Assembly: GCA_902760315.1 (NCBI GenBank)
Contig: CACWFV010000008.1
Coordinates: 14,212-78,211, forward strand
DNA: 64,000 nucleotides
Source: an uncultured Bacteroidales bacterium
GTDB lineage: Bacteria > Bacteroidota > Bacteroidia > Bacteroidales > Bacteroidaceae
Reading direction: 5' to 3'
Positions 1 to 64,000 of this stretch are shown here, in pieces (within the stretch, counting starts at the first letter, position 1; every line of letters starts with the position of its first letter). A model generated the notes under the pieces. It searched no databases, was not told the DNA's origin, and worked only from the letters and a program-made list of their open reading frames with translations. Both the position numbers and the translations under genes were made by a program.

Positions 1-662
1 AGAATAGCTTTGCTTTTTATCATTTCTTTTAAATAGTCCCTGTAAGCAACAAAGTGATTTCCTATATATTTATCTGCAGGTTTTGTTTTACTATATATGT
101 AAACAAAATTATTCCATCCTAAATGTTCAGTATATCTAATAACGTGCATAATAGACTCATAACGACTTTTGTCAGAGCCCAAAAATATCATATCATACTT
201 TAGAGAATCCGCCACCAAAGATTTGTCAATAACATAAGGATTCTCAATATATTCATAGCCAAATTGGCATGAATCACTTTGGTCAAATGACAAAACCCGG
301 TCACACAATTTTGCATGTTTTATATGTAAGTCACGTACTCTTACATAATCTACTGCATTTAATGAATTGCGAAACCAATAGATTAATTGAGCATGTGGGA
401 ATATTTTTCGTAAATATGAGAAAATGCCGTCATCAAGCGAACCATCTTCCATGATGATCTTTGTGTAATCATTGGTATCAAATTTCCACGAATCGTAGTA
501 TCTGTCTATATTGATTCTTAATTTTATCATGATTTTCCTCAACACCCGTTCAGGAATTGACATATCACGATAAATATTATATACTGATACCTGTTCTGTG
601 TTCTTTATTCCATAAAAGAACTGAGAATTTTTTCTACTTAATAAGAGAAGGTATTTGTCCAT
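1..662 (-). CDS. Putative glycosyltransferase, RfaS/WaaS-like polysaccharide biosynthesis protein (3' end outside window)
   Basis: Absent from ORF track. Manual translation from ATG 662 stays open to base 1 (MDKYLLLLSRK...DRVLSFDQSD...YDMIFLGSDKSR...YRDYLKEMIKSKAIL). Starts 1 nt after the wzx stop; AT-rich. Confidence 0.65.
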   Translation of the reverse strand, partial: MDKYLLLLSRKNSQFFYGIKNTEQVSVYNIYRDMSIPERVLRKIMIKLRINIDRYYDSWKFDTNDYTKIIMEDGSLDDGIFSYLRKIFPHAQLIYWFRNSLNAVDYVRVRDLHIKHAKLCDRVLSFDQSDSCQFGYEYIENPYVIDKSLVADSLKYDMIFLGSDKSRYESIMHVIRYTEHLGWNNFVYIYSKTKPADKYIGNHFVAYRDYLKEMIKSKAI

Positions 663-663
663 A

Positions 664-2007
664 TTATTTAATCCATATTCCTTGAGCTTGACCTTTCAAA
701 ATCTTGTTTAGCTGTATCCTATTTAGAACAGCCCCAGAGAGATTGACTAAGCACATACCTATTACAATACCATTGACACCATATTTATTAGCAAAATAGT
801 AACATACGGGATAGAATAAGATAGCCACACACACAATGTTTATCATCTGAAGCTTCAGTACACCCATGCCAAATAGAAAGCTAGAAAAGCTAAGACTATA
901 TAGATTAATCATTGTATAAACTGCCATTAATACAGAAAGTGTTAAAGGAATAGAGACTTCATCGCCAACCCATACATGGTAGGCTACTTTTGAAAAGCAT
1001 ACCATCAATGTTAAAATACCTGCAATTAAAAGAAGAAACTTTTGTACCTTATACATAGAACTCTCTATCCATTTTAAATCTCCTTTCGCATAGGCATCTG
1101 TAGCAGCTGACCACATGGGCGCCACCATAAGTCCAAATAGTGATGGAACCAGGATAAAATATCTATAGGCTATATTATATGGAGTTACTTGGTCTGGGCC
1201 AAACATGTTTGATATAATCAAATTAGATAACGAAAACAAGACAATGCCCATCACTTGCAAAACAAAAAACGAAATACTCAAAGATAGCAAATCTTTAAGA
1301 TATTCTTTCTTAAAATATTTAGGCGAAGGTGCTAAATAAGGATACAACTTATAAAAAGTAACAGGATAACACAACAAATAAACTAGCGGTGGTGCTGCCG
1401 AATAGACAATCGCAACCCAAAACAGACTCCCTTGTGTTGTCTTTGTAAGTACATAAATTACAATTAAAGACAACAAATGTGCACTAAAGGTTATCAAATA
1501 ATTGATTGCAGGAAGTTGTAACGCCTGATAAACATTGCCAATAAACTTTAGAATGAAATTTAAACAGAAGAATAGAAAAGATACTAATATGATCTCTTTA
1601 ATATTAGATACAGAGTTACTACTTACATTTAACAACGCATACCAATCAATAACGTTAATGAGTGATGCAAAAACAACAAATATGATAATAGTGATAAATA
1701 TTAGCATATAGAAAGTCGTACTCACATAGCTTCTACCCTGCTCTTTATCATCTGTTGCTATTGCAATACCAAGTTTATTACGCAAGCCACTTCCTAATCC
1801 AATATCAAAAGAGTTTATCCACGACAATATGGAACTAAGGGTAAGCCAAATTCCATACTCATATGCATTAAGATAGCCTAATGTTACTGGAACTAAAGCC
1901 AAATAGATAAATGCATCAACACCTTTTAATAGTGTTGACGCTATTATATTTTTCTTTGCTTTTACACTACGTTTGTCACCAGTAGTAATCCGAGTTAAGA
2001 TATTCAT
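664..2007 (-). CDS. wzx: Polysaccharide flippase (Wzx/MATE-like)
   Basis: 447 aa with about 12 hydrophobic segments; YGIWLTLSSILSW..FDIGLG.GLRNKL motif; polysaccharide operon context. Confidence 0.85.
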   Translation of the reverse strand: MNILTRITTGDKRSVKAKKNIIASTLLKGVDAFIYLALVPVTLGYLNAYEYGIWLTLSSILSWINSFDIGLGSGLRNKLGIAIATDDKEQGRSYVSTTFYMLIFITIIIFVVFASLINVIDWYALLNVSSNSVSNIKEIILVSFLFFCLNFILKFIGNVYQALQLPAINYLITFSAHLLSLIVIYVLTKTTQGSLFWVAIVYSAAPPLVYLLCYPVTFYKLYPYLAPSPKYFKKEYLKDLLSLSISFFVLQVMGIVLFSLSNLIISNMFGPDQVTPYNIAYRYFILVPSLFGLMVAPMWSAATDAYAKGDLKWIESSMYKVQKFLLLIAGILTLMVCFSKVAYHVWVGDEVSIPLTLSVLMAVYTMINLYSLSFSSFLFGMGVLKLQMINIVCVAILFYPVCYYFANKYGVNGIVIGMCLVNLSGAVLNRIQLNKILKGQAQGIWIK

Positions 2008-2008
2008 C

Positions 2009-5000
2009 TTACGGTATCAGAATTTTATATGTCTTGGTACTTACATCAGATTTTATATTCAATAAATATGCCCCAGCTGCAATACCAGATATGTTCAATA
2101 ATTTTTTATTTCTGATTTTTCTTATGATCTTACCGCCTAAATTGTACAATGTCAATTCGCGTATATTACCTTTTACTAAAATTTCCTTATTATCACCTGT
2201 TGATAATTCTGTTTCATCCTCCAATACTTTAATTCCATCAGTTGAAGCTCTTGTATGAAAATGGTACTCTCCAGACAGCAGATTATAAATATGACAATTG
2301 TTTAGTTCACCAATAAAAGATACTCCCTCAGAATCCGATGCTACAATATTACTTTCTAAAATTTCTGCATGTGAAGAAGATACTGGCAGGTAAAGTGTTG
2401 CTGTCGTATTAGCTGGTACAATGCAGGAGTATTCAAAACCGCCATCATCGAATGCCTTCCATGAAGATCTAATTTTACCACGGCAAGAATTGTAAGAAGA
2501 ATTTACCTCTTTAACGCGCTCTTGGCCTTCAGGTAAATCACCACGATAATCAGGAGTAGGTCTTAAAATAATATGTTTAAAACCAACATCTGTTACTTCG
2601 CAATCAATACCAGCCATATATCGATACATCCATTCGGCCACGGCACCATAGGCATAATGGTTAAATGAGTTCATTGAAGCAGGTCCAAAACCCTTCTCAA
2701 GAGTATAGGAGTCCCATCTTTCCCAAATGGTAGTTGCACCTTGATCTATGCTGTATAACCACGATGGATTATCCCGCTGCAACAGCAAATTATACGCTAA
2801 ATCATCCAGCATATGCTTTGACAATGTTGTCAGATACAACGAAGTTCCAAGGAATCCTGTTGAGAGTAAACCACCTCTTTCATCAATACTTTTTTTCAGT
2901 AATTCTTTTGCTTGCTTCTCTTTATCCTCATCAAGTAAATTGAAAGCTAATGGCAAAATATATGTCGTTTGTGTGTTTTCAACAGGAAGAGGATTCCAAT
3001 AACGTGTATTAAACTCGCTTTTTATGCTTTCATAAAGCTGGTCATAATATTTAGACTTTTCTGCATATATATCGTCTTCTGCACAGCTCAAAGCACCTGC
3101 CATGTATGACATCAGCTGAGCATCATAGGCATAATACGCTACGCTTACATAGCGATTATCACATTTATCATACGCAAGCCAATCTCCATAAGATATTCCT
3201 GCACCCTGATATTTATATTCCCCCTCTGTGTTAGAAGCCATCCATTCCATGTATTTCTCCATAGAACTAAAATGCTCGCGAAGAATATCTTTATTGCCAT
3301 ACATCAAATACATGTTATAAGGGATTATAATACCAGCATCTCCCCATCCTGCATTACCATACCACTTATAGACTGGAGGACACATATCCGGATAAGATCC
3401 TTTCTCATCTTGGGAATCCCTAAGATCGGCTAGGTATTTTCTATAGAATGCTTCGGATGGAGCATTATACATTCCAGTCCGCGAGAAGGCTTGCGCATCA
3501 CCAGTCCACCCATAACGTTCATTTCGTTGAGGACAATCCGTTGGAATGCTTACAAAATTGCCACGCTGTCCCCATTTTATATTTGAATATAGTTGATTAA
3601 CTGATTCGTTATTAGTAAATATGCTGCCACTTTCTTCTACCTGTGAACTGATAGGCAGACCATATATATCAATGACTTCAATGTCATCATCAGCAGTTAG
3701 CTCGCAATAACGAAATCCAAAATAAGTTGAGAAAGGCTGATGTGTATCACCTAAGTCAATCCCACTTAAAGTATATAAGAGAGACGCTTTTGCAGTGCGG
3801 AGATTTGCCAGATATAAACTCCCGCCAGGACCATCGTTGCCCCGGTCACCTGAACCTGTATCATTTAACATTTCCGCATATCTGATACGCAAGTGCGTTC
3901 CTTTAGCCCCTTTAATTACAAAAGGTGTCCAACCAACTAAATTTTGGCCAAAGTCTAAAATGGCTATTTGCCCTTTTTTCAGCAAGAAAGACCTAAATCC
4001 GTCATATTGGTCAGTTACATCTATCTCGCCATATTCTGTACCAGTATTCTTAATTCCACTATATATTTTTACGGATTTCACTGGTTGATGGAAATCTTTT
4101 AATGCATATACTTCAGACCCAAGCAAAGAAACTATCTTTCCTTCAAAATCTGATGATACCTCACATGGTGTCCAAAGTCCACTAGGCATTCCTGTTATCG
4201 TCCAATCACTTTCTTTAGTCGCATCATATTCTTCACCATCCCAAATGTCACCTAACAAAAGAGCACCATCATTATTTGATTCCCATGTGTTATCTGTTAC
4301 AATTACTTCAGAAGTATTATCAACATAGATAATATGCAATTTTGCTATTAGAGCCAAAGGTTTCTTACCATATGTACCTACAGATATATTACCTTTCCAC
4401 CATCCATTGGCTAGAGAGGCGCCTAAAATATTCTCGCCATTTTGAAAATAAGATGTAACATCGTGCATTGAATAATTAATCGTTTTACGATAATCAGTCC
4501 ACCCAGGTTTCAGTTCTTCGTATATAGTAGACCCATCTTGTTGTATATGTCCAACTCGTTTTCCGTTAATTTTCAAATCATATACACCTAAGGCAATACT
4601 GTAAAGCCAAGCCTGTTTAATTTCTTTATCTACCAGAATGGTTTTTCTAAATCTTGGCATTCCTTCATTTGCGACACTTTTTATCCATTGTGCGCCATTC
4701 CAGCCTGTATCGATAAGTCCTGTCACAAAACAAGCACCCTCATCCGATGATGCGATATTTCCTCTGTTATCCCTGACAGTAACCGTCCAATAATAACGTG
4801 TAGCAGGACTTATCTGAAAACCATTGGCTTCGACATTCACGGTATTATCTCCTTCTATGTCTCCAGAGTCATATACAATTTCTCCATTCTTCAGATCTTT
4901 ATAAATAATAATGCGATATGTCTCTTGGAAACATCCTCGCTCTTCAGACTCTAAAATCCAACTGAACCTAGGCGCAATATCCAGGCCAATGGGATTCTTA

Positions 5001-5092
5001 ACTGAATTGACCCGAAGATTTGACACACTAAGTCCATAAAGATGTATTGTGACGCCGCATAAGACTGTGAGAAGACACAGAATCTTTTTCAT
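2009..5092 (-). CDS. Alpha-L-rhamnosidase (GH78) with signal peptide and T9SS-type C-terminal sorting domain
   Basis: IPTDCPQRNERYGWTGDAQ, GATTIWERW and MNSFNHYAYGAV motifs; C-terminus LYNLGGK...GAYLLNI...TYKILI. Confidence 0.9.
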   Translation of the reverse strand: MKKILCLLTVLCGVTIHLYGLSVSNLRVNSVKNPIGLDIAPRFSWILESEERGCFQETYRIIIYKDLKNGEIVYDSGDIEGDNTVNVEANGFQISPATRYYWTVTVRDNRGNIASSDEGACFVTGLIDTGWNGAQWIKSVANEGMPRFRKTILVDKEIKQAWLYSIALGVYDLKINGKRVGHIQQDGSTIYEELKPGWTDYRKTINYSMHDVTSYFQNGENILGASLANGWWKGNISVGTYGKKPLALIAKLHIIYVDNTSEVIVTDNTWESNNDGALLLGDIWDGEEYDATKESDWTITGMPSGLWTPCEVSSDFEGKIVSLLGSEVYALKDFHQPVKSVKIYSGIKNTGTEYGEIDVTDQYDGFRSFLLKKGQIAILDFGQNLVGWTPFVIKGAKGTHLRIRYAEMLNDTGSGDRGNDGPGGSLYLANLRTAKASLLYTLSGIDLGDTHQPFSTYFGFRYCELTADDDIEVIDIYGLPISSQVEESGSIFTNNESVNQLYSNIKWGQRGNFVSIPTDCPQRNERYGWTGDAQAFSRTGMYNAPSEAFYRKYLADLRDSQDEKGSYPDMCPPVYKWYGNAGWGDAGIIIPYNMYLMYGNKDILREHFSSMEKYMEWMASNTEGEYKYQGAGISYGDWLAYDKCDNRYVSVAYYAYDAQLMSYMAGALSCAEDDIYAEKSKYYDQLYESIKSEFNTRYWNPLPVENTQTTYILPLAFNLLDEDKEKQAKELLKKSIDERGGLLSTGFLGTSLYLTTLSKHMLDDLAYNLLLQRDNPSWLYSIDQGATTIWERWDSYTLEKGFGPASMNSFNHYAYGAVAEWMYRYMAGIDCEVTDVGFKHIILRPTPDYRGDLPEGQERVKEVNSSYNSCRGKIRSSWKAFDDGGFEYSCIVPANTTATLYLPVSSSHAEILESNIVASDSEGVSFIGELNNCHIYNLLSGEYHFHTRASTDGIKVLEDETELSTGDNKEILVKGNIRELTLYNLGGKIIRKIRNKKLLNISGIAAGAYLLNIKSDVSTKTYKILIP

Positions 5093-5112
5093 CTTAATAT
5101 TTATCCTACTTT

Positions 5113-6033
5113 CTATCTTACCATGTTGTTAATACACTTTTTTAAAGAGTCAGTCCAATAGGGAATGATAAGCCCAAATGCTTGTTTGATTTTCGTTTTA
5201 TCTAGAACGGAATATGCTGGACGCTTAACCGGGCTTGGAAACTCATCGCTATGACAAGGCAATATTTCGCATTCGGTTGTACCCGCATACTCAGCAATCA
5301 TCTTCGTGAAGTCATACCAAGAACAGACACCTTCATTGCTGAAATGATAGATTCCATTCTTTGAATACAATGACCATTGATGATTATATTCTAAACATTC
5401 CTTCTTGTAATCATCAATTACTATTGCTATTGCTTTGGCGAGGTCTAATGCGTATGTTGGCGTACCAGCCTGGTCGAATACAACCTTAAGCTGTGGCTTT
5501 GTAGCCGTAAGGTTCAGCATCGTTTTCACGAAATTCTTGCCAAACTCCGAATACAACCAAGCTGTACGGAGTATCACATAGTTGCAATTTGTTGCGATAA
5601 TGCTTTGCTCACCGTGCAGCTTTGTCTTACCATATATCCCCGTTGGTGTTCCCTTTTGGTCCTCTTTGCAAGGAGTGTTATATGGTTCTCCTCCAAACAC
5701 ATAATCAGTAGAGACATGAATCAATAGGCCATTCACCTCCTTCACGGCAATAGCCAGATTCTTTGGTGCTTCTGCATTTAATTTCTCTGCCAATGCCTCA
5801 TTACTTTCAGCGGCATCTACATTTGTGTAGGCTGCACAGTTCACAATTATGTTGACATTCTGTTCTTTCACGAGGTTTCTGATGGCATCGAGGTCGGTAA
5901 TATCAAGTATTGTTGTATCTTGACCTTCCACCTCGACTACATCTGTAAAGATGTATTTGTCTTCTGAGTCTTTGGCAACGATACGCATTTCATTGCCAAG
6001 CTGACCATTGGCTCCTGTTACAAGTATATTCAT
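5113..6033 (-). CDS. rfbD: dTDP-4-dehydrorhamnose reductase
   Basis: GANGQLG, NCAAYTNVD, STDYVF and YGKTK motifs. Confidence 0.95.
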   Translation of the reverse strand: MNILVTGANGQLGNEMRIVAKDSEDKYIFTDVVEVEGQDTTILDITDLDAIRNLVKEQNVNIIVNCAAYTNVDAAESNEALAEKLNAEAPKNLAIAVKEVNGLLIHVSTDYVFGGEPYNTPCKEDQKGTPTGIYGKTKLHGEQSIIATNCNYVILRTAWLYSEFGKNFVKTMLNLTATKPQLKVVFDQAGTPTYALDLAKAIAIVIDDYKKECLEYNHQWSLYSKNGIYHFSNEGVCSWYDFTKMIAEYAGTTECEILPCHSDEFPSPVKRPAYSVLDKTKIKQAFGLIIPYWTDSLKKCINNMVR

Positions 6034-6035
6034 AA

Positions 6036-7181
6036 TTATCTATTGCTATATTGTAATTCATAATATTTTTGATAATCGCCTGAGGTGACGTTGTCGAGCC
6101 ACTCCTGATTGTCGAGATACCAGCGCACGGTCTTCTCAATGCCCTCCTCGAACTGGAGGCTGGGCTCCCAACTGAGTTCCTTCTGCAGCTTCGTTGAGTC
6201 AATGGCATAGCGCAGGTCATGACCGGCACGGTCGGTGACGTATGTTATCAGGTCCATGTCCTCACCCTCCTTGCGGCCAAGCAGACGGTCTACGGTGTTG
6301 ATGAGCACCTTGATGATGTCGATGTTCTTCCACTCATTGAAACCACCGATATTGTATGTGTCAGCAATCTTACCGTTGTGGAAGATGATGTCGATAGCAC
6401 GTGCATGGTCTACTACATAGAGCCAGTCGCGCACGTTCTCTCCCTTGCCATATACGGGCAGAGGCTTGCGGTGGCGGATATTGTTTATGAACAGCGGAAT
6501 CAGCTTCTCAGGGAACTGATAGGGACCGTAGTTATTTGAGCAGTTGGTGATGACCACGGGCATGCCATAGGTATCGTGGAAGGCACGCACGAAGTGATCG
6601 GAAGAAGCCTTCGAGGCTGAGTACGGAGAGTGAGGATTATACTTCGTGGTCTCCAGGAAGAACTTGTCACCGTAAGCTAAGTGGTGCTCTGCACTCGATG
6701 CCGTAGTAGTGAAAGGAGGCTCGATACCGTCGGGATGAGTCAGTTCCAGGGCTCCGTACACCTCGTCAGTAGAGATGTGATAGAAGCGCTTGCCCTCGTA
6801 CTTCTCAGGCAGGCTCTCCCAGTAGAGCTTGGCAGCCTGCAGCAGGCTCAGTGTACCCATCACGTTAGTGCGGGCAAAGGTGAACGGGTCCTTGATAGAG
6901 CGGTCTACATGGCTCTCTGCAGCCAGATGGATGATACCATCCACCTTCTTGTCCTGCATCAGCTGGTAGAAGGCATCGAAGTCGCAGATGTCCATCTTCA
7001 CAAACTCATAGTTGGGCTTGTCCTCAATGTCCTTGAGGTTTGCCAGGTTACCCGCATAGGTCAACTTGTCGAGGTTGATGATGCGATACTCGGGATACTT
7101 GTTCACGAAAAGGCGCACTACATGACTTCCTATAAAGCCCGCGCCGCCAGTAATTACAATCGTTCGTTTCATATTATTCAA
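6036..7181 (-). CDS. rfbB: dTDP-glucose 4,6-dehydratase
   Basis: [32 protein letters not shown] and YSASK motifs. Confidence 0.95.
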
Positions 7182-8080
7182 ATATTTGAACTACCCGTAC
7201 GTTTCAATTCTTCGATTACGTTCAATAGATACTGCCCATACTGATTTTTTAACATCGGCTGTGCCAATTGGCGCATCTTATCTTCATCTATCCACCCTTT
7301 TCGGTAGGCAATACCTTCAAGACAAGCAACTTTTAATCCCTGGCGCTTCTCTATAACCTCAATATAGGTTGATGCCTCTGCTAATGAGTCATGCGTTCCA
7401 GTGTCAAGCCATGCAAAACCTCTGCCCAGAGTCTGTACTTTCAGATTGCCAGCCTTCAAAAATTCTTGATTGACGGTTGTAATCTCTAATTCGCCACGAG
7501 CTGAAGGCTTGATATTCTTAGCAACTTCTACAACCTTATTTGGATAGAAATATAGGCCTACTACGGCATAGTTGCTTTTAGGTTTGGCCGGTTTTTCTTC
7601 TATACTAAGGCAATTCCCTTCTTTGTCAAACTCAGCTACGCCATAACGTTCCGGATCTGACACCCAATATCCAAAGACTGTTGCTTTATTATTCTGTTCT
7701 GCATCCTCAACTGCTTTCTTTAACAAAGCAGTAAATCCATTACCATTAAAAATGTTGTCGCCAAGCACTAAGCACGCTGAATCATTACCAATGAACTTTT
7801 CACCTATGATAAATGCCTGTGCCAATCCGTCAGGCGAAGGCTGTTCAGCATATTCAAAATTCACGCCATAGCTACTGCCGTCACCAAGAAGCCGTTTGAA
7901 TCCGGGTAGATCATCAGGCGTGGAGATAATCAGAATATCTCTGATACCTGCAAGCATCAACACTGAAATTGGATAATACACCATCGGTTTGTCAAAAATA
8001 GGAATCAACTGCTTAGAAATTCCTTTGGTAATAGGATACAACCTGGTACCACTGCCACCTGCTAAAACTATTCCTTTCAT
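7178..8080 (-). CDS. rfbA: Glucose-1-phosphate thymidylyltransferase
   Basis: [16 protein letters not shown] start at ATG 8080 (ORF track start 8110 is too long); [11 protein letters not shown] and WLDTGT motifs. Confidence 0.95.
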
Positions 8081-8092
8081 GATTATGATTTT

Positions 8093-8160
8093 AAAAGGGA
8101 GACAGGCCAATTGTTATTGAACTGTTGTCTTATGAGAGACCTGTGGTTATCCTGCCTCCC
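8093..8160 (-). promoter_or_regulatory. Stem-loop with short U-tract ahead of rfbA
   Basis: On the minus strand GGGAGGCAGG (8160-8151) pairs with CCTGTCTCCC (8106-8097, one G-U), then TTTT; 44-nt loop. Confidence 0.4.
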
Positions 8161-8239
8161 CATATTATTTTTTACTAACGCTGTTTCACGGCATGAACTA
8201 TAGATGTCTCTGTAAGAAGAGTGATGAAAATTCATCCTC

Positions 8240-8800
8240 CTACTTTTTATAAATAAATGGAGAATCGAAATCCTTTAATAAAGCATGCTTTGTGTCTTTC
8301 TCAGAAAGAATTGCATGTCCAGTAGGAATTCGCCAATCAATGCCAAGAGATTTATCAAGAATACTGATACCACCATCTGCCTCTGGATGATAGAATTCAT
8401 CACACTTATACTGGAAGACGGCAGTCTCAGACATCACAGCAAAGCCGTGAGCAAAACCTTTCGGAATAAAGAACTGACGATGGTTATCCTCAGTCAGCTC
8501 TACAGCCACATGCTGTCCGTAAGTAGGGCTACCCTTACGAATATCCACTGCCACATCGAGTACTGCACCCTTTACACAGCGCACCAACTTGCTCTGAGTA
8601 AATGGTGGCCGTTGGAAATGTAGTCCGCGCATGACACCATATGAAGATTTACTCTCGTTGTCCTGCACAAAGGTAATAGGACATACCTTCTCGCTGAATT
8701 CTCTTTGAGAAAAACTCTCAAAAAAATATCCCCTGCTGTCTTCGAAAATTCGTGGTTCTATGATTACCACGTCCTTAATAGATGTGTTAATTATATTCAT
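8240..8800 (-). CDS. rfbC: dTDP-4-dehydrorhamnose 3,5-epimerase (copy 1)
   Basis: DSRGYFFESF, RGLHFQ, DIRKGSPTYG and GFAHGF motifs. Confidence 0.95.
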   Translation of the reverse strand: MNIINTSIKDVVIIEPRIFEDSRGYFFESFSQREFSEKVCPITFVQDNESKSSYGVMRGLHFQRPPFTQSKLVRCVKGAVLDVAVDIRKGSPTYGQHVAVELTEDNHRQFFIPKGFAHGFAVMSETAVFQYKCDEFYHPEADGGISILDKSLGIDWRIPTGHAILSEKDTKHALLKDFDSPFIYKK

Positions 8801-8812
8801 ATGTGTTGAATT

Positions 8813-9988
8813 TTATTTTTTTCTACTTGGTGAATATATAATGTATGAATAGAAAGCATACTGTATGAATAATGATAAGCTAGCAGAAAGATAATCTCCC
8901 ATAAAAAACATGATAGTATGAGAGGCAAGTATTGAATACACAATCAATGCCGGTGAATTTGTTTTTGCCTTAGCAAAAAGAAATCCAGCTAATGCCCCAT
9001 ATACAATGCTGAACACTGCTATGCCCATCATCCCATAATCTTGATAGAATGGTTGTAATCCTGTGTAAACATTAGTATAATTCTGCGGACCAATTTGAGA
9101 GTAGTCTAATATGACATCTGCGACAGGAACACTTTTGTTAAAGACATGCGCTATGGCATAAAAAAGTCTAAAAACATTCCGGCCGTCCCAAGTTATATTA
9201 AATGTTGTATGATCAAAGGCTACCATCCCTCCAAAAACATAAGAGTCTATAAATCCTTTGATGCTATTTTCGCCAATATCGCTAATATCATTATCAGACC
9301 TTATGTTTTGCAAAAGAACAAAAAAGGCAAATATCAATAATGTCGGGAGAATAAGTTTCTTGATTCTTATCTTCTTCTTGAAAGATAAAACCACGAAAGA
9401 AGCAATAAATATCTGTACGAACTGTGCTTTTGCTACAGTTAACGCTGCAAAAAGTATATTTAGTACTAGAAGGACATAAAAAAGTTTCTTTTTTTCAGGA
9501 TATCGAATATACTCTGCAAGATATAATATGAAAATTGACGCTAAAAAATAAGCAAGAATGCCTAGAGATTCCCCCTCTACATTTTCATCTAATCCATTAT
9601 GCATTGCGCGCAGCATAAAAAAGAATTTTTCTGGATTTTTCAGAGCATTATTAATAGAGCTATATGCTGAATATAATACCGTCGGAACAGAAACCGCTAT
9701 AAGGATTTTCCATATTTTAGTATTAATTGTTTGTTTCCGATACTTGCTTTCCTTCAATTTAGACGAGAAGAATAGGGAAGTAATATAGAAACCTAAAACC
9801 CATATAAATATCGCTATAGGAAAGCGATTCTCTAATGGATAAAAGTTTGGGGATGATATAGTATAGGCAACCAATATTACTCCCCATGTACCCGATACAA
9901 GAGTATATGGAGAAAATAAAGAATGGCTATTTTTGTAGCCGATATATGCCAATAATAGGAAAAATAAGCCTAAAAATAATATTATCAT
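8813..9988 (-). CDS. wzy: O-antigen/polysaccharide polymerase
   Basis: 391 aa, very AT-rich, multi-TM; TNVYT...FYQDYG.MG motif. Confidence 0.8.
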   Translation of the reverse strand: MIILFLGLFFLLLAYIGYKNSHSLFSPYTLVSGTWGVILVAYTISSPNFYPLENRFPIAIFIWVLGFYITSLFFSSKLKESKYRKQTINTKIWKILIAVSVPTVLYSAYSSINNALKNPEKFFFMLRAMHNGLDENVEGESLGILAYFLASIFILYLAEYIRYPEKKKLFYVLLVLNILFAALTVAKAQFVQIFIASFVVLSFKKKIRIKKLILPTLLIFAFFVLLQNIRSDNDISDIGENSIKGFIDSYVFGGMVAFDHTTFNITWDGRNVFRLFYAIAHVFNKSVPVADVILDYSQIGPQNYTNVYTGLQPFYQDYGMMGIAVFSIVYGALAGFLFAKAKTNSPALIVYSILASHTIMFFMGDYLSASLSLFIQYAFYSYIIYSPSRKK

Positions 9989-10065
9989 TTAATGCGAAAT
10001 GTCTTATCCAAATTGATTTCAAAACTCTCATTCTACATTCAAGCCAAGGTTACGATTCCATATTG

Positions 10066-10427
10066 TCAACTCGTTATGAACTCGCTTGATATTCGTACAC
10101 TCTCTTTTGTAAATTTGTATGACGAGCCTATCAGGTCACAGTGATGGTACAATCCCATGATAAAGACTGGCTCTATATCTTTCGTCGTAACCTCTAATTG
10201 CGGACGAAGATGTTCCACTATCATTTCCGCATTACAGAGGCTACCAGAAGGCACTTTGCTCATCACGAACTCACGCAGGTTGAAATTGATTGCCGCCTCG
10301 TTAATCGTATCGCATAGCCCAAAGGCTTCAGCCAAGCCCTCATCTCGTCGATGGTATGTACATCACCCTTCAGGATCTGCTCCTTCAGTGGCTCTGTCAC
10401 CTCCTTGATGTTCTTAATTGGTGTCAT
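10066..10427 (-). pseudogene. Frameshifted hypothetical gene
   Basis: MTPIKNIKEV...DEMR (frame of ORF 10263..10505) joins LAEAFGLCDTINE... (ORF 10066..10335) if one G is added to the GGG at 10337-10339. Confidence 0.45.
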
Positions 10428-10428
10428 C

Positions 10429-10923
10429 TTAGTTCCACAATTCGTCCAGTCCATCCTTCCATCCGGGGAAGGGAGGATTGTTGGACAGTTCGTTGCAGAT
10501 GTCAATCATCGTATTGACAAAGTCCCTGTTGATGTCAAGCATTTCCTTGGTGATGGACAGAAGAGGAATGATGCCCGTCATCGGAACAAGCCGACCGACA
10601 GAGTAGTCGCTCTCGCCCTTCTTCTTCAGAAGCATGATGCCGTCAAGGGATTCGGTCAGCAGCCTGTACAGCGTCGGGCATGTAGCCTTGCAGCGAGGCA
10701 GCTGAACCTCGGGATTCTGCACTCGGTCAAAGAAGCGCCCCCAGTTGGCAATGATCCTCATCTGGCCATTACCGGCAGAGACAAGGTTCGTGACGGCATA
10801 CACACCCTTGTCCACCTTTGACACCAGCTCCACACAGTCCTTGCGGACGTTGACGGTAACACTGGGCAGGTTCTCGTTGAACGTCGCCCCTGCTTTGTCT
10901 GAGAACAGTCTTCTCATCGGCAT
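10429..10923 (-). CDS. Hypothetical protein in a higher-GC foreign insert
   Basis: 164-aa ORF with GC-rich third codon positions; next ATG follows 1 nt after its stop; no motif recognised. Confidence 0.6.
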   Translation of the reverse strand: MPMRRLFSDKAGATFNENLPSVTVNVRKDCVELVSKVDKGVYAVTNLVSAGNGQMRIIANWGRFFDRVQNPEVQLPRCKATCPTLYRLLTESLDGIMLLKKKGESDYSVGRLVPMTGIIPLLSITKEMLDINRDFVNTMIDICNELSNNPPFPGWKDGLDELWN

Positions 10924-11468
10924 AAGTCCTTATAGTATCAGTTTCAGTGTAAACACTGAAACCAGCAGTTATGTTAAACTTCCTTTAGAAGTGTATTTTT
11001 TTGTTTTCAGTTAACACTATAGGCTCTTTTGGCTCTCTCGGACTAAATCTTGACATGTCCGAAAAGCGTTTTTCCTCATCCCCCCCTCATTCTCTCATCC
11101 TTCAAAAGTACTCCCCCCATCTCACCGCTGTCCGTCCGTTAACATTTCTTCACACCGATTGCTTATAAAATCTTAACGCTATTGCCAGTTTGGGTAAAAA
11201 GTGCTATCTTTGTACTGGAAATGGCCAAAAAGGCCCAATTTCCCGGATGTCTGATGAATGTCTGATGAAACAGGAAACGGTGTTTCCGTTTTACATTGTG
11301 TATCAGGCTGTTATGCGGAAGTTCACATTAGCTGGGAAATCGTAAGATACTATATATATCATATCAACATCTATTATCAAATTAACTATAGTATAATATC
11401 ATCTTAAAAAGATTGAGCATAAAGGATCAAGGGAGACGGTGATTATTGATGTCTGATAGATGATGCTT

Positions 11469-11948
11469 TTATACCTCATAAGATTCCACAAACCGAAGAG
11501 CTCTGATTACTTTTTCGGTATGGAAGGACAGCTGATTGTAAGTTTTGTATGCTTTTAATCGAGCTATGGCGCTTTGAGCATCTAACACACCACTCTCGTA
11601 TAGATTAACAGTAACGAAAACATTATCGTTCGCTACGGGTCCAAAGACTAAATCATAGTCGTGTACTTGTCCCTTACGACAACCAACCACAAAATCCAAC
11701 CATGCGGCATCAACACCATGAAACTCCCTAATTCGTAATTCTGAATTTGCTAATAGTGCATCATCCACCTCGTAAACAGAGACTATCTTTTTTCCTGTCT
11801 TAGCTCTATCCAACTTTATCTCCGTCCACTTCTCAGCCTGTTCCTTCTGAGTAGTTGTATAGAAGCCCTTACCGAAATCTGTTTTATTACGTCCATAACG
11901 AAGACTCGGGTTACGGACCTCTACATTTGAGCCATGATATAACCTCAT
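11469..11948 (-). CDS. DUF3990 family protein (ADP-ribosyltransferase-like fold, putative toxin)
   Basis: MRLYHGS...DFGKGFYTT...YDLVFGPVAND...QLSFHT; ATGA overlap with the upstream partner gene. Confidence 0.8.
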   Translation of the reverse strand: MRLYHGSNVEVRNPSLRYGRNKTDFGKGFYTTTQKEQAEKWTEIKLDRAKTGKKIVSVYEVDDALLANSELRIREFHGVDAAWLDFVVGCRKGQVHDYDLVFGPVANDNVFVTVNLYESGVLDAQSAIARLKAYKTYNQLSFHTEKVIRALRFVESYEV

Positions 11949-12380
11949 TTTCTCTTTCTCCTATTAATGAAACGTTGGACCTCGTCAATCACATATTCGG
12001 TTCCTTGGGTATGGAGCATATCATAATGTTTAAGCAAGAACAAATCTGCATCATATTCTTTAAACAGAGCTAATGCCTGTAAGCCTCCGATACCTTTATG
12101 TAGTGCATACTTCTCCAAGGTATAAACAAAGAACTCGAATGCTTGTGGGGTAGTCTCAACCGCATGATGTTTACGCGTCTTCTCAAATTCTTCGTACAAA
12201 GCCTCGGAACTCATATACCACCATCTAGCCCCTTCGTTATAGAGTTCCTTATACATATCATTGGAATAAATATATGTAAGAGCCTCATCCAGGGAGATTC
12301 TTTTTTTCTCGGACACGTATTCTGCCAAACGGGCAACGGGCAACCTTAATCGGAATGATATTTTCTTCGTATACACCCAT
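11945..12380 (-). CDS. DUF3791-like partner protein, 5' end apparently frameshifted
   Basis: FL..HYDMLHTQGTEYVIDEV motif. ATG 12380 is in frame only if the 7-bp duplication at 12328-12341 is removed; GTG 12376 is in frame as it stands. Confidence 0.7.
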
Positions 12381-12393
12381 ACTTGCTTGCTTA

Positions 12394-12688
12394 AAACTAA
12401 TTGAGAATTGAAAAGTGATAATTGATAATTATTTCTTTTCGTCAGAAACTTTAAACTAATTGAGAATTGAAAAGTGATAATTGATAATCATTTCTTTTCG
12501 TCAGAAACTTTAAACTAATTGAGAATTGATAAGTGATAATTGATAATTATTTCTTTTCGTCAGAAACTTTAAACTAATTGAGAATTGAAAAGTGATAATT
12601 GATAATTATTTCTTTTCGTCAGAAACTTTAAACTAATTGAGAATTGAAAAGTGATAATTGATAATTATTCCTTTTCGTCAGAAGCCTT
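12394..12688. repeat. Tandem array, 5 x 59 bp
   Basis: Unit AAACTAATTGAGAATTGAAAAGTGATAATTGATAATTATTTCTTTTCGTCAGAAACTTT starts at 12394, 12453, 12512, 12571 and 12630. The last copy includes the stop codon and last codons of the four-helix-bundle gene. Confidence 0.97.
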
Positions 12689-13024
12689 AAGTTTCTTGAT
12701 AATTGAGGTTAAGAGCTTGATTAGCTCTGTACAATCCGCATTAATAGATGCATAATGTTCATCCGCAAGATAACCCGTCTCATGAAGGAGGTCAAGCCAG
12801 TATTCTGTCTCGTCTGCCTCTTTCAGAGCTATATTCAATTTGTTTAGGAAGTCCATGCGGCTTTGAGCATTCTTGCTCTCACGCGTATTCGCCCCAATGC
12901 TGGTTCCACATCTTAACAGTTGCTTTGACATTACACGCTCCTGTTTTTGTTCTGTCAAGAACTTATAACATCGTATGATTCTTATAGCAAAAACCTTACT
13001 CTTATCTTGTATCGCGTTAGCCAT
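12665..13024 (-). CDS. Four helix bundle protein FHB-1 (23S rRNA-IVP / TIGR02436 family)
   Basis: KQLLRCGTSIGANTRES...DFLNKLNIALKEADETEYWL; probable ATG at 13024. Confidence 0.9.
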   Translation of the reverse strand: MANAIQDKSKVFAIRIIRCYKFLTEQKQERVMSKQLLRCGTSIGANTRESKNAQSRMDFLNKLNIALKEADETEYWLDLLHETGYLADEHYASINADCTELIKLLTSIIKKLKASDEKE

Positions 13025-13056
13025 AATTGTCAATTATCAACTGTCAATTGTCAATT
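13025..13056. repeat. Heptamer array (AATTGAY on the coding strand) upstream of FHB-1
   Basis: AATTGTC AATTATC AACTGTC AATTGTC AATT; inverted match to 12635-12666 at 27/32 positions. Confidence 0.85.
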
Positions 13057-13714
13057 AATACATTGAAACATTGATATCGAATGGACTGTCAAAATCCTTG
13101 AGTAAGGCGTGTTTAGTGTCCTTTTCACTTAACAATGCTTTGTCTGTAGGTATACGCCAATCAATACCCAAACTATCATCTAAGATACTTATACCGCCAT
13201 CAGCCTCCGGATGATAGAACTCATCACACTTGTACTGGAACACTGCGGTCTCAGACAAAACAGCAAAGCCATGAGCAAAGCCACGTGGTACAAAGAACTG
13301 GCGGCCTACTTTAGCGGTTAGCGTTGAGCGGTTATCGGTTAGCGAATCATTATATTCTTTTGCAATTCGTTCACCTTCTTCATCATGTGCACATAGCAAG
13401 CATTCAACGTGCTGACCGTATGTGGGGCTTCCTTTGCGAATATCAACAGCTACATCAAGGACTGCTCCTTTGACACAACGAACAATTTTGCTCTGAGTGA
13501 ATGGAGGGCGTTGGAAATGCAATCCACGCATTACGCCATAGGTGGACATACTTTCGTTGTCTTGGACAAAGTTTATACTGTGTCCAAGTATAGGAGCTAC
13601 TTTCTCATCAAACTCTCGCTGAGAAAAGCTCTCGAAGAAATAGCCACGGGCATCCTCGAAAATGCGTGGTTCTATTATCACCACACCGTCTATGGCGGTT
13701 TTAATAACTTCCAT
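13055..13714 (-). CDS. rfbC: dTDP-4-dehydrorhamnose 3,5-epimerase (copy 2, with ~25-aa insertion)
   Basis: Same motifs as copy 1, plus an extra segment between GQHV and RQFF. Confidence 0.92.
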   Translation of the reverse strand: MEVIKTAIDGVVIIEPRIFEDARGYFFESFSQREFDEKVAPILGHSINFVQDNESMSTYGVMRGLHFQRPPFTQSKIVRCVKGAVLDVAVDIRKGSPTYGQHVECLLCAHDEEGERIAKEYNDSLTDNRSTLTAKVGRQFFVPRGFAHGFAVLSETAVFQYKCDEFYHPEADGGISILDDSLGIDWRIPTDKALLSEKDTKHALLKDFDSPFDINVSMY

Positions 13715-13730
13715 ACTTATATCGTTATGC

Positions 13731-13870
13731 GGTTATCGGTTATCGTTGCTCAGGATTGATGTTCTTAGCCCTGAGAGCGTATTTCGTTTGTTGGTTATTG
13801 GTTATCGTTGCTCAGGATTGATGTTCTTAGCCCTGAGAGCATATTTCGTTTATCGGTTATTGGTTATCGG
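13731..13870. repeat. Tandem repeat, ~2.25 x 62 bp, with internal hairpin and GGTTATY heptamers
   Basis: Units start at 13731, 13793 and 13855 (partial); each full unit has a CTCAGG...CCTGAG stem. Confidence 0.92.
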
Positions 13871-14240
13871 GTTTAGTATTCAAGATTGAAGTACGTAGGC
13901 CGGATAACATCTTTCCAATATCGATAATCTGAGGTTTTATATTCTTTACTTCTTCTTCAGTTATATAGTCTAAATCTGCCGCTGTTTCAAGCTCGCTATA
14001 TGTTTCCATGAGTGAGCCGTACGCCATATCTATGAAGTGAGCCTTATCTTTTGGGTGTTTTCTCCCGCTGCCTTCTGCGATATTTGCTTTTACAGATACT
14101 ACGGCTCGTCTTATCTGGCTGCAAAGAGCAAAGTTCTCAATTGCCGGAAGCTTATTTACAAGAACATATACATCCTTCACAAGTTGTCTTGCTGCCTTGT
14201 ATACTCTCAAGCCTTCAAACGAAAAGTCGTGACTCTCCAT
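13857..14240 (-). CDS. Four helix bundle protein FHB-2 (23S rRNA-IVP family)
   Basis: FEGLRVYK...ENFALCSQIRRAVVSVKANIAEGSGR...AYGSLMET motif. Confidence 0.92.
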   Translation of the reverse strand: MESHDFSFEGLRVYKAARQLVKDVYVLVNKLPAIENFALCSQIRRAVVSVKANIAEGSGRKHPKDKAHFIDMAYGSLMETYSELETAADLDYITEEEVKNIKPQIIDIGKMLSGLRTSILNTKPDNQ

Positions 14241-14265
14241 TGCGATAACCTATAACCGATAACCG

Positions 14266-14355
14266 TCAATCGTGAACCAGCGTCCCGCTGTTCACCTCTT
14301 CCTTCATCTCATCTATCACCTTCAGAAGGTACTGACCATATTGATTCTTCAACAT
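14266..14355 (-). pseudogene. rfbA: 3' remnant of a second rfbA
   Basis: Translates to [29 protein letters not shown], matching the intact RfbA C-terminus [18 protein letters not shown]. Confidence 0.85.
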
Positions 14356-14384
14356 GGACAGGGACGAGTCCCCTCTATTTCCGC

Positions 14385-15278
14385 TCATTTTTTCTTAGGT
14401 GAGAACTTCATACGGTCACCGATGAACAGGTTGAAGGCGGTCTTCAGTCTCTTTCCCTGGAGGTACGGCAGGTTGACATGATAGGCACTGGGCCAGAGAC
14501 AGATGGCTTTCGCTGCCATAATCTGAGCAATATGGTCCAATTTCTCCTTAAGTTCCGGGGAGTCCCAACGGGCACCGAAATACTGCTTGCCCATAGCTTC
14601 GTAGAATCGCGCCAGCTGGCTACGGTCCATGTGGAAAAGGTATTTCAACAGCGGATTGGGTCCCAGCTTCCCCATGTGCGACAGGATACTAAAGTCCAGT
14701 AGCGGGTCGCCATAGCCAAAGTCGCCTAAGTCTATCCAGTACACCTTGCCGCCAGCCATGATGATATTGCAAGGGTTGAGGTCGCCGTGCAGACAGGTGG
14801 TGGCCGGTTCCAGGGCATCGATATAACCAAACAGCCGTTCCTTGATGTCGTCTGGCAGTAGTTGGTTGTCGGCTATCATCGCACGCGTGTTCAAATTTAT
14901 ATTATTGTCAAAGACCTCCGTATCGCAGGGGATACTGTGCAGAGCCTTAGCGTACTCCGCTGTAATTCCGGCCAGTTCTTCGAGGCGTTCAGGGTGGTCG
15001 GCGATGATGCGTCCGAACGACTCTTTGCCCTGAATACGCTGGACAGTCATGCCGTAGCGCTCGCCGTCGGTGACGAACTCGTAGGGTTCTGCCGACGGGA
15101 TACCCATCTGGAACACAGCTTTGGAGCGTTGGAACTCCTCCCAAGCCTTCTCTTTCGTTACGCTAGGTTTGTTGAGTTTGAGGATGATGGAGTCGTCGGT
15201 CTTATGGAAGAAAGACTCCCCGAAGCCCCCACCACCAAACTGCGTCCAGTCTTGAAGATTGATACGGTTTGCTGTCAT
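14385..15278 (-). CDS. APH/kinase-like phosphotransferase family protein
   Basis: Gly-rich loop GGGGFGES, ILKL, CLHGDLNPCNI and WIDLGD motifs. Confidence 0.85.
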   Translation of the reverse strand: MTANRINLQDWTQFGGGGFGESFFHKTDDSIILKLNKPSVTKEKAWEEFQRSKAVFQMGIPSAEPYEFVTDGERYGMTVQRIQGKESFGRIIADHPERLEELAGITAEYAKALHSIPCDTEVFDNNINLNTRAMIADNQLLPDDIKERLFGYIDALEPATTCLHGDLNPCNIIMAGGKVYWIDLGDFGYGDPLLDFSILSHMGKLGPNPLLKYLFHMDRSQLARFYEAMGKQYFGARWDSPELKEKLDHIAQIMAAKAICLWPSAYHVNLPYLQGKRLKTAFNLFIGDRMKFSPKKK

Positions 15279-15438
15279 AATCAGAAGAAAAAAATATTTA
15301 TTTAGTTGCCTACATTGCCTACACTGGCACTTAAACCACTATGTTACAGCGCGTTACCAGGTGTAAGATGCGGTGTAAGATGTGTAGGATGGCTGGTGAA
15401 AGGGTGGGTTTTCGGGGGCAGGGCTGTGATTTTGGTAC

Positions 15439-17520
15439 CTATTTCTTCTGGCGCACCAGGTAGACTCTGTTGGCGGAGAGGCGCCTGCCGCGTATGCCAG
15501 GCATGTTGCTCAGGTAGCGGCCGAAGGCGCTGACACCCTTGGCGTTCAGTCCGCTGCCCGCCTTGCTGCGCAGGTAGTCGTAGATGGCTGTCGGCGAGAG
15601 CCACTCGCCCTCCGACTCGTCGTCGACGATGTCGTAGTATTCGTTGAAGTAGTAGACGGCAGTGGGCACCTGTTCGTACTGTCGGTTGTGCTCCATGACC
15701 TGCTTCACCTCGTCCGGTGTGAACCACCACTGCATCTTGTGTCGTCTGATGAGTGCGTAGGCCTGTCCGTAGAGTGCCTCGTAGTTAGGCTTGTAGGTCG
15801 TATTGACGGGTGCCGTCAGCTGTACGCAGATGAATCGGCGGTTGCCTGTGGGATCGCCCAGCACGCGCGTCTCGTTGGTAGTAGCTATGAACGACGCGTA
15901 GCGCTTGAACACCTCGACATGCTTGCCGTAGGGCCGCTTGATTTTGACGTTGGCCAGCTGGATGACGTTCTTCAGGAATCCTTGCTGAATCTTCGGACTT
16001 ATCTGGTTGAACTCGTCCAGGTTGATGAGCAGGAAGTTGTGCATGGCCTGCAGCGTCTGGCGCTTCTCCTTGATGTCCAGGTTCTCCTGGAAGCCCCAGT
16101 TCAGTTCCTTGGGCAGTATCATGCGGCAGAACGACGTCTTGCCGTCGCCCTGCGGCGATATGAGCAGCGGTACGATGGCGTTGCCGTAGTCCTGTTCAGG
16201 CAGCAGCCATTGCGCCACCATGGACACGAACCATTTGCGGAACCACTCCTCCCACTGCGGCAGGTTGCACGGCACGCAGCGTGCCAGCTGTCCGATGTGG
16301 TCAGTCTTGCCGTCCCACTTGTCTGACACGCGCAGCAGGAAGTCGGCCACCGGGTCGCACTCCGGAATCATGTTTGAGCGCACATAGCGGCGCACGTCCT
16401 TGTCGCGCACGTCCAGTCCGGCCAGGCGCGCCTCCAGCGTCATGCCGTTGACGACGTTTTCGTCGCAGGGCAACCAGTCCTGCACCCACGTGTTGTTGGG
16501 CCGGTATTCCGTATAGCCCATCACCGTATTGTACCTATATACATAGCGCGTCGTCAGGAATCGTATCAGTCGGCGCGTCTCCAGACTGGCCCCTGCACTC
16601 TCCTCGAAGCTGTGCGGCTGTTCCTCGGCAAACGATGCCGCCACGATAGCGCGCAGCGTCTCCTCCTGAAGCCCCTCGCGACGGCGATGGTGGTTGCGCA
16701 TGTGCAGGAACGCCTCCTCCTCCGGCACCCCCATGGCACACAGCCGGTGGGCCAGTTCCGTGAGATAAGCCTCCTGGCGCTGACTCCCGATGATGTCCTC
16801 CGTCTCGGCATAGGCCTCCTCCGCCGCCCGCTCATACATCTGCTCGTAGACGGCAAAGAGGTCGATGTCCGGTTCGCGCTGTTCGTGCTGTCGGCCCATG
16901 TCGGCGCTTGCGGCAGGAAACAACTGACTCGTGGAAATCTGCAGCGGCGTGGCAGCAGGGTTGTAGTATGGCTGCGCGTCCATTGTCATGCGCACGTTGT
17001 AGCGCGCCGACATCGGTTGGCGCTCAATGGGTTTGCCCAGTATGCCGCCATAAACGCCCATCGCCATTTCGTAGCCCACCTTGCAGAAGCGGTCCATCTC
17101 CTGTTCCGTCTGCGGCACCATGTCTTTCGACGCCACGGCCACCAGCACCTCTACACTTCTGCCGTCGGCGCCCATGAATGCCGCCACCGTCATGGGCAAC
17201 ATGCGTGCGGCCGCCTTGACCGCCTCAATGTCACCCTGTCGCAGCAGGCCGGCCACGTGCAGCGCCACCATGCCGTTGAATGCCGTCACCTCCAGCGTGC
17301 CCGTCGGCGACTTCGCCAGTTCCACCAGTGGATAGACCCTGGGCACGGGCGTCATGCTCTCGTATTGGCCCGTATCGCCAAATTCGGCCACATACTGGCG
17401 CAGTTTATCCACGCTGCCAGCCTTGGTGTCCGTCTGGATACGCTCAAAGAACCACTCCGCAGGCTTCACCGACAGGTGCGTGGTCTGCTGTTTGTCTATA
17501 TTGACGATGCTGAATTTCAT
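15439..17520 (-). CDS. VirE/VapE-family P-loop ATPase with BT4734-like (VirE_N) N-terminal domain
   Basis: RYNTVMG.TEY, WDGKTDHI, Walker A SPQGDGKTS, Walker B LINLDEF, RYASFIATTN and DPTGNRRF motifs. Confidence 0.88.
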   Translation of the reverse strand: MKFSIVNIDKQQTTHLSVKPAEWFFERIQTDTKAGSVDKLRQYVAEFGDTGQYESMTPVPRVYPLVELAKSPTGTLEVTAFNGMVALHVAGLLRQGDIEAVKAAARMLPMTVAAFMGADGRSVEVLVAVASKDMVPQTEQEMDRFCKVGYEMAMGVYGGILGKPIERQPMSARYNVRMTMDAQPYYNPAATPLQISTSQLFPAASADMGRQHEQREPDIDLFAVYEQMYERAAEEAYAETEDIIGSQRQEAYLTELAHRLCAMGVPEEEAFLHMRNHHRRREGLQEETLRAIVAASFAEEQPHSFEESAGASLETRRLIRFLTTRYVYRYNTVMGYTEYRPNNTWVQDWLPCDENVVNGMTLEARLAGLDVRDKDVRRYVRSNMIPECDPVADFLLRVSDKWDGKTDHIGQLARCVPCNLPQWEEWFRKWFVSMVAQWLLPEQDYGNAIVPLLISPQGDGKTSFCRMILPKELNWGFQENLDIKEKRQTLQAMHNFLLINLDEFNQISPKIQQGFLKNVIQLANVKIKRPYGKHVEVFKRYASFIATTNETRVLGDPTGNRRFICVQLTAPVNTTYKPNYEALYGQAYALIRRHKMQWWFTPDEVKQVMEHNRQYEQVPTAVYYFNEYYDIVDDESEGEWLSPTAIYDYLRSKAGSGLNAKGVSAFGRYLSNMPGIRGRRLSANRVYLVRQKK

Positions 17521-17549
17521 ATCAATTCTCCCACTATTTTTCTACATTG

Positions 17550-17688
17550 TGGGATTTTTTTCCCACGGCCTGGGACAAAAGTCCCACAGTTTGGGATTTT
17601 TTTCCCACGGCTTGGGACGAAAGTCCCATGGTTTGGGCCCGACGGAGACGCGTCGGGAACGGGGGCTGACGCGTCGGGAACGGGGGGC
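17550..17688. repeat. 21-bp-period palindromic repeat arrays
   Basis: Four TGGGA..TCCCA units in ABAB order (17550-17633), then GACGCGTCGGGAACGGGGG twice (17647 and 17668). Confidence 0.85.
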
Positions 17689-17708
17689 AGGAGCAGTCGG
17701 GGGGGATG

Positions 17709-18146
17709 TTAGTCCAGATGCGTGAAGTTGTACTTGTCAACGTATTCGTCGAACTCCACCTCTGCGGTGTAGCCATAGTCGGCCAGCCACTGGCGAATCC
17801 ACTGCTGGTCGGCAGCCGTCAGCAGGCGGAGCCCCTTCTTGGCCCTATCGTAACCGCCAGCACTATGGAAATAGTCGGTCAGTGCCATGCGGAAGTCGTG
17901 GCGGGCATCGCGGCTGCCCAGCCGTTTGAAGAGCGTCACGAAGCCACGGGCCATTCTCTCAGGCTCGGCCTGTTCAAAATAGTCACAATTGTCGCCGCTC
18001 ACCGCCGCCGGCAACAGGCACGTCCACCTGTTGAGTCCCTTCGGAGCCTGCTGGCATGCCTGAAAGCGCAGGCATTGAGCCGCCTTCTGGCAATTATGCT
18101 TCTGGCAGAGCGGCCACCAGTCTGGTATGTCGTTAAAGTCAATCAT
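17709..18146 (-). CDS. DUF6078 family protein (Cys-rich N-terminus)
   Basis: C-x4-C-x5-CLR...C..F...ARGF...GLRLLT..QQWI...YGY pattern. Confidence 0.75.
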   Translation of the reverse strand: MIDFNDIPDWWPLCQKHNCQKAAQCLRFQACQQAPKGLNRWTCLLPAAVSGDNCDYFEQAEPERMARGFVTLFKRLGSRDARHDFRMALTDYFHSAGGYDRAKKGLRLLTAADQQWIRQWLADYGYTAEVEFDEYVDKYNFTHLD

Positions 18147-18302
18147 AGGTTTTAGTACAATTTTTATCGTCGAGGCACCATTTTTGCCTCAAAAATACGT
18201 TATCTTACACATCCCACACCGCATCCTACACTAAGTAATCAACTATAAGACAGGCAGTTGAGTGCCAGTGTAGGCAATGTAGGCAACTAAATAAACTATT
18301 TT

Positions 18303-19478
18303 TCAGCGTTTCTTCGCCCGTGCGTCACGTACCTTATTAATAAGGCGTGAGATGATGGACGGACAGTCAGGGTGGCCATCGCGAAAAGCCTTGACAGCAG
18401 TACGGAGATCCGGGTTCTTGGTAGCCACGAAGAGTGCGATGGCGAGGTAGGCCGCTGTGGGAGTAGAGAGCCTGCGCCCATCTTCAGCGACTTCAGCATC
18501 GCCCACAAAACCATCCTCTTTCAAATATTGCTCCACCTGCTGCTGATAGCGCTGGACGGCCTCGGCGTCGCCCAACAGCACGGCACACATCAGCATCAAG
18601 GCTGTGAAGCGTCGGCGGTCATCGTAGCTGTCCATGTCGATGTCGGCAAAGCTCAGCATGCGGCGCAGTTTGGGAGCGTCCTCGCGTTTCTTCTCAGCCA
18701 CATAAGCCTGCCGAGCCGTCTCGCCCTGTTTCTTGCCCACGGCATAGCGGTGGCCCAGGATGATGGCCACCTCGTTCTCGAAGTTCTCGATGACCTTGCC
18801 GCTGAGCAACTGGCGCGTCTGCTGATCCAGGAATTCCACGTCGCCCTCGTGCAGTTCGGGGAACGTCACCTCACGTTCCAGTCCGCTGATGACGAAGGCC
18901 ACCCGCATCGAGGCGGTACCCGTCTTGGTGCGAACATGAATGCGCCGTATCTCGCCCTCCTTATCTTCCCAGCAAGGCAGTTTGACGCGCACCCTGCTAC
19001 CCTCCGCAAACTGCGTCAGCGGCTGGTCGGGCACACCCTCAAAGTACTCCATGCTGAACCGCCGGATAGCCATCTGCAGACCACGTATGTCGCTGTTGCG
19101 CACCTTGATTATCTCGCCCATCTTGTTGCGATAGTGGTAGAGCCGCAGACGCGTGTTCGTGTTCCAGTCGGCCATCAGCAGTTCGCCGATGCGCTTCTCC
19201 GAGGCATTGATGAACACAAACTTGCGGAAGTCGTTACGGATGTCGGCATCCCGCTCCCGCTGGATATCGAAATAGGGCACATAGAACTCAAACGGTTCCC
19301 GACGCAGCCCAGTCTCCAGCTGCTGATGGCTCAGCAGTTCGCCACGTAGTTCGCGCTCCAACATGGTCTGTATCCACACCGGATTGTGGTGAATCATGAC
19401 GTACCAATAGCCATTGTCCACGGCCACGGGCACGGTTTCGTCGTGTATGTCGTATTCTTTCTGTTCTGGCATATACAT
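18303..19478 (-). CDS. NusG/UpxY-like transcription antiterminator with C-terminal helical extension
   Basis: NGN-like (WYVM..FYVPY..FVFI) and KOW-like (FAEGSRVRVK...EGEI) segments; first gene of the polysaccharide operon; probable start 19478 or 19472. Confidence 0.7.
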   Translation of the reverse strand: MYMPEQKEYDIHDETVPVAVDNGYWYVMIHHNPVWIQTMLERELRGELLSHQQLETGLRREPFEFYVPYFDIQRERDADIRNDFRKFVFINASEKRIGELLMADWNTNTRLRLYHYRNKMGEIIKVRNSDIRGLQMAIRRFSMEYFEGVPDQPLTQFAEGSRVRVKLPCWEDKEGEIRRIHVRTKTGTASMRVAFVISGLEREVTFPELHEGDVEFLDQQTRQLLSGKVIENFENEVAIILGHRYAVGKKQGETARQAYVAEKKREDAPKLRRMLSFADIDMDSYDDRRRFTALMLMCAVLLGDAEAVQRYQQQVEQYLKEDGFVGDAEVAEDGRRLSTPTAAYLAIALFVATKNPDLRTAVKAFRDGHPDCPSIISRLINKVRDARAKKR

Positions 19479-19703
19479 ATCCTCTCCTTGTCCGCATGGA
19501 ACTTTATTCCAGCAGATTAGACCGCCATTTCGGTAGGATAGACGGTCGTGGTTGAACCCGTTGGTCCCCGTGCTGCAAGGCATCCTGAGCAACTTGCCCC
19601 GTAGGGCTTGAGGCTCGACCCAAGTACGGCTGACCTGTCACGGAAAACAGGGCTGACCAGCGCCAATGACACCGACAGCACCCGAAATCCACTTGCAAAG
19701 GTA
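19479..19703 (-). promoter_or_regulatory. Operon promoter (-7 box TACCTTTG) and ~210-nt structured leader
   Basis: TAnnTTTG at 19703-19696; hairpins GCCC-TACG-GGGC and GACCGTC...GGCGGTC in the leader. Confidence 0.6.
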
Positions 19704-19828
19704 CGATATTTTTTCTGAATACCTATTTATATTTGGCAATTTTTTCAGTTTTCTTGCAAAATCATCGTCGAGGCGCCACAACTGCTGTTCCGTCCACCAA
19801 CGGCCAATGTGTTAAAAGATATTAAATA

Positions 19829-20809
19829 TCAGTCCATTTTCTTTGGCATATCGAAACATACCACGTTCTGCGGACTGCCCTCCACGAAGGCCCTGACATT
19901 GTCTATAGCCACCTGGAGCAGTCGTACACGAGCCTCGCGGGTAGCCCAGGCCACATGCGGTGTGAAGTAAGCATTAGGCAGGCTGATGAGCGGATTGTCG
20001 CTGTGGGGCGGTTCCTCGATGAGCACGTCGGCACAGTAGGCCGCCAGGCGCCCTGTCTGCAAAGCCTCAGCCACGTCAGCATCGCAAACCAGTGGTCCGC
20101 GTCCCGTATTAATCAGTATGGCCGTAGGCTTCATCAGGCTCAGTGTCTGGGCGTTCATCAGATGGCGCGTAGTGTCCGTCAGCGGACAATGCAGCGAGAG
20201 CACATCCGCCGTCGCTAGCAGTTCCCGGAGTTCCACCTTCTTGACACCTGCGGGCAACTCGTCGGCACGTTTGCTGGTCAGCGCCTTCACCTGCATGCCG
20301 AAAGCCTGGGCTATCTGGGCCACCCGACGTCCGATGTTGCCCAGTCCCACGATGCCGAAAGTCTTGCCGGCCAGTTCCGTCAGCGGCGTGTCCCAATAGC
20401 AGAAGTCAGGACTCGCAGTCCAGCGTCCCTGGCGGTTCTGCAGCGCATAGTGCTCCGTGCGGTTCGTCACCGTCAGCAGGTGTGCAAACACCATCTGCGC
20501 CACGCTCTCCGTGCTGTAAGCCGGCACGTTGGTCACCGTGACGCCATGCTCGCGGGCCGCCACCGTGTCCACCACGTTGTAGCCTGTAGCCAGCACCCCG
20601 ATGTAGCGCAGCCGCGGCAACTGTTCTATCTCCCGGCGTCCCAGCACCACCTTATTAGTCAGCACGATGTCGGCCTCGGCAGCCCGCCCTACGGTCTCCT
20701 CCGCCCTGGTACGTTCATATACCGTCAGTTCGCCCAACTCTCTCAACCCGTCCCACGACAAGTCGCCAGGGTTGGCTCCATAAGCGTCAAGAATTACTAT
20801 CTTCGTCAC
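19829..20809 (-). CDS. D-2-hydroxyacid dehydrogenase (glycerate dehydrogenase-like)
   Basis: GIVGLGNIG, SLHCPLT, INTGRG and TPHVAW motifs. Confidence 0.9.
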   Translation of the reverse strand: MTKIVILDAYGANPGDLSWDGLRELGELTVYERTRAEETVGRAAEADIVLTNKVVLGRREIEQLPRLRYIGVLATGYNVVDTVAAREHGVTVTNVPAYSTESVAQMVFAHLLTVTNRTEHYALQNRQGRWTASPDFCYWDTPLTELAGKTFGIVGLGNIGRRVAQIAQAFGMQVKALTSKRADELPAGVKKVELRELLATADVLSLHCPLTDTTRHLMNAQTLSLMKPTAILINTGRGPLVCDADVAEALQTGRLAAYCADVLIEEPPHSDNPLISLPNAYFTPHVAWATREARVRLLQVAIDNVRAFVEGSPQNVVCFDMPKKMD

Positions 20810-20834
20810 TCCAATCTTATCAATTAGTTTCGTG

Positions 20835-20931
20835 CAAAGTTACGAAATAAGTGAGAGAAATACAAAAGAAATGGCATTTCTTTTTATTTCCGAACGAAAA
20901 GTAAGTTCGGCGAAGCCAAAGTTACGAAATA
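20835..20931. repeat. 82-bp promoter-duplicating mini-element
   Basis: CAAAGTTACGAAATA direct repeats at 20835 and 20917; internal AT-rich hairpin. Confidence 0.65.
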
Positions 20932-21066
20932 TAGCTGACGTAGCAAAGTGATTTTGGAAGATTAACGCAGTTCAGTGATAATTGTTAGAAAAAAAGTAAA
21001 ATTTGGCGCTGCTTTCAGAATTTATTTTGTATATTTGCAGTCAGATATATATAGAAAGCTGCTAAG

Positions 21067-22248
21067 ATGAAGATTGCTGTCTTAACTTCCGGAATTCTTC
21101 CCGTGCCTGCCGTGCAAGGTGGAGCTGTTGAGAACCATCTTGACTTTTTGCTCAGGTATAACACCCAACACCAACTGCACGACATCACCGTCTATAGCGT
21201 CTACGACAAAGGGGTAGACGGACATGAAGACCTGCGCTCGTCAGCAAACCACTATGAATACATCCATGTGGATAGTCTGTGGGCCAAAATCATGAAACGA
21301 TTCTACCACCTGACGAATAAGGACGGCTACTATAGCTACACGATAGAATACTATTTCCGTCAAGCCTGGAAGCGGCTTAGAAGACAGCATTACGACATCA
21401 TTCTATTAGAGAACAGGCCCGGCTATGCGCTCAGCATGGACATACCCAAGGAGACGCGGCTCGTAGTGTATCTACACAACGACTTTCTGAACAGCGATAC
21501 CAGAGGCTGTAAAGAAATATACCGGAAGGCCTGGCGCATCATTACCGTGTCAGCGTATATTGCCAACCGGGTGAAGACCATCAACAGAGACGACACTAAG
21601 TGTATCCCGATACTCAATGGCATCGACACCCAAGCTTTTCATCCTGACAGAGCGATGACCATAGACAGAAGCCGGCTGGGACTTTCCGAGCGTGACTTCG
21701 TCATCATCTTCTCCGGCCGCATCTCGCCAGAGAAAGGCATACACGAACTGATATCCGCCATGGCTGCGTTGTCGGCCTACCCCGCCATTAAGCTGCTCAT
21801 CATCGGCAGTCCCTTCTATGGTAACGCCAAAAACGAAGACAGCTATGTAAGGGCCCTGAAGCAAGAGGCCAAACAGATAGAAGACCGCATTGTGTTTACC
21901 GGTTTCATCCGCTACGAGCAGATGCCCGGCTACTACAATTTGGCCGACATTGCCGTCGTTCCCTCCATGTGGGACGACCCCTGTCCCTTTACCGTCCTGG
22001 AAGCACAGGCCGCCGGACTGCCCATCGTCACTACCAAGAGAGGTGGAATACCAGAAGAGGTGACAGAAGACAACGCCCTGCTCTTGTCTACCGACGAGAC
22101 ATTCATAGACCGCCTGGCTGAAGCCATCCTACACCTCTACAGTCATCCGGAACAGAGGGCCAGGATGAGCGCAAAAGCCCTGGCCAATGCCACCAAATAC
22201 ACCAAGCAGCGGCTTGCGGAAGACTTCTTTCAAGTCATCAACGAATAA
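21067..22248 (+). CDS. Glycosyltransferase family 4
   Basis: PVPAVQGGAVE, FSGRISPEKG and VPSMWDDPCPFTVLEAQAAGLP motifs. Confidence 0.9.
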   Translation: MKIAVLTSGILPVPAVQGGAVENHLDFLLRYNTQHQLHDITVYSVYDKGVDGHEDLRSSANHYEYIHVDSLWAKIMKRFYHLTNKDGYYSYTIEYYFRQAWKRLRRQHYDIILLENRPGYALSMDIPKETRLVVYLHNDFLNSDTRGCKEIYRKAWRIITVSAYIANRVKTINRDDTKCIPILNGIDTQAFHPDRAMTIDRSRLGLSERDFVIIFSGRISPEKGIHELISAMAALSAYPAIKLLIIGSPFYGNAKNEDSYVRALKQEAKQIEDRIVFTGFIRYEQMPGYYNLADIAVVPSMWDDPCPFTVLEAQAAGLPIVTTKRGGIPEEVTEDNALLLSTDETFIDRLAEAILHLYSHPEQRARMSAKALANATKYTKQRLAEDFFQVINE

Positions 22249-22265
22249 TACCCTACTGTTACAGC

Positions 22266-23498
22266 ATGATTGACACCATTATACAGAAAATGAAAGCCTG
22301 CTGGCTCGTAGCTCTAACGACCCTGGGTATACAGGGAGCATGGGCACAGCAGGACAGCCTCCGAATACGACTGGACTCACTACTTCAAGCCCCCATGTTC
22401 GAAACGTCACAAGTGGGAGTGATGGTCTACGACCTGACAGCCGACTCTGTCTACTACCAACACAACGCCCGCCAGATGATGCGCCCGGCATCCACCATGA
22501 AACTGGTGACAGCCATCACCGCCCTGGACCGGCTGGGTGGTGGCTACGACTTCCGTACACGCCTCTACCACACCGGCGTCATTGTCAACGGCAGACTGAA
22601 CGGCGACCTCTACTGCGTAGGCGGTTTCGACCCCATGGTGACGAGAGACGACGTGCAAGCCATGGTCAGACAACTGCACCAATTAGGGGTAGACACGCTG
22701 AAGGGGCACATCTATGCAGACTGTTCCATGAAGGAGTCAGTGGACTATGGTGAGGGCTGGTGCTGGGACGACGACAACCCGCGGCTGAAGCCCCTGATGA
22801 TAGGGCGCAAGGACACCTTCCTGGACACCTTTGTCGAGGAGCTCTTCAACGACAGCATCTACGTGGAACAGATAGAACTGGGCGAGGGTCACTGTCCCGC
22901 CAATGCCATACTCGCCGTCCAGCAGTCGCACTCCATGGACCAAGTGTTGCAGCGCATGATGAAGATGAGCGACAACTACTATGCCGAAGCCATGTTCTAC
23001 CAAATAGCAGCCTCAACGGGTCGGCGCATGGCCAAGGCCAGTGACGCCCGCGGGGTGGTCAAGCAACTCATCAGCCGTCTGGGACTGGGCAGCCAGCCTT
23101 ACAAGATAGCCGACGGATCAGGGTTGTCGCTGTACAACTATGTGAGTGCCGAACTGGAAACCATGCTGCTGCGCTATGCCTGGCTGCATGCCCATGTCTA
23201 CGACCACCTCTACCCCGCCCTGCCCATAGCCGGTGTAGACGGCACGTTGGAGAAGCGCATGACGAAGACCTTGGCTGAGGGCAACGTCAGGGCCAAGACA
23301 GGTACGCTGACTGGCATCTCGTCGCTGGCCGGATACTGTACGGCAGAAAATGGCCATCAGCTATGCTTCAGCATCATCAACCAGGGCGTCATGCGGGGTA
23401 CCGACGGCAAGAACTTCCAAGACAGTTTCTGCCGCGTGCTGTGTGGAGAAAAGCCCGAACAGCAAGCAGCACAGCCAAGGCGTGGAAAGCGTCGCTAA
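22266..23498 (+). CDS. dacB: D-Ala-D-Ala carboxypeptidase/endopeptidase (PBP4, peptidase S13)
   Basis: PASTMK, SDN, DGSGLS and KTG motifs. Confidence 0.92.
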   Translation: MIDTIIQKMKACWLVALTTLGIQGAWAQQDSLRIRLDSLLQAPMFETSQVGVMVYDLTADSVYYQHNARQMMRPASTMKLVTAITALDRLGGGYDFRTRLYHTGVIVNGRLNGDLYCVGGFDPMVTRDDVQAMVRQLHQLGVDTLKGHIYADCSMKESVDYGEGWCWDDDNPRLKPLMIGRKDTFLDTFVEELFNDSIYVEQIELGEGHCPANAILAVQQSHSMDQVLQRMMKMSDNYYAEAMFYQIAASTGRRMAKASDARGVVKQLISRLGLGSQPYKIADGSGLSLYNYVSAELETMLLRYAWLHAHVYDHLYPALPIAGVDGTLEKRMTKTLAEGNVRAKTGTLTGISSLAGYCTAENGHQLCFSIINQGVMRGTDGKNFQDSFCRVLCGEKPEQQAAQPRRGKRR

Positions 23499-24229
23499 AC
23501 CGTCTGCACGTAGCGTTCAAAAGCCTCGCGGTAGGCATCGGTAACCCGGATAACCTCGTCGCCGATATATACACAAAGGTTACGGTCAACCGTTCTTATC
23601 TTGTCCAGACGGACAATATAGGAACGGTTGATGCGCATAAAGACATCCATGGGCAAGGCATCCTCTACGGCCTTCATCGTCAGGTGGGTAGTCAGCGGCA
23701 GCCGCTCACCCTCCAGATGGAAGCGCACATAGTCCTTCATGCCCTCGACAAAGAGGATGCGGTCGAAGCTGACCTGTCGCAGTTCGCCGTCAACACGCAG
23801 AAACATCGTAGCCTTGGCAGGACCGCCAACGGGTAGCTCATCGCCATTTGCCACTTTTGTCTCACTCCGGCCAAACCACTGTTCAGCTTTCTCCACAGCA
23901 GCAATGAACTTGTTATATCGGATGGGCTTGAGCAGGAAATCCAATGCCGAGACCTCATAGCTCTCGAAGGCATACTCCTTGAAAGCCGTGGTAAAGATGA
24001 CCTTCGTCTGGGCTGGCAACATGTGAGAAAGTTCCATACCACTCATATCGGGCATCTGTATATCCATGAAGGCCAGCTGCACCGGGTGTTCCTTCAGCCA
24101 GGCCAACGCCTCAACGCTGTCGGTAAAGGAAGCCTCCAGCCGTAGTTGCGGTGTTTTCTGGACAAACGACTCCAGCAGTCTGACGGCCAACGGCTCGTCG
24201 TCGATGATGATACAGGTAATAGGTGTCAT
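23495..24229 (-). CDS. LytTR family response regulator
   Basis: IDDEPLA, DIQMP, DFLLKP and FMRINRSYIV motifs. Confidence 0.93.
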   Translation of the reverse strand: MTPITCIIIDDEPLAVRLLESFVQKTPQLRLEASFTDSVEALAWLKEHPVQLAFMDIQMPDMSGMELSHMLPAQTKVIFTTAFKEYAFESYEVSALDFLLKPIRYNKFIAAVEKAEQWFGRSETKVANGDELPVGGPAKATMFLRVDGELRQVSFDRILFVEGMKDYVRFHLEGERLPLTTHLTMKAVEDALPMDVFMRINRSYIVRLDKIRTVDRNLCVYIGDEVIRVTDAYREAFERYVQTV

Positions 24230-25284
24230 AGTTGAATGGTTATCTGGACGTAATAGATGTTCTGGTCGTCAATGCCTTGCTGCCACGTATAGCGGTTGGG
24301 ATAGAGCAGCTGCAGGCGGCGTCGCGTATTCTCCAGTCCGATGCCTGAGCCGCTGCGGTTCTGCTCATCCTTAGGATAGTTGGTATTCCGGCAGCTGAAG
24401 GTCAGCTGTCTGCCGTCCGTATCCATATTGATGCGGACCATCGAGTCGCGGTTGTTGCTGACCCCATGCTTGAAGGCATTCTCGATGAGCGAGATGAAGA
24501 GCAGAGGAGCGATAGTTAATGGAGAATTGGCAATTGACAATTGACAATTGACCACGGTCTTCTCGCTACAGCGCAGCTTCATCAGCGCAATATAGTTTCT
24601 CATGAATTCCACCTCGCCACTGATGGGTACTGTCTTCTTATTAGTCTCGTACATGGCGTAACGCAGCAAGTCGCTCAGTTGGGCGATGGCATCCTGGGCT
24701 TTGTCGGCGTCAATCTGTACCAGACTGCTGATATTGTTCAGTGTGTTGAAGAGGAAGTGCGGGTTCAGCTGGTTCTTCAGCCACTCCAGTTCAGCCTCTG
24801 TGCGTTTCTGCTGTTCCTCCTTCAGTTGGCGCTTGATGGACTGTGAGCGATAGACATGGTGAGCCAGCAGCGCAATGCCAGCAAGCAGCGCACTCATGAA
24901 TACCGCCACCAGCGACGAGGCGTAATAGCTGCTCAATGCATACTGACGATAGTGGGCGTCGGGCACACGGCTCAAGAAAGTCTCCTGGTCGAAGAGGAAG
25001 AAGAAGATAAACACCTGATAGGCCAGTATCAGCGCATTGCCCAGCCAGAAGAGCCAGCGCCTGTTACGATAGTAGCCAAAGGGGATGAGCAGGAAAGAGT
25101 TGAGGAAGTATATGGCTGCCGAAATCCCGTGGATGCGGGCATTGATGTTGAAGGCCTGTAGCGAGCTGCTCCAGCTATGGGTGGTGATGAAGGCAGAGAT
25201 GGCTGGTACCATCAGGAATACCAGCCATGCTGCCACTTGCAGCCCGTAGAAGGTTATTTCTTGTCTGTTGATTTTCAGTTTCAT
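24226..25284 (-). CDS. LytS-type sensor histidine kinase
   Basis: TM helices; LKNQLNPHFLFNTLN, ENAFKHG and GIGLEN motifs. Confidence 0.93.
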   Translation of the reverse strand: MKLKINRQEITFYGLQVAAWLVFLMVPAISAFITTHSWSSSLQAFNINARIHGISAAIYFLNSFLLIPFGYYRNRRWLFWLGNALILAYQVFIFFFLFDQETFLSRVPDAHYRQYALSSYYASSLVAVFMSALLAGIALLAHHVYRSQSIKRQLKEEQQKRTEAELEWLKNQLNPHFLFNTLNNISSLVQIDADKAQDAIAQLSDLLRYAMYETNKKTVPISGEVEFMRNYIALMKLRCSEKTVVNCQLSIANSPLTIAPLLFISLIENAFKHGVSNNRDSMVRINMDTDGRQLTFSCRNTNYPKDEQNRSGSGIGLENTRRRLQLLYPNRYTWQQGIDDQNIYYVQITIQL

Positions 25285-25336
25285 GCTGCAAAGATAATAA
25301 ATTACGTGAAATGTAAGAAGTGAATCAAGACTTTTT

Positions 25337-27646
25337 TTACTGCATCACGTTGCCTGCGCCTGCGCCATTGCCTGTGCCGCTGCCCACGCTGTTGATAGTT
25401 TCACCGTTGGACTGATGTTCAATGTAGTCGCTTTCAACACGGCTGCGACGCTGCATGAACTGCTTCTTGGTATTGCCGAAGGTGTAAGAAATGCTGAGCG
25501 AGAGACTCTGCATGGGCACCTTGATTTTCATGTCGTTAGTGAAGTCACGTCCTGCCGAGTAGCTGTTGATGGCCAAGTCGCCACCATTGCCCAGTCCTGT
25601 CATTCCCATCACGCTGACGGTCAGTTTGTCGTCGAGGAAGGATTTCGAGAGTGTTGCTGTCAGCATGTTGAAGCCACTGCTCCAACCCTGCAGGTTGTAG
25701 TTCTTGGTAGACGTGATGAGATATCCGCTGAACTTCAGCTCCCAGGGCAGCGTCTGTTGCAGTCCCACCATCATGTTGGCGTGCCAGCCATCGTTCTGCA
25801 GGTCGAGTGCCTTGGAGCGCATGTCGCTATAGTCCACGCCACCGTTCAGGAAGAGACGGGTGTTCTTGTGCACCATCCAGTTTACGTAAGCATTCAGACT
25901 GGTCATGTTGTGCTTGGCGGTATTGTCGTAAGTAGTGTTCAGCAGGTTGTTGCCGTCATAGAAAGAGTACGACTCGATAGCATTGTCGGTAAAGCTGTGG
26001 CGCAGGTTGATGCTCAACATCATCTTTGCTGTAAAGGAGTTGAAGGCCAGTCCGATGTTGTGCGACTTCTCCGTGTCCAGATCGGGGTTACCATAGGAGA
26101 GCATGGTGGGGTTGGAGCGGTCTACATACGGATTCAGATAGGTAATACCGGGACGAGAGATTCGCATGTTGTACGTCAGGCCGAGGTTGGTAGCGGGAGT
26201 GATGCTGTAGGACAGGCTGGCTGAGGGCACCAGGTTGCCATAGTGCGTCTGGAAGTCCTTGCCATTGCCCAGGTGGTAGCTCACGTCCTGCCACGTCTGC
26301 TCATAGCGCAAGCCTGCCTTGGTGCTCCAGTTACCCAGTCTGCTGACCAACTCAGCGTAGCCAGCCAGGATGCTGTTCTTGTAGTCGTACTCCGAACTCA
26401 TCAGGTCGCTATAGACACCCTGCAGATAGTAGTCTGCGTCTGACGTGGCCTTGCGGTAACTATATTTCAAGCCGGCATTCAGCGTATTCATGGAACCCAG
26501 CGGTGTGGTGTAGTCCAGCTGGAATATGTGGTCTGTGGTGCGCTCCTCGTTTTCCGAGTAGCGGTTGGTCAGATCCATCATGGTGCCTAGTCCCGGCTGG
26601 TCGAAAGCACTCTCCATTTCGCTCTTTGTAGGAGCGTAGGTCAGTTGGTAGGTCAGCGTCAGACTGCTGGTGCGTGCTTCGTTGAGGAAGCGCTGGTAGT
26701 CCAGGCTACCATTAAACGACGTGCGCCGCATCTTCGTATCATTCGTATTGCCATAGGAGAATCCCGTGCCGTACATGCCACCGCCAAAACTGGTGGTAGT
26801 CAGTCCGTCGCTATTCATATTGAAAGAAGTAATGCCGGCCGTCAGTCCGATAGAACTTTTGGCATCCAGGTCGTAGCCCAGCGTCAGATTACCCATGGTA
26901 AACGGCATCTTCATCTTCGACGTAGACTCCGAGGTCATCAGCGACGCCATTTGTCCCGTCTGCTGCCGTTCCATGGTCGTTGTCGTCTCACCGGGAGTCT
27001 GCTTGCTATAGGTCACATTGGTACTGTACGACAATTTGCCCTGCTGACCACTGACAAAGGCACTACCGCCCAGCTGACGGTTACCGGCCTGCACACGCAG
27101 GGTACCGTTATATCCATTCAGACTACCCTCGCCACCCATCATGGCCGTCACCTCCTTATTCATGACGATGTTCAGCACACCGGCACCACCCTCAGCATCG
27201 TACTTGGCACCGGGGTTGGTGACCACTTCAATAGACTTCACCATGGTGGCAGGCATGGACTTGAACACCTGACTGGGAGCCGACGACATCATCATGTTGG
27301 GTTTTCCGTCGACATACACCTTGAACGAGCTGGAACCATTGACAGTGATGTTATCCTCGCCGTCAACGCTGACCATAGGCACCTTGCGCAACATGTCGAG
27401 CACGGTAGAAGCCTTGGCGTCGGCATCGTTCTTCACGTCATACGACAGTTTGTCGGCATCAGCCTTCACCAGTCTGCGCATGCGGGTCACCGTGACACCG
27501 TCCAGGTCTTTCTCCCAAGCCACGCTGTCCTGGGCTGCAGTCTGCTGAGTGGTTGTCGAGTCCTGCCCAGCTGTCATGTTATTTTCCTGAGCCATCATAA
27601 GGGTGGTCATTGTCGTCATTGCGAGTGTAAGAATAGTTGTTTTCAT
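25337..27646 (-). CDS. TonB-dependent receptor / outer-membrane beta-barrel protein
   Basis: Signal peptide; plug motifs LRKVPMV and IEVVTNPGAKYDAEG; GNPDL; C-terminal ISYTFG. Confidence 0.88.
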   Translation of the reverse strand: MKTTILTLAMTTMTTLMMAQENNMTAGQDSTTTQQTAAQDSVAWEKDLDGVTVTRMRRLVKADADKLSYDVKNDADAKASTVLDMLRKVPMVSVDGEDNITVNGSSSFKVYVDGKPNMMMSSAPSQVFKSMPATMVKSIEVVTNPGAKYDAEGGAGVLNIVMNKEVTAMMGGEGSLNGYNGTLRVQAGNRQLGGSAFVSGQQGKLSYSTNVTYSKQTPGETTTTMERQQTGQMASLMTSESTSKMKMPFTMGNLTLGYDLDAKSSIGLTAGITSFNMNSDGLTTTSFGGGMYGTGFSYGNTNDTKMRRTSFNGSLDYQRFLNEARTSSLTLTYQLTYAPTKSEMESAFDQPGLGTMMDLTNRYSENEERTTDHIFQLDYTTPLGSMNTLNAGLKYSYRKATSDADYYLQGVYSDLMSSEYDYKNSILAGYAELVSRLGNWSTKAGLRYEQTWQDVSYHLGNGKDFQTHYGNLVPSASLSYSITPATNLGLTYNMRISRPGITYLNPYVDRSNPTMLSYGNPDLDTEKSHNIGLAFNSFTAKMMLSINLRHSFTDNAIESYSFYDGNNLLNTTYDNTAKHNMTSLNAYVNWMVHKNTRLFLNGGVDYSDMRSKALDLQNDGWHANMMVGLQQTLPWELKFSGYLITSTKNYNLQGWSSGFNMLTATLSKSFLDDKLTVSVMGMTGLGNGGDLAINSYSAGRDFTNDMKIKVPMQSLSLSISYTFGNTKKQFMQRRSRVESDYIEHQSNGETINSVGSGTGNGAGAGNVMQ

Positions 27647-27682
27647 TGTCGTTATGTTTTATTGGTTTCTGATTTTCTGCTG

Positions 27683-27749
27683 CAAAGATAAGGTGAATAA
27701 TCTCACCCTCCAACTGACTTTCGACCAAACGCCCACCGTCTTTCGACGA
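27683..27749 (-). promoter_or_regulatory. -7 box plus putative LytTR direct-repeat site
   Basis: TATCTTTG at 27690-27683; CTTTCGAC at 27718 and 27740 (22-bp period). Confidence 0.55.
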
Positions 27750-27771
27750 AATATCCCACAGACATACAACA

Positions 27772-27799
27772 GGCGAGCCGGCAAAGTTGCCGGCTCGCC
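27772..27799. terminator. Perfect 13-bp inverted repeat (terminator or REP-like)
   Basis: GGCGAGCCGGCAA-AG-TTGCCGGCTCGCC downstream of the 27827..28750 gene; U-tract is weak. Confidence 0.5.
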
Positions 27800-27826
27800 C
27801 TGGTGAATATCCTATAAAAGGTAAGT

Positions 27827-28750
27827 TCAGATAGGCAGTGTGAGCACAAAGCGAGACCCTGGACCGGGATAGTTAGTGTCGAGCACGACATCGCCCTCCA
27901 GACGGCGGGCAATGCTGCGGGCTACCGTCAGTCCGATGCCCTCTCCGTCGAAGAACTGGTTCAGCTTAACGTAGGGCTCGAAGATGTGTTCCTGCTCAGC
28001 GACGTCAATGCCAGCACCGGTATCTTCGACAGTATAGATAGCCTGCATCTTCTCCATGTCGACAGCCACCTTGAGCGTGACAGCACCTTCGGTGGTGAAC
28101 TTCAAGGCATTGTCCAGCAGATGAGTCAGCGCACGCACAGCTTTGGGAAGATTGGTGGAAAGCATGGTGGCAACAGCTACCGGGTCTATCTGCTTCTGGA
28201 ACTGGAGGTAGCTAATCTTATCAATGCCCGTGGCACTGATGGCTTCGTCAGCTATCTGGCTCACCAGAACGTTGTCCGTGCGGCTAATAGCTTTCTGACC
28301 ATCCACGTCATCCATGTCGCTAATCTGTCCTATCAGTGCCGACAGTTTGCTATTGTCAGTGGCTTTGGCAATATCGCGCATGCCGGCCAACGCTCTGTCA
28401 ATGACTTCTCCCGACTTCAAGGCATGCTGTTGTAAGCGTGCACATTCGGCCTGCAGCGTGTCACAACGTTGCTGCAGCGTGTCGGCGAGTTGTTTGCTTT
28501 TTTTCTGTTCCTCTTCCAGCTTTTCAAAGGCCTGCAGTGCCTGTTCGTAGCCTTCGCCCACATTGTCGAAGTTTTTCTCCAATGCATGGTAGTCACCCTG
28601 CAACTTCTGTTGCTCGTTGACACGATGTTGGTAGTCGTCCAGCAACTTCTGTTGCTCTTCAGCCTGCCGGTGGCTTGCCTTCACCTGGAAATAGAGAGCT
28701 ACAGCCAGTATGACGGCCACGCCTATCAGTATGTATATCACAATCATCAT
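27827..28750 (-). CDS. Membrane-anchored coiled-coil protein with HATPase_c domain
   Basis: N-terminal TM helix; LLDNALKFT, DTGAGI and GIGL motifs; no H-box seen. Confidence 0.8.
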   Translation of the reverse strand: MMIVIYILIGVAVILAVALYFQVKASHRQAEEQQKLLDDYQHRVNEQQKLQGDYHALEKNFDNVGEGYEQALQAFEKLEEEQKKSKQLADTLQQRCDTLQAECARLQQHALKSGEVIDRALAGMRDIAKATDNSKLSALIGQISDMDDVDGQKAISRTDNVLVSQIADEAISATGIDKISYLQFQKQIDPVAVATMLSTNLPKAVRALTHLLDNALKFTTEGAVTLKVAVDMEKMQAIYTVEDTGAGIDVAEQEHIFEPYVKLNQFFDGEGIGLTVARSIARRLEGDVVLDTNYPGPGSRFVLTLPI

Positions 28751-28778
28751 AAGGCAAAAGATTTATCGCGGTTCAATT

Positions 28779-29090
28779 TTATTCAGCTTTCTTCTCTACC
28801 TTCATAAACTTGGTGAAGCCCGTCATGGCCAGCACCTTGTAGATTTCCGGGCTGACGTTGGTCATCTTGAACTGGCCTTTCTGCTGCATGACGGTACGCA
28901 TGGTCTTCTGGATGACGCGCAGTCCGGAGGAAGCCATATAGGTCAGGTCTTCACAATCCATCTCCAAATCTATGCCGCCATCAACGAGTGCAGGCTGGAT
29001 GTCTTGTTCGAACTGGGAAGCATTCATTGTGTCAATGCGCTCTCCTGTTTTGATGATGGTCTTGCCACCTTCTTTAATAATCTGTGTCAT
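28779..29090 (-). CDS. STAS-domain anti-sigma factor antagonist
   Basis: RIDT..A, LTYMASSGLR and VLAMTGF motifs. Confidence 0.9.
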   Translation of the reverse strand: MTQIIKEGGKTIIKTGERIDTMNASQFEQDIQPALVDGGIDLEMDCEDLTYMASSGLRVIQKTMRTVMQQKGQFKMTNVSPEIYKVLAMTGFTKFMKVEKKAE

Positions 29091-29177
29091 AAGCGTTTAT
29101 TGTTTTTTAATTTTTTAGTTTTTTAATCTGTATTTGATGGTATAGTTGATTTCAATAAAAATAAAGGTATAGCGTCA

Positions 29178-29585
29178 TCAGATGTTTTTCTTCATGGTCA
29201 ACAGGTTCTTGCCCTCCAAGCGTTGGTAGCTAACCTGATTCATGATGTTCTTGACGATATAGATACCCATGCCGCCAATGTCCCGGTCTGCCGGGTTGAC
29301 GTCCGGATTAGCATCCTCCTTTTGTGTAGGGTCAAACTCCTTGCCAGCATCACTCAGTACGAAGGTCAGCTCGTGACCATCACTTTCGGCCAGCAGTTCT
29401 ATCTCTGCCGACGCATTCCGGGGATAGGCATAAAAGATGACGTTGGACACCATTTCTTCCAATACCAGGTTCAGGTTCATCTGCAGTTCCTTGCCAAGCC
29501 CCAGTTCCTCGCCGATATCAGCGATGAACTGGTTGACGCGCTCCAGTTCTCCTACTTGGTTTTTCAGTTTCAGTTCCTTCCTCAT
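29178..29585 (-). CDS. Anti-sigma factor Ser/Thr kinase (RsbW-like)
   Basis: EEMVSNVIFYAY, DAGKEFDP and GGMGIYIV motifs. Confidence 0.88.
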   Translation of the reverse strand: MRKELKLKNQVGELERVNQFIADIGEELGLGKELQMNLNLVLEEMVSNVIFYAYPRNASAEIELLAESDGHELTFVLSDAGKEFDPTQKEDANPDVNPADRDIGGMGIYIVKNIMNQVSYQRLEGKNLLTMKKNI

Positions 29586-29618
29586 GGTAATTATTTTTAG
29601 TTATCGATACCTTGCCAT

Positions 29619-30512
29619 TCAGACAATGATTCTTGTCTTGTGGTAATTTTCGCGAAACTCTGTTGGTGAACAGTTTTTCTTTTTCTTAAAGATTCGGTTA
29701 AAATTACTCAGATTGTTAAAGCCACAAGCATAGCAGATTTCTGCCACGCTGTTTGACGTATCCACCAGCATTCTGCTGGCGTAGCCCAGGCGCTGCTCTA
29801 TGATATACTCGCTGAGGTTGCGCCCGGTGTGCAGCTTGAAGAAACGGCTAAAGGCCGACGGGCTCATGCCGGCGATATCCGCCAGCGTGTTCAGACGTAT
29901 CTCCTCCGTATAGTTCTTGGAGATGTAGTTTTTCACCTTCAGCACGCGTCGCGAGTCGCTCTCCACAGCCACCTTCGCATAGCTGGAAGACGCCAGCGTG
30001 CGCATCTCCGTGCTCTTTGACAACTCGTGCAGGATGGTCAGAAACTGGGTGACGGCATAGAATCCCTCCTTGACAGAACTCAGTGTGTCCAGCAGTTTAT
30101 ACACTCGCATGATGTCAGACAGCGAGAACGCCAGTCCCTTGCGTGCTTCGAGCAGCATCTTGCGCAGTGAGAAGAAAGGATTGCGTGAGAGAAAGCCGGC
30201 GTCGCTCAGGTCCAGGAAGAAGTGTACGGTTATCTCGCGGATATTGTCACTGGTGCACGTATTCTGTTCCCATACATGCTCCAAGTCGGGTCCCGTGATG
30301 ATGGCCAGGTCGTAGTCACCGATGACCTCATTGGAGTCACCCACGATGCGTCGCACACCAGGAGCGTTCTCCACGAAATTCAGTTCAAAGACATCGTGGT
30401 TATGGATGGGATAGGTGAATTCCTTCTTTCTACGCTCTGCGATGTAGAGGGCATCCTTACCCATCAGCGGCGTTATCTCGTGCATGACGCGTGGCTCGTC
30501 CAATGCTTTCAT
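29619..30512 (-). CDS. AraC family transcriptional regulator
   Basis: Cupin HNH..FELN; C-terminal CGFNNLSNFNRIFKKKKNCSP. Confidence 0.92.
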   Translation of the reverse strand: MKALDEPRVMHEITPLMGKDALYIAERRKKEFTYPIHNHDVFELNFVENAPGVRRIVGDSNEVIGDYDLAIITGPDLEHVWEQNTCTSDNIREITVHFFLDLSDAGFLSRNPFFSLRKMLLEARKGLAFSLSDIMRVYKLLDTLSSVKEGFYAVTQFLTILHELSKSTEMRTLASSSYAKVAVESDSRRVLKVKNYISKNYTEEIRLNTLADIAGMSPSAFSRFFKLHTGRNLSEYIIEQRLGYASRMLVDTSNSVAEICYACGFNNLSNFNRIFKKKKNCSPTEFRENYHKTRIIV

Positions 30513-31399
30513 CAGATCTTCAGTTCCTTCATGATTTCGCTCATGCGCTGCAGCGTGCTGATACGCGTCGGCACCAACGGCAGTCTGAGAATGTTTTCAA
30601 TATACCCCATTTCGTGGAGCATGGCCTTGACGCCGGCAGGGTTGCCGTCAACGAAGAGCAGCGAGAAGAGATCTTGGAATCGATGGTGAATCTTGCGTGC
30701 ACCGTCATATTCGCCCCGCATCTGCAGACGAATCATCTTTGAGAACTCACGCGGCAGGGCATTGCCAATGACACTGATGGCACCCACCGCTCCACAACTG
30801 ACCATGGGGAATGTCAGTGCATCGTCGCCAGAGAGCACCTCGAAGCCGCGTGGTCCGTTCTTGATAATTTCGTCCACCTGCTCCAGGTTGCCTGACGCCT
30901 CTTTGATGGCCACGATGTTGGGACAGTCGTGAGCCAGCCTCACCGACGTGGCCGCCGTCATGTTGACCCCCGTGCGTCCCGGCACGTTATACAAGACCAC
31001 GGGCAGTTTAGTAGCTGCCGCGATGGTCTTGAAGTGCTGGTAGAGTCCTTCCTGCGACGGTTTGTTGTAATAGGGGCACACGCTCAGTATGCCGTCCACC
31101 CCCTGAAAGTCGCCCGTCTGCAGTTCATGTACGATGGCAGCGGTATTGTTGCCGCCACATCCCATAAGAATAGGTACGCGCCCGCCCACCAAATCTACAA
31201 TAAGGTTTTTTATCTTCTGTTTCTCGTCGGCCGTCAGCGTAGGTGTCTCTCCCGTTGTGGCCAATATGCAGAAGAAGTCTGCCCCACTGTTCAGTTGGTA
31301 TTCCACGAGGCGCATCAGCGACTTGTAGTCCACCGAGCCGTCCTCCTGGAAAGGGGTTATCAACGCTATACCTAATCCCTTGAAGATGTTATGTGCCAT
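30512..31399 (-). CDS. dapA: 4-hydroxy-tetrahydrodipicolinate synthase
   Basis: TTGE, PYYNKP, YNVPGRTG, IKEASG and SGDD motifs. Confidence 0.93.
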   Translation of the reverse strand: MAHNIFKGLGIALITPFQEDGSVDYKSLMRLVEYQLNSGADFFCILATTGETPTLTADEKQKIKNLIVDLVGGRVPILMGCGGNNTAAIVHELQTGDFQGVDGILSVCPYYNKPSQEGLYQHFKTIAAATKLPVVLYNVPGRTGVNMTAATSVRLAHDCPNIVAIKEASGNLEQVDEIIKNGPRGFEVLSGDDALTFPMVSCGAVGAISVIGNALPREFSKMIRLQMRGEYDGARKIHHRFQDLFSLLFVDGNPAGVKAMLHEMGYIENILRLPLVPTRISTLQRMSEIMKELKI

Positions 31400-31487
31400 A
31401 TAAAATTCTAAATTCTAGTCTTTGCGGCTACAAAATTACATAATTTAATTGTAATCTGTTAAGAAATGCCTAAAAAAAATTTCACTT

Positions 31488-33566
31488 TCACACTTTCCTT
31501 AGCACGACAGCCGACCTTGCCGGTATGTAGAGTTTGAGCCACTCTTTGTGGTCCTCCACGTACATGGGGTCATAGTTAGTCATGTGTACCACCGTGTCGT
31601 CGGCGAATCCGTTGCCGCCAAACTCCTTGGCGTCGGTGTTGAGCACTACCTCGTAGGAGCCCGTAGGCACCAGGAATCCGTAGTCCGTGTAAGAGCGTGT
31701 CGGCGAGAAGTTGAAGACGAACACCAGATTGCCACGCATGTAGCACAGCACCTGGTCGCCATCGTTGTGCCAGATTTCGGTGACAGGCGTGTTCTGGAAC
31801 TTCTTCTCAGACTTAATGACCTCCAGCATCTTCCGGTCGAAGTCTCCCAGCCAGTGGTAGCACAGGTCCTTGTTGTCCACCAGGTTCCACTGTCGGCGTG
31901 CGTACTTGTACGACCATCCGTTGCCCTCGCGCGGGAAGTCTATCCACTCCGGGTGTCCGAATTCGTTGCCCATGAAGTTGAGGTATCCGCCGTTGATGGC
32001 TCCTGCCGTCACCAGTCTGATCATCTTGTGCAGGGCAATGCCTCGCTGTGCGATGTCGTTGACATCCTTCTTGGCAAAGTGCCAGTACATGTCGGCGTCG
32101 ATGAGTCGGAATATGATTGTCTTGTCACCCACCAGTGCCTGGTCGTGGCTCTCGCAGTAGGAGATGGTCTTCTCGTCGGGTCGGCGGTTTTTGACCTCCC
32201 AGAAGATGCTGCACACGTTGATGTCCTCGTCGCGCACCTCCTTGATAGTCTTTATCCAGTAGTCAGGAATATTCATGGCCATGCGGTAGTCGAATCCGTA
32301 GCCGCCGTCCTCAAACTTGGCAGCCAGTCCAGGCATGCCGCTCACCTCCTCGGCAATGGTGATAGCCCGCGGGTTCTCCTCATGTATCAGGCAGTTGGCC
32401 AGCGTCAGATAGCAAATAGCATTGTCGTCCTCGTGGCCGTTGAAGTAGTCACCATAGCCGCCAAAGGCCTCGCCCAGTCCGTGGCTGTAGTACAACATGG
32501 ACGTGACGCCGTCGAAGCGGAAGCCGTCGAAGTGGAATTCTTCCAGCCAGTAGCGGCAGTTGGACAGCAGGAAGTGCAGCACCTCGTCCTTGCCGTAGTC
32601 GAAGCACAGCGAGTCCCATGCCGGGTGCTCATGGCGGTCACCGGGATAGAAGAACTGGTTGGGGTCTCCTGCCAGATTGCCAAGGCCCTCGACCTCGTTT
32701 TTCACGGCATGCGAGTGTACAATATCCATGATGACGGCAATGCCCATTTTGTGGGCTGTGTCAATCATTTCCTTCAGTTCCTCAGGAGTGCCGAAACGAC
32801 TGCTCGGTGCGAAAAATGAGCTGACGTGGTAGCCGAAGGAGCCATAATACGGATGCTCCTGGATGGCCATTACCTGTATGGCGTTATAGCCGTCTTTCTT
32901 GACGCGTGGCAGCACGTTCTCCGTAAACTCCTTGTACGTGCCCACCTTCTCGGCATCCTGGCTCATACCCACGTGGCACTCATAGATGAGCAGCGGGTTG
33001 GTGTCGGGCTTGAAGTTTTTCTTCTTCCACACATAGGGCGTCTCCGGATTCCACACCTGGGCAGAGAATATCTTCGTCTGGTCGTCCTGCACCACGCGGC
33101 GGCACCAGGCGGGAATGCGCTCTCCCTCTCCGCCGTTCCAGTGTACCTTCATCTTGTACAGCTGTCCGTGCTTCAGGGCTTTCTCCGACAGTTTCAACTC
33201 CCAGTTGCCAGTGCCTTCTATGCGCTTACAGCGGTATTTCTCTGTCTCCTGCCAATTGTTGAAGTCACCTATCAGATAGATGTCGGTAGCATTGGGCGCC
33301 CACTCACGGAACACCCACCCCTTGGCCAGTTTGTGCAGTCCGAAGTAGAGATGTCCGCTGGCAAAGTCGGTCAGTTTTTTCTTGCCGTTCTGTGTCAGCT
33401 GGTTCAGTTTCCACAGGGCGTGGTCATGGCGTCCGCGGATGGCGTCCTCAAAGGGTTCCAGCCAGGAGTCGTTGCGTACCAGTCCTATGTGTTTAGGCGT
33501 TTCCACCTTTTTGGCTGTCGTTTTTGCAGCAGCCTTCTTCGCTGTTGTTTTTTTCGTTGTTGCCAT
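31488..33566 (-). CDS. glgB: 1,4-alpha-glucan branching enzyme (GH13)
   Basis: EWAPNA, DIVHSH, DGFRFDGVTSM, AEEVSG and ESHDQ motifs. Confidence 0.93.
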   Translation of the reverse strand: MATTKKTTAKKAAAKTTAKKVETPKHIGLVRNDSWLEPFEDAIRGRHDHALWKLNQLTQNGKKKLTDFASGHLYFGLHKLAKGWVFREWAPNATDIYLIGDFNNWQETEKYRCKRIEGTGNWELKLSEKALKHGQLYKMKVHWNGGEGERIPAWCRRVVQDDQTKIFSAQVWNPETPYVWKKKNFKPDTNPLLIYECHVGMSQDAEKVGTYKEFTENVLPRVKKDGYNAIQVMAIQEHPYYGSFGYHVSSFFAPSSRFGTPEELKEMIDTAHKMGIAVIMDIVHSHAVKNEVEGLGNLAGDPNQFFYPGDRHEHPAWDSLCFDYGKDEVLHFLLSNCRYWLEEFHFDGFRFDGVTSMLYYSHGLGEAFGGYGDYFNGHEDDNAICYLTLANCLIHEENPRAITIAEEVSGMPGLAAKFEDGGYGFDYRMAMNIPDYWIKTIKEVRDEDINVCSIFWEVKNRRPDEKTISYCESHDQALVGDKTIIFRLIDADMYWHFAKKDVNDIAQRGIALHKMIRLVTAGAINGGYLNFMGNEFGHPEWIDFPREGNGWSYKYARRQWNLVDNKDLCYHWLGDFDRKMLEVIKSEKKFQNTPVTEIWHNDGDQVLCYMRGNLVFVFNFSPTRSYTDYGFLVPTGSYEVVLNTDAKEFGGNGFADDTVVHMTNYDPMYVEDHKEWLKLYIPARSAVVLRKV

Positions 33567-33578
33567 AGATTTCCTGCC

Positions 33579-34025
33579 TTATGCTTTCACCTTGAATATT
33601 GCTTTTTTAAGTTCCTCAACACCGGCTATGCAGGGTGCGTGGCCGTCCTGCGGAAAGAAGATGGCCATCATGCCCGGCTGACAGGTCACGTAACTGTCGG
33701 CTGCCAGGTCAGAAATCTTCGTAATGTCCTTCTCCTCGTTGTAGACAGCCTCTGGCAGCATCTCCCGCTGCGTATAGCCAAAGGTCTCGGCCGCCGTGAT
33801 AGGTATCTGGATGTCTATCATCTTGTTATGCGTTTCAATGACAGCCTGGTCAGGGGTTTTGCCCTTAGCTATGGTAATGTTGACGAAGAGGTCTTTGCCC
33901 GCTATTTCATATTTGCCGGGCTCCATTGTTTCCAGGTTGTTGTTTTTCAGGAATTCCACCACTTTTGGGAAGAGCGGGTTGACGGCCGCATACTTCTCCA
34001 AATTGTCTACTGTGTCGATAATCAT
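33579..34025 (-). CDS. YhcH/YjgK/YiaL family protein
   Basis: ETH..MIDIQ and IFFPQDGHAP motifs. Confidence 0.88.
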   Translation of the reverse strand: MIIDTVDNLEKYAAVNPLFPKVVEFLKNNNLETMEPGKYEIAGKDLFVNITIAKGKTPDQAVIETHNKMIDIQIPITAAETFGYTQREMLPEAVYNEEKDITKISDLAADSYVTCQPGMMAIFFPQDGHAPCIAGVEELKKAIFKVKA

Positions 34026-34051
34026 AATGCTTTTGTTATAAGTTAAACATA

Positions 34052-35185
34052 TCAGTTATTGTCTAATTGTCGCTTGCCCCTGACATAGGTGCCCTGGGCT
34101 GTAATGTTGCCGTTGCGGTCTTTCTCCACGAAGCGCCCGTCACGTTTGTCGTCGGCATAGGTACCTTCGAAGCGCAGTCCCTCCTTGTTTTCCTCAATGG
34201 CTGGTCCGTGGCGCTTGCCGTTCTTGAAGTGGCCGCGGAATTTCGACCCGTCGGCATAGCGTGCTATTCCTTCGCCGTGGATGGTGCCGTTGCGGAACTG
34301 ACCTTCAAAGTAGTCACCATTTTTCATTGTCAGTTTGCCTCGTCCGTTGGGTTTGTCGGCCTTCCACTCGCCTTGGTACGTGTTGCCGTTTTTCCACACC
34401 AGCATGCCCTGTCCCTGCTTGTCGCCTTTATAGAATTGTCCGGTATAGCGATCACCGTTGGCATAGCGGAAGATGCCCTGCCCGGTGCGTTCTCCGTTGA
34501 TGTAGTCACCGTCATAGAAGTCGCCGTTCTGGAACTTGTAGATACCCTTGCCGTTCTGTGCGTCGTTAACAAACTGGCCTATATAGACATCGCCGTTAGC
34601 ATAGCGGAAAGTGCCCTTACCGTGCTGGCGGTTGTTTCTCCATTGTCCTTCATACCGCGAGCCGTCGCCCCAGTCAAAGGTGCCGCGGCCGTTTTTCTGG
34701 TCGTCCTGCCATTCGCCGTCATAGTAGGCACCGTTCTTGTATGTGTAGCGCCCCTTTCCGTGGCGTTTGCTCATTTTCCATTCGCCATCATAGACGTCGC
34801 CGTTATAGTAGTACATCACGCCATGCCCCTCCTGCTCGTCGCGATACCACAGTCCGCTATACTTATTATTATTATTGAAGTAGAATGTTCCCTTGCCGTG
34901 CTGGTGGTCTTGCATCCACTGGCCCTCATATTTCTCGCCGTCATGGAAGGTGTAGACGCCATAGCCCTGTCGCTTGCCCTTCACGTATTCCCCCTCGAAG
35001 TGGTCTCCGTCTTTCCAGATAGTCTTTCCCTTGCCGTGTGGCTTGCCACTCATCATCTGGCCTTTATACTCTCCTCCGTCCTTCATCCGGTAGGAGCCGA
35101 GGGTTATCTTCTGCGCCGACACGGAGAGTGCCAACAGTGTATAGAAAAACAGACATATATATCGCTTCATCATAAGTTTAGACAT
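34052..35185 (-). CDS. MORN repeat protein
   Basis: Signal peptide plus about 14 YxGxW/F....HGxG repeats; likely start at MMKRY. Confidence 0.9.
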   Translation of the reverse strand: MSKLMMKRYICLFFYTLLALSVSAQKITLGSYRMKDGGEYKGQMMSGKPHGKGKTIWKDGDHFEGEYVKGKRQGYGVYTFHDGEKYEGQWMQDHQHGKGTFYFNNNNKYSGLWYRDEQEGHGVMYYYNGDVYDGEWKMSKRHGKGRYTYKNGAYYDGEWQDDQKNGRGTFDWGDGSRYEGQWRNNRQHGKGTFRYANGDVYIGQFVNDAQNGKGIYKFQNGDFYDGDYINGERTGQGIFRYANGDRYTGQFYKGDKQGQGMLVWKNGNTYQGEWKADKPNGRGKLTMKNGDYFEGQFRNGTIHGEGIARYADGSKFRGHFKNGKRHGPAIEENKEGLRFEGTYADDKRDGRFVEKDRNGNITAQGTYVRGKRQLDNN

Positions 35186-35275
35186 TTAAACTTGACAAAG
35201 GTAAGAAAAAAATACGATACGGCAAAGCGTTTTAAAAATTATTCACTATCTTTGCAGACAAATTGCACAAATTAT

Positions 35276-36025
35276 ATGAAGTTTATTGCTATCATCCCTG
35301 CCAGATACGCCTCGACGCGCTTTCCTGGCAAACCTCTTGCCATGCTGGGTGGCAAGACCGTCATCCAGCGAGTTTACGAACAGGCTGTCAGCGTCTTGGG
35401 CGAAGCCTACGTAGCCACCGACGACGAGCGCATCCGCCAGGCGGTGGAGTCTTTTGGCGGCCGTGCCGTCATGACGCGCCAAGACCACAAGAGCGGTACG
35501 GACCGCATCGAGGAGGCTGCCACCAAGATAGGCACCACGGCCGACGTCATCATCAACATCCAGGGCGACGAGCCCTTCATCCAGGCCTCGCAGATTGAGA
35601 CGCTGATGCACCTCTTCGACGACCCGTCCACGCAGATAGGCACCTTGGGCAAGCCCTTCGAGACCATGGAGGCCGTGCAGAATCCCAACTCGCCCAAGAT
35701 TGTGTGCGACTGCCGGGGCTTCGCGCTCTACTTCAGCCGTTCCGTCATTCCCTTTGTCCGTGGCCAGGAGCCAGCATCATGGCTGCAGCATTTCCCCTAC
35801 TTGAAACATTTGGGTGTCTATGCCTACCGCCGTGAGGTGCTCCACGAGGTAACGCTCCTGCCCCAGTCGTCGCTGGAGAAGGCCGAGAGCCTGGAGCAGT
35901 TGCGCTGGCTAGAGAATGGCTACCGCATCCGTGTGGGCACCACCGACGTCGAGACCGTGGGCATTGACACACCTGAGGACTTGCAGCGCGCCGAGGCTTT
36001 TCTGGCGCAACAGTCACATTTGTAA
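35276..36025 (+). CDS. kdsB: 3-deoxy-manno-octulosonate cytidylyltransferase
   Basis: MKFIAIIPARYASTRFPGKPL, QGDEP and LEQLRWLE motifs; -7 box TATCTTTG upstream. Confidence 0.95.
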   Translation: MKFIAIIPARYASTRFPGKPLAMLGGKTVIQRVYEQAVSVLGEAYVATDDERIRQAVESFGGRAVMTRQDHKSGTDRIEEAATKIGTTADVIINIQGDEPFIQASQIETLMHLFDDPSTQIGTLGKPFETMEAVQNPNSPKIVCDCRGFALYFSRSVIPFVRGQEPASWLQHFPYLKHLGVYAYRREVLHEVTLLPQSSLEKAESLEQLRWLENGYRIRVGTTDVETVGIDTPEDLQRAEAFLAQQSHL

Positions 36026-36027
36026 CC

Positions 36028-36711
36028 TTATCCTGCCTGCAACTGGCGCACCAGCTGGCGCTGGTGCTCGGTCAGTCCCGTAGGCAACTTTACCTGATAG
36101 GTCAGTATCAGGTCGGTGCCTCCCCTGCCCTTTCCGCGCAGCCGCACCTTGGTGCCAGGCTGTGTTTCGGGCTTTATCTTCAGCTTTAGCCGCTCGCCGC
36201 TGCCTGTAGTCACCATGATGTCGCCACCGAGCAGGGCGGTATACAGGTCCAGGGTGACGGTGGCCTGCGTGTTGCGGGGCTCCTCTTTATAAGTGGTATG
36301 GGCGCCAAAGCCCTGGCCACCACCTTTCATGCCGCCAAACAGGTCCTGGAAGAACGACGAGAAGCCGCCGCCACCTGCCGACGAGAACGACGAGAAGTCG
36401 AAGCCCTCGAAGGGATTGCCGCCGCCCTGTGCGCCGCCAAAGCCGCCAAAGCCTTGTGCGCCGCCGGCCTGTTCAAAGGCCTCGGCCTGTTTCCACTGCT
36501 CGCCATACTTATCATACTTGGCACGCTTCTCCGGGTCGCCTATCACGTCGTAAGCCTCCGTCAGCGCCTGAAACTTGGCCTTCGCCTTCGGGTCGTCGGG
36601 GTGCAGGTCGGGGTGAAACTGCTTGGCCCGCTTCAGGTAGGCCTTCTTCACGTCCTTCTGCGCTATCGTCTTGTCGACGCCTAAAATCTTGTAGTAATCA
36701 ATAAATGCCAT
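36028..36711 (-). CDS. DnaJ/CbpA-like co-chaperone (short)
   Basis: J-domain with HPD, G/F-rich linker, one C-terminal subdomain. Confidence 0.88.
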   Translation of the reverse strand: MAFIDYYKILGVDKTIAQKDVKKAYLKRAKQFHPDLHPDDPKAKAKFQALTEAYDVIGDPEKRAKYDKYGEQWKQAEAFEQAGGAQGFGGFGGAQGGGNPFEGFDFSSFSSAGGGGFSSFFQDLFGGMKGGGQGFGAHTTYKEEPRNTQATVTLDLYTALLGGDIMVTTGSGERLKLKIKPETQPGTKVRLRGKGRGGTDLILTYQVKLPTGLTEHQRQLVRQLQAG

Positions 36712-36829
36712 AACATTACCTCCTATCTTTTTTTATTTTCTTTTAACCTTTCCGCAGCAAAAAGCGTGCCCAAGGTCTTGCGGAATCGAAAAAAAACTGC
36801 TACTTTTGCACGCATCTATCACAAACATT

Positions 36830-38572
36830 ATGAATAAGACAGCTATCCTTACCGCATTAATAGGCCTCTGTATGACAGCAACAGCCCAACCGAAGACCGT
36901 CACCCTGCGCCTGGTCGAGACCTCCGACGTCCACGGCGCTTTCTTTCCCTACGACTTCACTGAGCGCCACCCCATGCCAGGCACTATGGCCCGTGTCAGC
37001 ACCTATCTGCAGCGCCAGCGCGACGCGTTTGGCGAGCGTCTCATACTGCTGGACAATGGCGACATTCTGCAGGGTCAGCCCACGTGCTACTACACCAACT
37101 ACGTCAAGACCGACGCCCCGAACATTGCCGCCGAGGTCGTCAACTACCTGCACTACGATGCCGAGAACTTCGGCAACCACGACATAGAGACAGGCCACGC
37201 CGTCTACGACAAGTGGATCAGCGAGCTGCGCTGCCCCGTGCTGGGTGCCAACGTGCTCGACAGCAAGACCGGCAAGCCCTACACCAAGCCCTATGTCATT
37301 CTGGAGCGCGAGGGGGTGCGCATAGCCGTTCTGGGCATGCTGACACCGGCCATTCCCAACTGGTTGCACGAGCGTCTGTGGACGGGGCTGCGCTTCGAGG
37401 AAATGACGCGCTCGGCACGCCACTGGCTGCAGGTGCTGCGGGAGCAGGAGCAGGCCGACATCGTCGTGGGACTCTTCCACAGCGGCTGGGAGGGTGGCAT
37501 CACTACCCCCGACTACGACGAGGATGCCTCGCGCAAGATGGCCGAGACGGTGCCGGGCTTCGACGTCATCTTCTTTGGCCACGACCATACGGAGCGCAAC
37601 ACCACCGTGCAGGGCGTGCTCTGCCTGGACCCCTCGTGCAATGCCGTCAAGGTGGCAGAGGCCACGCTGACGCTGAAGATTCACGACGACGCGGCAAAGT
37701 CTGAGCACGGCCGCCGTGTGGAGGTAGTCAGCAAGCAGGGCGCACTCGTCGACGTCACCGGCGAGGCCATTGACCAGGCATACATGGCTCACTTCCAGCC
37801 CCAGATGGACAGCATACGCCACTATGTGGACCGCCAGCTGGGCACCTTCCTCACGCCCATGCGCTCGCGCGACGCCTTCTTCGGCTCGTCAGCCTTCACC
37901 GACTACATCCACCAGGTGCAGCTGGAGGTGTCGGGTGCCGACATCTCGTTCAACGCTCCGCTGACCTTCGACACCGACATCCAGGCAGGCCCCGTCTACA
38001 TGAGTGACATGTTCAAGCTCTACCGCTTCGAGAACCAAATCTACGTGCTGCGCATGACGGGACGCGAGGTGCGCAACCATCTGGAAATGAGCTACGACCG
38101 CTGGACCAACACCATGCGGCAGCCCACCGACCACATCATGCTCCTGGCTCCCAAGGCACCGGGCGACAACCAGCGCGAGGGCTTCAAGTACTTTACCTTC
38201 AACTTCGACTCGGCGGCAGGCATCGACTACGAGGTCGACGTCACCAAGCCCGCCGGCCAGAAGGTGCGCATTCTGCAGTTCTCCGACGGGCGGCCCTTCG
38301 ACGAAGAGGCCTGGTACCGCGTGGCCATGAACAGCTATCGCGGCAATGGCGGCGGCGAACTGCTTACCGCTGGCGCCGGCATTCCCCTGGACTCCATCAA
38401 CAGCCGCATCGTCTACATGAGCGAGCGCGACCAGCGCCACTACCTCATGGAAAAAATCGTGCGCGAGGGACAGGTGGACGCCCGTCCGCTGAACAACTGG
38501 CGCTTCACCCCCGACGCATGGGCACGCCCCGCCATTGAGCGCGACCGCAAGCTCATCTTCGGGGAAAAATAA
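36830..38572 (+). CDS. Bifunctional metallophosphatase / 5'-nucleotidase (CpdB-like)
   Basis: TSDVHG, DNGDILQG, GNHD, GHDH and NSYR motifs; signal peptide. Confidence 0.9.
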   Translation: MNKTAILTALIGLCMTATAQPKTVTLRLVETSDVHGAFFPYDFTERHPMPGTMARVSTYLQRQRDAFGERLILLDNGDILQGQPTCYYTNYVKTDAPNIAAEVVNYLHYDAENFGNHDIETGHAVYDKWISELRCPVLGANVLDSKTGKPYTKPYVILEREGVRIAVLGMLTPAIPNWLHERLWTGLRFEEMTRSARHWLQVLREQEQADIVVGLFHSGWEGGITTPDYDEDASRKMAETVPGFDVIFFGHDHTERNTTVQGVLCLDPSCNAVKVAEATLTLKIHDDAAKSEHGRRVEVVSKQGALVDVTGEAIDQAYMAHFQPQMDSIRHYVDRQLGTFLTPMRSRDAFFGSSAFTDYIHQVQLEVSGADISFNAPLTFDTDIQAGPVYMSDMFKLYRFENQIYVLRMTGREVRNHLEMSYDRWTNTMRQPTDHIMLLAPKAPGDNQREGFKYFTFNFDSAAGIDYEVDVTKPAGQKVRILQFSDGRPFDEEAWYRVAMNSYRGNGGGELLTAGAGIPLDSINSRIVYMSERDQRHYLMEKIVREGQVDARPLNNWRFTPDAWARPAIERDRKLIFGEK

Positions 38573-38642
38573 GCGGAATACCGAGGCGGAATACCGGAAT
38601 ACCGAGGCGGAATACCGGAACACCGGAATACCGGAATACCGC
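38573..38642. repeat. GGAATACC octamer array
   Basis: Seven GGAAYACC units, two of them followed by GAGGC; begins right after the stop codon. Confidence 0.85.
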
Positions 38643-38671
38643 CCAAGAAAGAAACGAAAAACGAAACGACC

Positions 38672-39448
38672 ATGAAATACTTTGTTTTTTGCCAAAGCGA
38701 CCTCGTGCTCCAAAAGAGCGGCGACGGCTACGAAATACCCACCGAACAACCCACCGAACTGAAACCCTGGACCACCGTCATGGACATCAATGGTGCCAAG
38801 GCCTACCGCATAGAGCGTCCGCTGACGGACTCGGAGCGCTACGAGATGTGTCCGCTGCGCCAGAGCTACTACCGGCTCTCCGAGGCCGACTATAGGCTGG
38901 CGGGCAAGTGTCACGAACTGCTCTACTGGGACCAGAACACGAAGTTCTGCGGTGTCTGCGGCGGGCCCATGCACTTCGACACCGCCATCTCGAAGAAGTG
39001 CGACCACTGCGGCAAGGAGCTGTGGCCCCAGCTGGCACCGGCCGTCATCGTGCTCATCCGCAAGGGCCATGAGGTGCTGCTGGTACATGCCAACAACTTC
39101 CGCGACGGCCACTACGGACTGGTGGCAGGATTCGTGGAGACGGGCGAGACGCTGGAGGAGGCCGTCTACCGCGAAGTGATGGAGGAGACAGGGCTGCACA
39201 TCACCAACCTGCGCTACTTCGGCTCGCAGCCGTGGCCCTACCCGTGCGGACTGATGGTGGGTTTCACCGCCGACTACGACAGCGGCAAACTGCACCTGCA
39301 GCGCACGGAACTGTCAAAAGGCGCCTGGTATGACCGCCACCACCTGCCCCACATCCCTGAGAAGCTGTCAATAGCGCGCCAACTGCTCGACGCCTGGCTG
39401 GAAAAAGAGGAAGAAGAGCAGAACGGAGAGAGGAGCGTGGCACCATGA
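38672..39448 (+). CDS. nudC: NAD(+) diphosphatase
   Basis: Zn ribbon CGVCG..CDHC, Nudix box and SQPWP motif. Confidence 0.93.
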   Translation: MKYFVFCQSDLVLQKSGDGYEIPTEQPTELKPWTTVMDINGAKAYRIERPLTDSERYEMCPLRQSYYRLSEADYRLAGKCHELLYWDQNTKFCGVCGGPMHFDTAISKKCDHCGKELWPQLAPAVIVLIRKGHEVLLVHANNFRDGHYGLVAGFVETGETLEEAVYREVMEETGLHITNLRYFGSQPWPYPCGLMVGFTADYDSGKLHLQRTELSKGAWYDRHHLPHIPEKLSIARQLLDAWLEKEEEEQNGERSVAP

Positions 39449-40860
39449 GCATGAAGAGACAACGCGCCATAGCGACGCTGGCCGACCTGCTGGTCTTGGC
39501 GCTGGTGGTGGTGCTGAACCCACTGAACCCGCTGTACGAGGCTCGCCTCACGCCACCTCGTATGCCCGACAAGGTAGAGGTGAGATACCACCCGCTGACG
39601 GCCACCGACTCGCTGACTGTAGCCCACATGCAGACCCAATTGGACGAGTTGGGCTACTACCTGCGCGTACACAACGTGACGGACGAGGGCTACGGCATGG
39701 TGGCCCAGTACCACCACACGCTGCAGCAGAAAGCCTGGCGTGCATCCCTGGCATCCATGTCCCCTGGGCAGCAGCCATCGCAAACCGTCCGCATAGCCGC
39801 CAAAGACCGTCCACTGGTGGGCGTCAAGGTAGGCGGCGGCTACTGGAAGGCCGGGCGCTTTCTCGTGGGACGGCTCAACGGCAAGGCCATCACCCGCGAC
39901 GGCCAGGGGCGCATCGTCTCGGCGCTGTGGCAACAAGACACGGTGGTCTGCGCCATCCGCCAAGACTCGCTGGGCACCTACCGCGGACAGATGGACCGCC
40001 ACCTGCAAGCCTGCGGACTGGGCACCATGAACCTTGCCGACGGCACCCACCAGGAAGGCTTTTGGCAGCACGACCTGCTCGACGGCTTTGCCTTCAGTTG
40101 TTCGTCCCACGAGTCCATGCACGTCGGTGAATGGAAGGAAGGACGCTTTCTGGGCGAGCGCATGAAGTACACCGCCGAGCGCATCTACGGCATCGACATC
40201 TCGCGTCACCAGCACGAGAAGGGGCGCCGTCGCTACGGCATCGACTTCTCCCGGCTGCGCATCACGTCGCTGGGTCGCCGCCACGACGCCCAGGGTCGCA
40301 CGTTCCCCGTGTCGTTCCTCTACATCAAGTCTACCGAGGGCACCACCATCCGCAACCGCTACTTCCTGAGCGACTACGCCAAGGCCAAGCGCCAGGGCAT
40401 CCGCGTGGGTGCCTACCACTTCTTCTCGCTCAAGTCGTCGGCCGAGTTGCAGGCCCGCTACTTCGTCAACCACACGCTGTTCCGGCAGGGCGACTTCCCA
40501 CCGGTGCTCGACGTGGAGCCTACGGATGCCGACATACGGCGCATTGGCGGCGACAAGGTGCTGATGAGCCGCATACGCGTCTTTCTGCAGTATGTGGAGC
40601 GACGTACCGGCATGCGCCCCATTCTCTACGTCAGTCAGACGTTCATCAACCGCCACATGCGCAGCGCCCACGACATCAAGCAGCGCTACAACGTCTGGAT
40701 AGCCCGCTACGGGCAGTACAAGCCCGACGTGCGACTGGTCTACTGGCAACTGGCAGCCGACGGACGTGTGGACGGCATCCAGGGCGACGTGGACATCAAC
40801 GTCTTCAACGGCTACGCTCCGCAGTTCAGCGCGTTTGTCAAGAGTGGCGTGCATCGGTAA
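39445..40860 (+). CDS. GH25 lysozyme with N-terminal TM helix and MORN-like repeats
   Basis: GIDISRHQ, KSTEG, GAYHFF, LDVE and VDINVF motifs. Confidence 0.88.
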   Translation: MSMKRQRAIATLADLLVLALVVVLNPLNPLYEARLTPPRMPDKVEVRYHPLTATDSLTVAHMQTQLDELGYYLRVHNVTDEGYGMVAQYHHTLQQKAWRASLASMSPGQQPSQTVRIAAKDRPLVGVKVGGGYWKAGRFLVGRLNGKAITRDGQGRIVSALWQQDTVVCAIRQDSLGTYRGQMDRHLQACGLGTMNLADGTHQEGFWQHDLLDGFAFSCSSHESMHVGEWKEGRFLGERMKYTAERIYGIDISRHQHEKGRRRYGIDFSRLRITSLGRRHDAQGRTFPVSFLYIKSTEGTTIRNRYFLSDYAKAKRQGIRVGAYHFFSLKSSAELQARYFVNHTLFRQGDFPPVLDVEPTDADIRRIGGDKVLMSRIRVFLQYVERRTGMRPILYVSQTFINRHMRSAHDIKQRYNVWIARYGQYKPDVRLVYWQLAADGRVDGIQGDVDINVFNGYAPQFSAFVKSGVHR

Positions 40861-40920
40861 CGGCAACATGTACACCAGTAATGCGAAATGATTTTTATTT
40901 GACACGCCACACACCCGGAA

Positions 40921-41580
40921 CTACAGATAAAACTCGCTGGTCAACTGGCGGTAGGCCTCAGAACCTATAGTCAGCTGCTCCTGCTGCAGCGTGCAGGGAT
41001 GCTTGCGGAAGGCCAGCAGGTAGCGCTTGGGAGGCTTGCGGTCGGTAGTCTTGACGGCACAGAGGCGGCTCAGGAAGAAGCCCTGGAAGATGGCCTCGTC
41101 CTGCATGCGCCTGAGATAGTCGAAGGGCACGACGAGGCTCAGTTCACCCTCGTCGGTGAGCAGTCGGTAGGCGGCTTGCATCAGTTGGCCATAGGTCAGC
41201 GTCGCCGTGTGGCGGGCCATGTTCCGCTGTTCGTCGGGGGCTGCCAAGGAGTCGATAAAAAACGGAGGATTGCTGACCACCGCATCATACTCGCCCTGAT
41301 GCTCCTGCAGCGCCTCGTGCACCACCGTCACCTGTCTGGCGAAAGGTGCCTGCTCCACATTCTGCTGAGCCTGTCTGACGGCACCCTCGTCAATGTCTAT
41401 CGCCGTCACCTGTGCCTCAGGGTATCGCTGCGCCATCATGAGGGCTATGACGCCCGTCCCCGTACCGGCATCCAGGATGCGTGCGCCCCCCTGGGCCCAC
41501 GCTCCTAACAGCACGCCATCGGTACCCACCTTCATGGCGCACAGTTCCTGCCGGATAGTAAACTGCTTAAACTGGAACAT
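40921..41580 (-). CDS. trmN6: tRNA1(Val) (adenine37-N6)-methyltransferase
   Basis: MFQFKQF, MKVGTDGVLLG, DAGTGTG and NPPF motifs. Confidence 0.88.
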   Translation of the reverse strand: MFQFKQFTIRQELCAMKVGTDGVLLGAWAQGGARILDAGTGTGVIALMMAQRYPEAQVTAIDIDEGAVRQAQQNVEQAPFARQVTVVHEALQEHQGEYDAVVSNPPFFIDSLAAPDEQRNMARHTATLTYGQLMQAAYRLLTDEGELSLVVPFDYLRRMQDEAIFQGFFLSRLCAVKTTDRKPPKRYLLAFRKHPCTLQQEQLTIGSEAYRQLTSEFYL

Positions 41581-43324
41581 GGGCAGCCAGTGCGTCGAGC
41601 CAGCAGAGGAAGGCCACGAGCGAGGCGTTCCAGTTGATGGCTATCTCGTTGGAGGCATAGCTGTCGACACTGTCTATGTACGACTCGTCGGGGCAGTCAG
41701 ACGGATAGGGCGTCTTCAGGTTCTGCCGGTCCTGCTGGCCGGGGTTAGGTCCACCCACCAGCATGCCGGGGAAGGGCGCCTTCACGCCGTCGGCAGCCGA
41801 TGGCCGGTGGTGCGGGTGCATGGGACTCTGGTCGCCGAAGCCCGTGACGTAGCAGTAGCCCGTGGCGTTGCGACCCAGCAGATAGTCGGCATTCTGCAGG
41901 GCATAGCGGCGATACTTCGTGCTGCCCTGCATAGCATCGGCAAAGAGCAGCGCCACAGCCTGACAGCAGCAGCTCTCAGCCAGACAGCCCCAGCCGAAGT
42001 CGGAGGGCTTGTTGCCATAGGGCGACTGGAACGACGACTCTCCCACTCCCTTGATGGCCGCGTCACAGTATTCATTCAGCTGCGTGAGCATATCGTTGCC
42101 TATTCTTCGTACTGCCTCAGGCAGCGCGTTGGCATCCGTGAGTGCATGGGTGTGGGTCATCCAACCGAAGGCACCCAGCGAGGCGACATTGCCCCATGCG
42201 GGTATGGTAAAGCGATCGGGCTTATACTGAAGGGCAGCATCCAGATAGCTCTGCTTGCCCGTCAGACGATACAGGGCGGTAGCTGCCCAGAAGAATTCAT
42301 CGCGAGCACTATTGTCACCATAGCCACCTGTCAACACGGCAGGGTTCTTCAGCGCGTTCTGGTCGTAGAACTGCGTCGGGTTGCTCAGCGCCCACTGGTA
42401 GGCACGTTCCGCCATAGCGGCAGCCTGTGCCGTGAAACCCGGATAGTCCTGCTGGTAAGGCTCAAAGAGTCGTGCGGCGTCAGCCATCACGGCGGCAAAG
42501 TCGAGCGTGGCGGTGACGGTCTTCTGCACCACGTAGCGTGGCTGTTTGCAGTCCGCAGGCATCACGAAGCCCTCGAAGTAGGGTGTAGTCAGCTTATGAT
42601 ATACGCCGCCGTCCGAGGGGTCCTGCATGGTCATCAGCCACTTCAGGTTGAACATCATCTCGTCGAGGAAGTCGGGCGTGGCATTGTCGCTCTCAGGAAT
42701 CTGGGTCTTCAGCTGTCCAAAGTAGTCACGCAGTTGCTCGTAGACGGCAAGCATCAGTCCCTGGCTGAATGCGGAGTTCACCACATATTTGTTATAGTCG
42801 CCAGCGTCATACCAGCCGTAGGGCGAACTGATAATGCTGCCTGCGGGGCGCAGTGGCGAAGCGGCAGAGTTGTGCACCAGCACCTTCGTGTCGGCATGTC
42901 CCAACGGACGGTTATACGCCCCACCCTGCTCAATGGCCACACCAGAACGAATCAGATAGAACAGGCGCAGGGCCGACGTGGCAATATCGTGATAAGGCTG
43001 CTGGCTGACGTGCAGCACGCACGACGCTCCACCCAGCGTCACCTGGTAGTCGCCCGTAGCCGTCAGGTTGTCCAGCGTCACCACATAGCGCGTCTTGCCC
43101 GACAGTGGCGATACGGCCTGGCGCACGCTCTTAGCCTTCACCACCTTGCCGTCAGGTGTCGTCACACGCATCTTCTTGCCAGGGTTCATACCCTCCACTA
43201 CGACCACCTTCTCCTGTCCAGGATAGCAGCCCACCTGATTGCGGCGCAACTGCACACCATCTTCTGCCTGCATGCCCAAGCTCGCGCAGGCCACAGCCAT
43301 CATCATGATTTTCCTATTCATCAT
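41567..43324 (-). CDS. Glycoside hydrolase family 9 endoglucanase (CelD-like)
   Basis: GWYDAGDY, HPHHRPS and YASNEIAINWNA motifs; signal peptide. Confidence 0.93.
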   Translation of the reverse strand: MMNRKIMMMAVACASLGMQAEDGVQLRRNQVGCYPGQEKVVVVEGMNPGKKMRVTTPDGKVVKAKSVRQAVSPLSGKTRYVVTLDNLTATGDYQVTLGGASCVLHVSQQPYHDIATSALRLFYLIRSGVAIEQGGAYNRPLGHADTKVLVHNSAASPLRPAGSIISSPYGWYDAGDYNKYVVNSAFSQGLMLAVYEQLRDYFGQLKTQIPESDNATPDFLDEMMFNLKWLMTMQDPSDGGVYHKLTTPYFEGFVMPADCKQPRYVVQKTVTATLDFAAVMADAARLFEPYQQDYPGFTAQAAAMAERAYQWALSNPTQFYDQNALKNPAVLTGGYGDNSARDEFFWAATALYRLTGKQSYLDAALQYKPDRFTIPAWGNVASLGAFGWMTHTHALTDANALPEAVRRIGNDMLTQLNEYCDAAIKGVGESSFQSPYGNKPSDFGWGCLAESCCCQAVALLFADAMQGSTKYRRYALQNADYLLGRNATGYCYVTGFGDQSPMHPHHRPSAADGVKAPFPGMLVGGPNPGQQDRQNLKTPYPSDCPDESYIDSVDSYASNEIAINWNASLVAFLCWLDALAAHVPV

Positions 43325-43398
43325 ACTTTATTTTGTTTGATTAGTTAGCAATTCTCTTGTCCCATTTCGTTTGCAAAGATAGTAATTATTATCGAAAC

Positions 43399-43440
43399 AA
43401 AAAGAAATCAGCGAGATATTTTCATGAAATACCTCGCTGA
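43399..43440 (-). terminator. Intrinsic terminator after fic
   Basis: TCAGCGAG...CTCGCTGA stem followed by TTTCTTTTT on the minus strand. Confidence 0.6.
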
Positions 43441-43509
43441 GCATGGGTAACCTGAAACAGGTGCCAGTCCCTGACGGTCCCTGTATGGTGATTGGTATTC
43501 ATGATGTTG

Positions 43510-44541
43510 CTATTTGTTAATGATCCAAGAACCACTCTTTTTACTACCTTGCCTACTTATAACTCCAGAATCCCTTAGTTTTTTTAATATTTTTTCTGCC
43601 CCACGAAGGCTGATTTCCATTCGTTCCGCAGCATCAGAGGCTGTAATTGTAGGATTGCTGTCAATTAGGAGAAGTAGTTGTTTGTCGTTTATACCGAACT
43701 TTATACCATACTTTATACCGAACTCTTCACCGAATTTTATACCGAATTGTCTGTCGATAGGACTTACATCATTTGTTGGCAACTCCTCTCCTTGATGTTC
43801 CTTCAGTGTCTTATATATCTCTTTCAGCATAAAGTCGATGAATGGGCCCGACTGCCCTGCTTTGGTGCTGGCCGTGATGGCATCATAATATGCTTGTTGA
43901 TTAGCATAGATCATATTCTCTACTGGCAGGTGCTCAAACAACGGATGCAGTTTGCCAAGTATTAGTGATTGCCACAAGCGTCCAGTTCTTCCATTGCCAT
44001 CTATGAATGGATGGATGAACTCGAATTCGTAGTGGAACACACACGAACGAATCAACAGATGGTCTTTCGATGATTTCAGCCACGCAAACAAATCGTCCAT
44101 CAGCATAGGTACACGGTCTGCTGGTGGAGCCATATGGACGAGTCCGCTTTCAGAGAACACACCCACACCAGAACGCCGGAACCTGCCTGCATCATCCACC
44201 AGTGCCCGCATCATTACGCCATGGGCTTTCAGCAGGTCTTTCACGCTGTAGGGGTTCAGCGAAGGGTAGAGTTCGTATGTGGCTATAGCATTCTTTACTT
44301 CCTGTATTTGCTTAATCGGTGCCACCACATTCTTTCCGTCGATAATGTCGCGCACTTCATCCTCGCTTAGGGTATTGCCCTCTATGGCAAGCGAAGAGTG
44401 AATGGTCTTTATGCGATTTGCCTTTCGTAGCCGCAGTCCGTCCTCCTGTTCCAAACGGATGGCATAACGCTCTATCTGACCTGAAATCTCAGCAATCAGA
44501 TTGATAGCCTCAGCACTTACTGTAAAAGGTGGTAAATACAT
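43510..44541 (-). CDS. Fic family protein with C-terminal winged helix
   Basis: HPFIDGNGRTGR catalytic motif; SLAIEGN inhibitory motif; 5 x 12-bp linker repeat. Confidence 0.92.
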   Translation of the reverse strand: MYLPPFTVSAEAINLIAEISGQIERYAIRLEQEDGLRLRKANRIKTIHSSLAIEGNTLSEDEVRDIIDGKNVVAPIKQIQEVKNAIATYELYPSLNPYSVKDLLKAHGVMMRALVDDAGRFRRSGVGVFSESGLVHMAPPADRVPMLMDDLFAWLKSSKDHLLIRSCVFHYEFEFIHPFIDGNGRTGRLWQSLILGKLHPLFEHLPVENMIYANQQAYYDAITASTKAGQSGPFIDFMLKEIYKTLKEHQGEELPTNDVSPIDRQFGIKFGEEFGIKYGIKFGINDKQLLLLIDSNPTITASDAAERMEISLRGAEKILKKLRDSGVISRQGSKKSGSWIINK

Positions 44542-44675
44542 ATCTCGTTCGTTATTTTATAATGTAGGTAGTATTGTCGTTTTTCTTTGCCATGTTTTGT
44601 CTTTAATTCCCCTATAGAGATAAAAATCCTTCGGATGGATTTTTGGGTATACTCTCTTGTTGATGTACTTGTTTG

Positions 44676-44774
44676 CAAAGATAGTGCAAATCGAGCGAAA
44701 AGCAAAATAAAAAAAGGCTTTTTTTGTTTTTATTTCTGAGATGCAGCCTATCTTGACCACGGGTCAAAGATAGT
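44676..44774. repeat. 89-bp promoter-duplicating mini-element
   Basis: CAAAGATAGT direct repeats at 44676 and 44765; same layout as 20835-20931. Confidence 0.6.
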
Positions 44775-44980
44775 AATTATTTCTCAATCCACCAAGTTTT
44801 CGACTCAATAGGCGTCATGCAATGACTAATAACCTCGTATCAGCCACTTTCTTCCCAAATTGCTTTTTTATTACGAGGTTTTTCTATATCTTTGCAATCG
44901 AATATGGAATTGGAAGAATAACTATATATTCACATGAATCGGACATACACATTAATTTTCAACACAAATAAGTAAAAACG

Positions 44981-47779
44981 ATGAAGAAAGTATTAACCAT
45001 GATGCTGGCCCTGACCATGATGAGCATGACGACAAGGGCTGAGATGAAGAAAGACTCGACCAAAGCCAAAGCCGAACAAGTCAAGCAAGAGAAGAAAGAA
45101 AAGAAAGAGAAGAAAAAGGCGGCTAAAGCGTTCAGCAACAAGAAACTGTACACCTTTGCCAGCAAGCGTGGCATCATGGTGATGAACGCCAAGGGGACTG
45201 GTCTGACGACCCTGCGACTACGCCCTGACGCCCCAGAGAAAGACAGGAGCTTTGCCTTCCTCTTCTTCAACGGCAAGCACTATCTCTACAGTCCCACTGC
45301 CAAGAAATTCCTGAGTGCTGACGGTAGCTTCGTAGACCATATCGGCTCAGCCTTCACCTTCGACAAGAGCCAGGCTGACGGCAAGTTCAAATATATGCTG
45401 TCGACCACCAACAAGGAGGGTCAGTCACTGTATGTCAACACCAACGACTCAAACAAGATAGTCATCAACAGCCACCAGACAGCTGACGACGGCAACCGCT
45501 GGCAAATCACGCCGGCGGGGAAGTTCAATCCCAAGGACGCCATGAGCATGGCCCAGAAGCCTGCACCCAAATACAGCCTGTACCGCAAGGGTTTGTTCAA
45601 CGTGCTGAAAGAGGAGAACGACTGGTTCTTCGAGATTCCCGATTCGCTCATCGGACGCGACTTCCTCAACACCACGCGCTACACGTCAACGCCCGCTGGC
45701 AGCGGACTCTTTGGAGGCGAAATGATAAGTCAGCAGACCGTCTATTTCCAAAAGGGTGTCGACAAGCAGCTGTTGCTGCGCGTGCGCCTCTTTGTCAACG
45801 TGAGCGACTCCACACAAAGCATCAACAAGGCCATCACCGTCTCCAACGAGAACCCCATCATCGCCTCGTTCAAGATAGAGTCTCACAATGACAAGCGCTA
45901 CAAAATCAAGGTGACGGGCTTCCTCACCGACGACAACCCCAACACGGCTCTGCCCCGTTCGGTAAAGACGCAGTTCCAGCTGACCAATATGTTCAGGGAG
46001 CTGTCGTACGTCGAGGACATCAAGACCTTCCCCCTGAATACCGAGGTGCGCATGGTGAAGACCTACAACTCATCAGGCAGACTGGCCTCGGCACGCAGTA
46101 CCGACAGGGTGACGTTCGGCATCAACCTCTCGTTTGTGCTGCTCCCCACCGACTTGATGAAGCCCCGCTTCTACGACCCGCGCGTAGGCTATTTCACCCA
46201 CGGCTTCAACAGCTATAACGACGGACAGCAACGTGTCAAGGAAAAGCGCTTTATCAGTCGCTGGCGCCTGGAGCCACGTCCGGAGGATGTCGAGAAGATG
46301 CGTCGTGGCGAATTGGTAGAGCCCATCAAGCCTATCGTCTACTACATAGACCCTGCCACGCCCAAGCAGTGGCGCAAATACCTCATTGCCGGTGTCAACG
46401 ACTGGCAGAAAGCCTTTGAGAAGGCAGGCTTCAAGAATGCCATCTACGCCCTGGAGTGGCCTGAGGGCAAGGACAGCTTGATGTCTATGGAGGACGCCCG
46501 TTTCTCCGTCATCCGCTACCTGGCTTCGCCCATCGCCAATGCCTATGGACCTCATGTCAGCGACCCGCGTACTGGCGAGATTCTGGAGAGCCACATCTGC
46601 TGGTACCATAATGTGATGTCGCTCGTTCACGACTGGTATATGGTGCAGGCCTCCTCTATTGACGAGGCTGCGCGCAAGATGCACTATGACGAGGAACTGA
46701 TGGGACAACTCATCCGCTTCGTATCGTCGCACGAGGTAGGCCACACGCTTGGTCTGCGCCACAACTTCGGTGCCTCCAGTTCGGTACCTGTCGAGAAGCT
46801 GCGCGACAAGGCATGGGTCGAGGAACACGGCCATACGCCCAGCATCATGGACTATGCCCGTTTCAACTACGTGGCACAGCCTGAAGACGGCATGACGCAG
46901 CACGAGATATTCCCACGCATCAACGACTATGACATGTGGGCCATCCAGTGGGGCTACACGCCCATGCTCGATGCCGAGAACGAAGAGACAGACTATCGTG
47001 CCCTGCAGTCGTTGTTTGAGAAAGAGGGCGTGGCTAACAATCCGCGACTCTGGTGGGGCGATGGCGAGACTGACCAGGACGACCCACGCCGGCAGACGGA
47101 GGACCTGGGCGACGACGCCGTGAAGGCCAGCGAGTACGGCATTCTGAACCTGAAGCGCGAAATCGTGAAACTGCCAGAGTGGACCCGCTCTGAGGACGAC
47201 ATCTACAACGAGAACCTCAGAAGCATGTACGACAAGATAGTAGACCAGTTCCAGCGCTATAACGGCCACGTCATCAATAACATAGGCGGACAGCTGGAGA
47301 ACTTCAAGACCATCGACGAGCAGGGCGACGTATACCGTCCTCAGCCTCGTGAGAAGCAGATGAAGGCCCTGCAGTATGTAGAGCGTAACATCTTGAATGA
47401 GCCCGTCTGGTTGCGCAAAGTATCCTATGCCAAGCGTCTGGAGGCTGACCCCAACGACCTCACCCGTCCTATCGCCACGCGCAACATCTCACGACTCATC
47501 AACCGCCTGTACTCACTCAACGACCTCTACAAGGCCGATGAATACCTGGGCGACCTGAGCCGAATGATTATGAAGGACGCGACGCAAGCCAACCTCACCC
47601 CCTACCGCAAGACCCTGCAGACGCAATACGTCAACAGGCTCATCAGCCACTTGAATAATAGCAAGCGCCCCGAAGTGCTGCAGGCCCTCAAGCAGCTGCA
47701 AAAGAGACTGGCTACAGGCAGCACGGCTCATGCCGTTGCCCTGAAGGACGCCATAGACCGCGCGCTGGTCATCAAGTAA
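44981..47779 (+). CDS. Zinc-dependent metalloprotease (DUF5117/DUF4953, EcxA-like)
   Basis: DPRVGYF, DPRTGEI, HEVGHTLGLRHN and SIMDY motifs; signal peptide. Confidence 0.9.
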   Translation: MKKVLTMMLALTMMSMTTRAEMKKDSTKAKAEQVKQEKKEKKEKKKAAKAFSNKKLYTFASKRGIMVMNAKGTGLTTLRLRPDAPEKDRSFAFLFFNGKHYLYSPTAKKFLSADGSFVDHIGSAFTFDKSQADGKFKYMLSTTNKEGQSLYVNTNDSNKIVINSHQTADDGNRWQITPAGKFNPKDAMSMAQKPAPKYSLYRKGLFNVLKEENDWFFEIPDSLIGRDFLNTTRYTSTPAGSGLFGGEMISQQTVYFQKGVDKQLLLRVRLFVNVSDSTQSINKAITVSNENPIIASFKIESHNDKRYKIKVTGFLTDDNPNTALPRSVKTQFQLTNMFRELSYVEDIKTFPLNTEVRMVKTYNSSGRLASARSTDRVTFGINLSFVLLPTDLMKPRFYDPRVGYFTHGFNSYNDGQQRVKEKRFISRWRLEPRPEDVEKMRRGELVEPIKPIVYYIDPATPKQWRKYLIAGVNDWQKAFEKAGFKNAIYALEWPEGKDSLMSMEDARFSVIRYLASPIANAYGPHVSDPRTGEILESHICWYHNVMSLVHDWYMVQASSIDEAARKMHYDEELMGQLIRFVSSHEVGHTLGLRHNFGASSSVPVEKLRDKAWVEEHGHTPSIMDYARFNYVAQPEDGMTQHEIFPRINDYDMWAIQWGYTPMLDAENEETDYRALQSLFEKEGVANNPRLWWGDGETDQDDPRRQTEDLGDDAVKASEYGILNLKREIVKLPEWTRSEDDIYNENLRSMYDKIVDQFQRYNGHVINNIGGQLENFKTIDEQGDVYRPQPREKQMKALQYVERNILNEPVWLRKVSYAKRLEADPNDLTRPIATRNISRLINRLYSLNDLYKADEYLGDLSRMIMKDATQANLTPYRKTLQTQYVNRLISHLNNSKRPEVLQALKQLQKRLATGSTAHAVALKDAIDRALVIK

Positions 47780-47868
47780 GGGGTTGCATCGTCAGAAATG
47801 GGCAAATATTAAAATATCTTATCGCGTGCGCGTTATTTCGAAAAAAAATCGTAACTTTGCACCCCATT

Positions 47869-50340
47869 ATGGAAGAGAAGATTACAATGTACATGGATAA
47901 TAAGAACAGGTCGTTCTCAATGATAGCCGATATAGACGGCGACTACAGCGACCTGACGAACCAGGAGGCACCGGGCCCGCTGCCCATTCTGGCTTTGCGC
48001 AACATGGTGGTGTTCCCCGGTGTGGTGACACCTATACTGATAGGCCGCGAGTCGAGCATGACGCTCATCCGCAAGGCCGAGAAACAGAACGGACTGATAG
48101 GCGTGGTGTGCCAACGCGACGGTGAGGTGGAGGCCCCCATACGTGCCGACCTCTACGACTACGGCGTCTACGGCAAGGTGCTGAAGACGCTGGCCATGCC
48201 CAACGGCAACATCACGGCCATCATACAGGGAATGGGACGCTTCCGGCTGAAGGAAATACAGAAATACCAGCCCTACATGGTGGGCAACACCGTCAGCGCC
48301 CCTGAGGATTTCCCTGACGTGCACGACATGGAGTTCAAGACGGGCGTCGAGGACCTGCGCAACCAGACCTCGGAGTACATCCACATGAGCGACGAGATAC
48401 CCGACGAGACCTCGTTTGCCATCAAGAACGTGACCAACGACATCATGGCGCTGAACTTCATCTGCACGAACATGCCGTTCAGCATCAAGGAGAAGATGGC
48501 CCTGCTGCAAATGGACAGCCTCAAGGAGCGACTGTTCAACACGATGCGCATCGTCAACCGCGAGGTGAACCTGCAGAGTCTGAAACTGGACATCCGCAAC
48601 AAGACGCGCGACGACATCGACGAGCAGCAGCGCAACTACTTCCTGCAGCAGCAAATCAAGAACCTGCAGGCAGAGATGGGCAACGAGAGCACGCCGGAGA
48701 AGAAAGAACTGCTGGAGAAGGCCAAGAAGAAGAAATGGCCCGACGAGATAGCCCAATACTTCAACAAGGAGATGGAGAAACTGGACCAGGTGAACACCAA
48801 CTCGCCCGACTACAACGTACAGCTGACCTACCTGCAGACGCTGGTGGGGCTGCCCTGGGGCGAATACACGCAGGACGACCTGGACCTGAAGCGCGCACAG
48901 CGCATACTGGACCGCGACCACTACGGCATGGAGAAGGTGAAGGAGCGCATCCTGGAGTACATTGCCGTGCTGTCGCTGCGCGGCGACCTGAAGAGCCCCA
49001 TTCTCTGCCTCTACGGACCTCCGGGCGTGGGCAAGACGTCGCTGGGCAAGTCTATTGCCGACGCGCTGAAGCGCAAGTACGTCAGGGTGTCGCTGGGCGG
49101 ACTGCACGACGAGGCTGAGATACGCGGCCACCGCCGCACCTACATCGGTGCTATGCCGGGCCGCATCATCAAGAACATCCAGAAGGCCGGCTCGTCGAAC
49201 CCCGTCTTCATCCTGGACGAGATTGACAAGGTGACGCAGAACACCCACAACGGCGACCCCGCGTCAGCCCTGCTGGAAGTGCTGGACCCGGAACAGAACT
49301 CGGCCTTCCACGACAACTACCTGGACGTGGACTACGACCTGTCGAAGGTGATGTTCATAGCCACGGCCAACAACCTGAGCACCATTCCGCGCCCCCTGCT
49401 GGACCGCATGGAGATCATCGAGGTCAGCGGCTACATCACGGAGGAGAAATACGAGATTGCCAAGCGCCACCTGATACCCAAGGAGAAGGACAACACCGGA
49501 CTGAAAGGCCAGAAACTGTCGTTCAACAAGGCGGCCATCGAGAAAATCATAGAGCAGTACACGCGAGAGAGTGGCGTGCGCCAACTGGAGAAGCAGGTGA
49601 ACAAAGCCCTGCGCAAGGTGGCCGTGAAATATGCCACGACAAAGGAGATGCCCTACGAGAAGATTACCCCTGCGGATATAGAAGACCTGCTGGGCAAACC
49701 GCCCTTCTACCGCGACATCTACCAGGGCAACGCATACGCCGGCGTAGTAACCGGACTGGCATGGACCAGCGTGGGTGGCGAGATACTGTTCATAGAGACG
49801 TCGCTGTCGAAGGGCAAGGCCGGCAAACTGACCCTAACGGGCAACCTGGGCGACGTGATGAAGGAGTCGGCCGTCATAGCCCTGGAGTACGTCAAGGCAC
49901 ACGTCGACGTGCTGGGCATAGACTACCGCATCTTTGACCACTGGAACATCCACATCCACGTGCCTGAGGGCGCTACACCCAAGGACGGCCCGTCGGCAGG
50001 TATCACCATAGCCACGTCGATAGCCTCAGCGCTGACCCAGCGCAAGGTGCGCAAGAACACGGCCATGACGGGCGAGATAACGCTGAGGGGCAAAGTACTG
50101 CCCGTGGGCGGCATCAAGGAGAAGATACTGGCTGCCAAGCGTGCCGGCATCACCGACATCGTGATGTGCCGTGAGAACGAGAAAGACATCAACGAGATAC
50201 CGGAGATGTACCTGAAGGGCGTCAGCTTCCACTACGTAGAGAACGTGCAGGACGTCTGGCGCTTTGCGCTGACGGACGAACTGGTGGAGCACCCGATGGA
50301 CTTCACCATCCCTGAAGAGTCGAAAAAGGACGACAAATGA
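47869..50340 (+). CDS. lon: Endopeptidase La
   Basis: GPPGVGKT and PKDGPSAG motifs; start placed after the -7 box TAACTTTG at 47852. Confidence 0.96.
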
Positions 50341-51479
50341 CGTTTGAAGTAGAACATAACGACCCCTGCAGCAGCGCACGCACAGGACTCATCAGTACCG
50401 ACCACGGACTGATCAGGACACCCATCTTCATGCCTGTAGGCACGGTGGGCAGCGTGAAGGGCGTGCACTTCGCAGAACTGCGCGAGCAGGTGAAGGCCCA
50501 GATTATTCTGGGCAACACCTACCACCTGTATCTGCGCCCCGGACTGGACATCCTGCGCAAGGCTGGCGGACTGCACAAGTTCAACACGTGGGACCGCCCC
50601 ATACTGACCGACTCCGGCGGTTTCCAGGTGTTCTCGCTGACGGGCATCCGCAAGCTGAAGGAAGAGGGCTGCGAGTTTCGCTCGCACATTGACGGTTCGA
50701 AGCACATCTTCACACCGGAGAACGTCATGGACACGGAGCGCGTCATCGGTGCCGACATTATGATGGCCTTCGACGAGTGTCCGCCGGGAGAGAGCGACTA
50801 CGAGTATGCCAAGAAGTCGCTCCGGCTGACCCAACGCTGGCTGGAGCGCTGCGTCAAACGCTTCAACGAGACAGAGCCGCTGTACGGCTACCGCCAGACG
50901 CTGTTCCCCATCGTGCAGGGCTGCACATACAAGGACCTGCGCCAGGATGCTGCCAAGCACGTGGTAGACATGCTGGGACTGCTGAACGACGGCGGCGGCG
51001 TGGCCATTGGCGGACTGGCCGTGGGAGAGCCTACGGAGGTGATGTACGACATGATAGAGGTGGTCAACGACATACTGCCCAAGGAGCGCCCGCGCTACCT
51101 GATGGGCGTGGGTACGCCACAGAACATCCTGGAAGCCATAGAGCGCGGCGTGGACATGTTTGACTGCGTGATGCCTACGCGCAACGGGCGCAACGCCATG
51201 CTGTTCAGCTATGAGGGCACCATGAACATGCGCAACAAGAAGTGGGAGGACGACTTCTCGCCCATAGACCCCGACGGCTGCGAGGTGGACCGCATACACT
51301 CCAAAGCCTACCTGCACCACTTGTTTAAAGCCCAGGAACTGCTGGCCATGCAGATAGCCTCGATACACAACCTGGCGTTCTACCTGCGGCTGGTGACCGA
51401 CGCGCGCACGCACATAGAACAAGGTGACTTCACACAGTGGAAACGCTCGGTAATAGACAACCTGGGAAGAAGACGGTAA
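50337..51479 (+). CDS. tgt: tRNA-guanine transglycosylase
   Basis: TPIFMPVGT, TDSGGFQ, GGLAVGE and DMFDCVMPTR motifs. Confidence 0.96.
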   Translation: MTFEVEHNDPCSSARTGLISTDHGLIRTPIFMPVGTVGSVKGVHFAELREQVKAQIILGNTYHLYLRPGLDILRKAGGLHKFNTWDRPILTDSGGFQVFSLTGIRKLKEEGCEFRSHIDGSKHIFTPENVMDTERVIGADIMMAFDECPPGESDYEYAKKSLRLTQRWLERCVKRFNETEPLYGYRQTLFPIVQGCTYKDLRQDAAKHVVDMLGLLNDGGGVAIGGLAVGEPTEVMYDMIEVVNDILPKERPRYLMGVGTPQNILEAIERGVDMFDCVMPTRNGRNAMLFSYEGTMNMRNKKWEDDFSPIDPDGCEVDRIHSKAYLHHLFKAQELLAMQIASIHNLAFYLRLVTDARTHIEQGDFTQWKRSVIDNLGRRR

Positions 51480-51642
51480 AGCCTCCCCCTAGCCCCCTCC
51501 AAAGGGAGGGGGAACATAGAAAAGGATTATTGATGAAGATTCAAGAAAATATTAATAAATTTCTTCAAAGACTGAAGAGTACAGCTCTTTATTTAAGGGG
51601 GGGCAAGCTCCCCTCCCTTTTGGGAGGGGCTGGGGGTAGGCT
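51480..51642. repeat. Inverted pair of GC-rich REP-like palindromes
   Basis: 51480-51513 and 51608-51642 are imperfect reverse complements; each has a CCCCTCC..GGAGGGG hairpin. Confidence 0.75.
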
Positions 51643-52732
51643 TCCGATAAAGCGCATGGACTGGTACATCATCAACAAGTTCATAGGCACCTACGTCTAC
51701 TCCATCATCCTGATTATCTCGATATCCATCGTCTTCGACGTCAACGAGAACCTGGCAAAATTCACCTCCAACAACGCACCGCTGAGGGCTATCGTCTTCG
51801 ACTACTACGCCAACTTCGTGCCCTACTTTGCCAACCTGTTCTCGCCGCTGTTCGTCTTCATTGCCGTCATCTTCTTTACCTCAAAACTGGCAGGCAACTC
51901 GGAAATCATCGCTATGCTGGCCTGCGGCATGAGTTTCAAGCGGCTGCTGCGCCCCTACCTCATCTCGGCGGCACTGATAGCCCTGCTCAACTTCTACCTA
52001 GGCTCGTACGTCATACCCAAGGGTACGGTGGTGCGCCACGACTTTGAGGCGCTCTACAAGAACAACAAGAAGAACACCTCGGCATCGAACATACAACTGA
52101 TGGTGGACAAGGGCGTGGTGGCCTACATATCGCAATACGACGACACCAGAAAGACGGGCTACGGTTTTGCGCTGTACAAGTTTGAGAACAAGAAAATGGT
52201 GAGCCAGATGAACGCCAACGTCATACAGTACGACACCATCAGCGACTCGCGCTACCACTGGAAGGCCCGCAACTACAAGATACGCACGCTGAAGGGCATG
52301 CGCGAGGTGATTACCAGCGGATACGAGATAGACACGCTGATACAGATGGAACCCATGGACCTGGTGTTCAGCAGCGGACAGCAAGAGACCTTCACGTCGC
52401 CGGAACTGAAGCGATACATTTCGAAGCAACAGCAGCGCGGCTCGTCAAACGTGGTGCAGTACGAGGTGGAATACCACAAGCGCATAGCCACGTCGTTTGC
52501 CTCATTCATACTGACCATCATCGGCGTCTCGCTGTCGTCGCGCAAGCGCAAGGGCGGCATGGGCATGTACCTGGGCATAGGTCTGGCGCTGTCGTTTACC
52601 TACATCCTGCTGCAGACCATCAGCGCCACCTTTGCCATCAATGCCGACACGCCACCCATACTGGCAGCGTGGATTCCGAATATTTTATACGCATTCATAG
52701 CATACTATTGCTATAAACAAGCACCCAACTAA
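51533..52732 (+). CDS. LptF/LptG family LPS export permease
   Basis: MDWYII.KF, SEIIAMLACG.SF.R and RKGG motifs; start uncertain (51533 or 51656). Confidence 0.9.
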   Translation: MKIQENINKFLQRLKSTALYLRGGKLPSLLGGAGGRLPIKRMDWYIINKFIGTYVYSIILIISISIVFDVNENLAKFTSNNAPLRAIVFDYYANFVPYFANLFSPLFVFIAVIFFTSKLAGNSEIIAMLACGMSFKRLLRPYLISAALIALLNFYLGSYVIPKGTVVRHDFEALYKNNKKNTSASNIQLMVDKGVVAYISQYDDTRKTGYGFALYKFENKKMVSQMNANVIQYDTISDSRYHWKARNYKIRTLKGMREVITSGYEIDTLIQMEPMDLVFSSGQQETFTSPELKRYISKQQQRGSSNVVQYEVEYHKRIATSFASFILTIIGVSLSSRKRKGGMGMYLGIGLALSFTYILLQTISATFAINADTPPILAAWIPNILYAFIAYYCYKQAPN

Positions 52733-54049
52733 ATGACATTTGAAGAAACATATCTGAACGACAACATCCTCGACGCACTCTACGACATGCACTTCGAGGA
52801 AATGACGCCCATACAGGAGCAGTGTATCCCCAAGATACTGGACGGCCAGGACCTCATCGGCGTGGCACAGACCGGTACAGGCAAGACGGCAGCCTACTTG
52901 CTGCCCATCCTCTCCATGCTGGACGACGGCGGCTACCCGAAGGATGCCGTCAACTGCATCGTCATGTCGCCCACTCGCGAACTGGCACAACAGATAGACC
53001 AGGCCATGCAGGGCTTTGGCTACTACCTGGACGGCATCAGCAGCGTGGCCGTCTATGGCGGCAACGACGGCAACCGCTTCGACGTGGAGACAAAAGGCCT
53101 GAGGATGGGTGCCGACGTCATCATTGCCACACCGGGTCGCCTGCTCTCGCATATCCGCATGGGACATGTGGACATGAGCCGGCTGAGCTTCTTTGTGCTG
53201 GACGAGGCAGACCGCATGCTGGACATGGGATTCTCGGACGACATCCTGCAAATAGCCAAGATGCTGCCTAAGGGCCACCAGACCATTATGTTCTCGGCCA
53301 CCATGCCCGACAAGATTCAGCAGCTGGCACGCACGCTGTTGGACCACCCGGCAGAGGTGAAGATAGCCGTGTCGAAACCTGCCGAGAAAATCCAGCAGTC
53401 GGCCTATGTGTGCTATGAACCCCAGAAGCTGGGCATCGTGCGCCAACTGTTCAAGGCCGGCGAACTGCACCGCGTCATCATCTTCTCCGGCAAGAAGGAG
53501 AAGGTGAAGGACATCACCCGCGAGCTGAAACACATGAAAATCAACTGCGCCTCCATGCACAGCGACCTCTCGCAGGCTGAGCGCGACGACGTGATGTACC
53601 GCTTCAAGGCAGGACAGGTGGACGTGCTGGTAGCTACCGACATCGTAGCACGCGGCATTGACATTGACGACATCCTGATGGTCATCAACTACGACGTGCC
53701 GCATGACGCAGAAGACTACGTACACCGCATAGGACGCACGGCACGCGCACAACGTGACGGCATAGCCATCACCTTTGTCTCGGAAGCAGACATGCGCTAC
53801 TTTGCAGACATTGAGCGCTTCCTGGAGAAAGACATCCTGAAGAACCCGCTGCCAGAGGGACTGGGCGAGGGACCAGAATACAGGCCCAACGCTCCGCGCA
53901 AGAATTCACGAGGACGCGGAGGCAAGCCACGCAACGGAAAAGGAAACAAACAAAAAACCGGCGCCCAGCAGCAAAAAGACAACGGCAAAAAACGCAAACA
54001 AAAGAGCAAAGGAAACAAGGGCGGAGGTGAGAAGTCTGCAGCTAATTAA
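52733..54049 (+). CDS. DEAD/DEAH box RNA helicase
   Basis: AQTGTGKT, PTRELA, DEAD, SAT and HRIGRT motifs; basic tail. Confidence 0.95.
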   Translation: MTFEETYLNDNILDALYDMHFEEMTPIQEQCIPKILDGQDLIGVAQTGTGKTAAYLLPILSMLDDGGYPKDAVNCIVMSPTRELAQQIDQAMQGFGYYLDGISSVAVYGGNDGNRFDVETKGLRMGADVIIATPGRLLSHIRMGHVDMSRLSFFVLDEADRMLDMGFSDDILQIAKMLPKGHQTIMFSATMPDKIQQLARTLLDHPAEVKIAVSKPAEKIQQSAYVCYEPQKLGIVRQLFKAGELHRVIIFSGKKEKVKDITRELKHMKINCASMHSDLSQAERDDVMYRFKAGQVDVLVATDIVARGIDIDDILMVINYDVPHDAEDYVHRIGRTARAQRDGIAITFVSEADMRYFADIERFLEKDILKNPLPEGLGEGPEYRPNAPRKNSRGRGGKPRNGKGNKQKTGAQQQKDNGKKRKQKSKGNKGGGEKSAAN

Positions 54050-54185
54050 GAATTTTTAAGAAAAAAAGAGGGGTGTGCGATGACAACGTATCGATATTTT
54101 TTGTAACTTTGCACCGCTTTTAAAAGTAATAGTTTTCAGACAAGGCTGACTATCAAAGAGTTAGCTAAGATTTAATAGGTAGAAG

Positions 54186-55058
54186 ATGAGACAACTAAAG
54201 ATTCAAAAGAGTATTACGAACCGCTCAAGTGAGGCACTGGATAAGTATCTGGTGGAAATTGGTCGTGCGCCACTGATCAGTATCGACGAGGAAATTGAAC
54301 TGGCTCAGAAGATACGCAAGGGCGGACCTGAAGGCGAGCGCGCCAAGGACAAATTGGTGACGGCCAACCTGCGATTCGTAGTATCTGTAGCCAAACAGTA
54401 TCAGCATCAGGGACTGACGCTGACTGACTTGATTGACGAGGGTAACATCGGTCTGATAAAGGCCGCACAGAAATTTGACGAAACCCGTGGCTTTAAATTC
54501 ATCTCTTACGCTGTATGGTGGATTCGCCAGAGCATTCTGCAGGCTATTGCCGAGCAGAGCCGCATAGTACGTCTGCCCCTGAACCAGGTAGGCAGCCTCA
54601 ACAAGATTAGCCACGAGATAAACCGCTTTGAGCAGGAAAACCAGCGCCACCCGTCAGTGGCTGAGCTGAGTGACGCCACCAACATGGACGAGGAGAAGAT
54701 AGCCCAAAGCATGCAGGCCGACAGCCACCACGTATCTATTGACGCGCCGTTCCAGGATGGCGAGGACAACTGCATGCTGGACGTGATGGCCTCCGGTGAG
54801 GACTCGCGCACAGACCGTCACGTGGACCACGAGTCTATGGCGCAGGAGCTGAACACGGTGTTGCAGAAGGTGCTGAAGGATCGTGAGATTACCATCATCC
54901 GCGAGTGTTTCGGCATAGGTTGCCACGAGAAAGGACTGGAAGAGATTGGCGACCAGCTGGGACTGACGCGTGAGCGTGTGCGCCAGATTCGCGAGAAGAG
55001 CATTGCCAAGTTGCGCGACTCAGGCAACGCTCGTATCCTGATGAAATATTTAGGCTAA
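54186..55058 (+). CDS. rpoD: Primary-type sigma-70 factor (short Bacteroidetes form)
   Basis: NLRFVVSVAK, FISYAVWWIRQ and TRERVRQI motifs; no region 1.1. Confidence 0.9.
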   Translation: MRQLKIQKSITNRSSEALDKYLVEIGRAPLISIDEEIELAQKIRKGGPEGERAKDKLVTANLRFVVSVAKQYQHQGLTLTDLIDEGNIGLIKAAQKFDETRGFKFISYAVWWIRQSILQAIAEQSRIVRLPLNQVGSLNKISHEINRFEQENQRHPSVAELSDATNMDEEKIAQSMQADSHHVSIDAPFQDGEDNCMLDVMASGEDSRTDRHVDHESMAQELNTVLQKVLKDREITIIRECFGIGCHEKGLEEIGDQLGLTRERVRQIREKSIAKLRDSGNARILMKYLG

Positions 55059-55098
55059 AAGTTTTGCGGCTCCAAGTTTTTTTTGTACTTTTGGGGTC

Positions 55099-57108
55099 GT
55101 GAATCATCAACGGCACATAATAATAGCACTGATGCTGGGCATGATGACAGTCGTGCCCAGTATTTGTTTTGCACGCAACCGCACGGCAGACTCCCTGCTC
55201 GTGAAGCGTATGTGGCACTTCTACGAACATGACTATTCCGAGCATGAGGGGACAGAGAAGAACCTCTACATGAAATACCACTTCAGCTCGAAGCGCCGCA
55301 ACGTGCTGCTCAACCTGGTGCCCACCATGTATAGCATAGCCAGAGGCAACAAGGACTACGTCGGCGAGAGCTACAGCAAACTGAGATACCGGGAGAACAA
55401 CAATTTCGAGATGCAGCGCCAGGTCATCTGTGGCACCATTCCCCGTCACCGCAGCGTGATGCCCTCACTGTACAAGATTATTACGCCCAACCTCTATGGC
55501 ACCCAACTGTTCCAGGACAGGATACTCTCACCGTTTCACCAGACGAACCGCTATTTCTATAAATACCGCGTCACTCACAAGGGCAACCAGGCTACCATCC
55601 ACTTCCGCCCACGTAGCAGCAACACCCAGCTCATAGCGGGCAAGGTGGAGGTAGATGTGGCTACGGGACGCATCCTCGCACTCAGCTGCGAGGGCGAGTT
55701 TGACATGATTGACTTCAAAATCAACGCCACGATGGACCGCCGCAACCCTCATAGCAGCATGCCCGACAGATGTACGACGGAGGCTACCTTCAAGTTTCTG
55801 GGCAATGATATCAGTTCGCACATTACGTGTTTTTACAACTGCCCTACCACCCTGCCCGACTCTATCAACAACTATGACTCTCCGGAGATGATGAGCAAGC
55901 TGCGGCCCGTTCCGCTGAAAAGGGAAGAAGAGACCATCTACTCATTACGCCGCCAGGAAGAAGCCGAGGAAGAACAGAACGACAGCATTCAGAAAGGCAC
56001 CAGCCGGCTGAAGGAGGTGGCATGGGACATCATTGGCGACAACCTCATCAACAGCACTTCGGCACATCACGAGAATCTGTCACTACACGTCTCGCCACTG
56101 CTGAACCCTCTGTACATGGGTTACAGTCCGTCGTCAGGCATCTCTTACAAACTTGACGTCGGAGCACGCTACGCATGGGACGCCCAGCACTACCTGACAC
56201 TGAACCCACGCTTCGGCTACAGCTTCAAGCGGGAGCAGTTCTATTACACCATTCCACTACGCATGACATATAACGCCAGGCGCAACGGCTATGTGGAAAT
56301 GACGTGGGGTAATGGCAACAGGACGTCGCACGCCACACTCTATGAGGCCTACCAGAAGGCAATGGGCGACAACAGCGAGATGCCAGACTTTGAGGACGAG
56401 TACTTCCGAATCAGCAACAACAACAGGGTCTACAAATGGCTTGACGTGACAGCCGGTCTGGTCTGGCACCGCCGCAGCAGCAGCAATCCCGACAAGATGA
56501 GCCAGGCCGGTCTGGTAACCCACTACCACAGTTTTGCACCCACGGTGTCGCTCCATCTACGCCCCTGGGAGAAGGGACCCACGCTGACAGTCAACTACGA
56601 GCGCGGCATCAGCCATCTATTCCACTCGAACCTCAGCTACGGAAGGTGGGAATTTGACGGTGCCTACAAATATCAGAACAAGAGCATCCGCATACTCAAC
56701 ATGCGGGCAGGAGCGGGGTTCTATACCCACCGCAGCACCGACTTCTTCGTAGACTTTACCAACTTCCGCGACAACAACCTGGCTACCGGATGGGAAGACG
56801 ACTGGACAGGACAATTCCAATTGGTAGAGAGCAGGTGGTACAATGAGTCGAACTACTATGTCCGGGGCCACATATCCTACGACTCGCCACTGCTCATGCT
56901 GTCGTGGCTGCCCTACGTGGGGCGCATCGTCGAGACGGAGCGCATCTATATCAGTGCCCTGTCCATAGAACACACACGCCCCTACTACGAACTGGGCTAC
57001 GGCTTCCAGAACCGCTATTTCTCTACAGCCGTCTTTGGCAGCTTTCTGAATCATCGTTTCCAAAAATTCGGTTGTAAATTCACCATAGAACTATTCCGCA
57101 GATGGTAA
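55099..57108 (+). CDS. DUF5686-like outer membrane protein
   Basis: Signal peptide; aromatic beta-strand C-terminus (YYELGYG...KFTIELF). Confidence 0.65.
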   Translation: MNHQRHIIIALMLGMMTVVPSICFARNRTADSLLVKRMWHFYEHDYSEHEGTEKNLYMKYHFSSKRRNVLLNLVPTMYSIARGNKDYVGESYSKLRYRENNNFEMQRQVICGTIPRHRSVMPSLYKIITPNLYGTQLFQDRILSPFHQTNRYFYKYRVTHKGNQATIHFRPRSSNTQLIAGKVEVDVATGRILALSCEGEFDMIDFKINATMDRRNPHSSMPDRCTTEATFKFLGNDISSHITCFYNCPTTLPDSINNYDSPEMMSKLRPVPLKREEETIYSLRRQEEAEEEQNDSIQKGTSRLKEVAWDIIGDNLINSTSAHHENLSLHVSPLLNPLYMGYSPSSGISYKLDVGARYAWDAQHYLTLNPRFGYSFKREQFYYTIPLRMTYNARRNGYVEMTWGNGNRTSHATLYEAYQKAMGDNSEMPDFEDEYFRISNNNRVYKWLDVTAGLVWHRRSSSNPDKMSQAGLVTHYHSFAPTVSLHLRPWEKGPTLTVNYERGISHLFHSNLSYGRWEFDGAYKYQNKSIRILNMRAGAGFYTHRSTDFFVDFTNFRDNNLATGWEDDWTGQFQLVESRWYNESNYYVRGHISYDSPLLMLSWLPYVGRIVETERIYISALSIEHTRPYYELGYGFQNRYFSTAVFGSFLNHRFQKFGCKFTIELFRRW

Positions 57109-60100
57109 AAGCACTCACCGTTTACAAAGCAAGTGCCGGCTCCGGGAAAACCTTCACGCTGGCCGTAGAGTACATCAAGCTGCTGGTGCAGAACCCAGCC
57201 AGCTATCGCACCATTTTGGCCGTCACCTTTACCAACAAGGCTACGGAAGAGATGAAGATGCGCATCCTGAGCCAACTGTACGGCATCTCACAGGGACTTG
57301 CCGACTCGCAGAGCTACACAGACCGCATCCTGAAGGAAACAGGACTGCCCATAGCCGTAGTACGTGAGCGCGCCGCCACAGCCCTGCACCTGCTGCTACA
57401 CAACTACAACTACTTTCGCGTAGAGACGATAGACTCTTTCTTCCAGAGCGTATTACGCAACCTGGCACGCGAACTCGACCTGACGGCCAATCTGCGCATC
57501 AGCCTGAATGACAATCAGGTGGAAGAACTGGCCGTAGACCGTCTCATAGACTCGCTGACACATGCCGACCACATGCTGCAATGGTTGCTCAACTACATCA
57601 TGGAAACCATCAGCGACGACCACTCGTGGAACATCATCGGACAGGTGAAGAAGTTTGGCAAGACCATCTTTCGTGACTACTACAAGAGCAACCGCACGGC
57701 ACTCAGCAACGTCATGGCCCAGAAGGGATTCCTGGAGCAGTATACCAAGCAGCTGAAAGCACTCCGCAATACGGCACTGGAACGCATGAAGGAAATGGGT
57801 GACGAGTTTTTCGACACGCTGCAAAGTGAGGGACTCAGCATGGACCAACTGGCCTACAGGAAGGACGGCGTGGCGGGTTTCTTTCTGAAACTGCAGAAAG
57901 GCGTGTTTGACGAGAGCATCGAGGGCAAGCGTGTGTGTGCTTGCAGGGAAGATGCCGCCAACTGGTATTCCAAGAAGAGTGACTGCCGGGAACACATCCA
58001 CCAACTGGCCTACACAACGCTGATGCCGCTCCTTACACGTGCTATGGATGAGCGTCCACGCCAGTACAGGCTCTATCAGTCGGCCACGCTCACCCTGCGC
58101 CATCTGAGTCAGCTACGCTTGCTGGACAGCATTGAGCAGAAGGTGCGCAGCATGAATGAAGAGTCGAACCGTTTTCTCTTGAGCGACACCCAGCAGTTGC
58201 TGCACGAACTCATCAGCGACAGCGACTCACCATTTATTTTTGAGAAGATAGGTACCCAGCTGGAGCATGTGATGATTGACGAGTTCCAAGATACGTCTAC
58301 CGTCCAGTGGCAGAACTTCAAGGTGTTGCTTCAGGAGTGCATGAGCCACGAGCAGTCAGAGAACCTGATAGTGGGCGACGTCAAGCAGAGCATCTACCGC
58401 TGGCGCTCCGGTGACTGGCGCCTGCTGAACAGCATAGACGGCCAGTTTCCACATGCCGCCGTGACGGTAGACATCCGCCCGCTAAAGGTCAACTACCGCT
58501 CGGCCCGTTACATTGTCGACTTCAACAACGCCTTCTTCCTGGAGGCTGCACGGCAAGCCTACGAAGAGCAACGCGCCGAATATCCTGAGGGTGCAGAACA
58601 GCTGCGCCATGCCTACGACGACGTGGAGCAAGCGGTGCCTGAGGAGCGTCCCCGGAGCGGCTATGTCCAAATCAGGCTCCTGCCTGACGACGACTATCAG
58701 GAGCAGACCATGCAGGCACTGCTGGACACCGTCAGACAACTCAGAGCGAAGGGCACCCCGCTGAGCGACATAGCCATCCTGGTGCGCACCAATAAACACA
58801 TTCCGCTCATTGCCAACTACTTCGACGAGCGCATGCCCGATGTGCGCATCATCAGCGACGAGGCGTTCCGCCTGGATGCCTCCGTTACGCTGTGTCTGCT
58901 GATACAGGCTCTTCACCTGCTGACGCACCCCGATGACTTGCTGTCCAAGGCCACCATCGTCAAACTCTACCACCACACGGTGTTCGCTGACGGAATGGCT
59001 GAAAGCGACCTGCTCATCAAAGACCGGGACATTGACAGTCTTTTGCCGGAAGCATACATCGGACACATGCCGGAATTGCTGTGCATGCCGCTCTACGAAC
59101 TGGTAGAGCGCCTCTACAGCGTCTTCCAGCTGGAGCGCCTCAACGAGCAGAGTGCCTACCTCTGTGCTTTCTACGACAGGCTGAACCAGTTTGTGCAGGA
59201 CTATACCTCCGACATCGATGCCTTCATCCGTGAGTGGGACGAGACCATCAGCGGCAAGACGATACAAAGCGACGCCATGGACGGCATCCGCATTCTGTCT
59301 ATCCACAAGAGTAAAGGACTGGAGTTCACCCACGTCATCATTCCCTTCTGCGACTGGCGCCTGGAAATGCCTGACGTACTGTGGTGCCGGCCGTCGGAGC
59401 CACCCTTCGACGCACTGCCCCTGGCACCCATAGACTTTAGCAGCCAGCAAATGAGAGGAACGATTTATGAACACGACTATCTGGACGAACACCTGCAGAA
59501 TATCGTCGACAACCTGAACCTGCTCTATGTCGGTTTCACACGGGCCGCCCAGAGCCTGTACGTCATCGGCCAGCGGGGAGCCAGCAGCAACCGCTCGAAA
59601 CTCATCGAGGATGTGCTGCCCCAGCTCAAGCTGAAGAATAGTCTGTTAGAAGGAGCTGACGACGAGGACGGCGAACTGACGTTTACTTACGGCACGTCCG
59701 AGACCTACACATCAACAGAAGGCAATAAGCCCCGGCAGTCTGACAACGTGTTCCTACAACCCGTCACACCTGTCGAGATACAGTTGGAAACATTCAGCAA
59801 CAAAACGGAGTTCCGCCAAAGTAACAAGAGCCGCGAATTCGTGGAAGGCGACGACGAACAGCATGAGCTCAGCTACATCAAGATGGGTAGCGTGCTCCAC
59901 GAGATTTTTTCCACCATCCGTACCACAGCCGACATCAACCAGGCGCTGCGCCAATTGCAGCACGACGGTGTGCTCTACGACGACGAGGTGACAAGCAGCA
60001 AACTGTCGGCCATGCTCCATCGACGCCTGGAGGACCCGCGCGTCAAGGAGTGGTTCTCCGGCAAATGGCAACTCTTCAACGAGTGCAGCATTCTGCGTAT

Positions 60101-60320
60101 TAACGAAAAGGGCGTAGTGGAAGAACGCCGGCCCGACCGCGTGATGAGTGACGGGCAAGTAACCCACGTGGTAGACTTTAAATTCGGACGTCCCAAGCCG
60201 GAATACCACGACCAGGTACGCCAGTACATGCAACTGTTACGAGAGATGGGGCACTCCCACGTACAAGGCTGGCTTTGGTATGTGTACAGTAACAAGATTG
60301 AAGAAGTGAAAAGTGAATAA
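57102..60320 (+). CDS. UvrD-type helicase-nuclease (AddA-like)
   Basis: ASAGSGKT, TFTNKA, DEFQD, GDVKQSIY, HKSKGLE motifs; C-terminal PDR..VDFK. Confidence 0.92.
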   Translation: MVKALTVYKASAGSGKTFTLAVEYIKLLVQNPASYRTILAVTFTNKATEEMKMRILSQLYGISQGLADSQSYTDRILKETGLPIAVVRERAATALHLLLHNYNYFRVETIDSFFQSVLRNLARELDLTANLRISLNDNQVEELAVDRLIDSLTHADHMLQWLLNYIMETISDDHSWNIIGQVKKFGKTIFRDYYKSNRTALSNVMAQKGFLEQYTKQLKALRNTALERMKEMGDEFFDTLQSEGLSMDQLAYRKDGVAGFFLKLQKGVFDESIEGKRVCACREDAANWYSKKSDCREHIHQLAYTTLMPLLTRAMDERPRQYRLYQSATLTLRHLSQLRLLDSIEQKVRSMNEESNRFLLSDTQQLLHELISDSDSPFIFEKIGTQLEHVMIDEFQDTSTVQWQNFKVLLQECMSHEQSENLIVGDVKQSIYRWRSGDWRLLNSIDGQFPHAAVTVDIRPLKVNYRSARYIVDFNNAFFLEAARQAYEEQRAEYPEGAEQLRHAYDDVEQAVPEERPRSGYVQIRLLPDDDYQEQTMQALLDTVRQLRAKGTPLSDIAILVRTNKHIPLIANYFDERMPDVRIISDEAFRLDASVTLCLLIQALHLLTHPDDLLSKATIVKLYHHTVFADGMAESDLLIKDRDIDSLLPEAYIGHMPELLCMPLYELVERLYSVFQLERLNEQSAYLCAFYDRLNQFVQDYTSDIDAFIREWDETISGKTIQSDAMDGIRILSIHKSKGLEFTHVIIPFCDWRLEMPDVLWCRPSEPPFDALPLAPIDFSSQQMRGTIYEHDYLDEHLQNIVDNLNLLYVGFTRAAQSLYVIGQRGASSNRSKLIEDVLPQLKLKNSLLEGADDEDGELTFTYGTSETYTSTEGNKPRQSDNVFLQPVTPVEIQLETFSNKTEFRQSNKSREFVEGDDEQHELSYIKMGSVLHEIFSTIRTTADINQALRQLQHDGVLYDDEVTSSKLSAMLHRRLEDPRVKEWFSGKWQLFNECSILRINEKGVVEERRPDRVMSDGQVTHVVDFKFGRPKPEYHDQVRQYMQLLREMGHSHVQGWLWYVYSNKIEEVKSE

Positions 60321-60358
60321 AAACAGCTATCAGGCAGCATCTATAGAAATAACACATC

Positions 60359-63100
60359 ATGAAGAGTTTCCTCGAATACGTCGCAGAAGACATCATCCGC
60401 AAATTCGGCACCGACCTGTCACGCACGGCTGTCGTTTTCCCTAACAAGCGTGCCTCGTTGTTCCTTAACGACTCCCTGGCACGTCTCACTGGTGGCCGAC
60501 CGCTTTGGAGTCCGGCCTATATCACCATCAGTGAATTGTTCCGCCAACTGTCTGCGCTGACAGTTGCCGACCCCATCAAACTGGTCTGCGACCTGCATAA
60601 GTCATTCTGTCTGCATACGGGTTCGGACGAGACTCTGGACAAGTTTTACGGCTGGGGACAGCTGCTCATCAGCGATTTCGACGACATCGACAAGAACATG
60701 GCCGACCCTGACCGCGTCTTTGCCAATCTGCGCGACATCCACGAATACGACGACCTCAGCTTCCTGACGCCTGAGCAGCGCGAACTGCTGCGCCATTTCT
60801 TCAGCCACTTTAGCGAAGAGCACGAGACGGAACTCAAGCAACGCTTTCTACGCCTGTGGAGCCACCTGGCCGACATCTACCACGACTTCAACAACAGGCT
60901 GTCAGCACAGGGGCTGGCCTACGAGGGAGCACTCTACCGTCAGGTGGTTACCAACACGGCTATTGTGCCAAAGGGAGAACAGACAGACACTTCGCTATCT
61001 GCCGCCTGCTGGTCCTACGACCATTACCTATTCGTAGGTTTCAACCTGCTGCAGAAAGTTGAGCAGCGTCTCTTCAGTCAGTTGCAGAAAGTAGGCAAAG
61101 CCCGCTTCTACTGGGATTTCGACCATTACTACATGCCCCGGCATGGTGGTTTGCAGCACGAGGCCGGACGATATATCGCCCAGTACTTACGCCACTTCCC
61201 GAATGAGTTAGACACTCAGGACAGCACTATTTACGGTAACCTCCGACAGCCTAAAGACATCACCTACCTGGCTGCGCCCACCGAACACATCCAGGCACGC
61301 TACGTCAGCCGCTGGCTGCGCGAGCAAGGACGCTCCCAAGCCGGCAGACGGACAGCCATCGTGCTCTGCAACGAACAGCTGCTGCCCACCGTCATCCATT
61401 GTCTGCCAGACGAGGTAGAGAAAGTCAACATCACCACAGGCTATCCCCTTGCTCAGACCGCCATAGCCTCTTTCGTCCAGCGCTACTTTGACATCATGCT
61501 TGGCGGCTCTACACCCCGCCTGAAGCGTGACTTTCAGCGCCATCCCTATGCTGCCGCCGTTCAGGGAATGCCCATTGACGGTCTTTCCGGTCTGCTCTCT
61601 ATGCTACGCTGCATAGCTACCACTTCCACTTTCACTGCTTCGCCAGACCCGCTCTTCCAGGAATCTCTCTTTCGGGCCTACACCCTTGTCAACCGTTTGC
61701 ACGCCCTACAGCAAAGCGGTGACCTGCAGGTAACGGACAACACGCTGCAACGCCTCGTCAGCCAACTCATTCAGCAGACCACCATTCCCTTCCACGGAGA
61801 ACCTGCCGAGGGGCTACAGGTCATGGGCGTTCTGGAAACCCGCAATCTGGACTTCGACCACGTGCTGCTGCTCAGCTGCAACGAGGGCAACATGCCCAAG
61901 GGGGTCAACGACAGCAGCTTCATTCCCCACAGCATCCGCCTGGCCTACGAGCTCACCACTGTTGAAAACAAGGTCAGCATCTACTCTTACTACTTCCACC
62001 GACTGCTTCAGCGCGCCAAGGACGTCACCATACTATGGAACAATGCCACCGAGGACGGGCAGCGCGGCGAGATGAGTCGCTTCATGCTGCAGTTGTTGGT
62101 AGAAAGCAACAACCCCATCCGCCAACACACCCTTCAGGCCGGCAAGAGCATCAGCCACTACGCCCCATCACCTATTGAGAAGACGCCCCACGTCATGCAG
62201 GTGCTGCGCCAGCAGTTTGCTGCCACCGAGGGAGCCACGCTCTCTCCCTCGGCCATCAACCGGTTCATGCGCTGCCCCATGCAGTTCTACTATCGCTACG
62301 TGGCAGGCATCAAAGAGCCTGACCAGCCCGACGACGAACAGGAACTGGACAACCGCATCTTCGGCAACATCTTCCACGAGGCTGCCGACATGCTTTACCA
62401 CCAACTGCCCCTCCATGTCACCAAAGAGGCGCTGGAACAGTTGCTGAAAAGCAAAATCGCCATTGAAAAAGCAGTTGACGATGCCTTCCATCAGGAACTG
62501 CCTAACGCCGTCACAGGTGGGCTTCACCTCATCAATCGTGAGGTCATTATCCACTATCTTCGCCAGCTCATCGAGATTGACAAGTCGTTGGCACCCTTCG
62601 ATATACTTGGCCTGGAGTGCGACGTCGTGCGCCCGCTCAGCCTGGAACCAACTCACATAGGTCCGCTCAAACTGGGAGGACGCATAGATCGCCTGGACCA
62701 GATGAGCGACGGACGCATCCGTGTAGTCGACTACAAGACGGGCAGCCGTCGGCTGAAACCCCTGGCCGGCGTTGAAGACATTTTCAACCCCGCCAAAGTT
62801 CACGAACACGCAGACTACTACCTGCAGACCTTTGCCTACGCCGACATCGTCAGCCGCCAGCACCAGCACGCCGTATCACCAGCGCTGCTGTTCATACAGC
62901 ATGCGGGCGGTAAGGACTACGACCCCACGCTCTGCTTCGGTCGCGAACGTATTGCCGACATCAGGAGCTACAGCCAACAGTTCAACCGTCTGCTGGAGCA
63001 GACGGTTGAACAGATGTTCACCGACTCCAGCCCCTTCACGCCCACTGCCGACCTCAGCGTCTGCCGCACGTGTCCCTATCTGCAGATGTGCAGACGCTAA
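60359..63100 (+). CDS. PD-(D/E)XK nuclease (AddB-like)
   Basis: VVFPNKRA, LSPSA..F..CP, GRIDRLD, VDYKTG and CxxCPYxxxC motifs. Confidence 0.9.
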   Translation: MKSFLEYVAEDIIRKFGTDLSRTAVVFPNKRASLFLNDSLARLTGGRPLWSPAYITISELFRQLSALTVADPIKLVCDLHKSFCLHTGSDETLDKFYGWGQLLISDFDDIDKNMADPDRVFANLRDIHEYDDLSFLTPEQRELLRHFFSHFSEEHETELKQRFLRLWSHLADIYHDFNNRLSAQGLAYEGALYRQVVTNTAIVPKGEQTDTSLSAACWSYDHYLFVGFNLLQKVEQRLFSQLQKVGKARFYWDFDHYYMPRHGGLQHEAGRYIAQYLRHFPNELDTQDSTIYGNLRQPKDITYLAAPTEHIQARYVSRWLREQGRSQAGRRTAIVLCNEQLLPTVIHCLPDEVEKVNITTGYPLAQTAIASFVQRYFDIMLGGSTPRLKRDFQRHPYAAAVQGMPIDGLSGLLSMLRCIATTSTFTASPDPLFQESLFRAYTLVNRLHALQQSGDLQVTDNTLQRLVSQLIQQTTIPFHGEPAEGLQVMGVLETRNLDFDHVLLLSCNEGNMPKGVNDSSFIPHSIRLAYELTTVENKVSIYSYYFHRLLQRAKDVTILWNNATEDGQRGEMSRFMLQLLVESNNPIRQHTLQAGKSISHYAPSPIEKTPHVMQVLRQQFAATEGATLSPSAINRFMRCPMQFYYRYVAGIKEPDQPDDEQELDNRIFGNIFHEAADMLYHQLPLHVTKEALEQLLKSKIAIEKAVDDAFHQELPNAVTGGLHLINREVIIHYLRQLIEIDKSLAPFDILGLECDVVRPLSLEPTHIGPLKLGGRIDRLDQMSDGRIRVVDYKTGSRRLKPLAGVEDIFNPAKVHEHADYYLQTFAYADIVSRQHQHAVSPALLFIQHAGGKDYDPTLCFGRERIADIRSYSQQFNRLLEQTVEQMFTDSSPFTPTADLSVCRTCPYLQMCRR

Positions 63101-63106
63101 GGGCTG

Positions 63107-64000
63107 TCAGCGGTTCTTGTGGCAGAGGAACCAGGAGTGGGTGTAAAAATGGTAGAGCAGCAACGCTGACACGGTGAGCGCCAGTGCTGTATAGAGGAGG
63201 GCTTGGGGCTGCTGATAGAACACGGCATAGCCGAGAGCCAGTCCACCGGCAACGCCCGTCTCCCAACCCAGGAAATAGGTGCTCTGCGACGTGCCGCGCT
63301 GACAATGTCGGCTCAGCTTGATAAAGAAGAGCAGGAAGCGGGAACCAATGATGCCGACGCTCAGTCCTGCCAACACTGGAGCTACCGGTGACACAGGATT
63401 GACCAGCAATACCAGCAGTGCCGCCAACAACAGGAAGAGGCCCGTGATGATCTCACTTTTCAGTTCGGCATCGCGAAAGACGAAGCGCTGGGCCAGCAGT
63501 GCCAACAGGAAACCGACCATCATCAGTGCGTAGAACACGGCCGACAAAGGCATGGACAACAGCAGTCCCACGACGACGGAGACGAGTAGCAGATTGAGGA
63601 ACAACACCCATCCGCTGGTCAACAAAAAACGGTCGAGCGACACGATGCGGACTCCTTCGTCGGGCGAGCGGAACGGGAATCTGACCACCTTCACTAACAG
63701 TAGCGCAGCAATGGCACAGCAGCAGGCTGCAAGCAAGACGCTTTGGAAGCCGGCCAACTGGCATACCACCATGCCGGCCAACGGCCCCAAAGAGAGTGCA
63801 AAGCGCGAAAACCAGGAGGTGCTATGGTTGGCCTCGGTGCGCTGGTAGGACTCGCAGGTGTCGATGATGAGTGTCGACGAGAGTACCATCTGGGCCAGTC
63901 CGAAGGTGGCTCCAAGCAGGAAGCGATGCAACAGAATGGTGCCAAAGCCCAGATACGGGGAATGTATGCGGCAGGCATACCAGAGTGCGGCAACGTTGAA
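63107..64000 (-). CDS. MFS transporter (5' end outside window)
   Basis: Multi-TM; frame stays open to the window edge; QRTEAN and QRGTSQSTY motifs. Confidence 0.8.
   Translation of the reverse strand, partial: FNVAALWYACRIHSPYLGFGTILLHRFLLGATFGLAQMVLSSTLIIDTCESYQRTEANHSTSWFSRFALSLGPLAGMVVCQLAGFQSVLLAACCCAIAALLLVKVVRFPFRSPDEGVRIVSLDRFLLTSGWVLFLNLLLVSVVVGLLLSMPLSAVFYALMMVGFLLALLAQRFVFRDAELKSEIITGLFLLLAALLVLLVNPVSPVAPVLAGLSVGIIGSRFLLFFIKLSRHCQRGTSQSTYFLGWETGVAGGLALGYAVFYQQPQALLYTALALTVSALLLYHFYTHSWFLCHKNR

Follow-up and report, generated by a model that had tools for sequence, protein, structure and literature searches.

Four-helix-bundle genes between inverted heptamer arrays: a candidate enzyme-less mobile cassette in a Bacteroidales polysaccharide locus

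The closest described relatives of the genes analysed here are the S23p-encoding intervening sequences (IVS) in the 23S rRNA of Coxiella and Leptospira, in which an ORF of the same family lies between inverted arms, the arm of the Coxiella IVS containing GACAGAT heptamers (PMC4990558). A 23S IVS of Azospirillum (L454) has periodic inverted arms, like the four-helix-bundle (FHB) cassettes described below. Among more distant likenesses, TRAP is a ligand-switched ring with a single fixed word, and an FHB ring would resemble it in reading one short repeat per subunit. REP-RAYT, MITEs and the Rickettsia palindromic elements, which are transposase-dependent or long palindromes, are comparable in having many gene-free and few gene-bearing copies and in-frame protein inserts. 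DGR Avd is a pentameric four-helix barrel like the FHB fold; RNA bases are flipped out into crevices between its protomers, all five of which use the same residues on them (10.1101/2023.10.23.563531). Finally, intergenic arrays of the heptamers TAACTGA (PMC4679880) and GGGAATC/GGGGAYT (PMC4692102) are documented in the same phyla, at start and stop codons, as inverted pairs and in some cases in frame, and translation control or G-quadruplexes were proposed as their roles (PMC4679880, PMC4692102). A term search of the main text of these two papers gave no mention of a four-helix-bundle gene, and a literature search found no description of an FHB cassette outside rRNA.

The window, which is the whole stretch of 64,000 nucleotides analysed here from a contig of an uncultured Bacteroidales bacterium, contains two genes of this family, FHB-1 and FHB-2 (Table 1). 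Both scored above the curated cut-offs of the TIGR02436/PF05635 family profiles (FHB-1, 93.3 bits against 33.8 and 112.3 against 24; FHB-2, 116.5 against 33.8 and 110.2 against 24). FHB-1 is 64% identical to BT_0352 (2RLD, pentameric), and its model, with four helices and a pLDDT of 95, superposed on 2RLD with a TM score of ~0.9 and an rmsd of 0.5-0.8 A; Avd was a more distant match. An earlier note on this DNA had named pentameric relatives of the fold; 2RLD and 2GSC do have five chains, and by analogy with these and with PMC4990558 the FHB ring would be a homopentamer. The Avd profiles remained below cut-off for FHB-2 (PF22296, 31.3 against 40; NF033474, 38 against 80), and the profile search listed no Avd-profile match for FHB-1. 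The GxxExxY family PF13366 had no match in the source genome.

Table 1. Positions of the cassettes, tandems, host genes and solo arrays in the window
Feature	Position	Strand	Description
59-bp x5.1 tandem	12390..12690	-	last ~20 nt of FHB-1 gene + 3' arm
FHB-1 3' arm	12634..12666	+	word on opposite strand; begins at FHB-1 stop
FHB-1 gene	12665..13024	-	119 aa, PF05635/TIGR02436; ATG 13022-13024
FHB-1 5' arm	13025..13056	-	~4.6 TGAYAAT-type units; spans rfbC stop to FHB-1 ATG
rfbC/rmlC copy 2	13055..13714	-	host gene separating both cassettes; stop 13055-13057
Solo array, FHB-2 word family	13311..13344	-	in frame, rfbC loop
62-bp x2.5 tandem	13718..13869	-	gene tail from another, L196/L211-like FHB-2 allele + 3' arm
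FHB-2 3' arm	13846..13870	+	overlaps final codons of FHB-2 ORF
FHB-2 gene	13857..14240	-	127 aa, PF05635/TIGR02436; nearer XCC0516 (2GSC)
FHB-2 5' arm	14243..14278	-	TTATCGG type; 3.3 clean units (14243-14265) + two degenerate units
rfbA 3' remnant	14266..14355	-	~30 codons; its stop begins FHB-2 arm
Solo array, FHB-1 word family	24525..24552	-	in frame, sensor-kinase-like gene

Both FHB ORFs are enclosed by complementary termini. According to the earlier note, an AATTGAY array runs up to the ATG of FHB-1 and an inverted array starts at its stop codon, and the arm-to-arm match of 27/32 and the period of 7 called by Tandem Repeats Finder (13025-13056, 4.6 copies; 12634-12666, 4.7 copies) agree with this. 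The mismatches, thought to fall mostly on each seventh base, do so in three of five cases, which are at the last base of the unit; the remaining pair stand side by side in unit 3. For FHB-2 the inverted arrays are likewise present (period 7; 14243-14265, 3.3 copies; 13846-13870, 3.6 copies; 23 nt with 91% complementarity in an inverted-repeat search), but the supposed five or so upstream units amount to ~3.3 clean ones and two degenerate ones, which extend to 14278 and cover the rfbA remnant's final codons (its stop being at 14266-14268). Each cassette does open at the stop codon of an rml gene, and the rfbA-remnant context recurs at two relatives (L196 and L197). The arm pairs of the window are not due to chance: an inverted-repeat score of at least 14 was reached by 80 of 111 family genes and is rare in control genes (8 of 1939 other genes of the source genome). 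The first copy of the 59-bp tandem is FHB-1's own end, contigs did not confirm its copy number, and the 62-bp tandem has one copy fewer in an RNA-library contig. Neither tandem, nor the in-frame array of rfbC, had been noticed in the earlier note. The FHB-1 arrays contain 6 sites that resemble sigma-70 promoters (10/12), but these were rejected as a by-product of one word; the other words misfit. Bacteroidota promoters differ from the sigma-70 type.

The checks on homologues proposed in the earlier note were run, and flanks, unit number, words and empty sites all came out as it had anticipated. Inverted arms, mostly of period 7, flank 248 of 309 relatives overall (87 of 96 in a later sample), and four to five units are present in 112 of 164 5' arms and 126 of 164 3' arms, a count that would agree with the subunit number of a pentamer. 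Periods (7, 8 or 10) and words group by protein clade, while the word frame, K-N-A-N-A-R-K, is common to the family (information 4.0 against 2.70 +/- 0.07 when shuffled), with conserved adenines. The 123 loci fall into 79 site clusters, and the word follows the protein even from site to site: proteins at least 70% identical at different sites had the same word within one base in 36 of 38 pairs, compared to 2% of 1453 pairs with less than 30% identity. Extra arrays near family genes carried the local word in 24 of 51 cases (4.6 expected). The gene was absent from 32 of 33 orthologous junctions in the source genome and from all 8 other rfbA-rfbC junctions, and the rfbC 3' junction was found bearing a full cassette, bearing just an arm, of one word or the other, or lacking any array. 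No near-identical pair of filled and empty alleles was found, and no target-site duplication was seen by eye at 9 junctions, in comparisons of filled sites with empty ones of other species. Viral contigs gave no match to FHB-1 patterns, and phage records gave 2 partial matches. With clade-linked words and empty sites, the mobile cassette of the earlier note looks right, though not the mRNA-level IVS and RNase III part of it, and its two proposals, a mobile cassette and a ring with protein-specific words, look as if they belong together rather than being alternatives.

Comparison of proteins with their words gave moderate support for co-variation of residue 52 with word position 2 and of residues 103/106 with position 4. 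Residue 52 was N in proteins whose word has G at position 2 and F/Y in those whose word has A there (11/0 independent pairs each), and on a tree built without the association columns the count was 9.6/0 (family-wise p 0.013). As the best of 115 columns, it predicted 35 of 55 held-out rows correctly, against 28 by nearest neighbour and 16 by majority, the associated columns having been chosen on data that included these rows. Strictly supported branches retained 2-6 independent pairs, all leaning as expected and none significant, and the best residue-base association had a p of ~0.1 after correction for 8 traits. Residue 103 failed the held-out test (34/55 against 35 for the majority), and the association of residue 3 was not significant on a second tree; an array running into the codon is a possible source of it, but only 3 of 64 Asn codons are in array phase. 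No residue was associated with period 7 versus 8 or with word positions 1, 3, 5 or 7. Taken with the clade-linked words, the associations are consistent with the ring with protein-specific words that the earlier note had suggested. A point against it is that, judging by topology, residues 3 and 52 may lie at the other end of the protein from the one where Avd contacts RNA.

Arrays are far from confined to the genes: the source genome contains 149 of period 7 and only three full family genes. Those without a gene occur singly, in pairs and, in some cases, in frame inside other genes. As a point against the explanation preferred below, a cognate gene was present among the fetched loci in only 3 of 6 genomes with at least 9 AATTGAN matches and in 2 of 9 genomes with ARTGAAG arrays, and one 99%-complete genome (G018) had 9 AATTGAN matches and no family match. 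At junctions that are filled in relatives, the enrichment of solo arrays was likewise only weak (10/32 against 138/1011; p=0.01, reached with one threshold out of four; p=0.14 by rank test).

The explanation that we prefer, at a probability of about 0.5, is an enzyme-less selfish cassette of ~0.45 kb. Four to five 7-base units stand in mirrored runs at either end of it, and its pentamer would bind the two arms as DNA and give rise to new arrays by way of host repair. The promoterless FHB gene would be expressed from the host operon, each subunit of the ring would bind one 7-base unit, at each end probably on the DNA strand, and host repair enzymes would insert copies of an arm, or of the cassette as a whole, elsewhere. 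Both binding and movement are deductions of ours from several lines of evidence. That the pentamer reads the word is suggested by the frame common to all words, by the number of units and by the residue-base associations, and recognition on DNA is suggested by the word being kept on opposite strands in the two arms without selection for pairing, although Avd, which binds RNA, counts against it. Host functions would have to do the chemistry because no nuclease, recombinase, polymerase or transposase was found between the arms, where PF05635 is the only ORF. The positions at stop codons and in tolerant loops are probably survivorship in large part, since a stop codon lies inside the word in 63 of 94 5'-type but 26 of 94 3'-type words. 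A bolder form of this explanation, possible but rather unlikely, would have a ring with an amino-acid-to-base code hold five heptamers and direct host polymerase or repair enzymes, possibly a reverse transcriptase (RT), to write the word even over codons, thus being the source of much of the heptamer excess, of the in-frame patches and of the ORF-bearing rRNA IVS.

Improbable, in our estimate, is an IVS acting at the mRNA level, in which the arms would pair, RNase III would excise the cassette and the protein would stabilise or gate the stem. The same design does occur within a real 23S rRNA gene (L454) and between tRNA genes (L029, L104, L110), the heptamers of the Coxiella IVS are in a stem cut by RNase III (PMC4990558), and the assigned upstream genes were co-oriented in all flanks listed, same-strand assignment being by construction. 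The FHB-2 arms were also paired in the predicted ensemble (20.5 expected pairs), but those of FHB-1 were not (0.006). Moreover, the arm pairs showed no G-U bias (G-U 175, A-C 152, p=0.22) and no sense advantage (sense duplexes more stable than antisense in 76 of 148), and the free word position was as unpaired between arms (mismatch 0.24) as within them (0.27/0.22); a small in-register excess between arms (2556 against 2523 +/- 12) points the other way. As arm pairing thus shows no sign of selection as RNA, a stem for RNase III is the less well supported part of the earlier note's first proposal. One RNA-library contig crosses the FHB-2 ORF and both arms intact, although it may be of DNA origin, and none of the contig joints listed removes a cassette. 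Two joints (12548-13032 and 12553-13028) were rejected as excisions; their sides of 21-24 letters lie within arms, so they are attributed to arrays of other organisms. Rfam gave no match in 11000-16000, and the cassettes lie beside rml genes, not inside rRNA.

A TRAP-like host regulator, whose ring on 5'-type mRNA arrays would control the translation or stability of many operons and autoregulate its own gene, has a similarly small chance of being correct. MacGregor (2015) proposed such a network for the TAACTGA repeats (PMC4679880). Solo arrays beginning at a stop codon were of the 5' type on the sense strand in 34 cases versus 11 and in many cases take up the space before the next start, and solo arrays retain position-specific variation. 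The gene is patchy, however (42 of 61 genomes over the cut-off), with dozens of unrelated sites and many words, and the arrays persist without a cognate gene. In the 3' arm and in most in-frame arrays the word is on the antisense strand alone, so that the 3' arm has no explanation if the ring works on RNA just as TRAP does. The ring and the protein-specific words of that comparison look right.

We give little credence to an Avd-like RT cofactor, a ring holding array RNA as a template from which a host or co-resident polymerase would write array cDNA or the cassette, even though the fold is common to DGR Avd. The array in the kinase gene (24525..24552) caused no length change compared to homologues, and both this gene and a glycosidase-like gene had arrays of different words at the same length and in the same codons, which resembles patch replacement. 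Yet 8 of the 10 other non-self in-frame cases were net insertions of 8-21 residues, for which reason same-length overwriting was rejected as a rule for every in-frame array. The in-frame set held 51 rows, from which self-hits, poor flanks, wrong frames and arrays in both genomes were dropped by eye; L399, with no homologue in 70 genomes, and C52, whose array is upstream of the real gene start, were rejected as in-gene cases. Tandem copies of gene tail plus arm were found at 3 of 205 family loci, one being FHB-1, and 0 of 496 controls, but they were not retained as a retro-copy signature, being rare and bounded by microhomology, which fits slippage. The word's adenines are conserved rather than mutagenised. 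Neither an RT nor a template or variable repeat was found among the neighbours of the cassettes, and the only RT-like gene found in the 85%-complete source genome is a weak RVT_1 match on another contig, far from them.

Capsule loci recombine freely, and as gene and word travel together, the clade association would need no binding by the protein. Period-7 excess is known in bacteria (PMC4692102), but slippage repeats hitchhiking with a recombination-moved small gene are a very unlikely explanation, since slippage predicts neither the inversion at both ends, the mode of 4-5 units and the frame with one free position, nor the mid-gene residue associations and the frame-keeping word changes in coding sequence.

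The enzyme-less cassette joins two open questions, the role of the common 'four helix bundle / S23' proteins and the excess of 7-base repeats in bacteria, and opens the two of them to tests with small proteins and 35-mers. If it is true, cassettes would account for unexplained 7-base repeats common in many bacteria; a five-unit ring whose clade-specific preference depends on a few residues would offer a compact and possibly reprogrammable reader of nucleic acids, and an element that spreads without a nuclease or recombinase of its own, leaving in-frame patches in host proteins, would add a new way in which bacterial sequences change. Unlike the 23S IVS, the FHB cassettes are in a polysaccharide operon, show no sign of selection for an RNA stem, occupy many sites and are accompanied by gene-free arrays genome-wide, and the 23S rRNA IVS looks like one landing site of a wider element. 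The FHB target would be a tandem array whereas that of Avd is a stem-loop, with no RT, template or variable repeat beside FHB; TRAP differs in fold and ring size, the FHB words being many, clade-specific and on both strands. Compared to REP-RAYT, MITEs and the Rickettsia elements, the FHB cassette has no known catalytic domain and ends in tandem arrays, and, although terminal inverted repeats are present as in an insertion sequence or MITE, it has no transposase.

The cassette formed by a four-helix-bundle gene and its two arms, the inverted heptamer arrays on either side (~0.45 kb in all), is genuine and occurs widely. In the window, both ORFs and all four arrays were found where the earlier note had placed them, both FHB-1 and FHB-2 exceeded the PF05635 and TIGR02436 cut-offs in a profile search, and the 27/32 match of the FHB-1 arms was confirmed. 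The 5' arm of FHB-2, reported to have about 5 units, has 3.3 clean ones, and the two others are degenerate and overlie the end of the rfbA remnant. Tandem copies of the gene tail plus 3' arm lie downstream of both genes (59 bp x5.1 for FHB-1, 62 bp x2.5 for FHB-2); the 62-bp unit is the tail coding sequence of another FHB-2 allele, as in L196 and L211 (L-numbers denote fetched loci). Among named relatives, those closest to FHB-1 come from rumen Prevotellaceae/Bacteroidales.

The family is patchily distributed, with members above cut-off in 42 of 61 genomes of the order. In a sample of 113 loci fetched out of ~205 matches, 80 of the 111 genes with enough flank had an inverted-repeat score of at least 14, compared to 8 among 1939 non-family genes of the window's own genome (GCA_902760315.1, hereafter G000), and period 7 was dominant in the flanks of the family genes. 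Relatives of FHB-1 and FHB-2 were then added to give 309 distinct full-length genes, a set skewed to Bacteroidales and the FHB-1 subfamily. The inverted heptamer flanks predicted for homologues were indeed present: 248 of the 309 have inverted arms (87 of the 96 genes fetched last), and both arms are periodic in 232 (period 7, n=164; period 8, n=53; period 10, n=9; other, n=6). Among 24 plasmid records, six of eight fetched loci have inverted arms, five being cyanobacterial and one lying within an Azospirillum 23S rRNA gene. Four FHB-2 relatives (L204, L206-L208) are exceptions, with arrays oriented as in the downstream arm (3'-type) on both sides. Two cyanobacterial plasmid cassettes (L451, L453) lie within CRISPR-cas operons (cas6-cas4; cas10-cmr3), the cassettes of L029, L104 and L110 lie between tRNA genes, and at L083 the entire cassette is duplicated in tandem.

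A common frame, K-N-A-N-A-R-K, was found for 94 period-7 words (information 4.0, versus 2.70 +/- 0.07 for letter-shuffled words). The arms comprise 4-5 units in 112/164 (5') and 126/164 (3') cases, in line with the number near 5 that had been predicted. The words are clade-specific: as anticipated, their similarity drops with falling protein identity, also among pairs at different sites. Since gene and word travel together, single residues were tested. Fourteen traits were tried with independent pairs drawn on a FastTree tree. Residue 52 was associated with word position 2 (Asn with G, 11/0, family-wise p 0.006; aromatic with A, 11/0, family-wise p 0.015); position 4 went with residue 103 (basic residues with pyrimidine, 14/0, p 0.001), and position 6 with residue 3 (13/1, p 0.026). 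Raw counts in 133 subfamily members were 36/50 for Asn52 with G, 32/41 for Phe/Tyr52 with A and 17/22 for Arg52 with C. With random pairings on an IQ-TREE tree built without the tested columns, Asn52-G was upheld (9.6/0, p 0.013), residues 103 and 106 were borderline (p 0.035-0.11) and significance was lost for residue 3; well-supported branches left 2-6 pairs, consistent in direction but not significant. When 115 columns were ranked on 55 later-fetched rows with <70% identity to the training rows, residue 52 came first, with 35 rows predicted correctly against 28 by nearest neighbour and 16 by majority. Residue 106 was the best column for position 4 (49) and residue 3 that for position 6 (40 vs 35); residue 103 failed (34 vs 35). 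These associations lend moderate support to a putative residue-to-word-base code, strongest at residue 52.

Eleven FHB-1 relatives (66-92% identity; words TGANAAT or TGACAGT) occupy at least 8 different gene pairs, and in half of 144 loci (72) the 5' array has its start between -12 and +6 nt from the stop codon of the upstream gene. Both neighbours could be called for 172 of 234 genes, corresponding to 33 pairs of neighbouring genes in G000. The search for empty sites proposed in the earlier note yielded gene-free junctions, as the family gene is missing from 32 of these 33 pairs and from 8/8 rfbA-rfbC junctions elsewhere. No filled/empty pair within one species was found in the related-strain contigs searched.

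Paired arm columns include 175 G-U and 152 A-C combinations, the sense duplex is stronger than the antisense in 76 of 148 cases, and free positions mismatch at 0.24 between arms and 0.27/0.22 within them. The FHB-1 arms are predicted to be unpaired and those of FHB-2 paired; the residue-52 pattern is obeyed by both arms. In the simplest reading of these sequences, the word at each end would be maintained on the strand of that end, as with transposon ends. A small in-register excess between arms (p 0.005-0.04, ~1% of positions) would allow a degree of pairing or mirror copying. A 1771-nt RNA-library contig from a related strain, which may derive from DNA, crosses both FHB-2 arms without excision. 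RNase III-type processing of the cassette appears unlikely.

G000 contains 149 period-7, 14 period-6 and 61 period-8 arrays for three full family genes, and its two most frequent array words each belong to a resident gene. Arrays without an adjoining gene (solo arrays) that start at a stop codon are preferentially 5'-type on the sense strand (34:11), and several gene-free arrays occur as inverted pairs. Of 51 additional arrays in the vicinity of family genes (18 loci, some of whose sites may be shared), 24 have the local word, where 4.6 would be expected. Among 36 congeners, those with a cognate gene are word-rich, but word-rich genomes often lack one among the fetched loci, so that the derived arrays outlast or do not require the gene. 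A function in host regulation is doubtful to the same degree as RNA processing.

Thirty-one arrays fall inside called ORFs of at least 250 aa. Most are 3'-type runs free of stop codons, and the extension of the ORF is probably spurious in some cases. One encodes part of a kinase-like protein, the segment being 40 aa long in 18/20 homologues and 39 aa in 2/20; as judged by eye, these codons hold full or partial arrays, with several different words, in nine of the homologues. A glycosidase-like gene is a second such case, and 8/10 of the other in-frame arrays are insertions. Writing of arrays from a template by a reverse transcriptase is slightly less probable again. The period-7 arrays of G000 are most often 32-35 nt long, and 110/149 fit the cassette word frame (shuffled words, 35%). 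Plain slippage is the least probable of the readings.

Features of the window and of related loci (C, contigs of G000)
Feature	Position	Remarks
FHB-1	window 12665-13024 (-)	119 aa
FHB-2	window 13857-14240 (-)	127 aa
Second, complete rml set (rfbC, rfbA, rfbB, rfbD)	window 5113-8800	4 kb downstream; no counterpart in its rfbC to the ~25-residue loop that houses the array in rfbC copy 2
DUF3990-DUF3791 gene pair	window 11469-12376	immediately after FHB-1 tandem
AACGGGC x2.4	window 12328-12344	near DUF3791 gene start; one 7-nt unit more than contigs from all four runs compared, altering which DUF3791 start codon is in frame
TIGR02172-like phosphotransferase	window 14385-15278	upstream of rfbA remnant; 222.5 bits, just below cut-off; aminoglycoside-kinase models far under cut-off
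Period-21/42 tandem array	window 17550-17701	
Array in kinase-like gene	window 24525-24552	
Period-8/21 tandem array	window 38573-38641	may belong to the same array family, with period 8
Third full cassette, GAAGAAT	G000:C37:43620-45317	gene-free inverted GAAGAAT pair 1 kb upstream; same junction occupied in L013, L018, L021, L023 by distant family genes whose arrays have other periods
Inverted array pair with short spacer	L129:3107-3220	in-frame insert of ~39 residues; gene just downstream of same-word cassette
RT-like ORF, 430 aa	G000:C1:32488-33780 (= L450:989-2281)	among phage-like genes; sole RVT_1 match of genome
Full FHB-1 cassette	rfbC 3' junction, window	
Solo FHB-1-type 3' arm	rfbC 3' junction, L195	
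Solo FHB-2-type arms	rfbC 3' junction, L198, L211, L213, L224	
No array	rfbC 3' junction, L194, L202	

We favour, at a probability of about 0.5, a pentamer that would read one heptamer per subunit on DNA, with insertion catalysed by the host and survivorship at the sites. The family protein is probably pentameric, given 64% identity to the five-chain structure of BT_0352 (2RLD). One unit per subunit would follow the analogy with Avd, the pentameric accessory protein of diversity-generating retroelements (DGRs), for which the available text of one preprint describes flipped bases accommodated in protomer crevices (10.1101/2023.10.23.563531). Recognition would take place at the DNA level, insertion would entail variable loss of host bases, and positions at stop codons and in tolerant loops would be those that survive. 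It is plausible that the cassette carries a self-recognition code.

A search thin on subscription literature found no paper that connects the family with inverted heptamer arrays other than in rRNA. In the parts of the papers available, heptamers are present in the Coxiella intervening sequence (IVS) (PMC4990558), heptamer arrays are described without mention of a four-helix-bundle gene (PMC4679880, PMC4692102), and the PF05635/TIGR02436 family is treated as uncharacterised or Avd-like (PMC10053308, 10.1101/2024.02.27.582315). The window cassettes are neither an rRNA IVS nor a DGR, and are best filed as a variant of the ORF-bearing IVS design.
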